Source of the DNA: a virus
Virus record (IMG/VR): IMGVR_UViG_3300021130_000224
Location: 1 to 64,000 of that record
DNA length: 64,000 nucleotides
Direction: 5' to 3' (one strand)
Part shown: positions 1-64,000 of the stretch, one piece after another
How the letters are laid out: each line of letters starts with the position of its first letter
Position numbering within the stretch: position 1 is the first letter of the stretch
Notes under the pieces: model-generated
Databases searched by the model: none
Told to the model about the DNA's origin: nothing
What the model saw: only the letters and a program-made list of their open reading frames with translations
Translations under genes and position numbers: made by a program

Positions 1-71
1 TTCTCTGTAACATTTGGAAGACTGGCTTTCATTTCTTCGAGCGATAACAATACTTCTTTTTGATTTTCCAT
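1..71 (-). CDS. hypothetical protein, 5' part only (MENQKEVLLSLEEMKASLPNVTE...), runs off the window
   Basis: ATG at 71-69 after an A-rich leader; frame open to position 1. Confidence 0.55.
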   Translation of the reverse strand, partial: MENQKEVLLSLEEMKASLPNVTE

Positions 72-83
72 TTTTCTGTGTTT

Positions 84-930
84 TTAAAAAATATACCTAA
101 TTGATTTGATTGAAAAATAATTTTGATAGAGTTCTTTAAACTGGCAGATCATTTCATTCTTGAGCTGCCATTGGTATCTGATGTTACCATCTACGTACTG
201 TGAGTTCTTATGCTCTTGTATCTCCGGCTTCCAGCATAGTGCATTGACGGCATCCGTATTTCTTTCGTGTTGTACATTATTGTAAGTAAGAAAGATACAC
301 TCGGATTTGAAATCAATTCCCTGTAACTGTTTAAATAGTTTGTCATACTCAGCAAGCCAACCTGGATGGTAGACAATAGGGCTGAAGTTAATGTGCACCT
401 CAAACTGTTGCTGCAGTTTTGGTATTGCTGCTATCCTATCGGTAATTTTATCCGTATTAGGTTCAAGCACATCACTATACACTTGAGGCATCAATGATAC
501 ACGTATCCGGTTCTTCTGAGGATCAATTTCGTAATCCCTCATCTTTGTAGGATACTTTGTAGCAAAGGTGCTCTTTACCTTCTCATGGTGGTTAAAGAAA
601 TCAAACACCTTCTGCCAGTTATAATACTTACCCATTAACGGCACATCAGTACTGCAGCCAATATCAACACAATAATACTTCCCATCTACCTGGTTAGGTA
701 TCTTCTCCCACGGTTGTTTAGCTACCCACTTGTCAACAGAGCTGAGAATGTTGTCTACATTTTCATTGATGTATACTTTATCTGGATTATGACGAGAAAC
801 GTAACAATAACTTTTCATGCAGCCACCCACGTCACAAACACCCGTACACAAAATTAGGAGAGATAGCATCAGAGCTTCTTCCATTATCTCGTGTAACGAG
901 TGTTTTTGTATTTTGTTTTATGATTTTCAT
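84..930 (-). CDS. spore photoproduct lyase (SplB)-family radical SAM protein, interrupted by a TGA and a frame change at 828-834
   Basis: ATG at 930 (ATGA overlap with upstream gene) gives MKIIKQNTKTLVTRDNGRSSDAISPNFVYGCL*. The shifted frame continues GGCMKSYCYVSRH...DIGCSTD...TFATKY...RIRVSLMP...VHINFSPIV, all SPL-family motifs. Confidence 0.8.
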
Positions 931-1493
931 AATTCTGTTTTCATTTTCTTGTAAAGAATCTTGAGTGCTGCATATACCTCACCTCTGTCATACATGTCGC
1001 CATTTTCTGCAGGATAAATGCAACTGAGGATAGCTCTATCCATCTCTATCATATTGGTAGTATCTTCTGTAGGATCATTAAGTGGTATCCGGGCATTTAC
1101 TTTAGCTTGCTTTACATTAGTTGTAATGGCTTCAATTGCATGCTCATTAAGTTCTGTAAGCTCGTTAAGTAATAAATTCATCTCTTGCATCTGTTCACTT
1201 GTCAGATGATTCATAACTACGTTCCAAGTATCTGCATTCATAGTTGTTTTCATCTTGAGTATCATAGCATCAAGACTACGTTGCTGATCAGATGCAAGTA
1301 CCCGGTAATCTACAAAAGATTTATCCTTATTGGCTTTAGCAATTGTTGCCCATTCTTTAAGTGTATCGGATGTACGAAGACACTCCAAAGAAACTTTCAT
1401 AAGCTGCCAATAGACAAAAAAGCGTTTTATGTCATCTTTAAGAACCATGTGCTTTACTGAACTTCTGTTGAGTCTGTTTATATAATCTGCCAT
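927..1493 (-). CDS. hypothetical helical protein
   Basis: 188-aa ORF, translationally coupled to the SPL-like gene. Confidence 0.8.
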   Translation of the reverse strand: MADYINRLNRSSVKHMVLKDDIKRFFVYWQLMKVSLECLRTSDTLKEWATIAKANKDKSFVDYRVLASDQQRSLDAMILKMKTTMNADTWNVVMNHLTSEQMQEMNLLLNELTELNEHAIEAITTNVKQAKVNARIPLNDPTEDTTNMIEMDRAILSCIYPAENGDMYDRGEVYAALKILYKKMKTEL

Positions 1494-1520
1494 TTCTTTA
1501 GTTTAACTAATTTCAAAATA

Positions 1521-1548
1521 AAAGACCGGGCTGTTACACCCGGCCTTT
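1521..1548 (-). terminator. intrinsic terminator-like hairpin
   Basis: minus strand AAAGGCCGGG-TGTAACAG-CCCGGTCTTT followed by TATTTT. Confidence 0.6.
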
Positions 1549-1569
1549 CTTTCTCACAATCAACAATTC

Positions 1570-1755
1570 TCACATTGCTGTATCTTTAAATCTCTTTTCT
1601 GCAAGTTGCCAGGCTCTTACAAAATGCTCCCAAGAGAAATCTCTTTCTCTTTGTGTCATTGTGATAAGATCACCTTGAGGGTACATTTTATTCCACTCTT
1701 CCTTAGCAATATCTATTATTTCTGCTTTTCTTTTTGTGAAAGTAATATTTGACAT
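1570..1755 (-). CDS. hypothetical protein
   Basis: 61-aa ORF in a tightly packed minus-strand operon. Confidence 0.7.
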   Translation of the reverse strand: MSNITFTKRKAEIIDIAKEEWNKMYPQGDLITMTQRERDFSWEHFVRAWQLAEKRFKDTAM

Positions 1756-1955
1756 TCTGATACACTTTTACCTTGAATAATATTTTTTGCTTGTACCCAT
1801 GCGTTATATTCACTAATTGGTGTTTTTGCAAATACATCTTCACCATCCATTATACAATGATAAACGTGTAGCATAAAAGAACCTTCTTTACTTGTTTTTA
1901 CTTTTTGGTAAGTCAAGTGAGGGCAATTCTGTTGCACCCATTCTTTTGCTCTCAT
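1716..1955 (-). CDS. hypothetical protein
   Basis: 79-aa ORF in operon. Confidence 0.7.
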   Translation of the reverse strand: MRAKEWVQQNCPHLTYQKVKTSKEGSFMLHVYHCIMDGEDVFAKTPISEYNAWVQAKNIIQGKSVSECQILLSQKEKQK

Positions 1956-1959
1956 GGTA

Positions 1960-2484
1960 TTAATCTTTAAAATCTTTTTCTGCTTCCCAATATCCTGTAT
2001 CAGTAATATTTTCTTTTTCAGAAACAGGAATTGTCCATTTTGTTTTCAGAAGCTCATTGTGAATACTCTGAAGATTATTAAATTTACTTAGTAGTTCAGT
2101 ATAACCTTTCCGACCATCTTTACGGCCCATAACATAACCAAAAATTGCCATTACTAACAATGATATTACCGGTATTAATCCACGCATACTATTATATTCC
2201 CAATAAACCCAGTTTCCTCCAGCATCTGTATTGTCAGTCAAATGCCAACTTTCACGGACATATATCTTTTGGCCTATCGAGTAGGGGAGCTTTATGTACT
2301 GCGTTGTAAGGTTGGAATTGTTGAACTTAGCCCATATACCTTCGTGGTCTTGCATCATTCCGTTTTCTAGTACCGTATCAAGCATATAAGCGGGGTCAAT
2401 ATCAACTACCTCATAAAAAGCGGTAATCTTACCTTGCATTATCGAACGGACTTCATCCGTGGTGAATATCTTAGAGTGGCGCAT
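1960..2484 (-). CDS. apparent fusion of a truncated ASCH/PUA-like phage protein and a small membrane protein
   Basis: N-terminal IFTTDEVRSIMQGK...LPYSIGQKIYVRESW pattern; internal MRGLIPVISLLVMAIFGYVMG transmembrane segment. Confidence 0.6.
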   Translation of the reverse strand: MRHSKIFTTDEVRSIMQGKITAFYEVVDIDPAYMLDTVLENGMMQDHEGIWAKFNNSNLTTQYIKLPYSIGQKIYVRESWHLTDNTDAGGNWVYWEYNSMRGLIPVISLLVMAIFGYVMGRKDGRKGYTELLSKFNNLQSIHNELLKTKWTIPVSEKENITDTGYWEAEKDFKD

Positions 2485-2487
2485 GGG

Positions 2488-2676
2488 TTAAAGAATTTCA
2501 ATTGTTATTTTAACTTTGTTTGTATCATAGCAGTCTTTAGCCATTGATTTGGTAAGTTCTATTTTCACTTCACTACCAAAAAGTTCAACTATTGCATATT
2601 CTTTAGGTGGTTTGCTAAAAACACCCCCTATACCCATTCTCACAATATCACATATTACTGTTTTTGTCTTTTTCAT
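2488..2676 (-). CDS. hypothetical protein
   Basis: 62-aa ORF in operon. Confidence 0.7.
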   Translation of the reverse strand: MKKTKTVICDIVRMGIGGVFSKPPKEYAIVELFGSEVKIELTKSMAKDCYDTNKVKITIEIL

Positions 2677-2696
2677 AATCCTCTTTGAGTGAGTGG

Positions 2697-2909
2697 TTAG
2701 TTGATAATATTTCTGCGTTTTAAAACCTTATCATCACGCATCATTTTATTGCATACATCGGTGAAGTTTTTGCCGCTTACTACAGTGCAGCCACCTGTTG
2801 CCTTATTGGTCATAAAAACTACAATATTTGGCTCATCCCATGTTATTTGCAAATCGTTGTCTATGATGATGCTTTTCATTTTAGTTATGGACCGTATACT
2901 TTGCACCAT
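2697..2909 (-). CDS. hypothetical protein (start uncertain)
   Basis: ORF in operon. Confidence 0.6.
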   Translation of the reverse strand: MVQSIRSITKMKSIIIDNDLQITWDEPNIVVFMTNKATGGCTVVSGKNFTDVCNKMMRDDKVLKRRNIIN

Positions 2910-3112
2910 GTTACTCCTGTTTTTGTTAGCAGGATATCTATCTTGGCTTCTGGGGCGTTTTCGCAGAACCGGTGGAGTGTTGTGTCGTCTTGGAATATCT
3001 TTCTCTCTTCGGGCTCTAACTCTTGAATTGCTTTTATGGGTACGGTTTGAAGATGCCTGTAGGCATATTCTCTGTGTGAGGCATCATAAATTGTGTATCT
3101 TAAATTACCCAC
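2885..3112 (-). CDS. hypothetical protein (start uncertain)
   Basis: 75-aa ORF with GTG start. Confidence 0.5.
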   Translation of the reverse strand: MGNLRYTIYDASHREYAYRHLQTVPIKAIQELEPEERKIFQDDTTLHRFCENAPEAKIDILLTKTGVTWCKVYGP

Positions 3113-3116
3113 TATG

Positions 3117-3335
3117 CTATAAATTTATTCCTTTTGCCATTCTCCTTCTCTCCTTCTCTTGCCTTCGCTGTGTCCTTGTCTTGTATGCTCCTACTTGTAT
3201 GCTGTGCTGGTTGTGAGTGGGTGAATTGTGTTCTCTCTTGTGTGGTGATTGTGGGTTAATGGTGTGGGCGTTCCCTGCTGCTAGATGGTAGAACGCTTTT
3301 TGTGTTAGTTTTCTTTGTTGGATGGGGGCGTTCCT
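3117..3335 (-). pseudogene. open frame with no upstream start codon (possible decapitated gene)
   Basis: 72 sense codons ending ...YKTRTQRRQEKERRRMAKGINL*; the only ATG is 7 codons before the stop; bounded upstream by a TGA inside a GC-rich element. Confidence 0.35.
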
Positions 3336-3374
3336 TCAGCCTTCGGCAGGAAGGCGGGCTTTACGCTGCAAGTC
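3324..3374. repeat. GC-rich structured element (REP/MITE-like), with GGGCGTTCC also present at 3266
   Basis: GGGGGCGTTCCTTCAGCCTTCGGCAGGAAGGCGGGCTTTACGCTGCAAGTC in an AT-rich genome; internal hairpin GCC-TTC-GGC. Confidence 0.4.
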
Positions 3375-3604
3375 TAACGGTAATTTACAATACAATCAGA
3401 CCTTCTTACTGGCATAAACCAGTCGTTGCAGGTACCGCTCATAACTAATTTAATCCTGGATAGTGTATTCCTTGGCGCTTTTACAACCAATGCAAATGCC
3501 GGCTCCTTATATTGTGGAGGTGTTACAAATGATTGGCCACCTCTTATTAAACAGAAATCTACAAACTCTTGGCCATTGTAAGTTATGGATTTTATGATCT
3601 TCAT
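3374..3604 (-). CDS. hypothetical protein
   Basis: 76-aa ORF. Confidence 0.65.
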   Translation of the reverse strand: MKIIKSITYNGQEFVDFCLIRGGQSFVTPPQYKEPAFALVVKAPRNTLSRIKLVMSGTCNDWFMPVRRSDCIVNYR

Positions 3605-3629
3605 TTGTGTGCAATTTTTATGCTGTTAT

Positions 3630-4040
3630 TTAAAATACTACTATCATGCTGTCAAGCGGATTCCCAGACTTCAACTTGATCCTGTTGCCGTTTTCGTCCA
3701 TTTTTTCAAACTGTATTCTTCCGCGCCGGAATCTAACTTCTTTTGCGTTAGGCAGTATGATATCGTGGAATAACTTTGTCCCGGTCTGAGCAGGTATCAA
3801 TAGCACGCTGCTATTGCCTTTATCTTTCTCTGCTATTGCCTTTAGGATAAAAGCCTTCTTTAACTCAGGGCTGTACGGCGGGTTGACAAAGTTCATGCGC
3901 CCCCAGTCTATTATCAACCCATCATTTATAATCTCCCCCTCATTAAAAGGACATGGGTCGAAGTCAAAATGGAACTCTTCGTCCAGCTTATTGTATACGT
4001 CCACCGGTGTTAACCAATTGTCTGTGTCTTTTCTTTTCAT
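3630..4040 (-). CDS. phage DNA N6-adenine methyltransferase (Dam/PF05869-like)
   Basis: DNWLTP...FHFDFDPC, catalytic FVNPPYS, VLLIPAQTGT, EVRFRRGRIQF. Confidence 0.9.
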   Translation of the reverse strand: MKRKDTDNWLTPVDVYNKLDEEFHFDFDPCPFNEGEIINDGLIIDWGRMNFVNPPYSPELKKAFILKAIAEKDKGNSSVLLIPAQTGTKLFHDIILPNAKEVRFRRGRIQFEKMDENGNRIKLKSGNPLDSMIVVF

Positions 4041-4405
4041 TTTTTTGTTGTGTTTAGTTGATAAATAAAGCCATTAATCCCTTTTCTGTCGTGCGAAGAT
4101 AAAACATTTTCTTTACACAAACAAGCAATACTAACAGAAATGCCGACAATATACGCTTTACGGTGTTTTCTGCTAACAGGTTTGGCTAATCCTTTTGTGA
4201 TAAACCTTTCCAAGAGCTCGGAAGTGGTGAATGTTTGCTTCGGATCGGTAAATTCTGCCATGATCATGCGCTTCCAGGGTATCCGTGAGTTGCCCTGCAG
4301 AACCGCAATCTCTCTCTGGGTGTTCTTTAAGTTCTGATCAAGCATTTTTATGGTGGCCAGAAGCAGTTGCTCTTCTTGTTGTAACTGGGTTATTGATTTA
4401 CTCAT
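4037..4405 (-). CDS. coiled-coil plus possible winged-helix protein
   Basis: N-terminal heptads, then a wHTH-like helix/helix/hairpin pattern. Confidence 0.6.
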   Translation of the reverse strand: MSKSITQLQQEEQLLLATIKMLDQNLKNTQREIAVLQGNSRIPWKRMIMAEFTDPKQTFTTSELLERFITKGLAKPVSRKHRKAYIVGISVSIACLCKENVLSSHDRKGINGFIYQLNTTKK

Positions 4406-4692
4406 CCTTGTTGTTTTAGGTATTGTTCAAAACTTACTTGAGGAAGGTCGTACTTCCTGATTTGTATTCCCAGTTTTTGGTATTCTCCGGGTCGAGTGAG
4501 CTTACCCCAGCCATGATTGATATCCATTCCCTTGGGCGCACAAAGAAACAATAACCGGTAATGCGGATCCGCAAATTCTGCATGCGGGGATACGTCTCTT
4601 ATTATAAAATCATGCCTATACTCAAGATTTATCAGCATGCGCCCATTAACCCAGTCGGTTAAGTGTTGCATCTTTTCTTCTATTGACATCAT
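4402..4692 (-). CDS. hypothetical protein
   Basis: ATGA-coupled ORF. Confidence 0.75.
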   Translation of the reverse strand: MMSIEEKMQHLTDWVNGRMLINLEYRHDFIIRDVSPHAEFADPHYRLLFLCAPKGMDINHGWGKLTRPGEYQKLGIQIRKYDLPQVSFEQYLKQQG

Positions 4693-4922
4693 TTCATACT
4701 ATTTTTTAGGTTCTCGATAAAATCTGGGTCAGGCTGAATGTCAATCATTCCTTGTTTCTCCCCTACGTTAAAATATAGGTTTGGCTTACTCACCACCTCG
4801 TCAATAGCCTCTTTTCGTGCTGCGTTGAGGGCTGCAATCGCTTCCGTAATAGGCACAAGACGAGTGTCTCCTAACGAATATACGATTGGGGTATTTTTGA
4901 AATAATCTTCTGCATCTCTCAT
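4689..4922 (-). CDS. hypothetical protein
   Basis: ATGA-coupled ORF. Confidence 0.75.
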   Translation of the reverse strand: MRDAEDYFKNTPIVYSLGDTRLVPITEAIAALNAARKEAIDEVVSKPNLYFNVGEKQGMIDIQPDPDFIENLKNSMK

Positions 4923-4973
4923 ATTTTTCGTTTTTAGTTTACTTTTAAGCCTTAAAGTACACTATGATTTTTC

Positions 4974-5366
4974 TTAGTTTACTTTCCGACCATTTTTAAC
5001 AATATCCACCGCTCGTTCTATTGCGGCTGCGAGGGCTGAGGGGTGGGTGTCGAAGCAAACTGCGGAATCTATTTTTTTAATGTGTTCAATATCTGTGATT
5101 ATAAAAGACCATCCAAATACACTTCCGACTTGTATACACACATGCAGCCCGTGTTTATCACGCAGATAGTCTTGTGCCTCGTACAGTGTCGGTGCGGAGA
5201 ACAATTGTATCATTCTGTTTGTCAAATTGGGGTGATTGTAGTCTACCTCCTCCCCTTTATCAAAATACATTTCAACCGTTGAGTTGGTAAAATAATTACC
5301 GCTCACGGGGACATCATACCCCACCTCTTTCAGCTTAATCGCTAACTGTTTTGTTACGTGTATCAT
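4974..5366 (-). CDS. hypothetical protein of a type common in Bacteroidota phages
   Basis: VTKQLAIKLKEVGY...SAPTLYEAQDYLRDKHGLHV pattern. Confidence 0.8.
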   Translation of the reverse strand: MIHVTKQLAIKLKEVGYDVPVSGNYFTNSTVEMYFDKGEEVDYNHPNLTNRMIQLFSAPTLYEAQDYLRDKHGLHVCIQVGSVFGWSFIITDIEHIKKIDSAVCFDTHPSALAAAIERAVDIVKNGRKVN

Positions 5367-5635
5367 TGTTCCTTAGTTTTAGATTGTCTGTCTTGAATGA
5401 ATAATGCGAAAAGCTCGGGTGTAGATGGCTCTGCACAACACATACATCGTTCTCCCTGACAGGAGCCACTTACAAAGTTCGACTTTTCATTAAGTTTCTT
5501 TCTTTCATCAAATCTACCTTTAATATAAATAGCTCTTTGGGGAAGATGATCATTCATCTCTTCTATTCTATCAGATTGAGTAAAAAGTTTATTAGCATCC
5601 TCTTGAATATCTTGAGGTATTATTTGTTCTGCCAT
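5363..5635 (-). CDS. hypothetical protein
   Basis: coupled ORF. Confidence 0.7.
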   Translation of the reverse strand: MAEQIIPQDIQEDANKLFTQSDRIEEMNDHLPQRAIYIKGRFDERKKLNEKSNFVSGSCQGERCMCCAEPSTPELFALFIQDRQSKTKEQ

Positions 5636-5638
5636 AGT

Positions 5639-5938
5639 TTATATATTTTTAAATCTTTCACAAGCTGTCAAATAACCATTCTTGGCTTCTTCTGACCATC
5701 CATCAAATGATTCTGATTCGGCTTTTTCTATTTCAACAAGTAATTGTTCTTTCTGATATTGTGCTCCTGCTTTGAATGCTTCATAATCATTCTCTGCATT
5801 TTGAGTACTATAAACTTTGTTTTGATAATGTTCAGCAGCTTCTTTAAGAGTATCTGGTTTTATACCTTGTTCTCCCGCATCTCTAAGAATAGACTGTAAT
5901 AGACTATCAATAACAATAACCTTATCTTTTTTATTCAT
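5639..5938 (-). CDS. hypothetical protein (likely start MNKKD at 5938)
   Basis: TLKEAAEHY...AFKAGAQYQKEQ motif typical of Bacteroidota phage small proteins. Confidence 0.7.
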   Translation of the reverse strand: MNKKDKVIVIDSLLQSILRDAGEQGIKPDTLKEAAEHYQNKVYSTQNAENDYEAFKAGAQYQKEQLLVEIEKAESESFDGWSEEAKNGYLTACERFKNI

Positions 5939-6386
5939 TTTTATGTATTTTAAGGTAATCAATAGCCTCTTGTAATATGTCTATATTATCAGTAGACATT
6001 CCTAATAAATGATTACATCTATGACAAAGCAATCCTCTAATTTTTCCAGAATTATGACAGTGGTCTACTGATAGAAATCTTACGTTTAAGCTTCTATTTT
6101 TAGAAGTTTCAGGTTCTTTACATATAGCACAAACATTTCCCTGACTTTCTAACATTTTATCATAATCTGATAAAGTCATTCCAAATGTTCTTAGTAGATG
6201 GTTCTTCCTACTATTGGTAGCAAACTCTTTCTTCTTTCCTAAATACATTTCACTTGCACAACTTTTACATCTGAAATTTAAACCACAGGAAGCTCTTGCA
6301 TTTTTAGTAAAATTCTTTATAGGTAGTGTCTCCTTACATATGGAACACAGCTTCTTACCATCTATTATAGTTATCTTTTCGCTCAT
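5931..6386 (-). CDS. endonuclease VII-family (His-Me) homing endonuclease
   Basis: N-terminal CxxC..CxxC; YDKMLESQGNVCAIC...VDHCH..GKIRGLLCHRCN; ATG at 6386 just after a sigma-A -7 box. Confidence 0.9.
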   Translation of the reverse strand: MSEKITIIDGKKLCSICKETLPIKNFTKNARASCGLNFRCKSCASEMYLGKKKEFATNSRKNHLLRTFGMTLSDYDKMLESQGNVCAICKEPETSKNRSLNVRFLSVDHCHNSGKIRGLLCHRCNHLLGMSTDNIDILQEAIDYLKIHKNE

Positions 6387-6391
6387 GTAAA

Positions 6392-6423
6392 CAAAAGTAC
6401 AACTTTTGTATAAGATAACCAAA
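6392..6423 (-). promoter_or_regulatory. Bacteroidota sigma-A promoter (leaderless transcript)
   Basis: minus strand TTTG-N20-TACTTTTG-TTTAC-ATG. Confidence 0.75.
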
Positions 6424-6429
6424 TAAATT

Positions 6430-7062
6430 TTAAGGTCGAATATGCTGTAATACTTCTTTTTCACACTCTGGATAAGTAGTATCACCTGTAGCTCCAATCA
6501 CATACGCCAAGTTAATAGCTTCCTTTAGTTGCATTAAACTATAGTGATTAGATACTGAAACTTCATTAGAAATTACACAAACCTCGTTGTCTTTGGTGAG
6601 TTTGAGCTTTTCTTTAAAAATAACATGCTTCATTGTTGACCCTTCATGAATACGCTCTTCAGTATCTAACTCAACCTCATCTATCTCACCATTAGCAATT
6701 ACATACTTCTCAATGAATGATTGCGGTATAGCTGGTAAACCTAATGAAGGGTCTGTTGATGCTATTATTTTCTTCCAACCTTCCACATCTTGAAAAGCTG
6801 ATGGTATTTTATTTTGTATTACCTTATAATGATTTACACCATTATTAATACAAATAACCCAATCACCTTCCTTTATCTCTTCATCACTAAGAACCAGTAG
6901 TTGTTGTGGTTGCCAAATACCACCATCAAAATTATGGGTAGCTATTCTATATCTTTCTACAGCACCTGCTTCCTCAAAAGCTGGTTTTTTAATAAGATCA
7001 TCTGCTTTATAAATACCTTTATCTCCTAAAGGTATTGTTACTATTTGTACTGTCTTTTTCAT
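6430..7062 (-). CDS. hypothetical protein of a type common in Bacteroidota phages
   Basis: LSDEEIKEGDW...KKIIASTDPSLGLPAIPQSFIEKY. Confidence 0.8.
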   Translation of the reverse strand: MKKTVQIVTIPLGDKGIYKADDLIKKPAFEEAGAVERYRIATHNFDGGIWQPQQLLVLSDEEIKEGDWVICINNGVNHYKVIQNKIPSAFQDVEGWKKIIASTDPSLGLPAIPQSFIEKYVIANGEIDEVELDTEERIHEGSTMKHVIFKEKLKLTKDNEVCVISNEVSVSNHYSLMQLKEAINLAYVIGATGDTTYPECEKEVLQHIRP

Positions 7063-7080
7063 TGTCTATATGTTTTTGAA

Positions 7081-7332
7081 TTACCACTTTATTTCAAATC
7101 TGTCCGCAATGACAGTTATTTTATATCCCATGTTCTCTAATTCAATTTTCATAGTATCAACTATATCTCTTGATAGACCAGATGATGTAAAATCCTTTTT
7201 TATGTCAATATTATAAGAAAAATGACCATTACCCGCAACAGTATCTATATACCCTAGTATTACTCTAAGTGAGGACTTTAATGCTTTTTTCCTCATTGCT
7301 TCTGAGTGTGTTTGCTTTTTAAATAGTGTCAT
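7081..7332 (-). CDS. hypothetical protein
   Basis: 83-aa ORF. Confidence 0.75.
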   Translation of the reverse strand: MTLFKKQTHSEAMRKKALKSSLRVILGYIDTVAGNGHFSYNIDIKKDFTSSGLSRDIVDTMKIELENMGYKITVIADRFEIKW

Positions 7333-7373
7333 GTTTTATGTTTTTGAATTGTGAAAAAATCTAAATAAAAATA

Positions 7374-7443
7374 CCTGGAGGCAGTAAAGTGAATCACTCT
7401 CTACTGCTGCTCCAGGTGGCGAATACAACCGACACAGGCTGTA
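7374..7443 (-). terminator. two-hairpin element ending the RNA-gene cluster (terminator or small structured RNA)
   Basis: TACAGCC-TGTGTC-GGTTGTA, linker TTCGCC, then long stem ACCTGGAG..GCAGTA....TACTGC-CTCCAGGT followed by ATTTTTATTT. Confidence 0.55.
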
Positions 7444-7455
7444 ATAATTTGTAAG

Positions 7456-7526
7456 TAGTTCTATCTTGATTTGAACAAGATCTAACTCTGTCAAAGAGAG
7501 TTGTGCTACCGTTACACTATGGAACT
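7456..7526 (-). tRNA. trnQ: tRNA-Gln(UUG), no encoded CCA
   Basis: AGTTCCA acceptor (one C-A mismatch), D-arm, anticodon arm ACTCT-CTTTGAC-AGAGT, T-arm TCTTG-TTCAAAT-CAAGA. Confidence 0.85.
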
Positions 7527-7551
7527 ATTTACCTGTCTCTCCAGGTTGTCA
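7527..7551 (-). repeat. tRNA 5'-leader motif, copy 1
   Basis: TGACAACCTGGAGAGACAGGTAAAT abutting tRNA-Gln position +1. Confidence 0.8.
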
Positions 7552-7595
7552 CGATCCCCTTATTTCATACTGCCTCGTAGACCGTCAACGAGCTG

Positions 7596-7669
7596 TACCC
7601 CGGATTGGACTTGAACCAATGACTCTCAGTTTAGAAAACTGATGCTACTATCCACTGAGCTACCGAAGC
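7596..7669 (-). tRNA. trnR: tRNA-Arg(UCU), no encoded CCA
   Basis: GCTTCGG/CCGGGGT acceptor, anticodon arm TCAGT-TTTCTAA-ACTGA, T-arm ATTGG-TTCAAGT-CCAAT. Confidence 0.9.
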
Positions 7670-7695
7670 ATTTACCTGTCTATTCCAAGCTGTCA
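7670..7695 (-). repeat. tRNA 5'-leader motif, copy 2
   Basis: TGACAGCTTGGAATAGACAGGTAAAT abutting tRNA-Arg position +1. Confidence 0.8.
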
Positions 7696-7721
7696 TAACT
7701 GATTGATAATCAATTAGTTAG

Positions 7722-8106
7722 TGGAGGTATTCGGCACTGCCCCGAAGTCTTTCCTGTGTTCCTGAAGTAGTTACGACCATGACTGAAGATTATCGTCTAC
7801 TGTCTTTAGACTATCTACTTTTTTAAGCTAAGTACATCTTCGTTGCTTATGGTATATAGACACCAACTTTACGGAGCCTAATTTAAAGTAAGGCATCTTT
7901 GTCTTTCTAACCTCAGACAGGTTTGTAATGTGATTAGGCAGCAATAGCTACTTCACCAAAGATTTCTGCAAGCAGAGAATCAACATTACCATCGAAAGAA
8001 ACTGTAGTTTCTGCGTTTATTGTTACCATATTTGCTTTGGACTCACTGGCATTGTCTGTTTCGCCACTTTTACTAACTACATGAAATCAATAACTGTTTT
8101 ACCCCC
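7722..8106 (-). ncRNA. ssrA: tmRNA, tag peptide AETTVSFDGNVDSLLAEIFGEVAIAA* (8014-7934)
   Basis: 5' GGGGGTA pairs with 3' TACCTCC-A including G3.U70; T-arm TTCGG-GGCAGTG-CCGAA; resume context ATAAAC-GCA; tag ends AIAA-TAA. Confidence 0.93.
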
Positions 8107-8123
8107 ATATTTTAAAGAACTAA

Positions 8124-8153
8124 GGAATCTGGTTAGCTTCCTAACCAGACTCC
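8124..8153 (-). terminator. 13-bp hairpin between the RS/WS ORF and tmRNA (terminator, attenuator or processing stem)
   Basis: GGAGTCTGGTTAG-GAAG-CTAACCAGATTCC followed by TTAGTTCTTT. Confidence 0.6.
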
Positions 8154-8179
8154 AAAGGTAATATTATTTGGTTAATTAG

Positions 8180-8359
8180 TTAACCTGACTCTGACCATGA
8201 CCATGACCTTGACCTTGACCTTGACCTTGACCATGACCATGCCCCTGACTCTGACCATGCCCCTGACCATGACCATGCGCTTGACCATGACCATGCCCCT
8301 GACCTTGACCTTGACCTTGACCTTGACCTATTTAGTTTTTTTAAATGAGATGTTATCAT
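8180..8359 (-). CDS. 59-aa RS/WS dipeptide-repeat protein (not in the ORF track)
   Basis: [59 protein letters not shown]; ATG 2 nt after the upstream stop; hexamer repeat (A/T/G)GG-TCA. Confidence 0.8.
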
Positions 8360-8361
8360 AA

Positions 8362-8646
8362 TTACAAAGTTGTCTTAAATGATTTACCAAATGATTCTAT
8401 TGCAGATAACTGTACATACCACTCATCAGATAATTTTTGAGCATCTTTAAATTTACTATCTGAAAAAGTTCCTGTTTCAAATACCTGATAAACTTTTTCA
8501 AGTTTTATACAAGTTGTATTTACTCCTACTAATTTACCATAGTAAAAGTAATTAAAACAAAAAATCAGTACTTCTTCACCTATAAGTGAGACAAACCCTT
8601 CATTAGGAACTTCTACTAATTTTGCAGTAACTGGTTGTTGTAACAT
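8362..8646 (-). CDS. small beta-barrel protein, predicted Sm/LSm/Hfq-like fold
   Basis: SLIGEEVLIF..NYFYYGKLVGVN..CIKLE resembles Sm1; WYVQLSAIESF resembles Sm2. Confidence 0.65.
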   Translation of the reverse strand: MLQQPVTAKLVEVPNEGFVSLIGEEVLIFCFNYFYYGKLVGVNTTCIKLEKVYQVFETGTFSDSKFKDAQKLSDEWYVQLSAIESFGKSFKTTL

Positions 8647-8682
8647 TGTTTGTAGTTTTAAGATTAAAAATTAAAAGTAATA

Positions 8683-8946
8683 TTATTTAGCTAACTTCTC
8701 AGCATGTTCATACTGTAACCAGGTCTTTCTCCTACTATCAGGATACTTCCACTGTTGGTATTCAGTTTCATTGTAACAGTAGCCAGCAGCACCAAATTCA
8801 GGATTGTGCACTATACATATCAGGTTAGGTATAAACTCATCACCTGATACCCGGGTGGCACCATCTGCAATGAGTGATCTGATTTTTTCTTCTGCTGTAA
8901 GACCTATAGATAATCCTTTACTATCTTCGTTAATGTACTTTCCCAT
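8683..8946 (-). CDS. hypothetical protein
   Basis: 87-aa ORF. Confidence 0.8.
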   Translation of the reverse strand: MGKYINEDSKGLSIGLTAEEKIRSLIADGATRVSGDEFIPNLICIVHNPEFGAAGYCYNETEYQQWKYPDSRRKTWLQYEHAEKLAK

Positions 8947-8972
8947 TTTTAGTTTTGTTGTGAGTTAAAAAT

Positions 8973-9001
8973 AGAAAGCCGATAACTTGTACCGGCTTTC
9001 T
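8973..9001 (-). terminator. intrinsic terminator
   Basis: AGAAAGCCG...CGGCTTTCT then ATTTTT on minus strand. Confidence 0.7.
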
Positions 9002-9010
9002 GTTAAATTA

Positions 9011-9394
9011 TTACTCTGCTGTTGTAAGTTCTTGCCAATTGGGAAAATAGCAATTTCTGTAGGATTTCAAACGAGCCAAACCTTTCTCATAACCTTCAAT
9101 CTTTGTATCATGTGCAGCTAGGCTTGCCCAGTTCACATTTGATGTCTGCAGGGAATTTTCACGGCTCCTGATTGCATTTTGATGATCTCTGGTTGTAGCA
9201 GAGATATCTGCCATCAGGTTACGCAGGTTATCCTCAACCTCGTACTGCAGTTCCCTCTCTTCTCGATCCTTGAGTGATTCTTTCCTGATCTCCAGGTAAG
9301 TAGGCACTGCTACCTTTTTGTTGTTTGCTGCTGCTGATGATGCATTCTGTGATGCTGCTGACTGTGCTCCCTGAGCTGATGTTCTGTTTCTCAT
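9011..9394 (-). CDS. hypothetical coiled-coil protein
   Basis: 127-aa ORF; overlaps the 3' tail of the upstream ORF by about 160 nt. Confidence 0.75.
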   Translation of the reverse strand: MRNRTSAQGAQSAASQNASSAAANNKKVAVPTYLEIRKESLKDREERELQYEVEDNLRNLMADISATTRDHQNAIRSRENSLQTSNVNWASLAAHDTKIEGYEKGLARLKSYRNCYFPNWQELTTAE

Positions 9395-10382
9395 TTGTTT
9401 GAGTTTTTGATTGTTGATTAATTGGTGAAAAATTGTTTGATTGATTGTAAGTTGGGTAATTCTTTTTAGGACCTAAGTATACATGGATAGTTCCTGATAT
9501 ATAGGCATAGCCGTTTTCATCTACAGATTCTACTTCTCGGTCACCATAAAAATCTACTAAAGTATCATAAGATTCTTTTTTGGGACCAGTATAAAAAGTA
9601 GTAAATGAATTAAGCCATTTTTCAGGTAGTACATCTCCTACTTTCCACTGATCTTCTACAGGTGTTGTTTGTTGTTTACCTTGAGCAAGTGATATCTCTT
9701 CGGGAGTAGCTGGTCGTATGCAATCAAAAATAAAAAATAATTCTTGTTGATTACAATTTGCTTGTAGTTTGGCCCCATAACCAAGAACAGTACATACTTT
9801 TACTACATCACCTTCAATAATAGACTCATACTTAGCGGGATTACTAACTATATAAACATAATCACCTTCTTTGAAGACTACCTTTTCTGGTTCTTTTTTA
9901 AAACTTGCAAGAGTCTTCCATTCTTCAAATGTAAAAATAGGATATTCTGTTTCAGGTTCTTCTTTTTCAGAATCATGATACTCATTACCATCAAAGAAAT
10001 AGTATTTATCTGATCCACCTATACGGCAATCATCAAAATGTCTATTTATAGCATATGCAAACTCTCTTGTTTTTCTATCATTTTCTGAATCAAAACCGGG
10101 ATTAATAACCCAATGCTTCTCAGGTAATTCTACAAATTCATATGTAGCATTAAGATGAATACGCCATATCTCACCGTATTCTTCTTCTACATTAAAACCT
10201 GAATCAGAATCAAGTAAACCGGAACAAGCTTTTTTGGATGTTACTGTAACTATTATTGGTTCTTTGTGTGAGCCATAACCAAGTATACCAGAGCAACCAT
10301 CAATACCATTTGAACCTTTACCTGAATCAATCAGTTTGATCTTTGTTCCTTCAGGTAAATAACTACCTTTATTGTGCAACAT
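9234..10382 (-). CDS. multi-domain hypothetical protein (SH3/KOW-like modules)
   Basis: 382 aa; FKEGDYVYI..IRPATPEEI and WKVGDVL modules. Confidence 0.75.
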   Translation of the reverse strand: MLHNKGSYLPEGTKIKLIDSGKGSNGIDGCSGILGYGSHKEPIIVTVTSKKACSGLLDSDSGFNVEEEYGEIWRIHLNATYEFVELPEKHWVINPGFDSENDRKTREFAYAINRHFDDCRIGGSDKYYFFDGNEYHDSEKEEPETEYPIFTFEEWKTLASFKKEPEKVVFKEGDYVYIVSNPAKYESIIEGDVVKVCTVLGYGAKLQANCNQQELFFIFDCIRPATPEEISLAQGKQQTTPVEDQWKVGDVLPEKWLNSFTTFYTGPKKESYDTLVDFYGDREVESVDENGYAYISGTIHVYLGPKKNYPTYNQSNNFSPINQQSKTQTNEKQNISSGSTVSSITECIISSSKQQKGSSAYLPGDQERITQGSRREGTAVRG

Positions 10383-10407
10383 AGCATTTTGTTTTATTGG
10401 TTAAAAA

Positions 10408-10626
10408 TTACTTTTTCAGAAACTCTACCTCATCAGGATTACCTGTAAGCTTTTTGTAAATTAACTGTGCTTTAGCTGCAGATATTGCAGTACTGAACGC
10501 TTTGATGGAAAGATCACATACCTTGAGGTCCTTAGATTCTTCCCACTGTTTGTTAAGTGTATCACCAACATCAGTCATTTTTTCAATGACATCACTTACT
10601 GTTATTTTCTTTTTGCTTTTTTGCAT
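10408..10626 (-). CDS. small helical protein paired with the upstream Zn-finger gene
   Basis: 72-aa ORF. Confidence 0.75.
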   Translation of the reverse strand: MQKSKKKITVSDVIEKMTDVGDTLNKQWEESKDLKVCDLSIKAFSTAISAAKAQLIYKKLTGNPDEVEFLKK

Positions 10627-11221
10627 CTCGTTTGAGTTTTAATTGTTTACGTTGAAGTTCTACAAGTTCTTGAGGAATATCGGAATGTTTAAGATTTGTA
10701 TCTAAAACAAGTGTTGATTTTATATAAATATCAGTAAGATTTTCACGTCTTTGTTTTGCAACTTCTCTAAAATATTCTCTTGTTTTAGCACTTCTGATAG
10801 GATCATTTTTCTTTCTGGCTCTATATTTTCTTCCATCAAGAACCATTTTTCCATTTTCCTTATATTTTAAATAGTATTTTTTTTCTTGTTCTTTTACTTT
10901 ATCAAGATTATTAATTCTCCATCTTTTTCTCTGTTCTGCTTTTGTAAGACCACAACATACCTTTTTTTTATATTCAGCAAGTGGAATTACTCCTTTTTCT
11001 CTATTACGTTTTATAATATATTCCAATACACGTTTTCTATGATTAAAATCTTCGTTGTATCTTTTAACATTTCTAATACGACAAGATTCTCTATCACAGT
11101 CAATACAAGTACCTCTTCTTTGTTTGATTTCTGAGTTTTTGTATTTTGTATGTATTCTATATTGCTCAATATCTTTTTCTTCACCACATTTTTTACAAAC
11201 TCTTGTTATAGATGGTACCAT
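10592..11221 (-). CDS. basic Zn-finger protein (homing-endonuclease-like N-terminus, no HNH core seen)
   Basis: CKKC...CIDC, Lys/Arg-rich helices, C-terminal LTDIYIK...IPQELVELQR; likely start at 11221. Confidence 0.7.
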   Translation of the reverse strand: MVPSITRVCKKCGEEKDIEQYRIHTKYKNSEIKQRRGTCIDCDRESCRIRNVKRYNEDFNHRKRVLEYIIKRNREKGVIPLAEYKKKVCCGLTKAEQRKRWRINNLDKVKEQEKKYYLKYKENGKMVLDGRKYRARKKNDPIRSAKTREYFREVAKQRRENLTDIYIKSTLVLDTNLKHSDIPQELVELQRKQLKLKRDAKKQKENNSK

Positions 11222-11456
11222 AAAGTAATGATTTATAAATTGCTGTAAATAATTCATGATCCCATTCATTCATATGATTGAGTTCATACTTATTACTATT
11301 AATAGCATTCTGGTTATATGGTCTGTAACAGTAACCATCTATCATAAAGGTCATTGCTAACCCTCTACACCATTCTGATAGTTCAGGCATTACTTTTATG
11401 TCAAAAGTCAATATTGGTCTTGTAATGCCATCAAAGTATAAATACAGTTTTTCCAT
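11193..11456 (-). CDS. hypothetical protein
   Basis: 87-aa ORF. Confidence 0.65.
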   Translation of the reverse strand: MEKLYLYFDGITRPILTFDIKVMPELSEWCRGLAMTFMIDGYCYRPYNQNAINSNKYELNHMNEWDHELFTAIYKSLLYGTIYNKSL

Positions 11457-11482
11457 TTATGTTAATGTTACTTGTTAAAAAT

Positions 11483-11507
11483 AGTAGCCGGTTATTTACC
11501 GGCTACT
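11483..11507 (-). terminator. intrinsic terminator
   Basis: AGTAGCCGGT-AAATA-ACCGGCTACT then ATTTTT. Confidence 0.7.
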
Positions 11508-11704
11508 TTATTTGTATCAAAAAGACCAAAATACATTGCATTGATTAGGAATACACCTACCGTCATGAAGCTGCAGAATCCCCATAACCACAGTTTATCT
11601 GGATGTGCATTAGGATCTTGGCATACAAAATATCCTGCTATATCAAGCATTATTACCAAGAGCAGTAAGAACAGAATAAAGCAATTTGCGAGTTTAGTTT
11701 TCAT
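11492..11704 (-). CDS. two-TM membrane protein (start MKTKLANCF)
   Basis: two hydrophobic segments; ATGA overlap with the 52-aa upstream ORF. Confidence 0.7.
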   Translation of the reverse strand: MKTKLANCFILFLLLLVIMLDIAGYFVCQDPNAHPDKLWLWGFCSFMTVGVFLINAMYFGLFDTNKVAGK

Positions 11705-11859
11705 ATCAATTCCAACTCCTCCTCCTCTACAGGTGTTACAGTTGCAATAATAACAGAAGGATAGTACATATCCAGTTCCTGCCATGTGCCGGTGAACTCT
11801 TTCAGTAGAGAGTTCTTGCTTTTGGTTGTTTTGAACTGAAATTTGAAGATCTGATTCAT
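11701..11859 (-). CDS. 52-aa hypothetical protein (not in the ORF track)
   Basis: MNQIFKFQFKTTKSKNSLLKEFTGTWQELDMYYPSVIIATVTPVEEEELELI*; A-rich leader. Confidence 0.65.
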   Translation of the reverse strand: MNQIFKFQFKTTKSKNSLLKEFTGTWQELDMYYPSVIIATVTPVEEEELELI

Positions 11860-11887
11860 TTTGTTTTAGATTTTAAAAGTTAAACAA

Positions 11888-12034
11888 TTAAAGTTTAAAA
11901 GAAATATCTGTTTCTTCCATCATATCCCAATTAGGTACATCTGTAGTTAACTGGAAACATTCTTGTTTAAGTTGCTCAAGTTCTTTTTTCTGTTTGAGCA
12001 GATCTTGGATTTCTTGATTCAATTCTATCCACAT
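11888..12034 (-). CDS. small acidic coiled-coil protein (likely start MWIEL)
   Basis: ORF track 11888..12076, internal ATG after an A-rich leader. Confidence 0.5.
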   Translation of the reverse strand: MWIELNQEIQDLLKQKKELEQLKQECFQLTTDVPNWDMMEETDISFKL

Positions 12035-12079
12035 AGTTGTTAAGTTTTTAACATTTAAGAAAATAAAGTATAACAATAG

Positions 12080-12265
12080 TTACAATGGTCCAAGGTTAAC
12101 AAGATAAAATAATGACCACAAGGCAACAAGAAGAAGAGAAAGGAAGCCAGCTATGATGTAGTTAGATTCTTTCTTATCAATGATAGATTTTATAACCTGC
12201 TCAAGATAAGTAATAGAAACACCTATAGAAAGTGCAAAGAGAACAAATTGTAATAACTTTTGCAT
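12080..12265 (-). CDS. small two-TM membrane protein
   Basis: two hydrophobic helices. Confidence 0.7.
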   Translation of the reverse strand: MQKLLQFVLFALSIGVSITYLEQVIKSIIDKKESNYIIAGFLSLLLVALWSLFYLVNLGPL

Positions 12266-12503
12266 AAAGAAAAGAAAGTTGGCGGTTTTACCCTGTGAGA
12301 AAATGAAATTGTGAAAATATGAAAAGAATTACCGGTTTTTACCCTGACACAGGCGAGACGATCTCCAACGATGGCATCTCAGATACTCCTGTATCAGGGT
12401 AATGGCATGACTTACCGAATAAATCAGGATTTACATGCAACCCGGCAATGCTAAAATACAATTATTGCCAATAGTTACTACTACTACATCAAGGTAACAT
12501 CAA

Positions 12504-12800
12504 TTAACCCATATCAACAGAATAAGAAACCCTATAGATAGGATCAACAAAAAGACAGGAAGAACCCGACAAATTCTTGTATATCCTTCTAAAGCAATAA
12601 TGGCCAGGAACGTCAATACCCGAATTAAGCCACCCAAGATGCCTAACATCCTGCTGATCCATATGATACAAGGCCTCCATATAGGAACCATAACGATCAT
12701 TGATATCAACAAGATGAACAGAAAGAACAGAAGGATTAGAAGAATGACCATCAGAGGTAGATGGAAGAACCGGTAAAGCAGTACTACATTGCTGATTCAT
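12504..12800 (-). CDS. hypothetical protein
   Basis: 98 aa with strong T bias at the third codon position. Confidence 0.45.
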   Translation of the reverse strand: MNQQCSTALPVLPSTSDGHSSNPSVLSVHLVDINDRYGSYMEALYHMDQQDVRHLGWLNSGIDVPGHYCFRRIYKNLSGSSCLFVDPIYRVSYSVDMG

Positions 12801-12959
12801 AACGGACTATAAGAGAGTGATTAAATGTGATGAAATAAAGGTAATCAATGGACAAGTTCACAGGTCCAAAAACAAGAAAAATACCAAAATAGTCAAAAAG
12901 ACATAAAAGCCTTGTATATAGTCACCCTACATACCTTTCTCACACCAATGTTCCACGTA

Positions 12960-13283
12960 TCACATTTTGTTAATGCGGTGCAAATTAAGATGACATGTTC
13001 TACATAACCATTTGACTTCCAATGGTTTAGTATAATCAGAGTGGTGTGCTTCTGTTTTATTATTACTACATAGTTCACAAGGCTGAGGTATTAGTTTACC
13101 TCTCTTTATGTACACTTTAGTATACGCCCTACAGTTAGCTTTTAACCTTTGTTCCGGTGTTAATTCACTGTGTTTGGGCCTATTCTCCCTCATATTAGAA
13201 GCATGACAAGATCTACAGTATCTGTATTTACCTACTCTATTGTCTTCTAATGGCTTACTACATTTACTACAAGTTGCTTTCAT
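12960..13283 (-). CDS. HNH (His-Me) homing endonuclease
   Basis: CSKC..CRSC; GKLIPQPCELC...EAHHSDYTKPLEVKWLCRTCH; ATG at 13283 after a -7 box. Confidence 0.85.
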   Translation of the reverse strand: MKATCSKCSKPLEDNRVGKYRYCRSCHASNMRENRPKHSELTPEQRLKANCRAYTKVYIKRGKLIPQPCELCSNNKTEAHHSDYTKPLEVKWLCRTCHLNLHRINKM

Positions 13284-13287
13284 GTAG

Positions 13288-13319
13288 CAAAGATACACAT
13301 ATTGTTCCACATAAACAAG
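13288..13319 (-). promoter_or_regulatory. Bacteroidota sigma-A promoter (leaderless)
   Basis: minus strand CTTG-N20-TATCTTTG-CTAC-ATG. Confidence 0.7.
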
Positions 13320-13528
13320 TGGAACAATAGTTATTTTGCATTTCAATGCAGTTATGTATAACAACTATTTGCTATCTGTTGAAAGAAAATCTAACTCAGA
13401 CGTAAAAAGTTGTTTCCACATAGGGTCAAAAACAATACTTTTCAATACATAACGATAAACCACTATGTATAACTGCATTGAAAACACAAACAAATAACCA
13501 ATGAGCTACAGATGTAACCCATTGATTA

Positions 13529-13720
13529 TCAGTGTTTAATGTATGAGCAAGATGACTCAAGCATAGCCTCATGTAGACCAATGTAATAATCCTTAATATA
13601 TTCACGTAACACATTACGTAAATCTACAAGATCATTCCAATGGTCACTTCCTTTCTTCAAAGTATACATCTTTTCACTGAGAGAATGTACCTGTGCTTCT
13701 AATGTTTCAATGTTTTCCAT
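13529..13720 (-). CDS. hypothetical protein
   Basis: 63-aa ORF. Confidence 0.65.
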   Translation of the reverse strand: MENIETLEAQVHSLSEKMYTLKKGSDHWNDLVDLRNVLREYIKDYYIGLHEAMLESSCSYIKH

Positions 13721-13881
13721 TTCATCTGTTTAGATTGTTTAAGAATATTGTTTACTGCTACCTATTAAGGTTTCGAGCCTTACATTGTTCCACTATTATA
13801 GGTAGACACCTTGAGAGAAGGAGAATAGGGTATCAGACATTGCATTTGCTTTTAGAGAGACTTTCCAAAGAGAATAAAGGA

Positions 13882-13899
13882 AGGGGGCGTTAGCCCCCT
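13882..13899 (-). terminator. intrinsic terminator
   Basis: AGGGGG-CTAACG-CCCCCT then TCCTTTATT. Confidence 0.7.
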
Positions 13900-13904
13900 A
13901 CCTA

Positions 13905-14204
13905 TTAAACCCCCAACAGTGCCATCATCTTCTGTTCTGCTGCAGCACGCATGTCTTCGATAGTCATTATGTTGTCGATTGCATCGAGGCTGACAGTGCC
14001 GAAGCTTGTTTCCTTAATGGTAATCATCTGACGACCATTAGGTGCAAACCATTCTTCCTTGGCTGCATTAGGATTCTTCAGTAGCTTCTCTGCTTCTGCA
14101 CGAGACTTGCAGCCACGAAATAAGTAAGTAACGTCCGATGTACGGAGCTTCATGTTACCATTGTCACTAAGTGACCATTCACCAAAAATTGTGTCGTTTG
14201 CCAT
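13905..14204 (-). CDS. hypothetical protein, first gene of the leftward arm
   Basis: 99 aa, own terminator. Confidence 0.8.
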   Translation of the reverse strand: MANDTIFGEWSLSDNGNMKLRTSDVTYLFRGCKSRAEAEKLLKNPNAAKEEWFAPNGRQMITIKETSFGTVSLDAIDNIMTIEDMRAAAEQKMMALLGV

Positions 14205-14239
14205 TTTTCTATGTTTTTAAGGCGTTAAACAATATAGCA

Positions 14240-14420
14240 TGTACTGGGGATATCCCGACTGCCAAATGAGTGACCGGGTTGGTTAGATAGACTGGTTAAC
14301 CTACTGACACACTTATCAAATACCGGGGGTTAAATTATTAGGGTCATATAGGGGGGATATTTATATGTGGATACCTATAGGGGGAGTGTTTACCTTGATG
14401 AGTAAATAGGGGCAAAAAAT
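14240..14420. other. strand-switch spacer rich in G tracts
   Basis: several G4-G6 runs, TAGGGG three times, between divergent gene blocks. Confidence 0.6.
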
Positions 14421-14451
14421 TTTGAACTAAGATAAAAAGTAATTACTTTTG
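14421..14451 (+). promoter_or_regulatory. Bacteroidota sigma-A promoter
   Basis: TTTG-N19-TACTTTTG, perfect consensus. Confidence 0.8.
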
Positions 14452-14475
14452 TTAGGAAAACCTAACTACATAGCA

Positions 14476-14790
14476 ATGTCTACATTTTATATTTTGATAA
14501 AGTTTGGAGTTATAATTAGTCCAATTTTGTTTCTTGTTTTCATTGCTAAAGTTAATTATCTTATACATGTAACCAATAAAAATCACAATAGCATTATGGC
14601 ACAGTTAACTGATTTTCAGCAATTGGCAAGTGAGATCAACACTGCTACACAAAACATTTCTGCATATGTACAAGGTACAGGTATGAGTGCTGCAGAACAA
14701 GATGAAGCTCTTGTTACTATTAAAAATGCAGTAGCAGGTCTTACTGCAGCTATCCCTCACGCTGCTCCTGGTACTGAGCAACAAGGGTAA
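14476..14790 (+). CDS. Ala-rich helical protein, with an N-terminal TM if started at 14476 (alternative start 14596)
   Basis: MSTFYILIKFGVIISPILFLVFIA then MAQLTDFQQL... Confidence 0.65.
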   Translation: MSTFYILIKFGVIISPILFLVFIAKVNYLIHVTNKNHNSIMAQLTDFQQLASEINTATQNISAYVQGTGMSAAEQDEALVTIKNAVAGLTAAIPHAAPGTEQQG

Positions 14791-14811
14791 GAAAAAAAAA
14801 CATTGATCAAT

Positions 14812-14843
14812 AAAAGGGTGTCACTAATAACGGCACCCTTTTT
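14812..14843. terminator. bidirectional intrinsic terminator
   Basis: AAAAGGGTGTC...GGCACCCTTTTT. Confidence 0.7.
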
Positions 14844-14854
14844 AAATATAATCT

Positions 14855-15289
14855 ATGCAAAAAAATTATAATCCTAATCCAGTAGTTTATGCTACTTGGT
14901 ATAGCACCTTGAGGCAGATAGCAATAAAACATGGATATGCTGCTTGCCTTCATGGGAGCCTTCTCAATGACATGGATATTGTTTTGATACCATGGGTAAG
15001 TAGTGCAGGTAATCCCCTTAACATGCTCCTTGAGATGAAAGAAGCTACCAACGCAAAGCTCATCTACTTTCATCCTATTAAGGTAGCAACAGAAATGGGA
15101 TACGCACCAGTAGTATATCCTGATTCTTTAGATACACCAAAAGAGTTTACACCCCATGGCCGGGAATCCTGGGCCCTACAGATCAATGATACTGCATATA
15201 TTGATATCTCTATAACACCAAGACTATCTCCTCCCTGTGCAGAAATAGAATGGAAAGAAATAGAACAATACCCTGAAGCTATGTGCTAA
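14855..15289 (+). CDS. Pol-beta-superfamily nucleotidyltransferase-like protein
   Basis: LHGSLLNDMDIV (GS..DxD) and a third acidic residue in YIDISI. Confidence 0.65.
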   Translation: MQKNYNPNPVVYATWYSTLRQIAIKHGYAACLHGSLLNDMDIVLIPWVSSAGNPLNMLLEMKEATNAKLIYFHPIKVATEMGYAPVVYPDSLDTPKEFTPHGRESWALQINDTAYIDISITPRLSPPCAEIEWKEIEQYPEAMC

Positions 15290-15373
15290 CTAACTTTGTT
15301 AGAAAATATTTTAGAAATCCTAACCAAGTATGATAATTCTCACTACCTTTGTTAGAAATATAACAACTACATA

Positions 15374-15658
15374 ATGGATACGTTTCAAACCGGCAGCACA
15401 GTCTTAACACAGACACCCACAAAGTTCTACTGGATTCTTTATGGTACCAGGTCAGGATCATTAATTGGAAAATGTATTGCTACGCATCCTTTCCAATATA
15501 TTCACAATACTAATCTCAATGACCCTAATCAAAAGTGGGGAAAGATTAATCTCGTTAACTGGAAAGAGATAACTGCCGAAGAGTTCTCATTGTGGGCAGA
15601 GCTTAACCCTAATCTGAGTGAATCAACAGATATAGGAGAAATTCATCAAATGGATTAA
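15374..15658 (+). CDS. hypothetical protein
   Basis: 94 aa, downstream of a TACCTTTG box at 15344. Confidence 0.7.
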   Translation: MDTFQTGSTVLTQTPTKFYWILYGTRSGSLIGKCIATHPFQYIHNTNLNDPNQKWGKINLVNWKEITAEEFSLWAELNPNLSESTDIGEIHQMD

Positions 15659-15670
15659 ACAATTAAATAT

Positions 15671-16051
15671 ATGATAGATATCGGAGTATCAGCACAAGAA
15701 AGAGCTGACATCAAAGCAGAAATGAAAAAGACACAAGAGGCATACAATACTGACGTAAGTATTGGTGTACTTGGGGGTCGTGCACTGGTTCTTCCTATTA
15801 TGGAAGAAGAGAAGGAAAGTCTGATCATCATGGATGAGAAGATAAAGAAAGAACTGAAAGGAAATGGCCTTGAGAGGGCTATTGTAAAATCAGTAGGTGT
15901 CGATGTAAAAACCATTGTGCCCGGGGACATAGTATATGTATACCCTAATCAATTTGAGGCAACTATAGCACTCAATGGTGTAGGTTATCTTGTATATCAG
16001 GAACGTGCAATAATTGCCAAAGATCTGGTACCGGTTATTCCTCAGCATTAA
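15671..16051 (+). CDS. groES: GroES-like co-chaperonin
   Basis: IGVLGGRALV...AIVKSVGVDVKTIVPGDIVY...YLVYQERAIIA matches the Cpn10 pattern. Confidence 0.75.
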   Translation: MIDIGVSAQERADIKAEMKKTQEAYNTDVSIGVLGGRALVLPIMEEEKESLIIMDEKIKKELKGNGLERAIVKSVGVDVKTIVPGDIVYVYPNQFEATIALNGVGYLVYQERAIIAKDLVPVIPQH

Positions 16052-16060
16052 AAATAGTAT

Positions 16061-16309
16061 ATGAATCCAAATATAGTAGAATTAGTAGAAGAAAAAATAA
16101 AAGACTATCCTTCTAAAAAAGGATTTGTTTGGATACCTGATTCCCCTTCATTTATATTTTGGTGCATACCAAATCATGATACAAGTAAAATGTATGAATT
16201 AACATTAGGAGTAGAAGTACCTGTAGAAGAAGCTGTTACTAAAATTAGATCTTTTTATTTAGCAATTACTGATGTAGCTTCTCATGCAACGCCCCCAAGC
16301 ACAATATAA
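16061..16309 (+). CDS. hypothetical protein
   Basis: 82-aa ORF. Confidence 0.7.
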   Translation: MNPNIVELVEEKIKDYPSKKGFVWIPDSPSFIFWCIPNHDTSKMYELTLGVEVPVEEAVTKIRSFYLAITDVASHATPPSTI

Positions 16310-16320
16310 AATATTTACTC

Positions 16321-16506
16321 ATGCAACACGTATTTGAGTTTGTAGCTAAGTTAGCCGATGATAAGGTTGTGCATATGAACTATATAGGGAAGACTTCTCG
16401 TCATAGTAAAGTAACTGAAAAGATACTTGAAGATCTTAAAAAGGTATACAATATTGAACGTGATCAAGTAGTTGACCTTTATTTGAAACCAGTTAAAAAG
16501 AAATAA
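16321..16506 (+). CDS. hypothetical protein
   Basis: 61-aa ORF, TAATG overlap. Confidence 0.7.
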   Translation: MQHVFEFVAKLADDKVVHMNYIGKTSRHSKVTEKILEDLKKVYNIERDQVVDLYLKPVKKK

Positions 16507-16916
16507 TGCAACAAGTAGCAATACAGAATGGAACAACCTTTGCTGATCGAGATGGTCAGCAATGGTTGGGCTTTTCTTTCAAAAGAAAGAAGGCAGATAA
16601 AAGAGATATTGCAACTGCTTATTTTCAATTACTCTCTGCGTTTAACAATCTTAAACTTAGTGATGGTGAAATAAGTTTACTTGCTCACATTGCTTTAAAT
16701 AAAGGAATTGTTTCTGGTCCTTGTAAAATAGGTTATGTAGAAAACTATAACAGTTCTATAGCTGCTGTCGATAATACTATCAGTAAGTTGAAGAAAAAAA
16801 AGATTCTCATTAAAAAGGAGAATACTGTATTTCTTCACCCTAAAGTAACACTAGATTTTAATAACCAGAGTAACTTTATTTTTTCATTCAAATGCATACT
16901 CGAGACAAATTCATAA
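16506..16916 (+). CDS. winged-helix DNA-binding protein
   Basis: LSDGEISLLAHI...SIAAVDNTISKLKKKKILIK..TVFLHP. Confidence 0.6.
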   Translation: MQQVAIQNGTTFADRDGQQWLGFSFKRKKADKRDIATAYFQLLSAFNNLKLSDGEISLLAHIALNKGIVSGPCKIGYVENYNSSIAAVDNTISKLKKKKILIKKENTVFLHPKVTLDFNNQSNFIFSFKCILETNS

Positions 16917-17344
16917 ATCTACCGGCTGCAGATATTATAAATCATAGGAGTGGCAACAAGACAATTGACCCTATATATAAAATACCTGAAGACAAAATAA
17001 CTGAAGATTGTATAGCAGCAGTGGCAGAACAGTTAGGTATTAGTAAGGGGGTTGTTCGAGAGATTCATAATTTTCAGTGGGCAAAAGTCAAAGAAGGTAC
17101 CGATACATTCAGAACTATTCATGTCTCTAAGTTCTTTAAATTAAGGTTGAGTCAGTTTAAAGTACCCATGTATATTGATGAGATTAAAGAAGAAATAGCA
17201 TATATTGAAGGGAGACTTGAAGAATCTTTAAGACCAACTAAAAGAAAAGAACTTCAGGAAAAGAAAAAAGTATTGGAAGAAAAAATAGAAGTACTTAATG
17301 TACAGCTTGCAAAATGTGTTCAACGTAAACAAAAGAATATATGA
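16892..17344 (+). CDS. IHF/HU-like protein with C-terminal coiled coil
   Basis: IAAVAEQLGISKGVVREI...TIHVSKFFKL. Confidence 0.55.
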   Translation: MHTRDKFINLPAADIINHRSGNKTIDPIYKIPEDKITEDCIAAVAEQLGISKGVVREIHNFQWAKVKEGTDTFRTIHVSKFFKLRLSQFKVPMYIDEIKEEIAYIEGRLEESLRPTKRKELQEKKKVLEEKIEVLNVQLAKCVQRKQKNI

Positions 17345-17724
17345 AAATAGAATTTGGAAAATTGCTTGAAGGAATTGGCAATGCTGTATTTATAAAAGAT
17401 TCAGTAGAGAAAATAGCTGCTGAAAGAATAGCTATTTGTAATGAGTGTCCTCATTACTCCCCTAATGTACTGAAGGCCGGCGGTGGTCCATTTATGCGTA
17501 AGGATAACTTTTGTACAGATTGTGGCTGCAATATGTATTTGAAGACAAGAGCAATGTCTGCTTTTTGCCCTCTTGGTGGTATTGGTTCTCATTTCCCAGA
17601 TGAGGTATCTAAGTGGCCGGCCCTGACAACAGATGGTGAAGCAGCAGAGAAGATCCTGGAGACACCTGAGCTCAAGAAAGATATTGATGCCTACAAGATA
17701 AAACTTAATGCAAAACAAAATTGA
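17341..17724 (+). CDS. Cys-rich Zn-binding protein (DUF6171-like)
   Basis: RIAICNECP...CTDCGC..YLKTR....CPLG...KW. Confidence 0.7.
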   Translation: MKIEFGKLLEGIGNAVFIKDSVEKIAAERIAICNECPHYSPNVLKAGGGPFMRKDNFCTDCGCNMYLKTRAMSAFCPLGGIGSHFPDEVSKWPALTTDGEAAEKILETPELKKDIDAYKIKLNAKQN

Positions 17725-17730
17725 AGAGTA

Positions 17731-18042
17731 ATGGCAACGGTTAAGAAACAGATATACATTAATACTGAACTTGAGTGGGCTGAACAAAAACTTCAGGAAT
17801 GGAAGCAGTATGTTGATGAAAACCCTTTTCAACACATGAAGGATCGTATTGAGTTCAAGCCTACTGCTAAAGGAGGATTGATACCAATGGTGATTGCATC
17901 AATTGAATCACAGATAAAGTGTGTTCGTGATACGATGAAAGAATATCTTGTACTTTTGGAACAAGTTGATAAAATGCGACAGGCTGAAGAACATAAGAAG
18001 AAAGATGTAAAAGGCGGTGCTGATCGACCATCCAGAATGTAA
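17731..18042 (+). CDS. conserved helical protein, possible terminase small subunit
   Basis: directly upstream of and coupled (TAATG) to terL. Confidence 0.5.
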   Translation: MATVKKQIYINTELEWAEQKLQEWKQYVDENPFQHMKDRIEFKPTAKGGLIPMVIASIESQIKCVRDTMKEYLVLLEQVDKMRQAEEHKKKDVKGGADRPSRM

Positions 18043-21000
18043 TGATAGTTGAAAAGAAAATAAAAGAGATTAAATTCTCGGACTTCTTTAAAAACAAGAA
18101 GAGCATTCCTCCAAGGGGGTCAGATGCTTATGACAAACTTGTAAAGGAAGAAGAGGCAAGATGTTTAGGAGGTGTCATGGTCGATGGAGTATTTTTCTCC
18201 GGCTGGCTTTACTGGCACCTTAATCATTGGTGGATACGTGATGACATTGAGGACGAGTATGAAAATATTGTAAGACGTAAATTATTACCTTCTCTCCGGG
18301 ACAATGAGTGGATAGTTGCTCAATACCTTGAGGAATGTAGAGTAGAAAAGAAAGGTTACCTGCATATAGGTGTACGCCAGTTTGGTAAGAGTGAGATTAT
18401 GGCTTCTTACCAGGGTTATCATGCAACACTGTTTCAGAATACACAGAATGTAATAGTAGGTGGTAATGACTCTGACTTATCACTGTTAAAAGATAAAATT
18501 GACTTTGGTCTAAAAAATCTTTGGGAAGGATTACGTATCCCAATGCTTGATAAAGACTGGAGAAAACCCATGGTTCGTCTGGGACTTAAAGCAAAAGACA
18601 ACGATGATGAAGTATGGTCATATCTTATCATCAGGAACGTAGCGGATGGTAAGAATACAGAAGGTCCTGCCGGTGTTACAGCTAAAGCTTATGCAACCGA
18701 TGAGATTGGTAAGTTTCCATTTGCACAATCTTTTGAAGCTGCAAAGCCGGCCTTTAAATCTAAATTCGGTTGGCGTTGTGTACCACTATTGTTCGGATGT
18801 GTATGTGCAGGAACAAAAGTATGGACAAATAATGGGAATTTTATAAACATTGAAAATCTTGTACCTGAAAATGGAATTATAGGGTATAACGGAGAAGAAA
18901 GTTCAAAAGAAATTATTACTTATTGGCAACCTCCTTTTGAAAAGCCTTGCTATAAAATAGCAACTAACACCGGAAGATACTTAGAATGTAGCGAAGATCA
19001 CCCTATTTTATATAGAGCACGAGATGAAAAAGAAGGGCATAGATCTAAAAGGGTTCGTAAAGTTTATTTTAAAGAAGCAAAAGATATTCAAGTAGGAAAT
19101 CAAATAGCTGTAATAGAGAACGTAGATATTTTTTCTGAAAAAGAAATGTGGGAACCTAGGGTAGTAGGATGGTTGATAGGAGATGGTTCTTATGGGTTTG
19201 ATAAAACACCAGTACTTTCAAATTGTGATTTAGAAATAAACTCATATATAGAAAACAATTTAAACACTAAAACAGAAAGTACATATCTTACAAAAGATGG
19301 TAGGGTATATAAAGAAACACGTATAAAAGATATTTGTAAAGAACTGAGGAAAATAGGTATATACGGGCAAACAAAACTTAAAAAAACTTTGCCTATAGAA
19401 GTACATTCTTATTCTAAATATGCTATAACAGAATTATTAGGCGGTTTATTTGATACAGATGGTACAGTTGGTGGATACAATAAAGGAATACCTATTATAG
19501 CATTAGCAGCTTCTTCTGAATTTCTCCTAAAAGAAGTTCAGTTTTTACTTCAAAAATTAGGTATACATTGTACCATAAAAAGAATTAAAGCAAATATTAA
19601 AGAAGGAAGAAAAGACAGAAATGATCATTACAGATTATCTATTTGTGATAAAAAAAGTATAAAGATGTTTTATGAACAAATTTCTTTTTACGTTAAATAC
19701 AAACAAGAAAATCTGTCTAAGTGTGTTGAAAGATTAAATTCTAAAAAAGAGCAAATACCAAAAGAATTAAAAGGCATTAGATTAGAAAGGGTAGTTAGTG
19801 TAGAGTATATAGGAATTAAACCTGTGTATAATCTTACTGCAGGCACTACTAATACATATATTGCTAATGGTATCGTTACTCATAATACCGGAGGCTCTTT
19901 TGAAAAGGGAGCTGATGCTGAACGATTCTTTTACCACCCGGATGCCAACAACTTCCTAGCAGTAACTGATCCTATAACAGCCGAAAGAACTTGTGTGTTT
20001 ATGTCGGGTCTGTACCGCCTTGATTGCAAGTATGAAACTACGCTTGGTGATTATCTTCGGAAGGAAGGAAAGATAACACATGATACAAAAGAGCTGAACA
20101 AAATACCATTCCATGCTTCTGACAAAATAAAAGCCCTTGAGACAATCAAGGCAGAAAGAGCAAATAAAGCACTTGACCCTGATCAGACAGAGTACCTGAA
20201 ACTTATCATGTACTATCCTCTAACTCCAAAAGAGTGTTTCCTTTCTTCATCTGAAAATTACTTCAATGGAGATATTGCCCGAAACCAGAAGGAAAGACTC
20301 GAGGTCATGTTTCCTGGGCTTAAGGTTGGTATGTATGTTGATCTCTATGAAGAGGAGGGTATTATAAAACACAAACCTTCAACCAGATTACCTGTCTCTT
20401 CATTCCCTAAAGGACCAAAAGAAGATACCAACTGCCCGATAGTAATACTAGAGCACCCCGGCCCCATGCCTCCTTATGGTTTATTTGTTGCTGGGATTGA
20501 CCCTTACCGTTTTGAGAAAGCTCCAAACTCGGATTCATTGGGGGCAATTTATATATTTAAAAGAGCATATGATGCTTTAAGTGATAGCTTTCAAGACATG
20601 CCGGTTGCTTGGTACGTGGCTAGGCCAGACAGCAAAGACACTTGGAACAACAATGTAAGACTACTGATCAAGTACTACAATGCAATTGCACTTTGCGAAA
20701 ATGATGAGATGTCATTTATTGATTATATGATTGCAAAAGGGGATGGTCACATGCTCATGGATACTCCTGATTGGATCAAAGAGTACAGTCCTACAAGTAG
20801 TGCTAACCTCAGACAGAAAGGCGTAAGCTCTTCTCCAAGAAACATTGAGCTATTTAATACTAACCTAAAGCAGTACATGGAAGAGTACTTTGCATCTGCT
20901 CCGGTTCCCGGCTCTGAGGAGACAAGAAAGGTACTTGGTGTTGCCAAGATTTACGATTCTGTATTACTTGATGAGATTATTAAATGGAACAAAGATGGTA

Positions 21001-21194
21001 ACTTTGACCGCATCAGGGCATTGTCAATTGCAATTACCTGTGCAAGAAAAATGGATTTACAACGTATTCAACCACAAGTTGAAGATAATGAACCACAAGT
21101 AGTAAAACCTAAACGGAGGAGAAGTGGTCCATTTAAAGAAATGAACAGTACTATATTTGGCCCGAGAGGGAGTATAAACAGACTTTTTAAATAA
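18042..21194 (+). CDS. terL: terminase large subunit with intein (mature about 687 aa)
   Basis: Walker A RQFGKS, Walker B YATDEIG, G|TGG motif split by the intein, nuclease GIDPY, NFDRI; lies upstream of portal. Confidence 0.95.
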   Translation: MIVEKKIKEIKFSDFFKNKKSIPPRGSDAYDKLVKEEEARCLGGVMVDGVFFSGWLYWHLNHWWIRDDIEDEYENIVRRKLLPSLRDNEWIVAQYLEECRVEKKGYLHIGVRQFGKSEIMASYQGYHATLFQNTQNVIVGGNDSDLSLLKDKIDFGLKNLWEGLRIPMLDKDWRKPMVRLGLKAKDNDDEVWSYLIIRNVADGKNTEGPAGVTAKAYATDEIGKFPFAQSFEAAKPAFKSKFGWRCVPLLFGCVCAGTKVWTNNGNFINIENLVPENGIIGYNGEESSKEIITYWQPPFEKPCYKIATNTGRYLECSEDHPILYRARDEKEGHRSKRVRKVYFKEAKDIQVGNQIAVIENVDIFSEKEMWEPRVVGWLIGDGSYGFDKTPVLSNCDLEINSYIENNLNTKTESTYLTKDGRVYKETRIKDICKELRKIGIYGQTKLKKTLPIEVHSYSKYAITELLGGLFDTDGTVGGYNKGIPIIALAASSEFLLKEVQFLLQKLGIHCTIKRIKANIKEGRKDRNDHYRLSICDKKSIKMFYEQISFYVKYKQENLSKCVERLNSKKEQIPKELKGIRLERVVSVEYIGIKPVYNLTAGTTNTYIANGIVTHNTGGSFEKGADAERFFYHPDANNFLAVTDPITAERTCVFMSGLYRLDCKYETTLGDYLRKEGKITHDTKELNKIPFHASDKIKALETIKAERANKALDPDQTEYLKLIMYYPLTPKECFLSSSENYFNGDIARNQKERLEVMFPGLKVGMYVDLYEEEGIIKHKPSTRLPVSSFPKGPKEDTNCPIVILEHPGPMPPYGLFVAGIDPYRFEKAPNSDSLGAIYIFKRAYDALSDSFQDMPVAWYVARPDSKDTWNNNVRLLIKYYNAIALCENDEMSFIDYMIAKGDGHMLMDTPDWIKEYSPTSSANLRQKGVSSSPRNIELFNTNLKQYMEEYFASAPVPGSEETRKVLGVAKIYDSVLLDEIIKWNKDGNFDRIRALSIAITCARKMDLQRIQPQVEDNEPQVVKPKRRRSGPFKEMNSTIFGPRGSINRLFK
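18798..19886 (+). mobile_element. intein (363 aa) with LAGLIDADG homing endonuclease
   Basis: starts CVCAGT, block B CSEDHP, VGWLIGDGS and LGGLFDTDG, ends VYNLT..TYIANGIVTHN, +1 Thr. Confidence 0.95.
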
Positions 21195-21201
21195 TTGCAA
21201 T

Positions 21202-23877
21202 ATGGCAATCATAAAATACTTAGCCGAATACAATGCACCTCAAGAAGTGCTTTTGAATTTATTTCCAGACCAGTTCATTGGAGAGGGTCTTGACATTGAT
21301 TCTAATAGACGAATCACTGACAAGGCAGGTAACGTAATACCTATGCCTCGGCAGCATGTAGATGGTATTACCAAACGCTCTGGTAACTGGTGGAAGATAA
21401 ACATGGACTATTTTTATACTGTTGCACTTGCTCAGTATAACTACCAGCGTATCAGGATAGTTCGTAACTATGAATTGATGAAAGGTAAACTTCGTCCTGA
21501 AGATTTCTATGCAGAAGGACCAGTCATGTCATTTGTAGATGAACTTATTCGTGATGCTGACCTACCTGCATATGTACAGCATTATCCTATTCTCAACCCA
21601 CCAATTAATACAATGGTAGGTGAAAAAAGTAAAAGACCTGATGTAGCCAGACCAAAAGCAGTAGATGATCAATCCAAGAATGAAGAGGCCCAATTTTATA
21701 CCAAGCTATATCAAACCTATATTATTGATAGTGCAAAACAAAAAATCGCTGAAGATCTTAAACAGCAAGGTGTAGATACTTCTGACATTGAAGGTTTTGA
21801 TAAACAAGTAGACCAACTTACTACTGAGAAAGTAAAAGAGTACATGATGGATTATACTTCTGCTGCGGAAGTATGGGCATCTAATATGCTTCAGGCATTG
21901 AAACGTGAGTTTAATTTAAAAGAAGAATTTGAACAAGGTTTCCGTGACTTACTTATAAGCAACAGAGAGTTCTTCCATAACTATGAAGACCGTAGTCGTA
22001 CAGGGTTTAAAGCAGAGAAAGTCAATCCTAAAAATGTATGGTGGCTTACTACACCTGATAAAAAATATATCAAGGATGCATATGCTGCCGGCCTGATTGA
22101 GATAATGGAGCTTAGTGAAATCATCAACAAGTATGATCTTACTGAAGAAGAGATAGACCACCTTCGTAACTATGCAATGCAAGCTTTCTATCCTTACTCA
22201 AGAACTACCAACCTTGAAGCAGGTAAGACAGGTGCTGAGAGCATTCAGTACAATGCGTATGATGATCTGGTTCTGAGAGAAAGACAGAACATGGAAGCCT
22301 GGATGAACAACGATAACAACCAAGATGTCAATGGTCTTCTTGGTAATGCAGCCCCATCTGTAGGTACATTTGGTAACCGTTTCATTGTTACTACTGCTTA
22401 CTGGTTATCAAAACGTAAAATTGGTCTACTGACTTACATTGATAAAGATGGTAACATACAATCAGATATGGTTGATGATAACTACAAAGACGGTCAACAT
22501 CCTCAAGAATTATCTATTGAATGGAAATGGGAAAACCAGTGGTACAAAGGTGTAAAGATTGGTGATGACATCTACTATGTTGAGCCACTTGAGATCTTGG
22601 ACTATTGTCCTATCATTGGTGTTGTACATGAAATCGAGAATACAGTTTCTACATCTCTTGTGGATTTGATGAAACCTTTTCAGACACTTTACAATATCTG
22701 CATGAATCAACTCTACAGATTGCTTGAAAAAGAAAAAGGTAAAGTGCTTCTGATGTCTCGCCGGCACGTACCTCTACAGAAGAATGGTACATACGAAGAC
22801 AGTATGGAAATATGGGAACGCCAGGCAGAAGAGCAAGGTGTTATCTGGGTTGATGATAGTCCTGACAATTTAAAAAAGCCATCTTCTTTTAATCAGTACA
22901 CTGTAATTGACTGGACACTTTCTCAACAAATGCAAACACGCTATGAATTAGCAATGCAGTTGAAGAATGAATGTTGGGAATTGATTGGTATCAATAGACA
23001 ACGACTTGGATCAATTGCCGCATCTGAATCAGCAACCGGTACAAATACAGCAGTATCACAATCCTATGCTCAGACAGAGCCATACTTTGTTCAACAAGAG
23101 TATGTTGAAAATCAAGAGCTTCAATGTGTACTTGATATGGCATTATACCTTGAAGCAAGGAAACCAGATTCTACATTAAGCTTTATTGATAACGAGGGTG
23201 GAAATGCCTTCGTAAAAATTCAAACAGAGACTCATTTAAAAAATCGTGACATCAAACTCTTTATGACCTCAAGGTCAGATGATATGAGAGTCTTCCAGCA
23301 AATCCAAGGTCTGGCCCAGGCAGCAATGCAAAATGGAGCAAGTCTATACGAAGTTGCACAAATGTATACAGAGACATCTACTCGCAAGCTTCTTGATGTA
23401 TACAAGAAACTCAAAGAGAAGAATGACCAAATGCTACAACAGAAACAGCAGATGGAACAACAAGCACAGCAAATGGAACAGCAAAAGATGGAACAAGAAG
23501 CTGCAAGAGAAGATAAATATCATCAAGATGAGATACAAGTAAAGACTTATGAAATTGATACCAAGGCCAATACTGAATTGACTATTGCTCAAATTAAAGA
23601 GCGTATGAAGATGGCTGAAATCAATCGTGCTACAGACGAACCGGATTTTCTTGACATCATGGCACACCGTCAAAAAGAACAAGAATCAATTTACAAACGT
23701 GATATAGAAGATATGAAAGTTCAAATGATGAAAGAAAAGTTAGCTCAGGAGAATATGAAAGCCGGTACTGATGCTCAACATAAAGAAAGAAAACTTGCCC
23801 TTGAGTCAGAACGAAATGATATTGAAAAGGATAAAGTGAAGATGATGAAGAAAAAGATATCCTCTAACTCAAAGTGA
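21202..23877 (+). CDS. portal protein (crAss-like)
   Basis: 891 aa after terL; HYPILNPPINTMVGE, SLVDLMKPFQTLYNI, GINRQRLG, Gln-rich barrel. Confidence 0.9.
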   Translation: MAIIKYLAEYNAPQEVLLNLFPDQFIGEGLDIDSNRRITDKAGNVIPMPRQHVDGITKRSGNWWKINMDYFYTVALAQYNYQRIRIVRNYELMKGKLRPEDFYAEGPVMSFVDELIRDADLPAYVQHYPILNPPINTMVGEKSKRPDVARPKAVDDQSKNEEAQFYTKLYQTYIIDSAKQKIAEDLKQQGVDTSDIEGFDKQVDQLTTEKVKEYMMDYTSAAEVWASNMLQALKREFNLKEEFEQGFRDLLISNREFFHNYEDRSRTGFKAEKVNPKNVWWLTTPDKKYIKDAYAAGLIEIMELSEIINKYDLTEEEIDHLRNYAMQAFYPYSRTTNLEAGKTGAESIQYNAYDDLVLRERQNMEAWMNNDNNQDVNGLLGNAAPSVGTFGNRFIVTTAYWLSKRKIGLLTYIDKDGNIQSDMVDDNYKDGQHPQELSIEWKWENQWYKGVKIGDDIYYVEPLEILDYCPIIGVVHEIENTVSTSLVDLMKPFQTLYNICMNQLYRLLEKEKGKVLLMSRRHVPLQKNGTYEDSMEIWERQAEEQGVIWVDDSPDNLKKPSSFNQYTVIDWTLSQQMQTRYELAMQLKNECWELIGINRQRLGSIAASESATGTNTAVSQSYAQTEPYFVQQEYVENQELQCVLDMALYLEARKPDSTLSFIDNEGGNAFVKIQTETHLKNRDIKLFMTSRSDDMRVFQQIQGLAQAAMQNGASLYEVAQMYTETSTRKLLDVYKKLKEKNDQMLQQKQQMEQQAQQMEQQKMEQEAAREDKYHQDEIQVKTYEIDTKANTELTIAQIKERMKMAEINRATDEPDFLDIMAHRQKEQESIYKRDIEDMKVQMMKEKLAQENMKAGTDAQHKERKLALESERNDIEKDKVKMMKKKISSNSK

Positions 23878-23996
23878 TAGGTTATTTTTTTTGATTAACG
23901 GCATATAGAAAACAATATTTTTTAACTAGTCAAGGTAAAAAGTTGTTGGTTACATCAAAGCAGCTTTACCTTTACATCAACAAATTACAACTACAT

Positions 23997-25250
23997 ATGG
24001 CACAAGAAACCTTCTTCGATGAAGATCTCGACTTTGGTGTTGAGGCTTCTCAAGCAGATGCAAAAGAGTTTGAAGCCTACATGGATGGCACTCCTGCTCC
24101 ATCAAATACATCTTCTGATAAAATCAAACCTGCTACCGATAAGGACAAACAGGAAGCTGCAGATAAAGGCAAAGTCAAATCTGATGAAGAGAGAGCTGAG
24201 GAAATGAGGGCTGCTAAACGAAAAGAAGAGGATGATGCTCGAAAGTTTATTGAGGGCAATGATGATGATGCTGAAAATGATGATGACAATGTTCAGAAAT
24301 CTCAGACAAAAAAATCTACAAATGAAGATCATAATAATGATGAAGAATCAGATAATGATTTTGAGTCATTAGCAAAAGATTTGTATAAGGTCGGCATCTT
24401 TACACCAGATGGAGAAGATGAAGAACTTCCTGCAACATCAGAAGAGTTCATCGAAAGGTTTAATTGGGAAAAACAGAAGATGGCAGAACAAATGGTTTAT
24501 AGCTTTGCCGGCAGACATGGTGAACAATATAGAGATTTGTTTAATGCAATCTTCGTGAATGGTGCAGATCCAAAAGAATACGTTAACCAGTATTTGGAAA
24601 CACAGCACTTCAAAGACATGGACCTCAGTGATGAGGATAACCAACAGTCAGTTGTTGAAGCGGCTTTGAGAAACCAAGGGTGGGAAGAAGACGATATCAA
24701 GGCCGAGGTTAAGAAGCTAAAGCTTAATGCCGACCTTGAGAGCACAGCACAGAGACATCAAAAGGCTTTGGTTAAAACTGAGGAAGCTCAGTTAGCCAAA
24801 ATCCAAGAAGAATCAAAAGTTCGTCTTGAACGTAAAAAACAACTTGAAGCACAGTATTCTACAAACATCAGGAATATCCTCGGTGAGAAATTAAAGACAC
24901 AAGACTTTGATGGCATCCCGGTAAACAAGGATTCAGCTAATAAAGCTGTTGATTTCTTGGAAGCTAAAAAGTGGAAGCTGCCTTCAGGTGAATTAATCAC
25001 CGACTTTGACAGAGTGATAATGGATCTTCAGCATCCACAGAATCATGAAGCCAAAGTAAAGCTTGCTCTCCTTCTTATGAAGGGGTATGAGCCGGGCAAA
25101 CCAATCAGTCTCGATCTTGGGCCAGTAGCAAAAAAAGCTGTAAGTAAAGAAAGCAATGAGCTCTTCAACTTTGTAAAAGGAAAGAAAGCAAAAGCTAACG
25201 ATACTTTCGGTGATGGAAAAAGAAAATCAACATTCATTGATGGATTATAA
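23997..25250 (+). CDS. acidic scaffold-like protein (gene between portal and MCP)
   Basis: D/E-rich N-terminus, coiled coils, conserved position; start MAQETF. Confidence 0.75.
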   Translation: MAQETFFDEDLDFGVEASQADAKEFEAYMDGTPAPSNTSSDKIKPATDKDKQEAADKGKVKSDEERAEEMRAAKRKEEDDARKFIEGNDDDAENDDDNVQKSQTKKSTNEDHNNDEESDNDFESLAKDLYKVGIFTPDGEDEELPATSEEFIERFNWEKQKMAEQMVYSFAGRHGEQYRDLFNAIFVNGADPKEYVNQYLETQHFKDMDLSDEDNQQSVVEAALRNQGWEEDDIKAEVKKLKLNADLESTAQRHQKALVKTEEAQLAKIQEESKVRLERKKQLEAQYSTNIRNILGEKLKTQDFDGIPVNKDSANKAVDFLEAKKWKLPSGELITDFDRVIMDLQHPQNHEAKVKLALLLMKGYEPGKPISLDLGPVAKKAVSKESNELFNFVKGKKAKANDTFGDGKRKSTFIDGL

Positions 25251-25274
25251 TTATTAAACTAAATTTTACTTAAA

Positions 25275-26840
25275 ATGGCATTACAACAGATACCTGGCTA
25301 TAGTTCAGGGTACATTGCGACAAGATACTCCTCTATGAATAAGAGGGCTCTGGGTAAGTTCACGGACTCTAACCATATCCAGATGCTGCATTCAGAATCA
25401 CCTGCAGATTACGACAAAAAGATCATCAGCCTGTACACGCAGACTAGCCTGTACTCAAATGACTTCCTGCAGATGATCATGAAGTCCAAGCCATACTACA
25501 TCAACAAAGCAACTGACTACTGGAAATGGAAAGTAAATGTTCCATATCAGTTCCCTGTGCTTATTGAAATTCCGGACAGCACTCTCAATCTGAGCAATAT
25601 AGGTATTGACCGTCAGACCTTTGAAATGGTATTTGACAAGAAAGAGTTCTTTATCAATGACGTTATTACCGCCAACCGTATGTACGGTCAGCAGTTTATT
25701 GTTATGAATGATCCGGTTCAGTGGGGTCGTGCTTGGAAGTATACAATGCAACTTGTAACTACCAACCCAATGACTACTTCAGTTGATCCACAATGGCTCG
25801 TTGAAGGTCGTGAGTTTGAGTTCCTCTACAATGCTACTGGTGAGTTTGATGAAAGAGGTTCTGGTCTAGGTTCTCTTGGTGACGAGATTACCTTGTATGA
25901 ATCTTTGGGTTCTGCAAACATGGTGGAGCACACTGTAACCGACTGGGCTGATACTAAAGTGGCTAACGCTAATACTCGTGGTACAGACAAAGACGGTAAC
26001 CTGATTGACTTGATTATGTACTCTAAGAAAGTACGTAACCAAGAAGGTGAGCACAAATATGTTACAGCATGGGAACCATTTATTGAAATGGAACTTCGTA
26101 AGCGTATGCTGGACATGAAGGTAAAGAAAATGATCTGGGCACAGGGCGGTTCATCAAATACCGGTTCTGGTACTCAGGAAATGAAGAAACTGTCAATGGG
26201 TGTGTATCCTCGTATGAGAGCATACGGTAACCTAGAGCAGTACAATGCCGGCCAGTTCTCAATCAATATTATCCGTAACGTATTTGGTGATTTGTTCTAC
26301 CGTAGGGAAGATATGAAGAACCGTAGGGTGAAACTGTTCACCAACGAAGCAGGTATCGAAGTATTCCGTACTGCTGCTAAGGATGACCTGTTGAAAGCTG
26401 GTTTCACAATCATTGCTGACAACCGCTTCATCGAAGGTAAAGGCCAGAACATGACCATCAACTGGGCATTTGACTCAATGGTAACTATGGATACAGGTCG
26501 TATCGAAGTATCTCACCTGATGGAGCTTGACCTGCCTCAGACAAACTCTGAGTATGGTCGCAACAAGAAGTCTACTCCGATCTTCATGGTGTTTGATGTT
26601 TCACCTCAAGGTGACCAGATGTCATCTGACAATATCCGTGAGGTTCGTCCGGCATCTGCTCCTAGCATGACTTGGGGTTATGTTGACGGTACTTACCATC
26701 ACATGGGTCACGCAGCTTCTAAGGGAATGAGTTCAGCGAACATGTTCCCAGGTTATAAGATCTGGATGAAAGATCGTTACGATGTGTTTGTTGAAGATAT
26801 CACTCGTACAGCACTTATCGAGCAGGTACCACAGTTCTAA
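25275..26840 (+). CDS. major capsid protein (crAss-like)
   Basis: 521 aa, GKFTDSNHI N-terminal motif, strong high-expression codon bias, gene order. Confidence 0.9.
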   Translation: MALQQIPGYSSGYIATRYSSMNKRALGKFTDSNHIQMLHSESPADYDKKIISLYTQTSLYSNDFLQMIMKSKPYYINKATDYWKWKVNVPYQFPVLIEIPDSTLNLSNIGIDRQTFEMVFDKKEFFINDVITANRMYGQQFIVMNDPVQWGRAWKYTMQLVTTNPMTTSVDPQWLVEGREFEFLYNATGEFDERGSGLGSLGDEITLYESLGSANMVEHTVTDWADTKVANANTRGTDKDGNLIDLIMYSKKVRNQEGEHKYVTAWEPFIEMELRKRMLDMKVKKMIWAQGGSSNTGSGTQEMKKLSMGVYPRMRAYGNLEQYNAGQFSINIIRNVFGDLFYRREDMKNRRVKLFTNEAGIEVFRTAAKDDLLKAGFTIIADNRFIEGKGQNMTINWAFDSMVTMDTGRIEVSHLMELDLPQTNSEYGRNKKSTPIFMVFDVSPQGDQMSSDNIREVRPASAPSMTWGYVDGTYHHMGHAASKGMSSANMFPGYKIWMKDRYDVFVEDITRTALIEQVPQF

Positions 26841-26887
26841 TAAGGATTCTCCTAATAGAATTTGGATAGTAATAAAATTAAGGGTTA

Positions 26888-26914
26888 CGCTCCCCTCACC
26901 CTAAGCAGGGGAGC
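26888..26914 (+). terminator. hairpin after MCP
   Basis: GCTCCCCT...AGGGGAGC with no U-tract, so possibly an mRNA-stabilising or processing stem. Confidence 0.5.
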
Positions 26915-26937
26915 ACCAACTACATACTGTGATTAAA

Positions 26938-27987
26938 ATGGCAAGGATAGCTAAAATCTTACCTCTTCCTGTAGCATACAAGCAAGGAGAGATGACAATG
27001 CAAAACGCCCTAGCAGAAAAGGGATACATGAGACATCCGGGTACCGGAATAGGAATTTGCCCAGTTCAAGGACTTGATGGCAAGTATCTAACTGGTCTTG
27101 ATCCTGAAGCAAACTACATTCGTAGAATGCGAATGGTTAATCCTGAAGCTGCTGACTGTGAGGCAACAATAGTAAAGGAAAGAAAAGAACGTCTTGAAAA
27201 CATAACTGGCTTAGATCTTGGTCCTCGTTCAGAGTATTACTCTGGAGTATACGGAGCAAAATTTAATACCGGTTTGGTAGCATCAAGGGTAAAACTGGTA
27301 GATGGAGAGAACGTCTTCAACTTCAGTAACCCACACAAAGAGATAGAGTTTTGGTGGCTCACGCAGATAACTGATCTTATTGCATTGTCTCAGGAAGAGT
27401 GGAAGAAAGGAAATTGTAAGTCAACTGTACAGTTTTACATTTCCAATCCAGAAGCTGAAGCCGCTATTGTCTATGCTCAGAATATGACCGTAACTAAGGC
27501 TATAGAAACTCTGAGACAGATGGCAGTTGATAGGCAGAGGAAAGTAGCTAAACTAATTGGCCTACCAATCACAGACAACGATAAGCCAGAAATTGTATTC
27601 AACATACTCTATACAATGATATCGAAAGGTTCAATAGAGACTGGTGAGTACAAAGGTCAAAACTCGGTTGACCTGTTTAACAGGATAGCCGGCATGACCG
27701 ACAAACTTCTGACAGTTAGAAGTCTTGTGAGAGAAGCAATCCAACTGAGGGTACTGTCAAAACGTAACGGTATCATTTATGAAGGAGAAGCATCAATAGC
27801 TCAGTCTGAAGATCAGTTGATAGATGAACTATCACTTGATTCAAAACAGATGGAGCGACTGGCTCTCGAAACAAGAGTAGCAGACAAGAAGAAAATCAAG
27901 AACAGCATTGAAAATTATTCATATGTTGCTCCTGAGAAAACCGAAGAGGCTAATGCCAAATCAACCAAAGCAGAGGGCAAAAAGTAA
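26938..27987 (+). CDS. conserved crAss-like capsid-module protein (gene after MCP)
   Basis: position; YLTGLD motif. Confidence 0.75.
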   Translation: MARIAKILPLPVAYKQGEMTMQNALAEKGYMRHPGTGIGICPVQGLDGKYLTGLDPEANYIRRMRMVNPEAADCEATIVKERKERLENITGLDLGPRSEYYSGVYGAKFNTGLVASRVKLVDGENVFNFSNPHKEIEFWWLTQITDLIALSQEEWKKGNCKSTVQFYISNPEAEAAIVYAQNMTVTKAIETLRQMAVDRQRKVAKLIGLPITDNDKPEIVFNILYTMISKGSIETGEYKGQNSVDLFNRIAGMTDKLLTVRSLVREAIQLRVLSKRNGIIYEGEASIAQSEDQLIDELSLDSKQMERLALETRVADKKKIKNSIENYSYVAPEKTEEANAKSTKAEGKK

Positions 27988-27996
27988 CCATTATGT

Positions 27997-28725
27997 ATGA
28001 TACCAGTTCAGAATTTATTATTTGCCATAGATACCAAAGCCAACCGGCTTAGTAATCTGAGGGGACAGTTCATACCTAATGAAACCAAGATAGATCTTTT
28101 AAATAAGGCCCAGGTAAAACTGGTATTGAAGAAAATCGACCCGAACAATGTGTATCAGTTAGGGATGGATGCCTTCTCAAAAAGATATGAAGACCTGCAA
28201 AATTTTCAGGTCACATATGAGAAGCTCACCTTAACTACTACACCCGGGGACGTACTTAATAGTTATTTTGTACCGTTTAGTTCAATGTCAAATGATATGA
28301 TGATCCCAACTACCTCTTATGTACTTGCTACTAAAGGTAACTGTAAGGATAGGTTACTTGATGTCATTGATTTTATGAAGCATGCGGATATCAGAATGTT
28401 ATTAAAATCTCCTCACTACCAGCCAAGTTTTAACTACCAGGAAACATTGGGTGTAATATCTGGAGATAAAATATATGTCTACAGTGATTCACAAAATAGT
28501 TTTACTCCCAATGAATTGTATTTATCGTATCTTCGTTACCCAAAGGACATGGATATAACTGGATATGTTCATCTTGATGGTACATTATCTACTACAGTAG
28601 ATTGTGAACTTGAAAGTTACCTTGAGGATGAGTTGGTAGATTTAGTTGTTACTGAGCTTGGAGATGCTACAGCTAATCAAGAATTATCACAGTATAGTAG
28701 AGTAAGAACAAAAGAAAACGAATAA
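27997..28725 (+). CDS. head-tail adaptor/ring protein
   Basis: IDLLNKAQ...LSYLRYP...DCELESYLEDELVDL, typical of crAss ring proteins. Confidence 0.75.
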   Translation: MIPVQNLLFAIDTKANRLSNLRGQFIPNETKIDLLNKAQVKLVLKKIDPNNVYQLGMDAFSKRYEDLQNFQVTYEKLTLTTTPGDVLNSYFVPFSSMSNDMMIPTTSYVLATKGNCKDRLLDVIDFMKHADIRMLLKSPHYQPSFNYQETLGVISGDKIYVYSDSQNSFTPNELYLSYLRYPKDMDITGYVHLDGTLSTTVDCELESYLEDELVDLVVTELGDATANQELSQYSRVRTKENE

Positions 28726-28753
28726 TAACTTTAAAAACTTAAAATAAAGCAAA

Positions 28754-29911
28754 ATGGCAGACTTTTCATTAACCAACCTCTTTGTAGTATCAAAGAGCAA
28801 CACGTTACCAACAACAGGATCAACTAACAACCTGACCTCAAGTCCGGCACAGTTTGGTATCTTCCTCCCTGATAATACCCCGGCAACGGTTGCTACTGTG
28901 GGTAATGCAAAGTATATATACCTTGCTCAAGGTAGGAATATTTACTCTGCAAATGAAGGCAGTAAAAAATCAGATCTGATTGTTGGTGCAAATGTACTTG
29001 AATGGTACAAGGTTACCGGTAGCTTGACGGCTAAGACCCAGATCACTCAGGTAACATTCATACCTAATGGTGCAATTGCACTGGCTTGTCAACAAGATGT
29101 ATCTATAACAATCCGTTTGGATTCATTCTATATCAGGGCAGCATATAACAACTCACTGACTCGTACAGTGATGATTACAACACCATGTTGCTCTTGCGGT
29201 GCAAATCCATGTGACAGCTTAACTACCAGTCAGATACAACAAGTGAATGAAGCTTTTGTTACAGCTATCAATAATGATAGTATCCTGAATCAGTTTGTAA
29301 CTGCTTCTCTTTCTACTGATCTGAACAGTTTCTATATCACCGGTAAAACGCTGCAGACTTATGGACAGGGTACATCAGTCGATCTGACCAACTTCCCTTA
29401 CCAATTTGACCGCATGTCATTCTGGACATACATCATGGAAGGTCCGGATCTGACTACTGACTATGAGGTGCAGAACTACTGTAACACATATGGTACAGCT
29501 ACTATCCTGCAGAGAGCAAATTATCCTCAGCTTACACCAGCTGAAGTACAGCAGCTTGAAAAAGACTTCTTCTCATATCAGGCTGAGTACAAACATATCT
29601 TCAGCAATGTCAACTACAATGGAGAGTTCCAGACATACGTTGACAGTACTGCAGCATATGACTTGTACTACATCAGGTTCTGGCAACCACAGGTTACTGG
29701 TCGTGACGTAGGTACTACACGTATGGATGAAACAGTAATAATTGCAATTCCGCAAGATATTACTCCACCAAACGGTACTGCAATCACAGCAATATTGACA
29801 GCGTTCTTGGGTAATGCTGATAACGATACTACTGCAAATACTACCGCTACTACTACTTACTCAACAAGTACTAACACTACTACAACAAGTACTACAGTAC
29901 AGGTTCCTTAA
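28754..29911 (+). CDS. auxiliary capsid/structural protein with Thr-rich tail
   Basis: high-expression codon bias, position, followed by a terminator. Confidence 0.7.
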   Translation: MADFSLTNLFVVSKSNTLPTTGSTNNLTSSPAQFGIFLPDNTPATVATVGNAKYIYLAQGRNIYSANEGSKKSDLIVGANVLEWYKVTGSLTAKTQITQVTFIPNGAIALACQQDVSITIRLDSFYIRAAYNNSLTRTVMITTPCCSCGANPCDSLTTSQIQQVNEAFVTAINNDSILNQFVTASLSTDLNSFYITGKTLQTYGQGTSVDLTNFPYQFDRMSFWTYIMEGPDLTTDYEVQNYCNTYGTATILQRANYPQLTPAEVQQLEKDFFSYQAEYKHIFSNVNYNGEFQTYVDSTAAYDLYYIRFWQPQVTGRDVGTTRMDETVIIAIPQDITPPNGTAITAILTAFLGNADNDTTANTTATTTYSTSTNTTTTSTTVQVP

Positions 29912-29936
29912 TAGTAAGTACAATCCGTAACTGACC

Positions 29937-29974
29937 AAAGGGGGATAGGGGAAATTGCCTCTGTCCCCCTTTTT
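29937..29974 (+). terminator. intrinsic terminator
   Basis: AAAGGGGGA...TCCCCCTTTTT. Confidence 0.8.
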
Positions 29975-29989
29975 CTTAAAACTAAAATT

Positions 29990-30304
29990 ATGTTTTCTTC
30001 TGATATTTTATGGGTAATGATATTAGGTGTGTTTATTGGAATAGCATTTATTATAGGTGCTGTTGTATATGTAAACAAACTATTTATTCATGAAACAAAA
30101 GAAATACTGGTTAGGTTTATATTAATGGTATTTGCAGCTCTTGTTGCTGTATTTATAATAGATAAAGTAGTAGCATTTAAGATTAAATTATTGTCTGATG
30201 AAATAAGCAGTCAGTTATTTGATTTAATTAAGACCCTAACTTTGATGATATTCTCATATTATTTCGGGACTCAAAAAAACAATACTGAAAATGGCAAAGC
30301 TTGA
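29990..30304 (+). CDS. holin-like membrane protein
   Basis: three hydrophobic segments, SYYFGT motif, directly upstream of the lysin. Confidence 0.65.
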   Translation: MFSSDILWVMILGVFIGIAFIIGAVVYVNKLFIHETKEILVRFILMVFAALVAVFIIDKVVAFKIKLLSDEISSQLFDLIKTLTLMIFSYYFGTQKNNTENGKA

Positions 30305-30710
30305 AATAGCATTAGATGGCACCTTAAAGAATGAGGGCTTTTACGGTAACGATCCTTCTGATACAGGTGGTGAAACTCTTTGGGGCATAGCTAGAAAACC
30401 AAACCCAAAATGGGTTGGTTGGCCTATCGTTGACTCATTAAAAAATGAAGATCATTTCCCTCAATGTTTAAAAGAAAATAGTGAACTCTTTGAAGCAAGA
30501 GATTTGTTTTATAGGGAAGCATTTTGGAATGTAATTAAAGGTGATGATATAATCAACCAAGAGGTTGCCAACGATCTGTTTGATAAAGCAGTCAATATGG
30601 GAGTGCATCAAGCAGTAGTACTTTGTCAAAGATCATTAGATGTACCTGAGACTGGTAAAATGGACAGTAGTACCATTAATGTATTAAATACAAATAATCC
30701 ATACGCATGA
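30291..30710 (+). CDS. endolysin, glycosyl hydrolase family 108
   Basis: NEGFYGNDPSDTGGETLWGI...FDKAVNMG. Confidence 0.9.
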   Translation: MAKLEIALDGTLKNEGFYGNDPSDTGGETLWGIARKPNPKWVGWPIVDSLKNEDHFPQCLKENSELFEARDLFYREAFWNVIKGDDIINQEVANDLFDKAVNMGVHQAVVLCQRSLDVPETGKMDSSTINVLNTNNPYA

Positions 30711-31024
30711 AAGAGAAATTAAAAATAGCTATAGTAATAATTGCAAAAATTATTATTACAATATTGATGTTTTGGTATTGTACTTCACCTGCAAAGGCCC
30801 AGTCAATAATAAAACCAGTAGATAGTTGTACTTACTACAAGCGTAAACTGGATACTACGATGCATCAGTTGTATATGACCAGAATGCAGATAAATGCAGC
30901 CAAGTTCTATATTAAGATCTGTCAGAAAAGACCGGCTAATAAGAAGTTTTTCTATGGCTGGATGACACAAAGAGCTATTGTAGATAAGCCAAGTTTTGAC
31001 CCATCACCAATTACTGTTAAATAA
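30707..31024 (+). CDS. signal/TM-anchored protein, possibly lysis accessory
   Basis: N-terminal hydrophobic helix and AKA-Q cleavage-like site. Confidence 0.6.
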   Translation: MKEKLKIAIVIIAKIIITILMFWYCTSPAKAQSIIKPVDSCTYYKRKLDTTMHQLYMTRMQINAAKFYIKICQKRPANKKFFYGWMTQRAIVDKPSFDPSPITVK

Positions 31025-31030
31025 AAAACA

Positions 31031-31603
31031 ATGTTAGTACAACAACTTCCGGATCTTGAACTTGCTCTTATTGATTTAAGAGATAGTTCGGTTATTGCTA
31101 TAAGTGATTTAAGTACTTACGGTGCTATACCTTCATCAAACCAACTTGCACTACAAATAACTCCTCCAGGATACCCAACTGTAAATGTTCCATTTAGTCC
31201 ATTGAATGTAAATGTATACAAGTGTGTTGATCTTGGAGTTACCTGTTCTGATTCAGGTTGTACACCTTTACCAGATGGTATATATGAAATAGTATATACT
31301 GTAGTAAATGTTCAACCCAATGCTGTAATCAGTAAAAAGTTTATTAAGATTGATACAATCAAATGCAAGTACCAACATGCTTTCCTCAAGGTAGATCTTG
31401 AATGTGGTTGTCACAATCCATCATACGCAAATTACATGACCGAACTCCGTTCAATTAAACTGTACATAGATGGAAGTGTTGCTGAGTGTAATGCAGGAAA
31501 TTATAGGCTTTCTGGAGAGTACTATAAAAAAGCTGACATGATGCTGGATAAGTTATCTTGCAAATTTCCGGGAAGTAAATGGAAACAATGTAGTAACTGT
31601 TAA
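31031..31603 (+). CDS. tail/virion protein (Cys-rich)
   Basis: PLPDGIYEIVY motif of Bacteroidota phage structural proteins. Confidence 0.75.
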   Translation: MLVQQLPDLELALIDLRDSSVIAISDLSTYGAIPSSNQLALQITPPGYPTVNVPFSPLNVNVYKCVDLGVTCSDSGCTPLPDGIYEIVYTVVNVQPNAVISKKFIKIDTIKCKYQHAFLKVDLECGCHNPSYANYMTELRSIKLYIDGSVAECNAGNYRLSGEYYKKADMMLDKLSCKFPGSKWKQCSNC

Positions 31604-31613
31604 ACTAAAGTAT

Positions 31614-31778
31614 ATGGCTTGCAATAGAGTAAAATGCGTAAATCAAACTTGTAGTGTCATTCTTCCTGCATGTCAGATGATACAAGGAATGTGCCCTACT
31701 TGTTACGTAAACAAGAATCAACAACAACAAAACAAAACTGTAAATGTTCTTAATCAATCCAACATTAACCGACACTAA
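31614..31778 (+). CDS. 54-aa Cys-rich mini-protein (not in the ORF track)
   Basis: MACNRVKCVNQTCSVILPACQMIQGMCPTCYVNKNQQQQ...; fills the gap between tail genes. Confidence 0.65.
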   Translation: MACNRVKCVNQTCSVILPACQMIQGMCPTCYVNKNQQQQNKTVNVLNQSNINRH

Positions 31779-32016
31779 CCTGAACAATGATGGGTACAAT
31801 AACTTGCTTGATGGCATTGATAGAACCATTGCTAATCTTGCAAGTACACAGTATCTTAATCATGTGAATGGTTATCAGAACAAAGTAGATTTTACTTTGT
31901 ATGACAGGCTATGTGAGTACAGAGAGATCTTAATGGATAAATTCATGGGATGTAATTGTCTGGATGATGAGTATACAATATACATAATTTCAAAAGTTCA
32001 AAAACTAATTTGCTAA
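31744..32016 (+). CDS. small virion protein
   Basis: 90 aa in tail operon. Confidence 0.75.
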   Translation: MFLINPTLTDTNLNNDGYNNLLDGIDRTIANLASTQYLNHVNGYQNKVDFTLYDRLCEYREILMDKFMGCNCLDDEYTIYIISKVQKLIC

Positions 32017-32017
32017 T

Positions 32018-33211
32018 ATGGGAAGTGCATGTAATAATTCAGTAAGTAATAATTACTTTGAAAAGCTGACACCAGACACAGGAATAGTGTATACTGGCCC
32101 GACTATAACTGCCTTGGGTATTTGTACAGGAGATAGGTTAAATGAAGTAGAGGCAGTGCTTCTTCAAAAGATACTTGACTATGCTACCGGTGTGGGAATA
32201 TCAATACCAAGTATTGATCTTACTACATGTACAGCTTTTACAAGCTGTATTACCTGTTGCAATAATGGTTGCACAGATCTTCCTTGTTTACTTGAATGTT
32301 ACAAGACAGCTATATGTACAATATGGGGAGATGTACAAACTTTGCAGTCTCAGGTAAGTGCACTGCTTGATGGTCCTTACAATACAGGTTGCTTGACTGG
32401 TCTTTCAACTAACCCAACCCTCAACCAGATCATTCAGCAGTTGATACTTCAATTCTGCACACTGCAAACACAAGTCGCCACCTTGACAACACAGGTAACT
32501 AATCTTACAACAGGGCTCCCGGTGCAAATAGGAAACTTCTTGTTGAATGCCCTTACTACCTGTCAAGGTACTAATACCCTTGTAACAACTGGTGCAGGTG
32601 CAAGTGCACAGATAGCATTTAAAGGATTTGTACCTATAGGTGCCATCATACCATATGCCGGACCTACAACAAATAAATTTGATTCAACAGGGCTTGGTCT
32701 TGCAAATACCGATGTATGTGACTTTGCCCTCTGTAATGGTAAAAATGGTACAGTAGATATGAGGGAGCAGGTACCTGTAGGTTGTGGTGCAGGGGTAATG
32801 GGTGGTAGTACACTACCCTCAAATGCCAGTGGTGCCAACTATGCATTAGGTGCTTTGGTAGGACAAGCTTCAGTAACATTGCTTTCTAACCAGTCAGGCT
32901 TTCCTGGTTCTGCAATTACCATAGTTGATAATGGACATGACCATGTTTTATATTTTAATCAAAGAAATGGTAATTTTACAACAAATGGTAGCAATGGTTA
33001 TATGGATGCTACTTCTGTACCTGGTTCTAATACAGGAGGCACAGCACCATTTGTACCTGCAAATAATGTAGTATCAGGTTCAACTATTCAAGCAAAAATA
33101 AGTAAATCATATAGTAATATATCAATAAGTGCAACTGCGACAAACGCTCAACAGTCACATGAAAACAGACAGCCTTCAAGGGCATTGTTATACATTCAAA
33201 GAATAGCATAA
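32018..33211 (+). CDS. tail fibre with collar domain
   Basis: VPIGAIIPY...FALCNGKNGTVDMR..VPVG...SHENRQPSRALLYIQR. Confidence 0.8.
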   Translation: MGSACNNSVSNNYFEKLTPDTGIVYTGPTITALGICTGDRLNEVEAVLLQKILDYATGVGISIPSIDLTTCTAFTSCITCCNNGCTDLPCLLECYKTAICTIWGDVQTLQSQVSALLDGPYNTGCLTGLSTNPTLNQIIQQLILQFCTLQTQVATLTTQVTNLTTGLPVQIGNFLLNALTTCQGTNTLVTTGAGASAQIAFKGFVPIGAIIPYAGPTTNKFDSTGLGLANTDVCDFALCNGKNGTVDMREQVPVGCGAGVMGGSTLPSNASGANYALGALVGQASVTLLSNQSGFPGSAITIVDNGHDHVLYFNQRNGNFTTNGSNGYMDATSVPGSNTGGTAPFVPANNVVSGSTIQAKISKSYSNISISATATNAQQSHENRQPSRALLYIQRIA

Positions 33212-33720
33212 TGAGTACTATTTGTTGTCCTCCGGGTTCCGTATATGTAGATGGGTCAGGTAATTATACTGACCCTTCACCCATTATTGGTACAGGTCAT
33301 GTTAGTAATGCAACTAGTTCAGGTGTTATTAATGCATGTAATAGATTAGTTAATATTACTCCTAATGTATCTGCAGTTGCAATACCTACTGGCAGTAGTA
33401 CAGTAAATTGTTTATGTTGTCCTTCTGGATACACATATAGCTCATATACCGGTAAATGTGTAGGATTGAGTTCTCTTGACCCTGCTGTTCCAACTGTGCC
33501 TTGTATTACTTGTGTTTGTCCTCCAGCAATTATAAATACTTGCCCTACTTGCGGAACTCAAGGACACGCAATTGTTTTTAAATTTGATTTTAATAAAAAG
33601 GCATGTTATAATTGTACACCTCAAGATAACAATGGTCCAAGTTGTCTTGATTCTTTTTTACCTCCACAGTATATTGATCCGATAATTGATTTTGAACTTA
33701 GAAATAAAAACTTTATATAA
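33211..33720 (+). CDS. very Cys-rich virion protein
   Basis: CCPPG, CLCCPSGY, CITCVC, CPTC, CYNC. Confidence 0.75.
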   Translation: MSTICCPPGSVYVDGSGNYTDPSPIIGTGHVSNATSSGVINACNRLVNITPNVSAVAIPTGSSTVNCLCCPSGYTYSSYTGKCVGLSSLDPAVPTVPCITCVCPPAIINTCPTCGTQGHAIVFKFDFNKKACYNCTPQDNNGPSCLDSFLPPQYIDPIIDFELRNKNFI

Positions 33721-35540
33721 TGGCATACGATAGCACCCTGGTAGTTTATACCAATGTACCGCTTACATATATTAATGTAACTCCGGGAATGAACCTGCAA
33801 ACAATATTGCAGAACATTAATACTGCTGTAAATACAATGAACCCTGCTCCAAATTATAGCGGTTATAATCTTGGACCGTATTATGGTTACAGTATTACAC
33901 AAACAGATGGTACATCTCATCCTACTAATACTCAAAACTTTGCTGAGGGTATAAGTAAAATTGTATGTAAAACAGAAAGTGATCTTTACACTTTTATCAA
34001 TACTACTTATCCTGCAAATCAGACAACATTAAGTAATGCAATAACAGCATTGCAAATTCCTGGTTTGACATATTCTTATACTGGTGGGGGAGGTTCAATT
34101 TCTATCACAAGTGGTATGACAAGAAACCAAGTATTAACTGCTACGTATACAGGAGTAGGTAACATACTTGCACTTTTGAATGCTCCAGGTAGTACATGGA
34201 GTACATTGTCTATATCTACTCCTACTAATATAAATACCGCATTTAACTCATTGATTGCTTATTTATCTAATCTTACAACATCACTTAGTGGATATCAAAC
34301 TGCAATAGGTACATTTGACAACTCTGCAAATTGTCTTGCAGGTACAAGTACAGATAGTGTTAGGACTACAATTAGCTCTATTATAACTTACATATGTAAT
34401 ACTTTACCTTCATTTAACGCATCATCTATAACTACAAGTTGTTTAACTACTCAAACAAGTCTTCAAAATTGGGTGCAGCAATTAGCACACGCTGTAGATG
34501 GTCTTATAAATTCAACTGTAGTAGGTGTAACAGATAGTTCATTAATTGCAACAAGTACAAGTTGTGGGGGTAAAACTTTGTCTATTAATCCTTCTTCAAG
34601 TCTTGTTACTAAAGTACTTAATAGTTCATCTGATACTACCCCAGGCTATTTAAGTAATAAAGTATCTGCAGGTTCAAATATCACTATCAGTACTCTTAAT
34701 TCAGGAGCTAATGAACAGATACAGATATCTGCAACATTGCCTACTCCTAATCAAGTTGCTGTAAACTCATCTGATATTGCTCCGGCCTTTCTACAAAATA
34801 AATTACCAACTACTGCAGGTACTTGGGGGTTATCAATAAATGTTGCACCAAGTTCTGATAATACTCAATTATATTTACAACCGCAAGTAAATGATCCATA
34901 TGCATTTATTCAAAACATGTTTAAGTATATAAGTAGTGATCCAAATTTACTTGCATTATTTTGTACTTTAGTTTCTGAGTGTAATGGCAATCAATGTTAT
35001 CCACCTACTGCACTTATTGTTACAATATCTGGATCTACATTTAATTTATCTTGGACATATGGTGCAAATAATACATCACAGATTGTAGGCTACAGACAGA
35101 GAGGTAATGTTGATTTTATAACAAATGCAAATATTACATCTGCTAATCCGCAGTCTTCTACTACTAATAGTGCAAGTGTTACTGGTCTTAATAACAATAC
35201 TGTTTATCAGTTCCAAATAACTTCCATTTGTACATCAAGTAATAGTCTTAGTAATATATATGAGTCTGTAATATTCTCTCAGCAAAGTATTACAGATGGT
35301 GTAAACGCTGGAGTAATATCTGTAAATCAGGCACCAATGCCTACTGTAAATACAATAACTTATACTTTATATTCTGGACAATCTCCTGTGCAAACTGTAT
35401 ATGGTACAGGAATAAATCCTGTTGCTAAATTTGCAGCAGTTAGTTCAGGTAACTATACAGTTAAATATAGTTATACAACATTGGTAAATGGCATAAATGT
35501 AACCAGTTCAACTTATACATCAGGTACTATAACAGTATAA
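33720..35540 (+). CDS. tail fibre/spike protein with FnIII-like domains
   Basis: S/T-rich; LSW..VTGLNNNTVYQFQITSIC. Confidence 0.75.
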   Translation: MAYDSTLVVYTNVPLTYINVTPGMNLQTILQNINTAVNTMNPAPNYSGYNLGPYYGYSITQTDGTSHPTNTQNFAEGISKIVCKTESDLYTFINTTYPANQTTLSNAITALQIPGLTYSYTGGGGSISITSGMTRNQVLTATYTGVGNILALLNAPGSTWSTLSISTPTNINTAFNSLIAYLSNLTTSLSGYQTAIGTFDNSANCLAGTSTDSVRTTISSIITYICNTLPSFNASSITTSCLTTQTSLQNWVQQLAHAVDGLINSTVVGVTDSSLIATSTSCGGKTLSINPSSSLVTKVLNSSSDTTPGYLSNKVSAGSNITISTLNSGANEQIQISATLPTPNQVAVNSSDIAPAFLQNKLPTTAGTWGLSINVAPSSDNTQLYLQPQVNDPYAFIQNMFKYISSDPNLLALFCTLVSECNGNQCYPPTALIVTISGSTFNLSWTYGANNTSQIVGYRQRGNVDFITNANITSANPQSSTTNSASVTGLNNNTVYQFQITSICTSSNSLSNIYESVIFSQQSITDGVNAGVISVNQAPMPTVNTITYTLYSGQSPVQTVYGTGINPVAKFAAVSSGNYTVKYSYTTLVNGINVTSSTYTSGTITV

Positions 35541-35542
35541 CC

Positions 35543-37906
35543 ATGAGTGCAGGAATATCTAAAGGATTATGGAACGCCCAATTGAACTTACCCTTTTTAA
35601 TAGATGGAGTAGGTAACCCTGGTGATTTTTATAATGTAGATGTTGCCGGTTATCAGAATACAGGATCAGGAATGAATTTGTATTCTTATGGTGGTATTGT
35701 TGTAATGGACGCTTTAAATAAATGGATACCTGAACCCGGAGCAAATCAAAATTGTAGTATTGTTACATCTGTTGCATCAGATGGTACTATTAATGTTTCA
35801 CCAAATACAGGCGATGTAATTGTATCGTTACCTAATACTGGTGTAGCTGCAGGATCTTATACAAATACATCAATTACTGTTGATGCTCAAGGTAGAATAA
35901 CTGCAGCATCAACTGGTACAGGAGGGGGCATTTCATCTATTACTGTATCATTGCCTTTATCATCTACAGGTGGCAGTAACCCAAATATATCCATAAGTCA
36001 AGCAGGAACAAGTACAGATGGTTATTTAAGTGCTAGTGATTGGAATATTTTTACAAATAAACAAAATGCAATAACTCTTACCACAACAGGTAATTCGGGT
36101 AATGCAACTTTTGTAAGCAATACTTTAAATATTCCTAATTATACAGCATCTGGTATAGGTGCTGTTCCCACTACAAGACAGATAACTATAAACGGTACTT
36201 CTTATGATTTATCTGCTGATAGATCATGGTCAGTAGGTACAATAGCATCTTTAAATGGTCTTACAGGATCAACTCAAACATTTGTAAATGATACAAATGT
36301 AACTATTGTTTCTACTGGTACTACTCACACTTTGACATGGAGTGGTACACTATCCGATTCAAGAATATCTTCTGCATCTACTTGGAACGCTAAACAATCT
36401 GCACTTTCAGGAACAGGTATAGTTAAATCTACATCGGGAACTATTTCTTATATATCAGGTACATCATCTCAATTTGTGAAAGGAGATGGCTCATTAGATT
36501 CTACTTCATATGGCACAGTTGCATCAGTATCTGGTACAGCTAATAGAATCACATCTACTGGTGGAGCTAACCCAGTAATAGACATAGCTTCTACATATGT
36601 AGGACAAGCATCTATTACTACTCTTGGTAATATCTCAACAGGTGTATGGGGAGCCACTTCTATATCTGCTATTAAAGGTGGCACAGGCTTAAGTATCTAT
36701 ACTACTGGTGATATGATTTATGCTAATACCGCTACATCATTTACTAAAGTAGGAATAGGTTCTAATGGACAAATATGGACAGTTGTAAGTGGAGTTCCTG
36801 CATGGTTAACGCCAATAATACCCACTCTGGATCAGATACTAACATCCGGAGCTATATCTACTACTACTATTAAGATACAAGATAGTTTAATTACTCCAGT
36901 CTCAGCTACTTGGCAAACTCAAAGCTCTTTTGTTGTAAGCTATAACGGAGCAACATTATCAGGTCTATCTTATGGTGGAGGAGGTACATATGGGATAATA
37001 CAAGTAGGTGACGGTACTCATAATATAACTATTCAACCTACTACTCTTACAAATAGTTGGATACAAACCTTACCAAACAAATCAGGTACATTTGCAATGT
37101 TATCTGATATTACATCAGGTACAGTAACTTCTGTAGGTTTAACTTCATCTGATATAACTGTTACAGGTACATCTCCAATTACTACATCCGGCTCCTGGTC
37201 ATTGTCTTTACCAGTAGTCAACAGTAATGTTGGTACATACAACAATGTAACAGTTAATGCCAAAGGCCAAGTTACTGCAGCAAGCAATGTATCATATCTT
37301 ACTACGGCTATAACATCACTTAATGGTCTTACTGCAGCAACTCAAACATTATCAAGTACTGATCTTAATATAACTTCATCAACAAGTACTCACAGTTTTG
37401 CTATAGCCAATAATGCTGTTACTTATGCTAAAATGCAAGCTGTATCGGCAACATCTAAATTACTTGGTAGTTCATCAACTAGTACACCTGTACAGGAAAT
37501 AACATTAGGTACTGGTATTAGTATGTCAGGTACTACTTTATCTGCTACTGGTTCAGGAGGTTCTTTAGGTATTACATTAAGTGGCAGTGGTGGTACTATT
37601 ACAACTGGATCAAAAGGTTACGCAAGAATGCCAAGGGCCGGCACAATAACAAGCTGGACATTGGTTGGTGACCAGGCATCTGGTTCAATAGTAGTTGATG
37701 TAAAAAGATCAACGTATGCAGGATTTCCTACAACAACCTCTATTGCCGGTACTGATTTACCTACAATATCATCTGCCCAAAAAGCAACTGATTCTACTTT
37801 GACAGGATGGGGATCTACTTCACTTGCTCAAGGTGACATAATAGAGTTTGTAGTAAACTCTTGCACAGCATTTACTTTTATAACACTTTCAATATCTTAT
37901 TCATAA
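35543..37906 (+). CDS. long tail fibre
   Basis: GSYTNTSITVDAQGRITAAS and GTYNNVTVNAKGQVTAAS repeats, S/T/G-rich shaft. Confidence 0.85.
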   Translation: MSAGISKGLWNAQLNLPFLIDGVGNPGDFYNVDVAGYQNTGSGMNLYSYGGIVVMDALNKWIPEPGANQNCSIVTSVASDGTINVSPNTGDVIVSLPNTGVAAGSYTNTSITVDAQGRITAASTGTGGGISSITVSLPLSSTGGSNPNISISQAGTSTDGYLSASDWNIFTNKQNAITLTTTGNSGNATFVSNTLNIPNYTASGIGAVPTTRQITINGTSYDLSADRSWSVGTIASLNGLTGSTQTFVNDTNVTIVSTGTTHTLTWSGTLSDSRISSASTWNAKQSALSGTGIVKSTSGTISYISGTSSQFVKGDGSLDSTSYGTVASVSGTANRITSTGGANPVIDIASTYVGQASITTLGNISTGVWGATSISAIKGGTGLSIYTTGDMIYANTATSFTKVGIGSNGQIWTVVSGVPAWLTPIIPTLDQILTSGAISTTTIKIQDSLITPVSATWQTQSSFVVSYNGATLSGLSYGGGGTYGIIQVGDGTHNITIQPTTLTNSWIQTLPNKSGTFAMLSDITSGTVTSVGLTSSDITVTGTSPITTSGSWSLSLPVVNSNVGTYNNVTVNAKGQVTAASNVSYLTTAITSLNGLTAATQTLSSTDLNITSSTSTHSFAIANNAVTYAKMQAVSATSKLLGSSSTSTPVQEITLGTGISMSGTTLSATGSGGSLGITLSGSGGTITTGSKGYARMPRAGTITSWTLVGDQASGSIVVDVKRSTYAGFPTTTSIAGTDLPTISSAQKATDSTLTGWGSTSLAQGDIIEFVVNSCTAFTFITLSISYS

Positions 37907-38145
37907 TGACTTACAAAATACTTAGCGTATCTCAAATACAAGATACAATTACTACAACAGTAGAAATCACTTTATCAACAGGTGTAGAAACTATTGATAT
38001 TATTCATTTCAGACCAAGTTCTGTTGAAGAAATTAACCAAAATGTACAAAACAGATTATTGTCGGAACAATCAAAAATAGATGCTATTAAAACAGTATCT
38101 AATTTAATTACAACAATACCTGTAGGGGAAACAGTAACAATATAA
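37906..38145 (+). CDS. small fibre-associated protein
   Basis: TAATG-coupled start MTYKIL. Confidence 0.7.
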   Translation: MTYKILSVSQIQDTITTTVEITLSTGVETIDIIHFRPSSVEEINQNVQNRLLSEQSKIDAIKTVSNLITTIPVGETVTI

Positions 38146-38149
38146 TTAA

Positions 38150-39745
38150 ATGGCAACTTATTACTTTAGAAACTCAGGTAACTCTGCTTGGTCAACAGCT
38201 ACAAACTGGAGCTTGACAAGTGGAGGAGGTGCAACCGGAGCAGTACCTACTTCTACAGATAATGCTATACTAGATGCCAATTCAGGTGCTTGTACTATCA
38301 GTAGTACCAGTGTATGTAAAACACTTAATACTACAGGATATACTAGTACTTTAACATTAAATGCAGGTATAAACGTATCTGGTAATATTACTATTGGAGT
38401 AAATACACTTTGGTCTGGTACAGGTACTTTAGCTTGTTATGGTGATGCATCGACACATACTGCTACTATAACATCTAATGCAAACATAATAGGTGTGCCA
38501 TTTCAATTTTATTGTAATGGTTCAAGTTCTACTTTTACATTAAGTGGTGATTTAACAGTAAACGCTCTTGTATCAACTTCAGCATCTACTGGAGCATTAA
38601 CTACTACTATAAATAGCGGTAATATATTTTGTAAAACATCCTTTTATCTTCATGTAGCTAATGGAACAACTTGTACTACAACAGGTACAGCAGTCATTCA
38701 ATTAGTAGGTACCGGAACATTAACAAGTGGAAGCGGTACATTACAGAATAATCTTATAATCAATACATCTGGTGTAATAACTTGGAGTGGATATGCAGGT
38801 ACATTAACTTATAATACAGGTACTATAACATATATAGCAGGTACTGTAACAGGTACAACTAACTCTACACTGGCTATGACTGGTGCTACTACATTAGATC
38901 TTAATAATGGTGGATTAGGGAATTATTTGAATTTAAAACTTTCTTTTGCTAGTTCATCAACTATAACATTAATAAGTAATGCATATACTTCATTAGGTGT
39001 TCAAAATGCTAATAGTGCTATTTGTGTAGTTAATGGTTATGGTATTTATATATCAGGAGGTACTCTTCAGTATTATAGTATGAGTGGTACTACTACTTTT
39101 TATATAAAAGGTACATGTACCATGAATACAAGTGCTGGTGGACTACAGAATAGTGTAGTATTTGATGCAGGTGCAAATACTATAACATTAGGTACAAATT
39201 CATATTCTACTGGAACTATAACCTATACATCAGGTGTAATAAGCTCCACAGGTACTTTTACTATAACTGGAACAACAACACTTAATACTACAGGTATGAC
39301 CTGGGGTACTATGACAATAAACTCTGGAACAATAACATTAAACTCTTTATTATCAGTAACTACTTTTAATATAGGTAACTCTAACCAGACAGTAACATTT
39401 GCAGGCTCTGCTGGGTATAATATAGGTACACTTAATATGCAAACAGGTTTTAGTATGAGTATGATACTTTCTACAGGTATTACATATACAGTAAGTACTT
39501 CTTTAAATTTACTTACATCTTCAATAGCAAACCCTAATATTATCAAATCAGGTACTCCTGGTACTAAAGCTACTTTTATTCTTTCTAGTGGGGCTACACA
39601 AAGTAGTCATTATATTACAGTAACGGATATAGATAGTTCAGCAGGACAAACTATATGGGTATGGAAACCCACACTTTCAAATACTTTAAACTGGAATACT
39701 TTAACTAATGCAGCTATGCAATTTTCATCAACTTTTGTAAATTAA
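38150..39745 (+). CDS. beta-helical adhesin / receptor-binding protein
   Basis: WSTATNWSLTSGG..GAVPTSTD start; T/G-rich beta-solenoid repeats. Confidence 0.75.
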   Translation: MATYYFRNSGNSAWSTATNWSLTSGGGATGAVPTSTDNAILDANSGACTISSTSVCKTLNTTGYTSTLTLNAGINVSGNITIGVNTLWSGTGTLACYGDASTHTATITSNANIIGVPFQFYCNGSSSTFTLSGDLTVNALVSTSASTGALTTTINSGNIFCKTSFYLHVANGTTCTTTGTAVIQLVGTGTLTSGSGTLQNNLIINTSGVITWSGYAGTLTYNTGTITYIAGTVTGTTNSTLAMTGATTLDLNNGGLGNYLNLKLSFASSSTITLISNAYTSLGVQNANSAICVVNGYGIYISGGTLQYYSMSGTTTFYIKGTCTMNTSAGGLQNSVVFDAGANTITLGTNSYSTGTITYTSGVISSTGTFTITGTTTLNTTGMTWGTMTINSGTITLNSLLSVTTFNIGNSNQTVTFAGSAGYNIGTLNMQTGFSMSMILSTGITYTVSTSLNLLTSSIANPNIIKSGTPGTKATFILSSGATQSSHYITVTDIDSSAGQTIWVWKPTLSNTLNWNTLTNAAMQFSSTFVN

Positions 39746-39755
39746 TAATAATAAT

Positions 39756-40043
39756 ATGAATACTGAAAAAATAAAAGAGCTGTTTAAATTTTCATGGTCA
39801 CAAGCTTTTAGTGACAGTAATGGAAAATCGAGTATTTTACCTATGGCAGGTGCATATATTGTATTAGTAGGAGGACTTGGTTTTCTTTATGGTGGAGTGA
39901 CTAAAGATACTAATCTTATAACTCAATCAGTTATTATGACTGGTATAGGTGCCGGTATTTTAATGGGTCGCAAAATTGTAAATGGTAAACCCGAAGATCT
40001 TCCTTTTATGGATCAAGGTAATGACAAACCTAACCAGTCTTGA
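39756..40043 (+). CDS. holin-like two-TM protein
   Basis: SDSNGKSS followed by two hydrophobic helices. Confidence 0.6.
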   Translation: MNTEKIKELFKFSWSQAFSDSNGKSSILPMAGAYIVLVGGLGFLYGGVTKDTNLITQSVIMTGIGAGILMGRKIVNGKPEDLPFMDQGNDKPNQS

Positions 40044-40100
40044 TAGGTTATTTGTTTCTGACCTAACCTAAGTGATTAATTTGTATCTTAATTTTGTACT

Positions 40101-40859
40101 ATGCAGAAAGCATCTAATAGAGAAGCCATCAGTAAGGTCAGGGGTTTATTTAAGCTCCAGAATACGGATACGTATTCTAACATTACTGACCGGCTAATTC
40201 TTAGTGAATTACAGAGCACTGCTTTAAAGTTTATCAAACAAACTACTGATAGACGTAAACTTTGGAACTCTCCAAACATATTCAAAGTAATTCCTTGTTT
40301 ACTGCTTGAGCAAGTCCCTCTATCAGAATGTGCACCTTATGTTGGAAAATGTACAGTTGCAAGATCTGTAGTTAAACTACCAAAGATTGCTGAAGGTACT
40401 AACTTCGGAATGCTTATTCAGGGGATATACTCTGTTGACATGGTATCAAGGAGATTCATTGAAAGTACCCCTGACAGGTATGTAAACAGCTTACAGTTAG
40501 GTTTAAAGAACAGCCAGATACATTTTTGGATACAGGAAGGATACCTGTATGTAGGAGATGATAAGATTGAAAGGGTTAAGATATCAGCCTATTTTGAAGA
40601 AGATATTCCTGAGACACTGATACCTTATCCTTCTTATTGTGGAACATCATTAGGTAAAGGTTGCTGTCCTGCTTCTGATCAAATAGCAACTATCAATGAC
40701 ATGAAGTTTTGCTGTCCTCCCAATCCTTACGATGAAGAGTTTGCTTGTCCTGGTTACATGGTAGATGATGTAATTAATACAGTTGCACAAAGATTACTCA
40801 ATACATATAAACGATCAGCAGCAGATCAAGGTACAGATGGTAGAGACGAAACAAAATAA
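40101..40859 (+). CDS. tail ring/tubular protein
   Basis: position; TAATTTTG box 4 nt before the ATG. Confidence 0.7.
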   Translation: MQKASNREAISKVRGLFKLQNTDTYSNITDRLILSELQSTALKFIKQTTDRRKLWNSPNIFKVIPCLLLEQVPLSECAPYVGKCTVARSVVKLPKIAEGTNFGMLIQGIYSVDMVSRRFIESTPDRYVNSLQLGLKNSQIHFWIQEGYLYVGDDKIERVKISAYFEEDIPETLIPYPSYCGTSLGKGCCPASDQIATINDMKFCCPPNPYDEEFACPGYMVDDVINTVAQRLLNTYKRSAADQGTDGRDETK

Positions 40860-41412
40860 AAGGTACGAGGGCTTGTCTGAAGCATACAGACCAAATCCTC
40901 TTTCATACGATATTGTTACAGGAAGTGTAGCAATGTTTAAGGAGTTCAAAAAACTGAACCCACAACTAAATATCGACAACAAGCAGTACAAACAAGTAAT
41001 TGAGCAAATTAACTTGTACTACATAAAACATCTTCTTGATACCGGAAATATGGTCTTTATACCAAATGGTTTAGGAAAAATGATGATTCAAAAGAATCAA
41101 CGGAAACTAAAGCCTACAAAAGACGGATCCTCTAAATATCTCAGAGCCCCAATTAATTGGCCGGAAAGTTACAAGCAAGGAAAAATTATATATTATTTGA
41201 ATGAAAGTACCGATGGTTTTACGTATCGGTACTTGTGGCTTAAAAAAGCTTCATACATTGAAAAGAGCAGCATGTGGTTATTGGTCATGACAAAAGAGGC
41301 CAAGCGATTACTGAAGGAACGAATTGAGAGTACTGAGAAAGATTACAAAAGTTTATACAAAGAGCTATTGTCGAAGAAAACAAATATATTCATTAATAAC
41401 GCAATGAAGTAA
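40837..41412 (+). CDS. IHF-like protein of the crAss tail module
   Basis: VFIPNGLGKMMIQK...INWPES...YRYLW. Confidence 0.65.
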   Translation: MVETKQNKRYEGLSEAYRPNPLSYDIVTGSVAMFKEFKKLNPQLNIDNKQYKQVIEQINLYYIKHLLDTGNMVFIPNGLGKMMIQKNQRKLKPTKDGSSKYLRAPINWPESYKQGKIIYYLNESTDGFTYRYLWLKKASYIEKSSMWLLVMTKEAKRLLKERIESTEKDYKSLYKELLSKKTNIFINNAMK

Positions 41413-41413
41413 A

Positions 41414-42340
41414 ATGAAAGACAAACTGATATCGCCGGCCAGAGTATATGCCAGAGTTAAAGAAGAGATGAGATCTTACTTTAACACCGGGGCTATTGAT
41501 GACTTGCTCTTCCCAATCTGGACAAAGGATTGTATAAATAAATTTGAGAATACATATCTTCCACTAAAAGAAGCTGTAATGGATATGCACCACCATAAGT
41601 GCACACTTCCTTGCGACTTCAAAGCAGTGAGAGAAGTATGGATGACTTTTACTTACGACAAAGGTCCTGTCACATCTCCTCATGTTTTCTATTACCAGAC
41701 TGACTGCCGTATCAATCCTGCACCTGCTCCAGGTGAAATTTGTGAAGATTGTGTACCAGGGTATCAGTGCATGGCTCCTTCTCAAACACCTACACCTGTA
41801 GCATTACCATCTCTTTGTGGTGTGCCGCCAGAGTATGTAGTAACACATAAGGTAATGGAGCAGATGATGTTTCGTTTCCATGTTACAGGGATGCTGAAAC
41901 CAGGTAATTTTAAAACTATTGGTAAGTGTGCAAATGACTCTCCCAACCTTGATGCATATTGCATTGATACATTTGATATTGTGGGTGACAAACTTGTTAC
42001 CTCTTTTGCTCAAGGTACTGTATACATGGCATACTTTGCTGAGAATGAAATAGTACCAGAAGATGAAGGTCCTGATGCTGGTTACTATATGATACCAGAT
42101 AATGACCCATTTGAAAAGTATCTTATTGCATATTTAAGGTACATGGTTTACCAGCAATTATTTGATCAGAGCACAGATGAAAGCTTTAATCAGATAAAAG
42201 CAAAAAGAGATGATGCAGAGGATAAGATGTGGCATGCTTATACAAATGCAAAAGCCTATGCTGTCAACCAAGATATCTACTCAGTTGAAAGAGCAATAGT
42301 AAGAAGTTATAACAAAAACAATAGGTTCAGAATCAGGTAG
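41414..42340 (+). CDS. tail ring/tubular protein
   Basis: LPCDF...TSFAQGTVYMAY...GYYMIPD. Confidence 0.7.
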   Translation: MKDKLISPARVYARVKEEMRSYFNTGAIDDLLFPIWTKDCINKFENTYLPLKEAVMDMHHHKCTLPCDFKAVREVWMTFTYDKGPVTSPHVFYYQTDCRINPAPAPGEICEDCVPGYQCMAPSQTPTPVALPSLCGVPPEYVVTHKVMEQMMFRFHVTGMLKPGNFKTIGKCANDSPNLDAYCIDTFDIVGDKLVTSFAQGTVYMAYFAENEIVPEDEGPDAGYYMIPDNDPFEKYLIAYLRYMVYQQLFDQSTDESFNQIKAKRDDAEDKMWHAYTNAKAYAVNQDIYSVERAIVRSYNKNNRFRIR

Positions 42341-42342
42341 TT

Positions 42343-45300
42343 ATGGCAGGTAATCAAAATATGAATCAAAACAGGGCACTAGCCGGCTTGAATACTGACA
42401 ACATTATAAGTCAGGTTCAGGAAGGTTATGTTACAGATGCACTGAATGCTATCAATGGTTCATTTGATGGGAACCAGGTTACTTATCAGAATGAAGAAGG
42501 TAACGTACAGTGCATTACAATGCCTACTGGATATAAGTGCATTGGGCTAAAAAATATAATGGAGATATCTCAAGTATGGTATTTCATTACTAACACGACT
42601 ACCAACTATTCTATGATAGGATATGTGGCAAGTAATAATTGCACATTTGTTCCTGTCATAGATGATTCTGTATTTGGTAGCGATTTGTTGAATTTCAACA
42701 TAGCTTACCCTATCCATAAAATTGAAATAAAGACAACCAACTGTTCAACTCAATTGTATTGGACAGATAAATATAACCATCGTAGATTTCTTGATATCAA
42801 TAACCTACCATGGCAGACCGGTTCTCCAGGTGTACTGGATACAAACAAAATGGAGATACAACCCATTTTTAAAATTCCAGAAATTACACCAACTGCAATA
42901 ACAGTTGGCGGTAATCTTTTAGAGGGTACATACCAATTTGCTATACAGTACTCAAGTATTAAAGGTGAAGGAATGACATCTTGGTATTCGGTAACTAACC
43001 CTGTTAGTATCTTCCTTGAGTCAAAGGTATCTGCAAGTTATAATCTGCAGACAAACTACGCCATCCCATTGGTTATCAGTAATCTTGACATGACAAGATT
43101 ATATGAATATTTTAATCTTGCCGTAATCAAGACAATTAATGCAGTGACAACAGTAGAGTATGTTGGCACCTATTATATTCAGACTGATACATACAATCAT
43201 ACCTATACAGGTGATGAACAAAGTAGTACCAATATCCAATTGACCTTAATGGATATTATGACTCAGAACGACTACTATGATCTGGCCGGTGATCTTACTC
43301 AAGTAGATAATACTCTTGTGTGGGCAGACATGGTTAAAGAAGAGGATATTAGTTATCAAAAGATATTTAACCAAGTCAAGGTACACTGGGGAACTTCTCA
43401 GATGCCAGTAGGTCAAACTATTGGTTATCACAATGGAGTAGAGTGTGCAGAAGCAAAAGGATATTTCAGGGATGAGGTATACGCACTTGAAGGTTGCCTT
43501 TTGTTTAATAACGGTAAACAATCTACACGTTTTCATATACCAGGCAGAGAAGCTACTGCATATGATTTGGAAGCAATTTCTAATGCTGATGAGCAAGCTG
43601 TAGTAACAGCAACTTGTCCTGCACCTCTTATGCCAAGATGGAAAGTATATAATACCGGTTCAGTACTGGGATCTTTACCGGGGTCAGCAGATCTTTGTAC
43701 TGGTATCCGACCATGGCAATATGGTGAGATGTCATATTGGGAGTCGGAAGAGATATACCCAAACAATGCTTTTATCTGGGGTACACTGGCTGGTCAACCT
43801 ATTCGACACCACAAGTTTCCTGATTGTACAGTTACTCCTATACATGACAGTGCTGTTTCACCCGGGCCAGGTGTGGGCTATTCTCCTGGTTACGTATACC
43901 CTATAGGTTTCAAAATAGATATTCAGTCACTCTATACTGCAATTATTAACTCTCCTGATCTTACAGAAGCTCAAAAGCGTTCAATTACTGGCTTTAAGAT
44001 AATGAGATCTGACAGAGCCGGTGAGAGAAGCATTATAGCAAAGGGTATGTTCTATAATGTAGGACAATATGATAAAGATGGGTCAACCTATTTTTATCCA
44101 AACTACCCATTCAATGATTTGAACCCGGATGTATTTATTTCATCAAAGCCTGTAACATCTATTCCTTATACTTGGAACCACAAACTTACAGGCAATACTG
44201 ATGCAGGTACTCCTTTAAACAATTTCCAAAATAGTAGATTTACATTTCATAGTCCTGATACTCATTTCTATCAGCCTTCAGGTATCCAAGATTCATTAAT
44301 GAACCTTGAGACAGCAGAGTATGGTACTTGTAAAGCTCACTTTGTAAAAGTCAAGAACAATGCAGGTGAGAAAATCAGAACTATAAATGCACTGGAGATT
44401 GCTCTGGCTGCAGCTTTTGTGTCTACTGTTGGTATTGATATAAATATAAGTAACTCTGCAACGGTTGGAACTACTACTGATACAACTACTACTGTAGATA
44501 TCCGACCAACATTTAATCCTCAAAACTTCTTCCCGACATATAATAATATGTTGGACATACTGGATAAATTGTCTCCATACTACAATTATGGATGGCAATA
44601 TAATGCAGTAGGGTATTATACAAACTCTGTTCCTATTCCTCAAAACGTAGGTAATAAAGTTAGATTTATTAACTATGGTGGTTACATTACACCTGGTCTA
44701 CAAGGAACATTTGGAGATGTTCATCCTATCAATAATACAGGAAGAGAATCTTCTGTATATGTTTCTATAGCCGGTAGTATGTTATATCCTCATCAGCAAG
44801 TTAATACCAATGGACAGAATCTTGGTGTACCTATAGATACATCAAGGAAGATTGCATCGCAAGTTGGCATGCGTGAAAGTTCAACACCTTTCTATGAACC
44901 AATATCAGCATACTATGGTTCAATTAAAGCAATACGTCCTGGTCAATACGGTCAAGTGTTTTCATACAGGCCAATTGACACCGGTACATTTGGTGCATTC
45001 TTTGACACTCAAGGTAATCCTATAAATGACCACCCAATTGTTTATGGTGGCGATTGCTTTATTAACTTGTTTGCACTCAAGATAAAACATCCATTCTATT
45101 TAAAGTCAACAGTTGATAAGCCAGATGGTTTTGATATTGATTACAACCAAGATGCTGATCCAAACAATACTTCTCAGGCCTACACAAATACAGGCAATGT
45201 AGGTTATCCTATATGGTATTATTCTACTAGCAACCTTCCATTTGTAGCAGATCCATTGTTGCATGGAGGCTTAGTAAATCTAAATAATAGTCTGAACTGG

Positions 45301-47205
45301 TTAAATGGTTTATATAACAATATAGGAGCACCCGGCAACAATCTATTTACAAATTTCTTTGATGTATTAGGAGCAATGGTTGGAACTGTAGTAATTATAC
45401 CTGTACTTGTCTTAGAGATATTGGAAATATTTGTAGGACTGATTACAGGCCACCTGCTCACTACTGTTGGCCTCAAGGTAACTAATCTTGATTACTACCA
45501 ATATGATGACATCTATGAAAAGGGTATGGCATATTTATACGCATATGGTATCCCCTATTACTTCTGTGAGTCTCAGGTAAACGTAGATATGCGACAAGCA
45601 TATAATGACAGAGAAGGTAACTTCTATCCTAATGTGGCTACCGATATTCCAGATGAGTGGGTACAGGAAACCAATGTGCCTATTGCATTTGACAACACTT
45701 ATACATATAATAAAACTTACAGTAAACAAAATCATGAAACTGCTTTTACTGTCCTTAGACCTGATTGGGAACCTGGACAACAATGTTACATCACTTATAA
45801 TAACAGAGCTGTATGGAGTGAAGCATCTGACATGGAGGATACAAGAAATAACTGGCTCGTATATAAGCCGGCAAATACCTTTGACTTCCCGAAATCGTTT
45901 GGATCTTTAGTTGCAATGGATAGACTGGAATCCAGAGCTGTAATGGTAAGATATGTAAACCATACACAGTTATATAACGCCCAGGCTACTATTGAAACTA
46001 CGGCTATAAATGCAGCTCTTGGTACCGGTGCACTATTCTCCGGTACTCAACCAATTGACTTCAATATGTCTGATTCTGGTTATGCAGGTACTCAGCACAA
46101 GTTCTTATTGCAAACAGAGCATGGTCACATCTTTGCTGATGCAATGAGAGGTCAGATAATCTTAGTTAGAGGTACAGCAATCGAAGAGCTTTCAAATGAA
46201 AAATACCACAATGCAAAATGGTTCCAAAATAATTTACCATTTAACATTATAAAATATTTTCCAACGTATCCTATTGATAATCATTTTAATGGCTGTGGTT
46301 TACATGGTGTGTATGATGATTACTATAAGAGGTTAATGTTAACCAAAATTGACTATACTCCATATGACGGAGTTATGTACGATGGTACTAACTTTTACAT
46401 AGAGGAACTAGTTACACAAAACGTAAAATTACACTCGCAAACTACCCTACAAAAAGTAATTGTACAGCTTGGTGACCCAGAGTATTTCTGCAACAAAAGT
46501 TGGACAATGAGTTTCTCTTTCTTATCTAATAGCTGGATAAGTTGGCATTCTTACATCCCGAATTTCTATGTTCAGAACAGTGTCTCTTTTCAATCAGGTA
46601 AGAATGATGACACTTGTACTGTATGGAATCACAACCAGACATTTACATTGTTCAATAACTTTTATGGTCAGGATTATCCTTACATCATAGAGTATCCATT
46701 CAGTTATCAATACCTTGATCAGCTATTGCAATATGTAGAGGAGTACATGACTGTATTAAAATACAATGATGAGGGTATCTATATTGAGCCGAATGAAACA
46801 GTTTATTACACGCAGACAATTGTCTACAATAAACAAGCATCTACTGGGTTACTTAACCTTATACCAAAAGATATTAATAACAGGGCTCAGTATTTTAGCT
46901 ACCCTAAATACAACCCAGATTCTATAGATATTCTTGTAACAAAGGTAGATCATATGTATTCATACAATATGTTGTGGAATAATCTGAAGAGTCCTAACCT
47001 TACACAATGGACAAATAACTGTACACCAGAATTAGGTAATAAAACATTAAATCAGGTTAACTTTGATTACTCAACAAAGAGTTTTCAGAAGTATCCTCTC
47101 AGGGCCAAAGACACCTTGATCAGGCAAATGTCAAATAGAGTGTCAATGGCTTACAAAATGATTAGTAAATTTATAGTCGCTAAGACTCAAAATATGATCA
47201 GCTAA
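42343..47205 (+). CDS. tail stabilisation / muzzle protein (P22 gp10-like)
   Basis: 1620 aa; GLNTD..DALN..QNEEGN, GTYQFAIQY, GYFRDEVY, PIRHHKFPD, GGDCFI, WISWHSY. Confidence 0.85.
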   Translation: MAGNQNMNQNRALAGLNTDNIISQVQEGYVTDALNAINGSFDGNQVTYQNEEGNVQCITMPTGYKCIGLKNIMEISQVWYFITNTTTNYSMIGYVASNNCTFVPVIDDSVFGSDLLNFNIAYPIHKIEIKTTNCSTQLYWTDKYNHRRFLDINNLPWQTGSPGVLDTNKMEIQPIFKIPEITPTAITVGGNLLEGTYQFAIQYSSIKGEGMTSWYSVTNPVSIFLESKVSASYNLQTNYAIPLVISNLDMTRLYEYFNLAVIKTINAVTTVEYVGTYYIQTDTYNHTYTGDEQSSTNIQLTLMDIMTQNDYYDLAGDLTQVDNTLVWADMVKEEDISYQKIFNQVKVHWGTSQMPVGQTIGYHNGVECAEAKGYFRDEVYALEGCLLFNNGKQSTRFHIPGREATAYDLEAISNADEQAVVTATCPAPLMPRWKVYNTGSVLGSLPGSADLCTGIRPWQYGEMSYWESEEIYPNNAFIWGTLAGQPIRHHKFPDCTVTPIHDSAVSPGPGVGYSPGYVYPIGFKIDIQSLYTAIINSPDLTEAQKRSITGFKIMRSDRAGERSIIAKGMFYNVGQYDKDGSTYFYPNYPFNDLNPDVFISSKPVTSIPYTWNHKLTGNTDAGTPLNNFQNSRFTFHSPDTHFYQPSGIQDSLMNLETAEYGTCKAHFVKVKNNAGEKIRTINALEIALAAAFVSTVGIDINISNSATVGTTTDTTTTVDIRPTFNPQNFFPTYNNMLDILDKLSPYYNYGWQYNAVGYYTNSVPIPQNVGNKVRFINYGGYITPGLQGTFGDVHPINNTGRESSVYVSIAGSMLYPHQQVNTNGQNLGVPIDTSRKIASQVGMRESSTPFYEPISAYYGSIKAIRPGQYGQVFSYRPIDTGTFGAFFDTQGNPINDHPIVYGGDCFINLFALKIKHPFYLKSTVDKPDGFDIDYNQDADPNNTSQAYTNTGNVGYPIWYYSTSNLPFVADPLLHGGLVNLNNSLNWLNGLYNNIGAPGNNLFTNFFDVLGAMVGTVVIIPVLVLEILEIFVGLITGHLLTTVGLKVTNLDYYQYDDIYEKGMAYLYAYGIPYYFCESQVNVDMRQAYNDREGNFYPNVATDIPDEWVQETNVPIAFDNTYTYNKTYSKQNHETAFTVLRPDWEPGQQCYITYNNRAVWSEASDMEDTRNNWLVYKPANTFDFPKSFGSLVAMDRLESRAVMVRYVNHTQLYNAQATIETTAINAALGTGALFSGTQPIDFNMSDSGYAGTQHKFLLQTEHGHIFADAMRGQIILVRGTAIEELSNEKYHNAKWFQNNLPFNIIKYFPTYPIDNHFNGCGLHGVYDDYYKRLMLTKIDYTPYDGVMYDGTNFYIEELVTQNVKLHSQTTLQKVIVQLGDPEYFCNKSWTMSFSFLSNSWISWHSYIPNFYVQNSVSFQSGKNDDTCTVWNHNQTFTLFNNFYGQDYPYIIEYPFSYQYLDQLLQYVEEYMTVLKYNDEGIYIEPNETVYYTQTIVYNKQASTGLLNLIPKDINNRAQYFSYPKYNPDSIDILVTKVDHMYSYNMLWNNLKSPNLTQWTNNCTPELGNKTLNQVNFDYSTKSFQKYPLRAKDTLIRQMSNRVSMAYKMISKFIVAKTQNMIS

Positions 47206-49661
47206 TGAAAAAGAACTGGTTAAAGCAATATGCACAGGAGGGTAAAGTAGATTATTGGAATGAACTTGCCAAGGCTAAGTATGGTCAGAATATGCCAAAT
47301 ATGACTGATGAACAAATAGCTATAGTAAGAGATACTAATCGTGTTACCGATGACCCTTTGATGATACCTGGTTCACCAAGAGTAAAGGCTCAATCAGGAA
47401 CTAAGGTATCAAGCAAGGGTTATAAGAAGAACTCTCCAGATAAGAATGAGCCGATGCTTACTATCCCAAGCAACAGGATAACTATGCAGGATGTAGAGCA
47501 TCCTGTAATGGCATACCCTTCTGCCGGTAATCCTACTTTCATGCATCCAGGTGGTGAGTACTACTTTCCTCATGCTGATTATGTAACAGAAGTACCTGCT
47601 ATGGCTCAAGGTGGAATGATTAAAAGAGCAGATGGTCATTACTCTAAAAGAGGTTTGTGGGATAATATTAGAGCAAATGCTGGCTCTGGTAAAAAGCCTA
47701 CTAAAGAAATGCTTAAACAGGAAAAGAAAATAAAAGCTTCTGAAAAAGCACAAGATGGAAAAAAACTTAGTGCATCTGATCTTGCTAAATTAAGACAAGC
47801 AGTAGCTAACTATAATCCTTCTCCTTATCAAGATATGGACCCTGCTATGTTGCAGCAATATAGAGAGAATCAACGTGTAATGCAACTTGCTGCTACACCT
47901 CAAGGTAAAGTACAACTTAAAAAAGAAGCAGAAGATAAAAAGTATGCAAACAAGAAAAAACAAGAAGTAGCAAAAGATAAAGAAACAAGAAAAGAGCTAC
48001 AAGAACAATATGCAAGACAAAGGTTTGCAGATGACCCATCTGTTATAAACCCTGCATACTGGCAAACAGATCCTCAGACAGGTAGGACTCCTCAACAACG
48101 TCTTGATGACATGGGTACAGACTTGCAAACCCGGGTATTTCGTGGTGGCACTGATGTAATTGACAACTTGAATCCTGGTGTATGGGTTGCAGGAATGGCA
48201 GGTAACCTTGCAAAAGCACCATTAAAAGCACAACAAGAAAACTCTTACACGCCATATCTATCTGCTCTTGGTGAACCACTTGCATGGGGGATAGGTGAGG
48301 AATTAATAGCACCTTATGTAAATAAAGCAGTTGGTAAAGCATCTCAAAAAATAAAAGATGCGTACTCTAAACTAAATGATGCTGTAAAACCACCAAGGTA
48401 TAGTCTTCCAATGATGACAGATATTGTGCCTCAAGTATCACAAAATATAAAAGCAAATTATAAAGATATATTAAAAGCAAGACAAATTTTTTCACCTACA
48501 TTAACCGAAGGTTATGAGTATATAGATGAATTAGCTGATGCTTACTCAGTACAAGATAAACTTGATGTTTTTGGACAGTATAAAAATTATCCTTTTTCAG
48601 AACAACGTCTTTGGAATCCATATGATCCAAATTCTATTAAACCTTTATCAAAAAGTGAATTTGCTAAAAAGGTAAAAGGTAATTTAAAATCATTAGCATT
48701 TCAACCAGAAAAAATAGATGCTGGATATAAAAAAGGAATAGAAGAAGCAAATACTTTTGTTAGAGGAGTTTCTACCAATTGGGATGCTATTAAAAAATCT
48801 AATCCAGAAGGATTTAAAAATATAACTCAAACATTAGAAAAGGTAGGAATAGATTGGAAAAATAATCCAGATCAAGCTGCTGTATATATGGCAACACATA
48901 TTCCAGGTGATACAGGTTATGGTAGAGCAGGTTTAAATCCAAACGAACATGCATTATATACTTCTAATTCTGAAGGAACTGCAGAAGGGTATACATATGG
49001 AGATGGCTATATTGTAAAAGGAAGAAAACCTATTAATTTTAAAGGAAACAATAGAAGAGAATGGTTAAAAGAATTACCAACTGTTATTGATGAAGATATA
49101 ATAAATGCTCATGAATTAGGCGTTAAAGAAAACCCAGCTAAATTTGATTTTCGTAACATGATGGATTTCGGTAATGATAATTTTGAATTTTCTAAAACAA
49201 AAAAATTAAATAATAATTTAGTTGATAAATGGGAAAATGATTACGCAGCTTTTTTAGAAACGCAAAATTTAGAACACCCTGATCCTATTGTAGGTTACGG
49301 TTTTTACGATTTTGATGATGTTCCAGGCATTGAAGTGAAGGGATTAGAAGATCTTAAAAAAATACATAATTTTAAAGAAGATTGGTTTAATAAACACAAA
49401 GACAAAATTAAAGAATTTGATATACCTGAGTTACCAAGTTCCTATATTAAAAAAACAGACCATATTAAATTTAATGATTATGCTCATTATTTACATGTAG
49501 GAGAACCTGGGCAAAAAGTATTAGAACCAATAAATGTAAAACAAATAACTCCTGAAATTTGGAAAAAAACGAATAGGGGACATTATGGGACACCATCAAA
49601 TGGGTTATCAAAACAAAAATACGGTGGTAAATTAACAAAGAACTGGTTACAAAATTATTAA
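47205..49661 (+). CDS. modular virion cargo protein with a putative ADP-ribosyltransferase-like domain
   Basis: short modules separated by AQxG/KYGG motifs; FVRG...LYTSNS...AEGY. Confidence 0.65.
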   Translation: MKKNWLKQYAQEGKVDYWNELAKAKYGQNMPNMTDEQIAIVRDTNRVTDDPLMIPGSPRVKAQSGTKVSSKGYKKNSPDKNEPMLTIPSNRITMQDVEHPVMAYPSAGNPTFMHPGGEYYFPHADYVTEVPAMAQGGMIKRADGHYSKRGLWDNIRANAGSGKKPTKEMLKQEKKIKASEKAQDGKKLSASDLAKLRQAVANYNPSPYQDMDPAMLQQYRENQRVMQLAATPQGKVQLKKEAEDKKYANKKKQEVAKDKETRKELQEQYARQRFADDPSVINPAYWQTDPQTGRTPQQRLDDMGTDLQTRVFRGGTDVIDNLNPGVWVAGMAGNLAKAPLKAQQENSYTPYLSALGEPLAWGIGEELIAPYVNKAVGKASQKIKDAYSKLNDAVKPPRYSLPMMTDIVPQVSQNIKANYKDILKARQIFSPTLTEGYEYIDELADAYSVQDKLDVFGQYKNYPFSEQRLWNPYDPNSIKPLSKSEFAKKVKGNLKSLAFQPEKIDAGYKKGIEEANTFVRGVSTNWDAIKKSNPEGFKNITQTLEKVGIDWKNNPDQAAVYMATHIPGDTGYGRAGLNPNEHALYTSNSEGTAEGYTYGDGYIVKGRKPINFKGNNRREWLKELPTVIDEDIINAHELGVKENPAKFDFRNMMDFGNDNFEFSKTKKLNNNLVDKWENDYAAFLETQNLEHPDPIVGYGFYDFDDVPGIEVKGLEDLKKIHNFKEDWFNKHKDKIKEFDIPELPSSYIKKTDHIKFNDYAHYLHVGEPGQKVLEPINVKQITPEIWKKTNRGHYGTPSNGLSKQKYGGKLTKNWLQNY

Positions 49662-49662
49662 T

Positions 49663-52600
49663 ATGAAAAAGAAAGCAACATTACACCCATTTCTTAAAAT
49701 GGCAGGAGTTAAATCTGAAAAGGAACTATATGATAAGTATCCTACAGATGAGCACTTCTTTAAAGCTTATCCTCAAGCTAAATATGGAATGATGATGGCA
49801 CAAGATGGTGCAATGACATTACCCAATGCTAAACCAAATGTAGCATGGCAACCATCTGGTCAAGGATTAAGTCCTGCAGATAATGTGGCAGGTCTAAATG
49901 CTGCAGGTCCAATGCCACAACAGGGTGGATATCAAGCTGCTCAAGGTCCTGTATTTGAAGGACAAATGCCTGAACAAGAACAGCAAAAACAGGAACAACC
50001 TGAAGTCAAAGAAAATAAAAAGGGTAATAATAAAAATAAACTAAAAATAAGTGCAGGTAAAAAAACTTGGGACCCATTTGCAAAAGATAATGCATGGAAT
50101 ACAGGTAAAGGTGTTGCTACTACAGATGTAATAGCAGGTGGGCTTGCTATGACCGCAGGGGCAATACCTTTTCAGCCGGCCAAGAAAAATCAGGATATTT
50201 TACCACCAGCAATTACTACCGGCAATTATGGTTATGGTAGCCAGGCATCCTTTGAAAATGGTGGTAACATCTCTCCGACAAAAGCTCGTGAGATGCTACA
50301 CAATCCTCCTCATGGTAAACCTCTAAGCGAGAAACAACGTAAGTACTTTGGTGCAATAGCTTCTGGTTATGCAGATGATGGTGCTAAAATGGCAATAGGT
50401 CAGCTTGGTCAAATAGAGCATAAACTGAATGAACTAAAAAAAGTAGTTACTCCTGATTCAGAAATAGAACCATGGGTAGCAAGCAAAGTAACATTAGCTG
50501 CAGACTATCTAAATAATGTAGGTAACTACATGCAGTTTAACCCTGATGCACAACCTCAAGGTCAGCAACAAATGCAACAACCAGGTATGTACATGGGTGG
50601 TTATTTACGTGCAGATGGTGGCCCTATGATTACACATGTAAAACCTTCTCCGTATACTTACTACCGTCCAATGACAAAAACAAATCGTCAGAAGATGGAC
50701 ATGCCTGATTACATGCCTGGTCAAAGTACTCCTGATTTACCTTTTGCTGCTAATGGTATTAATATACCTGGAGTAGGAGGTTATCAGGCACCAGTTACAG
50801 ATCAAGAAAGGGAACAGTGGAATCAGTATCAATCTACAATGTCTCACCAACCCGGAACATATGTAAGAAACTGGCAGCACAATCAGGATTTCCAAAAACA
50901 AATGGCACAGCAAACTGGTTTTGATTACAATAGAGCCGGTGCAATACAAGCCGATATGCAAGCTCGTAGCCAACAGTATCCTGGCTCAGTAAGTGGTATA
51001 AAACCCGGTGCAACTGAAAACCAGAACTGGGGAGGTGATGCTAATTGGGTAGGTGATAGAGAAAGACAAAAGGCTTATGGTAAATATGAGTATTTGCATT
51101 ATGATCCTAAAGGTAATTTATATCCAGGAGAAGCTGGTCATAAAGAAGCAAGTTTTACTCCTATGACCAAAGAGCAAATGGGAAATTGGGAAAACTCTGC
51201 TTATACTAAAGGTCCTAATCAATGGGTAACTAATAATCAAGGTATTGGAATGAATGCTCCTCAATCTGAGATAGATAAACTTTATCAACCTGGAGCACAA
51301 GGTAGTGCTCCTTCAGCCGGAGGCTTTGGTTCAAATACTCCTGTAGCAAGTTCTACTCAACCTCGTACAAAAGCTTTTCCTACAATGGATCAAGCCAAAG
51401 CTGCTTATGCTAAAAAGAAAGAAGGTGTTGAAACAAAATGGAATGCTACTAGTGGAGAATATGAAGAAGTAGGTAAAGGAAGTAAAGCAGTTGCAAATAC
51501 CGATAATTCAGGCCCAGGTCAAGAAGCTTATTCAGTTGATGCCACAAGACGTACAGGAAAAGGTTCAGATGAAGCAAAATATGGTAAGCAAATGATACCT
51601 GGAATGTATCACCCTGACCACGATATGGAAATGCTTGATCAATATCCTCACAAGATGGGTGGTATGTACAAACCGTATTCCCATACATACACAATGGCTC
51701 AAGGTGGACCTATTCCATTTGCAAATGGTGGCAATACGGGTACAGATGTACATGTAGAAGATAGTAAATTTAAAATGCTTTCTCCGCATACAGCCGAAAT
51801 TGGAGGAGATTATCATTCTAATGGTGGTACAGATATACAAGCCAACGGACAAAAAGTAGAGGCAGAAAAAGGAGAAACCCTTCACATACAACCTGACGGA
51901 AGTACTATTGTTGGTGGTAATCTTATTTTTCCAGGTACCAATACTAAAATAAAAAATGTTTACAAAAAAATAGCTAAAAATTTGGAGGCACCTCTTGCTA
52001 AGATGCAAAAGAAAAATGATAAGATAAAAGATAAAGCTAGTTATTTTTTAAATGAATATGGTAAAGCTGGAGATGGTCCTACTAATCAATTCAGAGCCCC
52101 TGCTTTCAATTATGGTAAAGTACTTGCTGACATGAATGAGCAGAACCAAAGAAGCATAGAAGATAAACAACAAGAAATTGTAGCAATAAAAGGTAAGGTA
52201 ACTGATGTACAAAATAAAATGCTGGAACTTGGTGGGATGATTGATCCTGAACATGGTGCCAAAAAGGTATCTCAAATGTTTAAAGGTAAGGATCAATTTA
52301 CAGCAAAGTGGGGTACGAGAATGGCACAAAAAGGTATTACATTAAAACAAGGAGCAGTTGATACATTTGATCCTAATATGGACCCAGGTATTACAGGTGA
52401 GCAACCTAAGTCAACACCTTATGAATTTGACCCATCTAAATCAGGTGTTGTTCCTGAATCTGAACCTAAACATCCAGATTGGGCTTACAAGCCAGATGGA
52501 AGTAAGATGACTCCTGAAGAAATGCAGAAAAATCTTATGGATAGAAAAAAACCAGAAGGTAAAGGCAAAGGTAAAGGCATAAGAGAAAAGCATGTAATTA

Positions 52601-53415
52601 ATCCAAATGCAATTAGGGATATATTTGAACAAGCCGATCCTTATCAGTCAATGCAGGTACAACCCTACCTTGAGCCAGAGTATAACGTATCTTTCCAACA
52701 AAAGAAGAATGCTATACAATCTGCTTTTGCCCCGGCAATGAAAGCTGCTAAAACTTCTGGACAACAAGCAGCAATAGCTGCTCAGATGGCAGAACAACTT
52801 GGAGCAGTTGATAGTGAAGAGTTTAACTTTAATCAGCAGAATAGAGGTCAGATACTTGGAAGGAATCTTGGTGAGATGAGAGGTGTTCGTGATACAAACA
52901 TGAAACTTGGAATGGATGCTTATGAGAAAGGTTTAGGTGCAAAAGAAGCAGCACGTCAGATAAGAAGACATGGTGGTGAAAAAGTATTTTCTGACTGGAG
53001 AACTGTTGATGCCGAGAATAAAAGACTTGGTACATATGAAGATTTTGCAGGATGGTTCCAAGATCCTGCTACAAGAGATTATATAAGAACTCTTCCTCCT
53101 GAAAAATTAACTGAAGCTATTGCAAGTATTGTTGATCCTAATAAAAAGGAAATTGTCACTTCTACTGAAGAAGATGGACCAAAAGGTAAAAAGAAAAAGG
53201 TTCAGACAAAACAAGAAGAAGCATACTTTGGTACATATTTCCCAGGTATACAAAGAACATACTTTGGAGGTGGTGCAGTAGGTGGTGGAATGGGACATGG
53301 TGGTGGAGGTATGCATGGAATGCCAGGACATGCCGGCTCAATGGCCTCAAGGTATTCTCCGGGAGGTGATGCATCTTACTATGAAAAGAAAAAGAAGAAG
53401 AAAAAGACTACCTAA
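49663..53415 (+). CDS. modular, low-complexity virion cargo protein
   Basis: 1250 aa; many AxxG(G) motifs; GDYHSNGG..VEAEKGE module. Confidence 0.75.
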   Translation: MKKKATLHPFLKMAGVKSEKELYDKYPTDEHFFKAYPQAKYGMMMAQDGAMTLPNAKPNVAWQPSGQGLSPADNVAGLNAAGPMPQQGGYQAAQGPVFEGQMPEQEQQKQEQPEVKENKKGNNKNKLKISAGKKTWDPFAKDNAWNTGKGVATTDVIAGGLAMTAGAIPFQPAKKNQDILPPAITTGNYGYGSQASFENGGNISPTKAREMLHNPPHGKPLSEKQRKYFGAIASGYADDGAKMAIGQLGQIEHKLNELKKVVTPDSEIEPWVASKVTLAADYLNNVGNYMQFNPDAQPQGQQQMQQPGMYMGGYLRADGGPMITHVKPSPYTYYRPMTKTNRQKMDMPDYMPGQSTPDLPFAANGINIPGVGGYQAPVTDQEREQWNQYQSTMSHQPGTYVRNWQHNQDFQKQMAQQTGFDYNRAGAIQADMQARSQQYPGSVSGIKPGATENQNWGGDANWVGDRERQKAYGKYEYLHYDPKGNLYPGEAGHKEASFTPMTKEQMGNWENSAYTKGPNQWVTNNQGIGMNAPQSEIDKLYQPGAQGSAPSAGGFGSNTPVASSTQPRTKAFPTMDQAKAAYAKKKEGVETKWNATSGEYEEVGKGSKAVANTDNSGPGQEAYSVDATRRTGKGSDEAKYGKQMIPGMYHPDHDMEMLDQYPHKMGGMYKPYSHTYTMAQGGPIPFANGGNTGTDVHVEDSKFKMLSPHTAEIGGDYHSNGGTDIQANGQKVEAEKGETLHIQPDGSTIVGGNLIFPGTNTKIKNVYKKIAKNLEAPLAKMQKKNDKIKDKASYFLNEYGKAGDGPTNQFRAPAFNYGKVLADMNEQNQRSIEDKQQEIVAIKGKVTDVQNKMLELGGMIDPEHGAKKVSQMFKGKDQFTAKWGTRMAQKGITLKQGAVDTFDPNMDPGITGEQPKSTPYEFDPSKSGVVPESEPKHPDWAYKPDGSKMTPEEMQKNLMDRKKPEGKGKGKGIREKHVINPNAIRDIFEQADPYQSMQVQPYLEPEYNVSFQQKKNAIQSAFAPAMKAAKTSGQQAAIAAQMAEQLGAVDSEEFNFNQQNRGQILGRNLGEMRGVRDTNMKLGMDAYEKGLGAKEAARQIRRHGGEKVFSDWRTVDAENKRLGTYEDFAGWFQDPATRDYIRTLPPEKLTEAIASIVDPNKKEIVTSTEEDGPKGKKKKVQTKQEEAYFGTYFPGIQRTYFGGGAVGGGMGHGGGGMHGMPGHAGSMASRYSPGGDASYYEKKKKKKKTT

Positions 53416-53477
53416 CCAAATCTGATAGTATTTATCTTTTGTAAACGTAAAACTAATCAGGAACATTAATTAACTTT

Positions 53478-53509
53478 ACGGAGCTAATCAGACAGGTTAG
53501 CTCCGTTTT
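53478..53509 (+). terminator. intrinsic terminator-like hairpin
   Basis: ACGGAGCTAAT...GTTAGCTCCGT-TTT. Confidence 0.6.
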
Positions 53510-53523
53510 AAAATATAAAAAAG

Positions 53524-56223
53524 ATGGCAAGTTATTTGTCAAAGCCTACTGAATATGCACCGTACCAACCTACAATTGATGCAGAGTTGTACGGAAAAAT
53601 GCTTATGAAGAAAGAAGCTGACTATCAAGAGGGAATCAAAAAAACTCAATCTGATATAAACTATCTTGGATCATTACCGGTAGGCAATGATGCAGATAGA
53701 CAATATCTGCAAGGTATTATACATGGCATTACTACTGAGATAAATAATAATGTAAATACCAACTGGTCAGATCAAAGTATCCAAAATATTACACATGATC
53801 ACATAAGCAAACTTGCCAACGATTATATTGTACAAACAGCTACAAAATCAGCTTTGCAATGGAAATCAGATAAACAAAAGGCAATAAAGAGTCAGGAAGA
53901 AAATGAAGGTAAGGATATTGCTAATCAGTACAATTTAGCTAAGACAAGTAATCCCTATTTGAATGCTGAAAAAGCAGGTACTGCTTATAAAGGTTCTTGG
54001 ATACCGTTTGTGGATATTAGTGAAGCTCGTACTAAAGTTGCAAAAGATGTACCAGTTGAAGAATGGACACAAAGCGATACAAAAGGTTTAGGTACTATGC
54101 AATATGCTGATATTGTAAACCAAAATTTTAAAGCAAGAAAACCTGATAAAATAAGAGATTCGCTTATTGGTTACATTGATACAAATCCTGGTGCTAAAAC
54201 ACAACTTGTTTTAGAGGCAGACTATGCATATAAAGATTACGATAAAGCAGCTACAGTAAATGAATTATATAATGCCAAGTTAAAAAACTTATCGCATTAT
54301 CAATTACAGTTAAATCAAAATAATAAAGATTTGACTTCTTTAGGTGATTTGAGCAATCCGGCTGTTGTTAAGAAAAGAGCTCAGTTAGAAAAAGAGCGTA
54401 AAATATTAGAAGGTAATTATAAAAAAGAGGCTTTAGATATTTACCAAAATGTAAATAATGAGGTTGAGTCAATTTGGGAAGATGAAAATAAACGAAGTGG
54501 TTTGTTCAATAATCTCTATAAAGAAAAATGGATACAGCAAGCTATAGATAATTATAGTTTCAATGATTCTCAAGGTATAACTATACAAGGACAAACAGCT
54601 TTCCAAAAACAAACGGCCTTTGCTCAAGGTAGCAGAGATCAACAAAAACTTGATTTAGAATTAAAAAAAGCTTTAGCTGAAAAAACAGCAAGCAAGGAAA
54701 ATGAATACGGTATAATAGTTCCTCAAGGTATTGCTTCAGATAAAGCAAACAGTTCATACGCAAAAGCAACTGATATAGTTCAGAAAAAAGATGAGCAGAT
54801 AAGTAGAAACTCGTTGAATTTATTATACAATGTATTTAGTGTAAATGGTGGTTTTGAAGGTTTAGAAAAAGATTATGATGGTAAAACTATTAAAATAACT
54901 AGACCGTATACTGCAGTCAATGTACCTGGAGTAGGTATACAAAATTTACCAACTCAGGTTTTTCTTGTAGGAGGTGAATACACTGACTCAAAAGGTAAAA
55001 AACGTACCTATGATGGTATGTTAAATCAGTTTATAAACTCTTACAGAAACGGCGAATACAAAAACACAAATAAATTAAGTGCTCAAGGTGGGGCTTTTAC
55101 AATAGGAGATGCTAACATAAAAGATATCCAAAAAATATCAGAAGATTTATACAACCAAGCAGATAAAAAACATCTTATTGCCACTACAGAAAAAGAAGTT
55201 TATAAAAAATTAAATATTCCAAATTTAGTCGATAACTTAAATAGTAATCCTATAAATGGAGTAAGTGGCAAGGATCTCATAAAGTATAATAGTTTACCCC
55301 AAAGTATTTTAGATGACTATCACGAGGCTTATGAAAAAGGCGTATATGACCCTAAAGATAGAAGTGAATATGAACTTAAAAATAAACTAAAAGAACAGGT
55401 TTCAAAATCATTAATAGAATATGGTTTAGATCCAAGCAAAATTTACAATATTAAGTATGCAAAAAGTGGTATTATAAAAGAAATAAAAGATAAAACAAAA
55501 GATGCAGCAGTTGAATTAAATAGAGCTTTTGAACAAAAAAATCTTATAACTACTCCCTTGATTAGAGAATGGACTGGCGATAAAGATGAGTTACATAAAT
55601 TAAGTAGGGAAGATGTACAAAATTCAAGAGCAAGAGCTATAAAAACTTTTGCACAAACTTTTGTAAGTCAACCTGGAGCAGATGCCAAATTAATAGGAGA
55701 TGCCCAAAAAATTGTTAGTTTTTATGAAGATAAACAAAAAGGTAAAGTAGATGATTATCCTACTTTACATTATACTCAAGATCCTGATACCAAAGAATAT
55801 ATTTTGACTGTAGAAAAAGGTGGTGAACAGGTTAACTTACCTGTAAAACAAGATCAGGCAAAACTATGGAAATGGGATCCTACTATAGGTGAAGTCAGTG
55901 ATCTTGAACAAACAATAAGATGGAATAGATATGGCTCAACTATTCCTACAAATCCTTCAAGTGGTAAACCGGAAGTAATGAGTTTTGAGAATGCAAGACA
56001 CATCGGTACATTAGGAAATAAGGAATTAAGATACCATGTTGTTCCAAGAAATAGTTATAGTGGTGAAACAGAATATACTGTTTATTTTTATGACAAGGAA
56101 GTAGATAGTTCAAAAGAACCTGAAGTAAAAGTACAACCTGTACCAGATAATGATTTGAACAGATTGGGACAATCTATTGAATTACACAAAGAACAAATTC
56201 AACAACAAAACAAAAGAAAATAA
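53524..56223 (+). CDS. large virion cargo/ejection protein
   Basis: 899 aa directly before the giant protein, as in the crAss vRNAP locus. Confidence 0.7.
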   Translation: MASYLSKPTEYAPYQPTIDAELYGKMLMKKEADYQEGIKKTQSDINYLGSLPVGNDADRQYLQGIIHGITTEINNNVNTNWSDQSIQNITHDHISKLANDYIVQTATKSALQWKSDKQKAIKSQEENEGKDIANQYNLAKTSNPYLNAEKAGTAYKGSWIPFVDISEARTKVAKDVPVEEWTQSDTKGLGTMQYADIVNQNFKARKPDKIRDSLIGYIDTNPGAKTQLVLEADYAYKDYDKAATVNELYNAKLKNLSHYQLQLNQNNKDLTSLGDLSNPAVVKKRAQLEKERKILEGNYKKEALDIYQNVNNEVESIWEDENKRSGLFNNLYKEKWIQQAIDNYSFNDSQGITIQGQTAFQKQTAFAQGSRDQQKLDLELKKALAEKTASKENEYGIIVPQGIASDKANSSYAKATDIVQKKDEQISRNSLNLLYNVFSVNGGFEGLEKDYDGKTIKITRPYTAVNVPGVGIQNLPTQVFLVGGEYTDSKGKKRTYDGMLNQFINSYRNGEYKNTNKLSAQGGAFTIGDANIKDIQKISEDLYNQADKKHLIATTEKEVYKKLNIPNLVDNLNSNPINGVSGKDLIKYNSLPQSILDDYHEAYEKGVYDPKDRSEYELKNKLKEQVSKSLIEYGLDPSKIYNIKYAKSGIIKEIKDKTKDAAVELNRAFEQKNLITTPLIREWTGDKDELHKLSREDVQNSRARAIKTFAQTFVSQPGADAKLIGDAQKIVSFYEDKQKGKVDDYPTLHYTQDPDTKEYILTVEKGGEQVNLPVKQDQAKLWKWDPTIGEVSDLEQTIRWNRYGSTIPTNPSSGKPEVMSFENARHIGTLGNKELRYHVVPRNSYSGETEYTVYFYDKEVDSSKEPEVKVQPVPDNDLNRLGQSIELHKEQIQQQNKRK

Positions 56224-56225
56224 TT

Positions 56226-59200
56226 ATGCCAGGTACAGATCAGTTTGGATTTCCAACTTTGCCTAATATGGATAATTCTCAGAAAGATGCAAATCAAACA
56301 CTTTCTGAAAACCAAAATAATGTAGTAAACCCTGCGTTTGTCTTACCTTCTCTTACAAGGGAGTCAAAAAACTTGATACCGAATAAAAGTTCTGCAAGTG
56401 GGGTTTTTGATGACATAATGAAAACTGCAGAAACCCTTACAAGTAAAGGGCCTTCATTAACTGAGCTTACTACTAAAACTGCACAGGATGTTCCAAAAGA
56501 ATACCGTACAGGTAAATTTCCTATGTATTATGGTCCAGAAACTGAAGATTTTTATGGTAAGTCTCAGGGTACCGGAGAAAAGTTATTGTATGGTGTAGGC
56601 AGAGGTATATCTTCAGGTTCACGAGCATTTCTTCAATCTACAGTAGGACTGGTAAATGACATAGCATCTGTATCTACTGGTGGAAGCTTTACTGACAATA
56701 ACTTAAACAAATGGTTTGATACATGGCAAAAAGCAGATGATCTTGATATGCCTCTGTATCAAACAAAAGAAGAAAGAGATAGATCAGGTTGGGATCCAAG
56801 AGGTTGGGTAACTGGTAATAATGTTGCTCACTTTATAGAAAGTTTGGGCTTTATGGCAGGTATGGCAGGTGGTGCATATGTTACTGCCGGTGCTGGAGAA
56901 TTTGCCATAGGGGCAAGAGTAACTGGATCCATAATGGCAGCATATGATGAAGCTATTGCTAGTTTCTCAGAATTAGCTGCTAAACAAGCTATATTAGTAG
57001 GAGTAGAGGATGGCGAAGTTGTAGCAAAGGCTTTGTCTCAACAGTTAATGAATGATGTAAAAGCTATTCAAGCAGAAGCTACAAGCGGTGCAGTAAAGCT
57101 TGATAAAGTAAATAAACTACTCAATGCAAGTAAAGCTGACCTTGATGCAAAATATGCAGCAAAGTTATTAGGTGCAGAAAAAATAAAGCAAACTATTTAT
57201 GGTGGTATAGGTAATTTAGGTATAGCATCTTCAGCAGGTTTTGAGGCAAAAGAACAGTTCAAACAGAACTACATTGACTCAATGCGTGAAAGAGGTTTTG
57301 AACTAACACCTGAAGAACTTCAAAAGCTTGAAGGTGTTTCTACAAGTGTTGCAAGATGGACAGCTACTGTTACAGGTGCACTGGGAGCTATTTCTTTTGG
57401 TCATGCATTTAAAGGAATTGTTGCAAAAGGAGAAGCCGAAACAGCAGTAAGAGAAGAAATAAATAATCTTGTAAACAAAGAAATACTTACTTCTGAAGAA
57501 ATAGCTGCAAATAAAATAGCTAAAACTGCTACAGGGCCTCATATAGAAGGTAAAACAGAATACGTTGATCCTACACAAGCAACAAAGAAAGCAGATAACT
57601 TTATAGGAAAGGTTACTCAGAGTGCACGTAGAGTAGGTAAAGTTGCTGGACAAAATATTGGAAAAATATATGATCCATTTGGTGCTATTACAATGGCTGA
57701 GTTTTCAATGGTGTCACCTGCTATAGAAAACTATTTTTCAAAGCAATACCAAACAGGTGATGCTGACGTATGGGCAGATGCAATAGGTCCTAATCTTGAA
57801 AGAGTATTTGGTACAAAAGAAGGCATAGGAGAACTTATATCAGGTGGCCTTGCAAGTGGATTTTTCCAGGTGGGTGAAAACATAAAAACATCTGGAAAAA
57901 GGAAGAGTGCAACGGAAGCTGCAGCAAATGGAATGAATAAAACTTACATGGGCACTTACCTTAAAGATCTTACTCAGTCCATCAAGGTAGGTAGAGCATT
58001 TGATGAAGAAGAAAAAGATGCTATAATGTCCGGTGACAAAAAGAAACAGTATGACTCAAGAATGTCAAAACTGTTTGCATACATGTTACCAAGAGTAAAG
58101 CATGGTAAGTTAGAATACATTAAATCCGATATAAGAGGTTATCGTGAGCTTCTTGCTACTGATGAGGGCCGTAAACAATTACGTGCAAGTGGAGAATTGC
58201 CGGCAGAAGGTGATCTGGTAAAACAAGCAGAAGAGCTTAATCAACATCTTAATAAGATAGAAGCTTATGCTGAGAATGCAGATAAGACTTATAAAGCTCT
58301 TCGTTTAAACCATGGTTCCGACCCAAGATTTAAAGATGAAGTTTTTGAAAAGTTGTTATATGCTTCTTCAATGATTGATAACGCATCCGAAAGAATCGTT
58401 AATATTTCAAAAGAACTTGATACCAATAAAGATATTACTCCTCAGATAAGAACTCAACTTGTTGAACTTCAAAAGTTAATGAGCAGACCTCTTACTGCAG
58501 AAGAATCATTTGAACTTCTTAAAAATCTTGGTGAATCAAGAGAAGAAATTATTAATAAACTTTCAGGTAGAAAGAATATTAGTGATCTTAGAAATAAGAT
58601 AGTTTCTAACATAAAAGGTTTAAGTATTAATGAGACTAAGCAACAAGAGCTTATTGGTAAGATGGGTGATATGCTTAAATTAACCAATAGTAAAACTGGT
58701 TATTTAAAAGATTATCAGACAATGATACTTAACCCTGAAATGGCTCATGATTTTAGTAGGAACAGCTTACCTGGTTTCCATGAAGAAATGCCCATGGGTA
58801 AAGGAGAAGGAGAAGAAGGTGGTCCGGAGAAACTTACAAAGACCATAAAAGTAAAACATGCAGGTAGTCCTTTTATACTAGGATCAGATGGTAAAAAGAT
58901 ATTTACCCCTTCTGACCTTGAGGTAGGTGAGGAGTATATAGGTGGTGTAAGAGAACTTTATGATGAATATAAAGGTGAGCCTACCAAAATGAAAAACTTC
59001 CCTAAATTCAGATTAGAAGGGGAGGTTGAAAAAGAAAGACAGACAAGTAAAGGTATTCTTAAAGAAAAGAAGATATTAATAAGTGTACCAGTAGGAGAGA
59101 ATGGTGATAGAAGATACATGGAAATTGATCCCAAAGTATTTGAAAAGTATAAACTTACAAAACTTAAAGATCTTCAAAAAAATGAAGAGGCAATGTTCTA

Positions 59201-62200
59201 TGTAAATCATGCAAATGATGTATTTACATATGAATTTCAGAAAGGTAACTCTGATGCAATAAAAGATGGCATTATAACTTTTGATAAGGATAAAAATGTT
59301 TTAGCCTTCCGTTACAGAAGCAATGATGGCAAGGTAAGAGATCATGTTATTGATTTACAAAGAGCACTTGAAGAAGACAGACTAAAGTTTAAAGACAGTA
59401 AAAAAGAAATAAGTAAAGAAGAATATGATAGAATTAAAAACTATCGTGATCCTAACTATACAATGAAAGCTGCTCGTCAAATAGAAATAATTGATGAAGC
59501 TACTAAAGAGTACAGAACAGAACTGGAAGAAGTTAAAGGTAGAATAAAAGAACGTGAAGATTTGCTTGGTCAACTTCAGGATACCATTGCTGGTATTCAG
59601 GAGAAAATGAAAAAACAAGGTACTACTAAAAAATCTTTAACTCAGTACACAAAAGAACTTGTGTACATGCAGGAATTACATGATTCTTTACATGATGACC
59701 TTGAGCCATTGCTTGCAAGAAGGGAAGAACTGCAATCTCATTCTGACATAGTAGAAGGTTTAAAAAGTAATATACTTAACCATCCTAACGGTGTTGAGTT
59801 TATTGAATACTTGAAAAAATCTCAAGAGAACATAAAAGCTGAGAAAGAGAAAAACGATACTGCAATTGAGCATCTGAAAGGTCTTATTTCAAAAGCAAAA
59901 GATTTTATTGTCACTCTGAAAGATTCATTACTCAAGAGAATAGCAAAGTTTGAAGCAAGGTATCCGAGTGAAACACCAGGACGTATAGGAGAAATGTCTC
60001 AAAGTGAAGCTAATACTTTGTTGACAATACTAAGAGCTAATGAGTATGATTTCCCTAAAAAACAAGGTATTACCTATGACGATAGTTCTCTTTGGAAAGA
60101 AGAACAAATAGGTACTCAGAATCCATCAAGGTTGACAGAGCAAACAAGAGCACTTAAAGAGTTCTTAGAAACAAACAGAGACTTCTTTAAAGATCGAGAT
60201 GAAATACTAAAGGATACTAATATACTTGATGTTAAAGAAAATGAAATAGAAGCTAATGAAAAAGCTATTGCTGAATTATTAGCTGATAATAAGGAACTTG
60301 AAAAAGTCTTTAATATTCTCGACAAGATAACTAAACAGTTTGAAGAAGAGTATAAGAGATGGAAAGAAGATGTTGTACTTACTCAAGCATACCGGGAATC
60401 ACCAAGTGCACAAAGGGTTCTTAGAGAAATGCAAGCAGCAATGAATGCAAACTCTTTACCTATTGTCCCTACATCTTTACTTGATAAAGCTGTAAGGGCC
60501 GTGTTAAGAAAAATACCGTTTTTTAAAATGAAGGGTTTACAACGAAATCCTTTTGCTGATAGTATTATAGTTGATAGTACAAATAAAAATACTTCTTTTT
60601 ATCAGCAACACAATAACTGGCCTGATAGAGAAAGAGATTTTACAGCTAATCTTACTAAATGGTCATTTAAGTTAAATGGCAGTAAGTTTGGTTTAGGTAG
60701 TGCTATAGAGCCTGATAATGTAAAGGTAATGGTAGTTAATACCGGCAACCAATCTGCTTTTGGTTTTGAAGGTTTTGTACCTGAGAGTTATCAGAGTTAT
60801 GATAAATCAGAAACTATTTTCAACAAAGGAGAAAATAGAGATAACTCAAGAGCACAGGTAGCACTTGTTTATACATATCAAGATGAATCAGGTAGGACAT
60901 TTACTATAGATAAAGATGGTAATCTTTTATCTGAAATAAAACCGGGTGCAGAACAACATGATTTTGACAACATGGTGTTTACCTACCTTGATCACTCAAA
61001 CCTTAAAAGAACAGGTGCATATAGAGCAGGAGAGAGTAAATTTTATGATGCTGAAAGTTTTAGTCAAGATGAACTAAATGCTATTCAAGCAAGTGCTACA
61101 TCAATGCGTAAAAAGCTTCTTGATCTAAATGGTCAATTGTTGCTTGATTTTGATGTAATGGGAGGTTTTATTAATAAACCTAAAGAACTGGATGAGGAAA
61201 TTTCTGATGGTACGGAAGGTGATGAAGAACCAAAGAAGAAGCCGGTAATTAACAGAAGTGTTACAGAAGTAGGTTTAATGTCTGATTCAGATCTAAGTAA
61301 GCCAAATATTCTTGCTGTAGCAACTGACGTAGATCCTGAAAACAATAAAGTAGCCAGAGTAGATGGAGAACTTATACCTACTGCTTTACCATTTTTAAGA
61401 TTGAAATCTGGTAAACCGGTAATACTTACAACTAATAGGTTTACAAAAGAGCAGGCTGAGAACATTTATAATGTTCTGAAAAAGATTGCTAATTCAATGT
61501 TCAGAGCATATGGTAAATCAGAAGGTTCTGCTGAAGAAGGTGCAGTTGATAGATTGAGAAATGTTTCTACTGGTAAAGAAATAAGTGCTATGTGGAGATA
61601 CCTTTCTACAATATCTTATTTCCGTAGACCAGAAGAAGGAGAGACTCTTGACAGAAATCAATTCTACCTTGATGGAAAAGGTAATATTGTAATGGGTAAA
61701 ACGTCATGGAAATTTGATCCTAAGACACTTAATGATCCCGAAGTAAAAGAAAAGATAATTACAATTATTGCCGGCTCTGACAAAATACCAGGCCTATTCC
61801 ATAATGTGGATAGTCTTTCTTTACGTGAAAGAGGTACTGAACCTTTTGAAGAATACATTGTTGATGATAATGGTAATGTAAAAGAGGTTAGAACCTGGGA
61901 AACTTTAAATCATTGGTATCTATCAGATAAATATCCTGATGGTACGGCAAGAAATAAATCAGAGAATGATAATAACATTCCTGTGACTATCAATGCAAAT
62001 GTACCTTCTTCTACCGGTGATGTTGCCATAGAAGGTCGTTACATTAAGGTAAGAGGTATTGGTGAAGAATACAAGCCTAAGATAAAGGAAAAGAAAACAG
62101 AACAGACTCACCCGAGTGCTGCACCCAAGCCAAAGGCTCCTGAACCTCAATCTGCTCAAGGTAAAACTGAACCAATAGAAGAGTTTTCTTTTGAACTAAA

Positions 62201-64000
62201 TGGTAATAAATATCCAATAACAGATGGTAAAATTGAAATAGTTCAAGATTATACTACTTATACTATTATCCCTAAAATAGAAGGCAATAATATAAAAATT
62301 GAAAATGCTCAATGGTCAATTAAAGATCCTAAAACAGGAGAAGTTAAAACAGCAGAAGCTAAAACAGCTTTAAAAGACGTATTTGAACAAAAACTTAAAG
62401 AGCAATATGCTGATCATTTAGCTAAACAAGCTGAAGCAAATAAACCTGCAGAACCTGTAGTTACTACTGATGTACCTGTATCGGATATAGAAGCTAGAAG
62501 AGCTGAGATAGAAATAAAAATACAGGAAAAATTAAAACAACTTGATGAAAGTGATAAAAGGTCATTAGAGGCAATAATGCCTAATAATCCTAATCATCCT
62601 ACATTTAAAGTAGGCATGAGATATAATGATGGCATGAGAGTAATTATTCAAAATGCTAAACCTTCAGATAATTTTGATGGTAGAGAAGATAGTTATATTG
62701 CAATTACTAAAATAATTGAACCTGCTGAATATAGAGCTGATGGTAAAATGACTAAAGCTGCTAAAATTGAAACTACAATATTCAATACTAAAGAAGAAGC
62801 TGATAAAGCTATTGCAGATACCTATGCCAAAATTCAAGCACAGGTAAAAGAAGGTAAACGTCAAAAAGATGCAAATGCTAAATTTGATACAGAACTTGCT
62901 GCTTTAGATAAAGAAGGTACAAGTACTACAGAAGAACCTCAAGTAATACCTGCTGAACCTCAAATAGAAACTAAATCAGGTAAGCCTGAAACTACAAGTA
63001 ATGTTGTAGAAAGTGTTAGAGAAAAAGCACAAAGACTAAAAGACCAACTTAATGGCAATCCTCCTAATACAAGGATTGTACAACCTGGAGAAGTAGCTGT
63101 TAGTGATCACAAAGGACACGAAGAATTTATTACTTGGTTGAAAGATAAATTACCGGGTGTTAAGTATAATGAACTGCACGATGTTGTAAGAATAACAGGT
63201 GCTAAATCTGCATGGGGTATAGCGAAAGATCACATTATTAGTGTATTTAAAGATGCACCACTTAGTGCAAAATATCACGAAGCATTTCACCCTGTATTTG
63301 ATGTGTTTCTTACTGACAGAGAAAAAGCTAATGTGATCAGAGAGTTTAAGAATAGACAAGGTAAGTTCTTTGATTTAGGTTCAGGTAAGTATATAAACTT
63401 TGCAGATGCTACTGTATATCAAATTGCAGATAGACTTGCTGAAGAGTTTGGTATATATAAGACTACCGGTAAAATGCCGGAATATACCCCTAAACAGCAG
63501 AATTTCTTTAAAAGATTGTGGGCAGCATTAACGAACATCTTCCGTACACCAACAACTATAGATAGTATCTTTAAAAAAGTAGATGAAGGTGGTTTTAGAA
63601 ATACAGAACCATTACGTGAAATAGGTATTAATAACTACAGTACTGTACAAGGATTAAGAAATAGATTTACTGAGCAGGAAATATCTGCCAATGTAAAAGG
63701 TATAGCACTTGAGATATACAGAAATCTTAGATTAGATACTGGTAAAATGCTTAAAACTCTTGAAGGTAAAACTACATTCAAGGAGTTAATTGATCCCATA
63801 AAAGAACTATTTAACTGGAGATTTCATCTTGAAGATTCTGAAGCTAAATTTATGGAGAACGGTGTATTTACAATACATGCACCTGATTCTCCATTTGGTG
63901 ATGTACAGAAAGATAGTTTAACTCAAAATTGGCAAAATGTTCTTGATAACTGGGATGATTACATGTCAGAAGTAAAGTCTTTCCTTAAAACAAAGGGTAT
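56226..64000 (+). CDS. giant virion protein (>2590 aa, 3' end outside the window), probable ejected RNA-polymerase-associated polyprotein with a zincin domain
   Basis: ATG at 56226; no closed plus-strand ORF is listed beyond it; in-frame HEAFH at 63276 followed by LAEEF; G/A-rich hydrophobic N-terminal segments. The RNAP catalytic motif is not seen in this window. Confidence 0.8.
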   Translation, partial: MPGTDQFGFPTLPNMDNSQKDANQTLSENQNNVVNPAFVLPSLTRESKNLIPNKSSASGVFDDIMKTAETLTSKGPSLTELTTKTAQDVPKEYRTGKFPMYYGPETEDFYGKSQGTGEKLLYGVGRGISSGSRAFLQSTVGLVNDIASVSTGGSFTDNNLNKWFDTWQKADDLDMPLYQTKEERDRSGWDPRGWVTGNNVAHFIESLGFMAGMAGGAYVTAGAGEFAIGARVTGSIMAAYDEAIASFSELAAKQAILVGVEDGEVVAKALSQQLMNDVKAIQAEATSGAVKLDKVNKLLNASKADLDAKYAAKLLGAEKIKQTIYGGIGNLGIASSAGFEAKEQFKQNYIDSMRERGFELTPEELQKLEGVSTSVARWTATVTGALGAISFGHAFKGIVAKGEAETAVREEINNLVNKEILTSEEIAANKIAKTATGPHIEGKTEYVDPTQATKKADNFIGKVTQSARRVGKVAGQNIGKIYDPFGAITMAEFSMVSPAIENYFSKQYQTGDADVWADAIGPNLERVFGTKEGIGELISGGLASGFFQVGENIKTSGKRKSATEAAANGMNKTYMGTYLKDLTQSIKVGRAFDEEEKDAIMSGDKKKQYDSRMSKLFAYMLPRVKHGKLEYIKSDIRGYRELLATDEGRKQLRASGELPAEGDLVKQAEELNQHLNKIEAYAENADKTYKALRLNHGSDPRFKDEVFEKLLYASSMIDNASERIVNISKELDTNKDITPQIRTQLVELQKLMSRPLTAEESFELLKNLGESREEIINKLSGRKNISDLRNKIVSNIKGLSINETKQQELIGKMGDMLKLTNSKTGYLKDYQTMILNPEMAHDFSRNSLPGFHEEMPMGKGEGEEGGPEKLTKTIKVKHAGSPFILGSDGKKIFTPSDLEVGEEYIGGVRELYDEYKGEPTKMKNFPKFRLEGEVEKERQTSKGILKEKKILISVPVGENGDRRYMEIDPKVFEKYKLTKLKDLQKNEEAMFYVNHANDVFTYEFQKGNSDAIKDGIITFDKDKNVLAFRYRSNDGKVRDHVIDLQRALEEDRLKFKDSKKEISKEEYDRIKNYRDPNYTMKAARQIEIIDEATKEYRTELEEVKGRIKEREDLLGQLQDTIAGIQEKMKKQGTTKKSLTQYTKELVYMQELHDSLHDDLEPLLARREELQSHSDIVEGLKSNILNHPNGVEFIEYLKKSQENIKAEKEKNDTAIEHLKGLISKAKDFIVTLKDSLLKRIAKFEARYPSETPGRIGEMSQSEANTLLTILRANEYDFPKKQGITYDDSSLWKEEQIGTQNPSRLTEQTRALKEFLETNRDFFKDRDEILKDTNILDVKENEIEANEKAIAELLADNKELEKVFNILDKITKQFEEEYKRWKEDVVLTQAYRESPSAQRVLREMQAAMNANSLPIVPTSLLDKAVRAVLRKIPFFKMKGLQRNPFADSIIVDSTNKNTSFYQQHNNWPDRERDFTANLTKWSFKLNGSKFGLGSAIEPDNVKVMVVNTGNQSAFGFEGFVPESYQSYDKSETIFNKGENRDNSRAQVALVYTYQDESGRTFTIDKDGNLLSEIKPGAEQHDFDNMVFTYLDHSNLKRTGAYRAGESKFYDAESFSQDELNAIQASATSMRKKLLDLNGQLLLDFDVMGGFINKPKELDEEISDGTEGDEEPKKKPVINRSVTEVGLMSDSDLSKPNILAVATDVDPENNKVARVDGELIPTALPFLRLKSGKPVILTTNRFTKEQAENIYNVLKKIANSMFRAYGKSEGSAEEGAVDRLRNVSTGKEISAMWRYLSTISYFRRPEEGETLDRNQFYLDGKGNIVMGKTSWKFDPKTLNDPEVKEKIITIIAGSDKIPGLFHNVDSLSLRERGTEPFEEYIVDDNGNVKEVRTWETLNHWYLSDKYPDGTARNKSENDNNIPVTINANVPSSTGDVAIEGRYIKVRGIGEEYKPKIKEKKTEQTHPSAAPKPKAPEPQSAQGKTEPIEEFSFELNGNKYPITDGKIEIVQDYTTYTIIPKIEGNNIKIENAQWSIKDPKTGEVKTAEAKTALKDVFEQKLKEQYADHLAKQAEANKPAEPVVTTDVPVSDIEARRAEIEIKIQEKLKQLDESDKRSLEAIMPNNPNHPTFKVGMRYNDGMRVIIQNAKPSDNFDGREDSYIAITKIIEPAEYRADGKMTKAAKIETTIFNTKEEADKAIADTYAKIQAQVKEGKRQKDANAKFDTELAALDKEGTSTTEEPQVIPAEPQIETKSGKPETTSNVVESVREKAQRLKDQLNGNPPNTRIVQPGEVAVSDHKGHEEFITWLKDKLPGVKYNELHDVVRITGAKSAWGIAKDHIISVFKDAPLSAKYHEAFHPVFDVFLTDREKANVIREFKNRQGKFFDLGSGKYINFADATVYQIADRLAEEFGIYKTTGKMPEYTPKQQNFFKRLWAALTNIFRTPTTIDSIFKKVDEGGFRNTEPLREIGINNYSTVQGLRNRFTEQEISANVKGIALEIYRNLRLDTGKMLKTLEGKTTFKELIDPIKELFNWRFHLEDSEAKFMENGVFTIHAPDSPFGDVQKDSLTQNWQNVLDNWDDYMSEVKSFLKTKG

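Follow-up and report, generated by a model that had tools for sequence, protein, structure and literature searches.

The locus considered here raises the question of whether protein genes and stable-RNA genes lying head to tail on one strand of a phage genome work as one module or are separable units that happen to adjoin. It is found in a stretch of 64,000 nucleotides (hereafter, the window) from the 108-kb genome of a freshwater tailed phage. The original prediction for this stretch proposed a single phage translation-rescue unit, in which an Sm-like protein and an RS/WS-repeat peptide would bind or protect RNA, or control the expression of the RNA genes. All the parts on which it was built, i.e., a 94-aa gene, a 59-aa ORF, a hairpin, a tmRNA, two tRNAs and a double hairpin, are present on the minus strand, exactly or nearly where they had been placed. 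Together with the gene that precedes them, the features are the following:

8683..8946, minus strand: 87-aa gene, function not assigned (ORF call), first gene of the apparent transcription unit
8362..8646, minus strand: gene for a 94-aa protein with an Sm/LSm fold, of an unannotated phage family (ORF and predicted fold)
8180..8359, stop codon included, minus strand: 59-aa gene, with a basic leader and then alternating Ser-x, x being mostly Arg or Trp (open frame and conservation)
8192..8329, no strand assigned: hexanucleotide array (GGTCAN)23, body of the peptide gene (TRF, period 6, 23 copies)
8124..8153, minus strand: 13-bp hairpin with an interrupted T-run (terminator-like scan; -23.5 kcal/mol, z -4.7 versus shuffles)
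7722..8106, minus strand: one-piece divergent tmRNA, 385 nt (acceptor and T-arm geometry, tag frame, homology)
7934..8014, minus strand: tag frame of the tmRNA, with resume codon GCA, 26 residues AETTVSFDGNVDSLLAEIFGEVAIAA and then a stop (reading frame)
7595..7669, minus strand: tRNA-Arg, anticodon UCU (ARAGORN; Rfam RF00005, 54.9 bits, cut-off 29)
7455..7526, minus strand: tRNA-Gln, anticodon UUG (ARAGORN; Rfam RF00005, 56.1 bits, cut-off 29)
7362..7443, minus strand: double hairpin of 7 bp and then 8+9 bp, ending in a U-rich tail (-33.4 kcal/mol; z -5.3)

We favor, with a probability of about 0.65, the reading that these parts make up two separable units placed head to tail. Unit A (8646..8180) would be a self-contained phage gene pair formed by the Sm-like and Ser-x genes, and unit B (about 8160..7362) a movable RNA cassette, their adjacency being probably specific to this lineage. 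The 87-aa gene that opens the apparent transcription unit, itself preceded by a terminator-like hairpin (9001..8973), is conserved in close relatives only, and no gene family besides the pair itself is common to the neighborhoods of the different Sm-gene lineages.

The Sm-like character attributed to the 94-aa protein was borne out at the level of the predicted fold. Its AlphaFold2 model (pLDDT 92.2) begins with a short helix at the N-terminus and continues in five antiparallel, strongly bent strands (residues 25-30, 33-42, 46-57, 68-79 and 83-88) that close a small barrel. The comparison by Foldseek with Sm and Hfq structures, which had been suggested as a check, gave three matches at E<=0.001, all of them LSm/Sm, as are nearly all the later ones listed. 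VIA, in turn, superposes 67 of 69 residues on an S. pombe Lsm protein (Z 10.8, rmsd 2.3), with Sm/LSm chains in its 15 best rows and Hfq chains at a Z of about 7. At the sequence level, no Pfam family (E<=0.1) or PHROG family was found for the protein, none of the 46 aligned members of its family matches the LSM or Hfq Pfam models at E<=1, and a profile search of PDB sequences with the family retrieved no Sm chain; a match to Mx1 in that search was judged to be due to chance. The similarity of the family to Phage_Hfq clusters in a language-model comparison (0.82) should be taken as a lead and no more. By inspection, an Sm1 motif (G-x-L-x-G-x-[DN]) can be assigned to strands 2-3, where all 46 sequences have G37, L39 and G41, and nearly all have N43. 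The Arg-Gly of Sm2 that contributes to the uridine pocket is absent, its position reading Q-L-S-A-I-E-S, and the protein of the window contains no arginine. Since the canonical arginine of the uridine pocket is missing, RNA binding by the Sm-like protein itself is not implied.

The protein has 71 close homologues and about 520 clusters of relatives (50% identity, E<=1e-3), and the original prediction had proposed to survey their neighborhoods both for a downstream xS-repeat ORF and for tRNA or tmRNA genes. The two parts of this survey had opposite outcomes: a Ser-x ORF lies directly after the Sm-like gene, on the same strand, in 73 of the 81 related loci, whereas RNA genes almost never adjoin the pair. 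In the loci that carry the pair, the start codon of the peptide gene is located at or next to the stop codon of the Sm gene; in the window, its ATG lies 2 nt after that stop. The position of this start and the maintenance of Ser across lineages argue that the RS/WS ORF is, as had been anticipated, a genuine and conserved partner gene, probably translationally coupled. Its frame relative to the Sm gene is -1 in the window and in the loci with an ATGA overlap, and +1 in the L004 group; a programmed frameshift joining the Sm gene to the repeat was discarded, given that the ORF has its own ATG in every locus. No relevant literature on such a gene pair was found; judging from the sequences, we consider it a widespread, undescribed and self-contained unit.

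The leader has a median of 11 residues, and the median net charge is +10. Among 58 distinct peptides, the x residues are mainly Gly (584), Arg (397) and Trp (391), which jointly fill 84% of the x positions, and 81% of the x codons are NGG. In the window, the ORF writes all nine of its arginines with AGG and three of its four glycines with GGG, codons that account for 16% of Arg and 6% of Gly, respectively, in the phage as a whole. The hexamer array would evolve by slippage; within the NGG codon, the first position alone would be free to change, toggling the residue between Gly, Arg and Trp. Adenine mutagenesis of the DGR type does not fit this pattern, because the A of TCA is invariant and it is the codon after it that varies, at its first position. 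An alternative Gly-Gln/His frame was also rejected, as it lacks a start codon and meets five stops ahead of the array, and its counterpart in the L010 locus carries TGA stops. Where short RNA contigs fall on the array, they come from other phages and match it as low-complexity sequence.

With regard to the RNA cassette, it is made up, in this order, of a conserved 5′ flank with the hairpin, the tmRNA, tRNA-Arg, tRNA-Gln and the terminator. The tmRNA is genuine, as proposed, though it is missed by the standard tools. ARAGORN at default settings calls no tmRNA in the window and, at lowered thresholds, yields spurious “permuted” models whose tRNA domain is placed inside the hexamer array. Rfam RF00023 has no match in the window either at its gathering score (47 bits) or at E<=1, and the weak Rfam matches (alpha_tmRNA, E 0.015; tmRNA_permuted, E 0.13) fall on the 3′ end of the molecule alone. 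The case for it comes from structure, reading frame and homology. A 7-bp acceptor stem is formed by 8106..8100 with 7729..7723 (GGGGGUA/UACCUCC), including a G3:U70 pair that is kept in the acceptor of the sister phages (GGGCCCG/CGGGUCC), where four other pairs are changed on both sides. The discriminator A at 7722 is followed by CUA instead of CCA (CTA in the DNA). The T arm (7746..7730), with a 5-bp stem and a 7-nt loop, adjoins the 3′ strand of the acceptor, and its loop, GGCAGUG, departs from the canonical UUCRANY; similar loops are GGCgGUA, the type of alpha-proteobacteria, and GGCAGUA, that of the tmRNA of phage L163. The tag is long and acidic and ends in AIAA-UAA. A P2-like helix (GUAGUUA with UAACUAC) can be paired by eye, and the minimum-free-energy fold, obtained by a method blind to pseudoknots, closes the acceptor stem and the T arm (z -1.05).

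As to homology, the element at the equivalent place in the sister phage L002 matches RF00023 over its full length (61.8 bits, E 7e-24) and shares with the tmRNA of the window the sequence that leads into the resume codon, ACAAUAAAC-GCA. Furthermore, an nhmmer profile made from three phage tmRNAs (L121, G018 and G006), all above the Rfam cut-off and none from this phage, matches 8104..7719 with an E of 1.4e-16 (profile positions 13-364), the single significant match in the 64-kb window. A strict geometric scan of about 1.5 Mb returned the element of the window and two sister copies only. A pattern search of IMG/VR for the 5′ motifs of the tmRNA gave 92 stretches, of which just two, from sister phages, have tmRNA geometry, the rest being chance matches; blastn of the locus against the phage collection gave tRNA-sized matches only. 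The MAFFT alignment of the window and sister tmRNAs is unreliable in the body of the molecule. In two riverine metatranscriptomes, contigs are confined to 7731..8097, without the flanks (depth 17-43, 90-100% identity), although contigs of this kind cannot prove transcription. The tmRNA would be charged by the host AlaRS and would act together with SmpB of the host, needed because the 108-kb genome has no SmpB gene, to free stalled ribosomes and tag their products.

The hairpin that precedes the tmRNA abuts a TAnnTTTG motif (8160..8153) and lies 17 nt from the tmRNA in the window, a gap of 12-17 nt overall. The motif, together with the lack of Shine-Dalgarno sites, points to a possible Bacteroidota host. 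L002 has a counterpart of the hairpin before its tmRNA, also of 13 bp but with another sequence (z -5.4) and with T7 after it, and L121 has one at the equivalent place (read from the sequence), there being no Sm gene upstream of the L121 tmRNA. The two tRNAs, confirmed by the ARAGORN cloverleaf and by Rfam, are the sole tRNAs of the 108-kb genome and would read the commonest Arg and Gln codons of the phage, AGA representing 50% of its Arg codons and CAA 63% of its Gln codons. The double hairpin, which is conserved at 95% in L105 and is also found in L106 and L121, includes an 8+9-bp stem followed by UAUUUUUAUUU (7417..7362) and, from these traits, is an intrinsic-terminator-like end of the cassette.

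The separability of this cassette is seen in the relatives. In L121, it occurs in the same order 3.6 kb upstream of the Sm gene, behind an unrelated gene, and in G018 the tmRNA is 12.7 kb away from the Sm gene. Moreover, the window can be aligned with its sister L105 up to 8204 (92.7% identity) and again from 7725 on (85-97%). The hairpin and tmRNA between these two points are unalignable and so form a cassette that has been swapped between near-identical sister phages.

Against this background, the strongest form of the original prediction would be one operon-like translation-rescue module, in which the tmRNA and the tRNAs, produced by read-through of the hairpin, are bound, protected, processed or regulated by the Sm-like protein and the peptide. 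We consider it unlikely. In its favor are the tight packing on one strand and the fact that the 12-17 nt between hairpin and tmRNA leave no room for a promoter, so that tmRNA transcripts must start at or before the hairpin and read-through from unit A would be possible. An independent lineage (L163/L164) also speaks for it: within 2 kb, its Sm gene is followed by three xS genes, a single small ORF and then a permuted tmRNA, which lies about 0.25 kb after the xS genes. Eukaryotic Lsm2-8 and archaeal Sm proteins, for their part, associate with pre-tRNAs and RNase P RNA. Additionally, of 36 records that carry the pair, 14 have a tmRNA above the Rfam cut-off, compared with 0 of 22 IMG/VR records unrelated to them (Fisher p 4e-4), but these controls are unmatched for genome size, habitat and lineage, and among records at least 90% complete tmRNA is confined to the large ones (108 kb or more). 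In genomes that bear tRNAs, the Sm gene lies nearer to them than expected by chance, weakly so (Fisher p 0.015-0.056, this lineage left out). Yet pair and RNA genes adjoin in just 2 of roughly 30 lineages, and most phages with the pair go without tmRNA (below the Rfam cut-off or absent in 22 of 36 records) and a third of the large ones without tRNA (7 of 21). When it is located elsewhere, as in L121 and G018, the cassette retains its own 5′ flank and hairpin, and the hairpin itself is terminator-like, with the T7 of L002. RNA contigs are uninformative either way, since none bridges the hairpin or covers the tRNAs. The parts of the proposed translation-rescue unit therefore stand, but their integration is not supported as proposed, as the pair mostly occurs without RNA genes and the cassette is found elsewhere in relatives. 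A broader functional link, whereby the pair would be a phage device for stable-RNA biology that assembles on, chaperones or shields tmRNA and tRNAs, or loads tmRNAs with an odd T loop onto host ribosomes, seems to us quite doubtful.

Two further explanations, both very improbable, concern the xS repeat itself. One would see in it simple-sequence DNA devoid of coding function, a recombination hot spot or a protein-binding array, the 59-aa ORF being an accident of a stop-free hexamer. The array of the window is indeed open in all three sense and two antisense frames, its codons are atypical of the phage, the left boundary of the tmRNA swap falls within it (BLAST identity to L105 stops at 8204), and assemblies break there, the DNA contigs of run X4 ending at 8244 and 8256. 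However, in the 10 loci compared, the Ser-x frame is the sole one that is open with an ATG adjoining the Sm stop, whereas other frames are interrupted by stops in L008, L010 and L011; the Ser codon differs by lineage in these loci (TCA, AGT or AGC), and Ser is written in five ways across the 58 peptides, by TCN as well as AGY (TCT, TCG, TCA, AGT and AGC), as Arg is by AGG, CGG and AGA across lineages, all of it after a conserved basic leader. The other explanation takes the ORF as a translated leader or sensor, whose rare codons would slow ribosomes, modulate the hairpin and hence the expression of the tmRNA and tRNA-Arg(UCU), in a sort of attenuation. The richness of the ORF in rare AGG and GGG and in TGG codons would suit such a role, as would the short distance from its stop to the hairpin (26 nt in the window, about 7 nt in L002) and the presence downstream of a tRNA that reads AGA/AGG. 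Nevertheless, at a distance of 26 nt a ribosome that terminates on the ORF could not mask the hairpin, which moreover belongs to the tmRNA cassette, as seen in L121; the same type of ORF exists in at least 70 loci with no hairpin or RNA gene behind it, and the NGG bias is explained by homogenization of the array together with the existence of a single Trp codon.

Returning to the reading of two units, unit A encodes a small protein with a predicted Sm/LSm fold and a translationally coupled, strongly basic and disordered micro-protein, with a short leader of Lys/Arg residues ahead of the repeat. The former may oligomerize as Sm proteins do, and the Arg/Trp-rich peptide may serve as a separately encoded low-complexity “tail” providing nucleic-acid contacts, so that both together would handle RNA in early infection. 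This putative mechanism, an Sm core with a basic tail supplied in trans and acting on RNA, is weakened by the lack of arginine and of the Sm2 Arg-Gly in the protein of the window. A complex prediction with the Sm-like alignment and the 59-aa peptide scored 0.00, a value that, being without controls, gives no verdict either way.

In SmD1, SmD3, SmB and LSm4, Arg-Gly tails supply nucleic-acid contacts in cis. The phage pair is similar to them in the combination of an Sm-fold core and a strongly basic Arg/Gly-rich segment of dipeptide repeats, but here the repeat is encoded by a coupled gene of its own, and in it Ser alternates with other residues, Trp being abundant; unlike eukaryotic Sm/LSm proteins, the phage protein lacks membership at the sequence level and the Sm2 Arg-Gly, and its fold is a predicted one. 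Runs of alternating Arg-Ser also bring to mind the RS domains of SR splicing proteins, although the peptide is Arg-Ser only in part, Trp-Ser and Gly-Ser being as common, the conserved neighborhood contains neither an RRM domain nor a kinase gene, and the organism is a bacteriophage. Hfq and the phage Sm-like proteins (Phage_Hfq, PF23874), such as T4 GoF, MotB.1 and Frd.2, which the accessible part of one report groups in an LSm-like family (PMC12152347), are likewise small proteins with an Sm-like barrel and a suspected role in RNA metabolism. In contrast to them, no member of the alignment of the window's family matches the Hfq or LSm Pfam models, and in that same part of the report none of the phage Sm-like proteins described has a Ser-x repeat partner gene (PMC12152347).

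As for tmRNA, two-piece ssrA genes have been described in the OM43 phage Melnitz and in pelagimyophages, with tmRNA reported in 2.3% of phage genomes (PMC9004378), and huge phages also carry tmRNAs (PMC7162821); the roles proposed for them are ribosome rescue or selective tagging. As in these cases, the present ssrA gene adjoins tRNA genes and belongs to an aquatic phage that encodes no SmpB of its own. Unlike those of Melnitz and the pelagimyophages, the tmRNA of the window is one-piece, with the GGCAGUG T loop, CUA for CCA and an acidic tag of 26 residues. It would not be counted by surveys based on ARAGORN, such as that behind the 2.3% figure. Phage tmRNAs with altered T loops escape both ARAGORN and Rfam, and published counts of phage tmRNAs are consequently likely to be too low. 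In addition, near-identical phages seem to exchange their tmRNA genes as cassettes, a hint that the tag or compatibility with the host is under selection.

The Sm-like/Ser-x pair, in turn, is among the commonest unannotated gene pairs of uncultured phages: this one query gave 263 stretches of IMG/VR in which it is confirmed, as well as 520 protein clusters. It has neither a name nor a Pfam family, nor a cultured representative in 50,697 phage records, where tblastn with the Sm-like protein gave one match, to an uncultured phage. The excess of tmRNA genes in the genomes that carry it constitutes a testable lead. Were the pair a device for stable-RNA biology, in the face of threats such as host RNases or anticodon nucleases, its frequency in tmRNA-bearing phages and its adjacency to RNA genes in two unrelated lineages would not be accidental. 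Finally, an Sm core and a basic low-complexity tail split into two genes in bacterial viruses would, if true, be an unexpected parallel to the snRNP proteins of eukaryotes.

The source record of 108,421 bp (estimated 93% complete in IMG/VR), whose first 64 kb make up the window, belongs to a tailed phage with terminase, portal and major head genes on the + strand from 18 kb on, and many freshwater metagenomes contain near-identical DNA. The locus lies within a run of small minus-strand genes, an endonuclease VII gene among them, and Shine-Dalgarno sequences are absent before the genes of this region. All the parts listed by the original prediction were found:

8646..8362, - strand: 94-aa ORF (Sm-like)
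8359..8180, - strand: 59-aa ORF on a (GGTCAN)23 array
8153..8124, - strand: 13-bp hairpin
8106..7722, - strand: tmRNA
3' of the tmRNA, - strand: tRNA-Arg(UCU) and tRNA-Gln(UUG)
end of the RNA cassette, - strand: terminal double hairpin with U-tract

Elsewhere in the window, two minus-strand ORFs, 9011..9394 (127 aa) and 9234..10382 (382 aa), lie in different frames and have 161 nt in common, which may reflect a frameshift, a wrongly called start or a true overlapping pair. The ORF at 18042..21194 (1050 aa) matches the terminase large subunit over its C-terminal 410 residues, has an unusual length for a terminase, and shows a weak DNA-primase PHROG match at residues 292-477.

The Sm-like protein has 71 close homologues, its relatives form some 520 clusters at the 50% identity level, and Pfam, PHROG and PDB sequences gave no match. 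Its confident AlphaFold2 model (pLDDT 92) presents five bent strands, and Sm/LSm chains make up both the best Foldseek matches and the top 15 rows of the structure alignment by VIA (Z 10.8, rmsd 2.3, 67/69 residues). Judged from this model, the Sm/LSm fold originally proposed holds. An Sm1-like G-x-L-x-G-V-N is conserved in the family; since other residues occupy the place of the Sm2 Arg-Gly, and the window protein contains no arginine at all, canonical uridine binding seems doubtful from the sequence. LSm-like proteins are already known in phages, T4 GoF, MotB.1 and Frd.2 being named in one report (PMC12152347).

Every frame is open over the hexamer array, so the window alone cannot tell which one is read, and relatives can. 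When 10 loci with Sm proteins of 57-99% identity were compared, a single frame had an ATG at or beside the Sm gene stop (the two frequently overlap in ATGA) and stayed open throughout in 10/10, and it always encoded Ser-x, the Ser codon being TCA, AGT or AGC depending on the lineage. In a wider set, a Ser-x gene follows the Sm gene in 73/81 loci; of the other eight, three are truncated by contig ends, while L163/L164, records of a second lineage, have three such genes 0.7 kb on. The ORF first described as RS/WS repeats is, then, a real partner gene. Among 58 distinct peptides, the counts at x are 584 Gly, 397 Arg and 391 Trp, and serine is written as TCT, TCG, TCA, AGT and AGC. NGG makes up 81% of x codons, an excess that we attribute to homogenisation of the array combined with the fact that Trp has one codon; NGG is the sole codon family where any first-base change yields Gly, Arg or Trp. 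The repeat follows a basic leader with a median length of 11 residues, and the peptides have a median net charge of +10.

Besides the pair members, the lineages have no neighbouring gene family in common, and the pair is thus a self-contained cassette. Literature searches found no published description of it, and it stands as an undescribed gene pair. In public assemblies, near-identical freshwater DNA is broken within the array (contigs of sequencing run X4 stop at 8244 and 8256), so that its length in the record may be uncertain. In the related records L008/L111, an ORF downstream of the pair (~4650..5170) carries, by eye, the peptide-deformylase-like motifs GMSGANVAIP, NCGSI and QHEIDH, behind a gene-free stretch of about 190 nt (4450..4640) with complementary ends GGGGUGGA...UCCACCCU.

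The window tmRNA was called neither by ARAGORN nor by Rfam at gathering score, because GGCAGUG replaces the canonical T loop; a short-range Rfam scan gave nothing beyond weak matches of its 3′ end to alpha_tmRNA and tmRNA_permuted. Read from the sequence, its acceptor stem (GGGGGUA/UACCUCC) has 7 bp, G3:U70 among them, and the discriminator is A; the T stem beside it has 5 bp and a loop of 7 nt, and a tag frame runs from GCA to ...AIAA-UAA. A strict geometric scan for tmRNA features in ~1.5 Mb of phage DNA returned this element, two sister copies and nothing else, and its positional counterpart in the sister phage L002 matches the Rfam tmRNA model over the full length (61.8 bits, E 7e-24). Furthermore, a profile for which three other phage tmRNAs validated by Rfam (L121, G018 and G006) were the sole input matches 8104..7719 at E 1.4e-16, its sole significant match in the window. 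Altogether, these results establish the tmRNA as a genuine, new and divergent representative of a known class; its nearest relative, that of G018, has the canonical T loop UUCGACU. Contigs of two riverine metatranscriptomes cover 7731..8097 and leave the flanks uncovered, which hints at a stable RNA and is no proof of it.

The original prediction joined all these parts in one translation-rescue module. This reading is partly supported: the fold, the partner peptide and the RNA genes, both tRNAs included, are real, and an obligatory coupling is disfavoured, since the RNA cassette lies elsewhere in other phages and, among records with the pair, 22/36 are without a tmRNA over the Rfam cut-off and 7/21 large ones without a tRNA. 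In L121, a ~60-nt 5′ flank, hairpin, tmRNA, tRNA-Arg, tRNA-Gln and double-hairpin terminator follow a gene unrelated to the pair, at 3.6 kb on the upstream side of this phage's Sm gene, and in G018 the tmRNA is 12.7 kb from the Sm gene. The window and its sister L105 share 92.7% identity from 8967 to 8204 and 85-97% from 7725 to 7361; between 8204 and 7725 (5449..5890 in L105), the remaining array, the hairpin and the entire tmRNA are unalignable, with boundaries inside the hexamer array and at the tmRNA 3′ end. As the window tmRNA is of the G018 type and those of the sister phages of the L121 type, hairpin and tmRNA form an exchangeable cassette. A TAnnTTTG motif adjoins the hairpin in the window and L121; if it were a Bacteroidota-type promoter element, transcripts would start within the hairpin 5′ arm, and the hairpin would then end upstream transcripts and leave the tmRNA's own unblocked.

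A looser tie has some points in its favor. In L163 (440..2472; same in L164; Sm protein 56% identical), the Sm gene, three Ser-x genes, a small ORF and a permuted two-piece tmRNA (RF04321, 109 bits; tag ANDNVAYEDYALAA; T loop GGCAGUA) fall within 2 kb. Three unrelated small ORFs separate the Sm gene from the tandem Ser-x genes there, which have a common leader MFQT(N/K)RIK, and the small ORF before the tmRNA looks hydrophobic. A tmRNA over cut-off occurs in 14/36 records with the pair (about 9/28 lineages) vs 0/22 unrelated IMG/VR records (Fisher p 4e-4 by record, 3e-3 by lineage), in sets unmatched for genome size, habitat and ancestry; where completeness is 90% or more, every record with a tmRNA reaches at least 108 kb. 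The published frequency is 2.3% of phage genomes, yet 17/47 in one aquatic myophage group (PMC9004378). In tRNA-bearing genomes, with this lineage left out, the Sm gene is somewhat nearer to tRNAs than by chance (p 0.015-0.056), the groups being likewise unmatched. Because of this mismatch and of the size of the complete carriers, we keep a functional tie as a lead, and a rather unlikely one; the comparative sequence evidence argues against obligatory coupling.

Several small elements accompany the cassette. Directly before each tRNA (7670..7689 and 7527..7546; also in the sister phages L002 and L003) stands a ~20-nt element, CYTGGA-RWAGA-CAGGTAAAT, with TAAAT after a small CCTGG/CAGG hairpin; the element may be a processing or promoter-like signal. 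Just upstream of the terminator, a motif (T)GTATTCGCCAC preceded by ACAGCC (window 7389..7443, L121 1214..1281, and 556..580 in the record L185) is found in all lineages seen, including G018, whose tmRNA has no tRNA behind it. Directly after the terminator in L003 (5164 onward) is an ORF whose start, MEKKLPIIGIIGHVDHGKSTL, is the translational-GTPase G1 motif; an unrelated 83-aa ORF occupies this site in the window.

The tmRNA tag is long (26 residues; 25-38 in relatives), acidic, and ends in AIAA. SmpB was not found in the phage genome, and the tmRNA must therefore rely on host SmpB and AlaRS. The two tRNAs are the only ones of the genome; tRNA-Arg reads AGA, 50% of phage Arg codons, and tRNA-Gln reads CAA, 63% of phage Gln codons, a match that fits codon supply.

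Follow-up and report, generated by a model that had tools for sequence, protein, structure and literature searches.

The window analyzed here, a stretch of 64,000 nucleotides within a virus record of 108 kb, belongs to a tailed phage whose terminase, portal and major head genes lie at 18–27 kb. At 8180–8359 on the minus strand, in a block of small genes that also holds an endonuclease VII gene and two tRNAs, it contains an open reading frame of 59 codons closed by TAA, with its ATG at 8357–8359. The sequence, the ORF listing, Tandem Repeats Finder and, for the leader, the comparison with relatives delimit three segments: a leader of 10 codons (8330..8359), an array of 24 hexamer units encoding an X-Ser/Ala dipeptide repeat (8186..8329), and a last Gly codon with the stop (8180..8185). 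The frame follows the gene of a 94-aa acidic protein (8362..8646, minus strand; ORF listing), predicted to have the Sm fold, from which it is separated by a 2-nt spacer (8360..8361; TAA TT ATG). This spacing, which is consistent with translational coupling of the two genes, is the one given in the preliminary description: the upstream TAA occupies 8362–8364 and the ATG 8357–8359.

Behind the leader, the peptide reads five RS dipeptides, four central 18-nt blocks, each reading (G/S)A-WS-(W/E)S, four further RS, two WS, one ES and the final G; the central blocks, flanked on both sides by the RS runs, are in order GA-WS-WS, SA-WS-WS, GA-WS-ES and GA-WS-WS. The resulting tally (9 RS, 9 WS, 2 ES, 3 GA and 1 SA) matches exactly the one previously reported. 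The hexamers involved are AGGTCA, TGGTCA, GGGGCA, AGCGCA and GAGTCA: 20 of the 24 units encode X-Ser, with TGG, AGG or GAG as the X codon, and the four X-Ala units use GGG or AGC. The peptide carries a charge of +8.6. According to Tandem Repeats Finder, the array (8192–8329, period 6, 23 copies, 83% matches, score 143; score 176 for the same array at period 18) is the strongest tandem repeat of the window, and it occurs only once in the record.

Since a hexamer array of this kind is open in several frames, the open frame at 8180–8359 is weak evidence when taken alone, and it is the comparison with relatives, described below, that argues against a chance frame. Two shadow ORFs overlie the array in the window, one at 8172–8294 on the minus strand, with MV/KV/RV repeats, and an antisense one at 8197–8361 on the plus strand, with MT/LT repeats. 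Elsewhere, gene callers seem to report wrong-frame products of such arrays (Gly-Leu or Val-rich), for example at the N-terminus of protein P0196.

The transcription unit likely ends at a terminator-like hairpin (8124..8153, minus strand) identified by motif scan and minimum free energy folding; it comprises 13 pairs, begins 27 nt past the peptide stop and has a weak T-rich tail. In the loci most closely related to that of the window, L009 and L010, another hairpin followed by a T-run is found at the equivalent position. An 87-aa gene (8683–8946, minus strand) precedes the Sm-like gene, and a second terminator-like hairpin (8973–9001, minus strand) lies just upstream of it, so that the unit may consist of three genes and extend from 8946 to 8124. 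The 87-aa protein has scattered relatives of its own, near which the module is absent. Just past the first hairpin lies a divergent tmRNA-like gene (7670–8110, minus strand), which aligns with the tmRNAs of L009 and L010 over the 5' acceptor arm, the tag frame and the 3' end and contains a tag-like ORF (7934–8029) ending in ...EVAIAA. The tmRNAs of L009 and L010 are confirmed by Rfam (62 and 56 bits); the segment in the window scores merely 13–17 bits with Rfam and gives no match with ARAGORN. A megablast search of GenBank phages with positions 6000–11000 returned no match.

The preliminary description had called the protein encoded upstream Sm-like. An AlphaFold2 model built from a 51-sequence alignment (pLDDT 93.2) shows the elements that define the Sm fold, i.e. 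five antiparallel, strongly bent strands preceded by a short helix at the N-terminus. When this model was compared to the PDB with Foldseek, the top matches were all Sm/LSm chains (probability 1.0), and VIA-align superimposed it on the archaeal SmAP 1jri_C over 71 residues (Z 11.3, rmsd 2.0 Å), with more than 400 chains reaching a Z of at least 8. The 94-aa protein is therefore confidently predicted to adopt the Sm/LSm fold.

At the sequence level, by contrast with its structural model, the protein matches nothing in Pfam, PHROG, NCBIfam, PADLOC or the PDB sequences. In Pfam, neither this protein nor any of the 51 family members gave a match at E ≤ 1, which places the 94-aa protein outside the LSM, Hfq and Phage_Hfq profiles with their Sm1 and Sm2 motifs. 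An hhalign comparison of the family profile with 22 archaeal LSm genes was not significant (probability 1.6%, P 0.033). In the weak alignment obtained, the Sm1 motif finds a counterpart in a G-x-L-x-G-x-N stretch only, and the D-x-H-x-N of LSm proteins falls opposite N-T-T-C-gap: the uridine-contacting His and Asn have no equivalent, and RNA binding by a putative Sm-like ring can thus not be assumed. An invariant I-E-S near the C-terminus is tentatively assigned to the place where the I-R-G of Sm2 would be expected. Structural neighbours of the protein in BFVD include DUF6948 proteins; the corresponding profile (PF22253) matches neither the protein nor the genome.

The Sm-like family is sizeable (71 clusters when grouped at 90% identity, 515 representatives at 50%), and its nearest clusters in the ESM Atlas are labelled 100% viral, chromosomal copies in Nitrospinales being the exception that we found. 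The two partners are of opposite charge: the 94-aa protein has a charge of −2.5 and a pI of 5.0, and the family medians are a pI of 4.7 and a charge of −3.5 for the Sm-like proteins, as against a pI of 12 and a charge of +8.8 for the peptides. The charges of protein and peptide are not correlated from locus to locus (Spearman −0.13, p 0.30).

Evidence that the frame is a gene comes from the relatives of the window. A search with the 94-aa protein recovered 11 close viral relatives, and directly behind the gene of each stands an ORF encoding a leader and a (Gly/Arg/Trp)-Ser repeat (35–81 aa), which starts at or within 10 nt of the Sm-like stop. A wider set was assembled with the family profile, which retrieved 255 viral stretches, of which 80 were kept, and 20 MAG contigs; 84 non-redundant loci were scored, a locus being counted as positive if its ORF contained five or more X-Ser units. 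A basic leader followed by the (Gly/Arg/Trp)-Ser repeat was found behind the Sm-like gene in 70 of these 84 loci, with an ATGA stop/start overlap in 26 of the 70 and a gap of 1–10 nt in most of the others. As for the 14 negatives, four have shortened peptides of 13–19 aa (L069, L077, L082 and L083), one has no peptide (L084), two are cut by the contig end (L086 and L110), one was missed by the strict filter (L078), and six are Nitrospinales loci with a non-repeat peptide. Since the peptide is very short or absent at L069, L077/82, L083 and L084/85, it is dispensable in some lineages.

The leader is basic throughout the family, of the type [KR]-[QN]-[KR]-[YWF]-R, and that of the window peptide is identical in L009 and L010. 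The window displays all the features that define the module, namely an ORF that begins a few nt from the Sm-like stop, a basic leader, and Ser at every second residue in alternation with residues that are mostly Gly, Arg or Trp and encoded by NGG; family-wide, the variable residue X is mainly Gly (37%), Arg (27%) or Trp (25%). The preliminary description had singled out frameshifts and stops in related genomes as one observation that would speak against a gene. Such lesions are rare: the frame is kept, apart from the few shortened or lost copies mentioned above and from L115. In this alphaproteobacterial MAG contig, the array shifts frame twice, at differences in the length of G runs, and no frame reads through; we suspect sequencing error at the G runs, or else a decaying copy. 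As judged from genome comparison, hundreds of uncultured phages thus share the pair and keep its two genes tightly coupled, which substantiates the proposed tie between the peptide and its Sm-like neighbour. Fusion of the two products by programmed frameshifting or read-through was considered and rejected: the relative frame of the two genes differs among loci and the peptide has its own start codon.

The pair appears to be a self-contained cassette, found in unrelated genomic contexts. No conserved third gene was found: once the Sm-like gene and its antisense shadow ORFs were set aside, the largest cluster of neighbours covered 10 of 101 loci. Nor was the peptide recovered from the resources searched, in agreement with its initial description as an unannotated small coding gene. 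None of eight such peptides looked up in a collection of 15 billion proteins was present; a HMMER search with the peptide yielded 114 word candidates, none of them significant, which composition correction removes; the ESM Atlas gave no usable match, and Pfam, PHROGs, NCBIfam, PADLOC and the PDB sequences gave nothing meaningful. In GenBank phages, tblastn with the Sm-like protein retrieved a single uncultured record, MW202825.1, in which no annotation covers the Sm-like gene or the first peptide gene.

As shown by codon usage, selection acts on the amino-acid pattern, i.e. a basic leader followed by Ser at every second residue in alternation with Gly, Arg or Trp. Indeed, all six Ser codons are in use across the loci (TCT 513, TCG 508, TCA 327, AGT 98, AGC 94 and TCC 23), albeit with a uniform Ser codon inside each array, which shows that serine rather than the DNA is conserved: a switch between the TCN and AGY boxes changes two or three bases, and serine is kept. 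The dominant unit is NGGTCT at 21 loci, NGGTCG at 18, NGGTCA at 15, NGGAGT at four and NGGAGC at three. The X codons are essentially GGG (574), TGG (437), AGG (276) and CGG (145), with only 35 other Gly codons. One locus, L063, does without NGG and encodes Tyr/Arg/Gly/His-Ser through NNC-TCG units (TAC, CGC or GGC followed by TCG), thereby keeping the aromatic, basic and small residue classes. Likewise, the leader motif MITSH is kept in L015 and L018 despite synonymous changes (ATA to ATT, ACA to ACT or ACC, TCT to TCA). The other frames are not conserved: depending on the locus, they read Gly-Gln/His, Gly-Leu, Gly-Arg, Gly-Val or Gly-Ala, or run into stops.

Both the length of the array and the order of Gly, Arg and Trp within it are hypervariable. 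This is seen by comparing the window with L009: although the flanks are about 99% identical, the two arrays are separated by in-frame indels and by numerous substitutions at the first base of the hexamer. Together with the Ser codon data, these in-frame indels confirm the earlier observation that variation preserves the frame and the Ser/Ala at alternate residues. Within arrays, the mean entropy at hexamer positions 1 to 6 is 1.53, 0.34, 0.24, 0.25, 0.19 and 0.20 bits; the base that changes the residue is therefore far more variable (1.53 bits) than the strictly synonymous sixth base (0.20 bits). Such a mode of evolution, in which one residue-changing base per hexamer is maximally diverse and the synonymous bases are uniform, is unusual. 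The order of Gly, Arg and Trp is random-like (adjacent identity, mean z −0.1 in 58 arrays), and slippage of single units was rejected as the sole source of variation, as adjacent identical units are not enriched. We infer that units arise and are lost rapidly, which keeps the synonymous sites uniform; that Trp being encoded by TGG only, single changes of the first base would yield Gly and Arg; and that the mixture of the three residues is probably maintained by selection or by a site-specific process.

A version of the pair that is not a repeat was found in Nitrospinales. Out of the 101 Nitrospinales genomes searched, 10 harbor a single chromosomal copy of the Sm-like gene (the loci L116–L124 and L128–L136 are on MAG chromosomes); in nine of these 10, it is followed, with an ATGA overlap, by a gene for a peptide of 49–51 aa with a non-repetitive, conserved sequence, and in the tenth our script found no peptide behind the Sm-like gene. 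The motifs of the Nitrospinales peptide are an RRNR-type leader, SASG.KSW, SWSG and a C-terminal SW.G. At the annotated Nitrospinaceae MAG loci, the neighbours are genes for an Xre-type HTH protein and an Mrp/ParA Fe-S ATPase, and a DUF971-like gene. Conservation of this non-repeat version shows that the product matters as a peptide, and its motifs point to a functional core made of the leader and of Ser-Trp/Ser-Gly motifs.

Taken together, these data make the frame at 8180–8359 very probably a real coding gene of this module. We favor, with moderate confidence, the fuller view that it is a translated microprotein gene whose product would be a basic, multivalent binding partner of the Sm-like protein, acting on RNA or another polyanion or in assembly. 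Binding of the peptide to the Sm-like protein, which is suggested by co-occurrence, coupling and opposite charge, and an RNA-related mechanism of the pair are put forward more tentatively. According to this model, the two proteins would be made together from a single transcript, and the peptide, extended and mostly disordered, would serve as a detachable multivalent basic arm. Its basic leader and its Arg/Trp side chains, lying on one face, could dock onto an acidic, aromatic-rich Sm-like oligomer, and the complex would then bind RNA or another polyanion, or drive higher-order assembly during infection. The role assigned to the arm is modelled on the covalent Arg-Gly tails of eukaryotic Sm/LSm proteins. 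A hint as to the geometry of the repeat was provided by L047, a natural locus in which the two genes are in frame: when it was read through the TAG and modelled by AlphaFold as a single chain, the first units of the repeat formed a beta-hairpin (pLDDT 82/64) and the remainder was disordered, so that a beta-strand geometry can be suggested from a model of moderate confidence that includes an artificial tether and lacks the ring.

Several other explanations take the array, and not its product, as the relevant object. It could act as nucleic acid, in the form of protein-binding hexamers, of G-rich or structured RNA or of origin-like iterons, the frame being incidental. Sm proteins bind repeated RNA motifs, NGG is nearly invariant, Gly is encoded by GGG almost to the exclusion of its other codons, and NGGUCN arrays, whose units are complementary to one another as RNA when two G-U pairs are allowed, fold far better than shuffled sequences (z −5.3 for the window, family means from −2.7 to −5.9). 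However, NGGAGY arrays show no special folding (z about −1), the last three bases swap between the TCN and AGY boxes yet stay serine, and L063 drops NGG and retains the residue classes; in addition, the start codon, the leader and the placement of the stop are conserved, and the Nitrospinales version keeps its peptide sequence and is not a repeat. We consider this explanation very unlikely and treat the strong folding of NGGUCN arrays as a by-product of the codons used. Even less credit can be given to the idea of a neutral microsatellite with a functionless open frame: the array does vary extensively between near-identical phages, and a few lineages have a shortened array or none, but its position is the same across hundreds of divergent phages and the frame, start, leader and serine are maintained, which strongly disfavors it. 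The ORF could also be a leader peptide, or attenuator, whose rare NGG and Ser codons sense the tRNA supply and control the downstream tmRNA-like, tRNA-Arg(UCU) and tRNA-Gln genes. tRNA-Arg(UCU) reads AGG codons and, in the window, L009 and L010, tRNAs and a tmRNA or tmRNA-like gene come immediately after the ORF. Yet a tRNA is found near the pair in only three of 60 further loci scanned, and a tmRNA was reported in none of these 60: a tmRNA follows the pair only in the closest relatives of the window. We therefore dropped linkage to tRNA or tmRNA genes as a property of the family, and neither attenuation nor membership in an RNA/translation module is supported family-wide. Moreover, the constant neighbour is the upstream Sm-like gene and nothing downstream, the hairpin between the ORF and the RNA genes resembles a terminator with no obvious alternative pairing, and the sequence class of the peptide is conserved. 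Attenuation is accordingly most improbable.

Other explanations accept the peptide and assign it a different role. The main rival is that of a cationic, Arg/Trp-rich, membrane-active or toxic peptide (antimicrobial-like, lysis helper or toxin of a pair resembling a toxin-antitoxin system), the acidic Sm-like protein being its chaperone or antidote. Arg/Trp-rich peptides are classic binders of membrane interfaces; the peptide is strongly basic and rich in these two residues, its upstream partner is small and acidic, the layout is typical of two small coupled genes with an ATGA overlap, and the cassette is self-contained and moves between unrelated contexts. On the other hand, Gly is the commonest X and Ser occupies half of the positions, which makes for a low hydrophobicity, there is no conserved link to lysis genes and no PADLOC match, and a Nitrospinales lineage keeps a single chromosomal copy amid ordinary cellular genes. 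On these grounds, we deem a toxic peptide unlikely. The peptide might otherwise be the precursor of a RiPP, its repetitive core being modified enzymatically, e.g. into Ser-derived heterocycles or Trp crosslinks; it has a leader and a variable core, some RiPP cores are rich in Ser, Gly and Trp as this one is, and the partner, at about 90 aa, has the size of a recognition element. Against this, no YcaO, radical SAM or lanthionine synthetase gene is conserved beside the pair in about 100 loci, where families other than the Sm-like one reach at most 10 of 101 loci and thus offer no conserved modifying enzyme; the partner has the predicted Sm fold and not that of a winged-helix RRE, and the leader has merely some 10 residues. 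A RiPP precursor is hence scarcely probable.

To return to the basic partner of an Sm-like oligomer, the closest known counterparts are the eukaryotic Sm/LSm proteins with basic tails (SmD1, SmD3 and SmB with Arg-Gly tails; LSm4 and LSm14/Scd6 with RGG segments). They too combine an Sm-fold core with a basic, disordered, dipeptide-periodic segment rich in Arg and Gly, which makes them a plausible working model. However, in those proteins the basic segment is covalently joined to the Sm domain, whereas the phage segment is the separate product of a coupled gene: none of 221 Sm-like family proteins contains a fused X-Ser run. In addition, the phage peptide is X-Ser instead of Arg-Gly, with Trp as 25% of X, and hypervariable, and the phage core is acidic, shows no resemblance to LSm proteins in sequence and appears to lack the canonical uridine-contact residues. 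We have therefore not filed the module under this kind, in view of the missing fused tail, Arg-Gly character and profile membership.

The preliminary description had termed the peptide SR-like. The RS domains of eukaryotic SR proteins indeed consist of alternating Arg-Ser runs and are basic and predicted to be largely disordered, and the RS runs and basic character of the phage peptide stand. The term nevertheless holds only as a loose analogy: Arg makes up about a quarter of X family-wide, behind Gly, and RS accounts for 9 of the 24 units in the window, whereas RS domains are dominated by Arg-Ser and attached to an RRM; the phage peptide has no Pfam domain, no RRM and no known kinase context, and is free-standing at about 60 aa. 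Another parallel is offered by the poly-GR/PR/GA products of C9orf72, in which a hexanucleotide array is likewise translated into a dipeptide repeat with Arg units and changes length in frame. Those products are pathological and arise from an expanded intronic repeat by ATG-less translation; the phage peptide, by contrast, is a conserved gene with a start codon, a leader and a partner. Among phage proteins, the nearest published case is that of GoF, MotB.1 and Frd.2, small proteins of T4-type phages that have been described as having an LSm-like fold, and the part of that publication available to us reports no repeat-peptide partner for them (PMC12152347). Together with Phage_Hfq (PF23874), they share with the 94-aa protein a small size and an Sm/LSm-like fold, with a function that is RNA-related or unassigned, but the protein of the window belongs to no Pfam family by sequence match.

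Searches of the literature with peptide strings and for DUF6948, phage Sm-like proteins with dipeptide repeats and phage hexanucleotide repeats turned up no publication on either of the two families or on their pairing. If our reading is correct, gene callers systematically miss a whole family of small phage proteins, whose fixed partner would be an orphan Sm-fold family (some 500 clusters at 50% identity). Such a pair would also constitute a compact natural system made of a folded oligomer and a separate, low-complexity, hypervariable partner, a combination usually studied with eukaryotic tails and condensates, and the fixed, non-repeat version of Nitrospinales would provide a second and simpler experimental entry point. 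A bolder possibility, which we regard as improbable, is that the Sm-like ring has swapped ligands and accommodates the repeat peptide instead of, or besides, U-rich RNA, with one Arg or Trp per subunit pocket; peptide and ring would then form a multivalent phage scaffold that reorganizes host or phage RNA metabolism, and an arms race with a host target would have diversified the order of Gly, Arg and Trp. Were this the case, the pair would be a bacterial-virus counterpart of the LSm/RGG condensate proteins.

Note, finally, that the number of copies of each partner can vary. At least two tandem peptide genes, each with a leader, stand behind a single Sm-like gene in L101/L104, L061/L065, L111 and L126 (MW202825.1), and in L101/L104 every one of them is preceded by its own GGAGG ribosome-binding site, a further point in favor of genuine peptide genes. 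In L111, a sequence that looks tRNA-like by eye is located between the Sm-like gene and the peptide genes. Conversely, the proteins P0072, P0074 and P0134 (about 190–220 aa) each contain two Sm-like domains in tandem.
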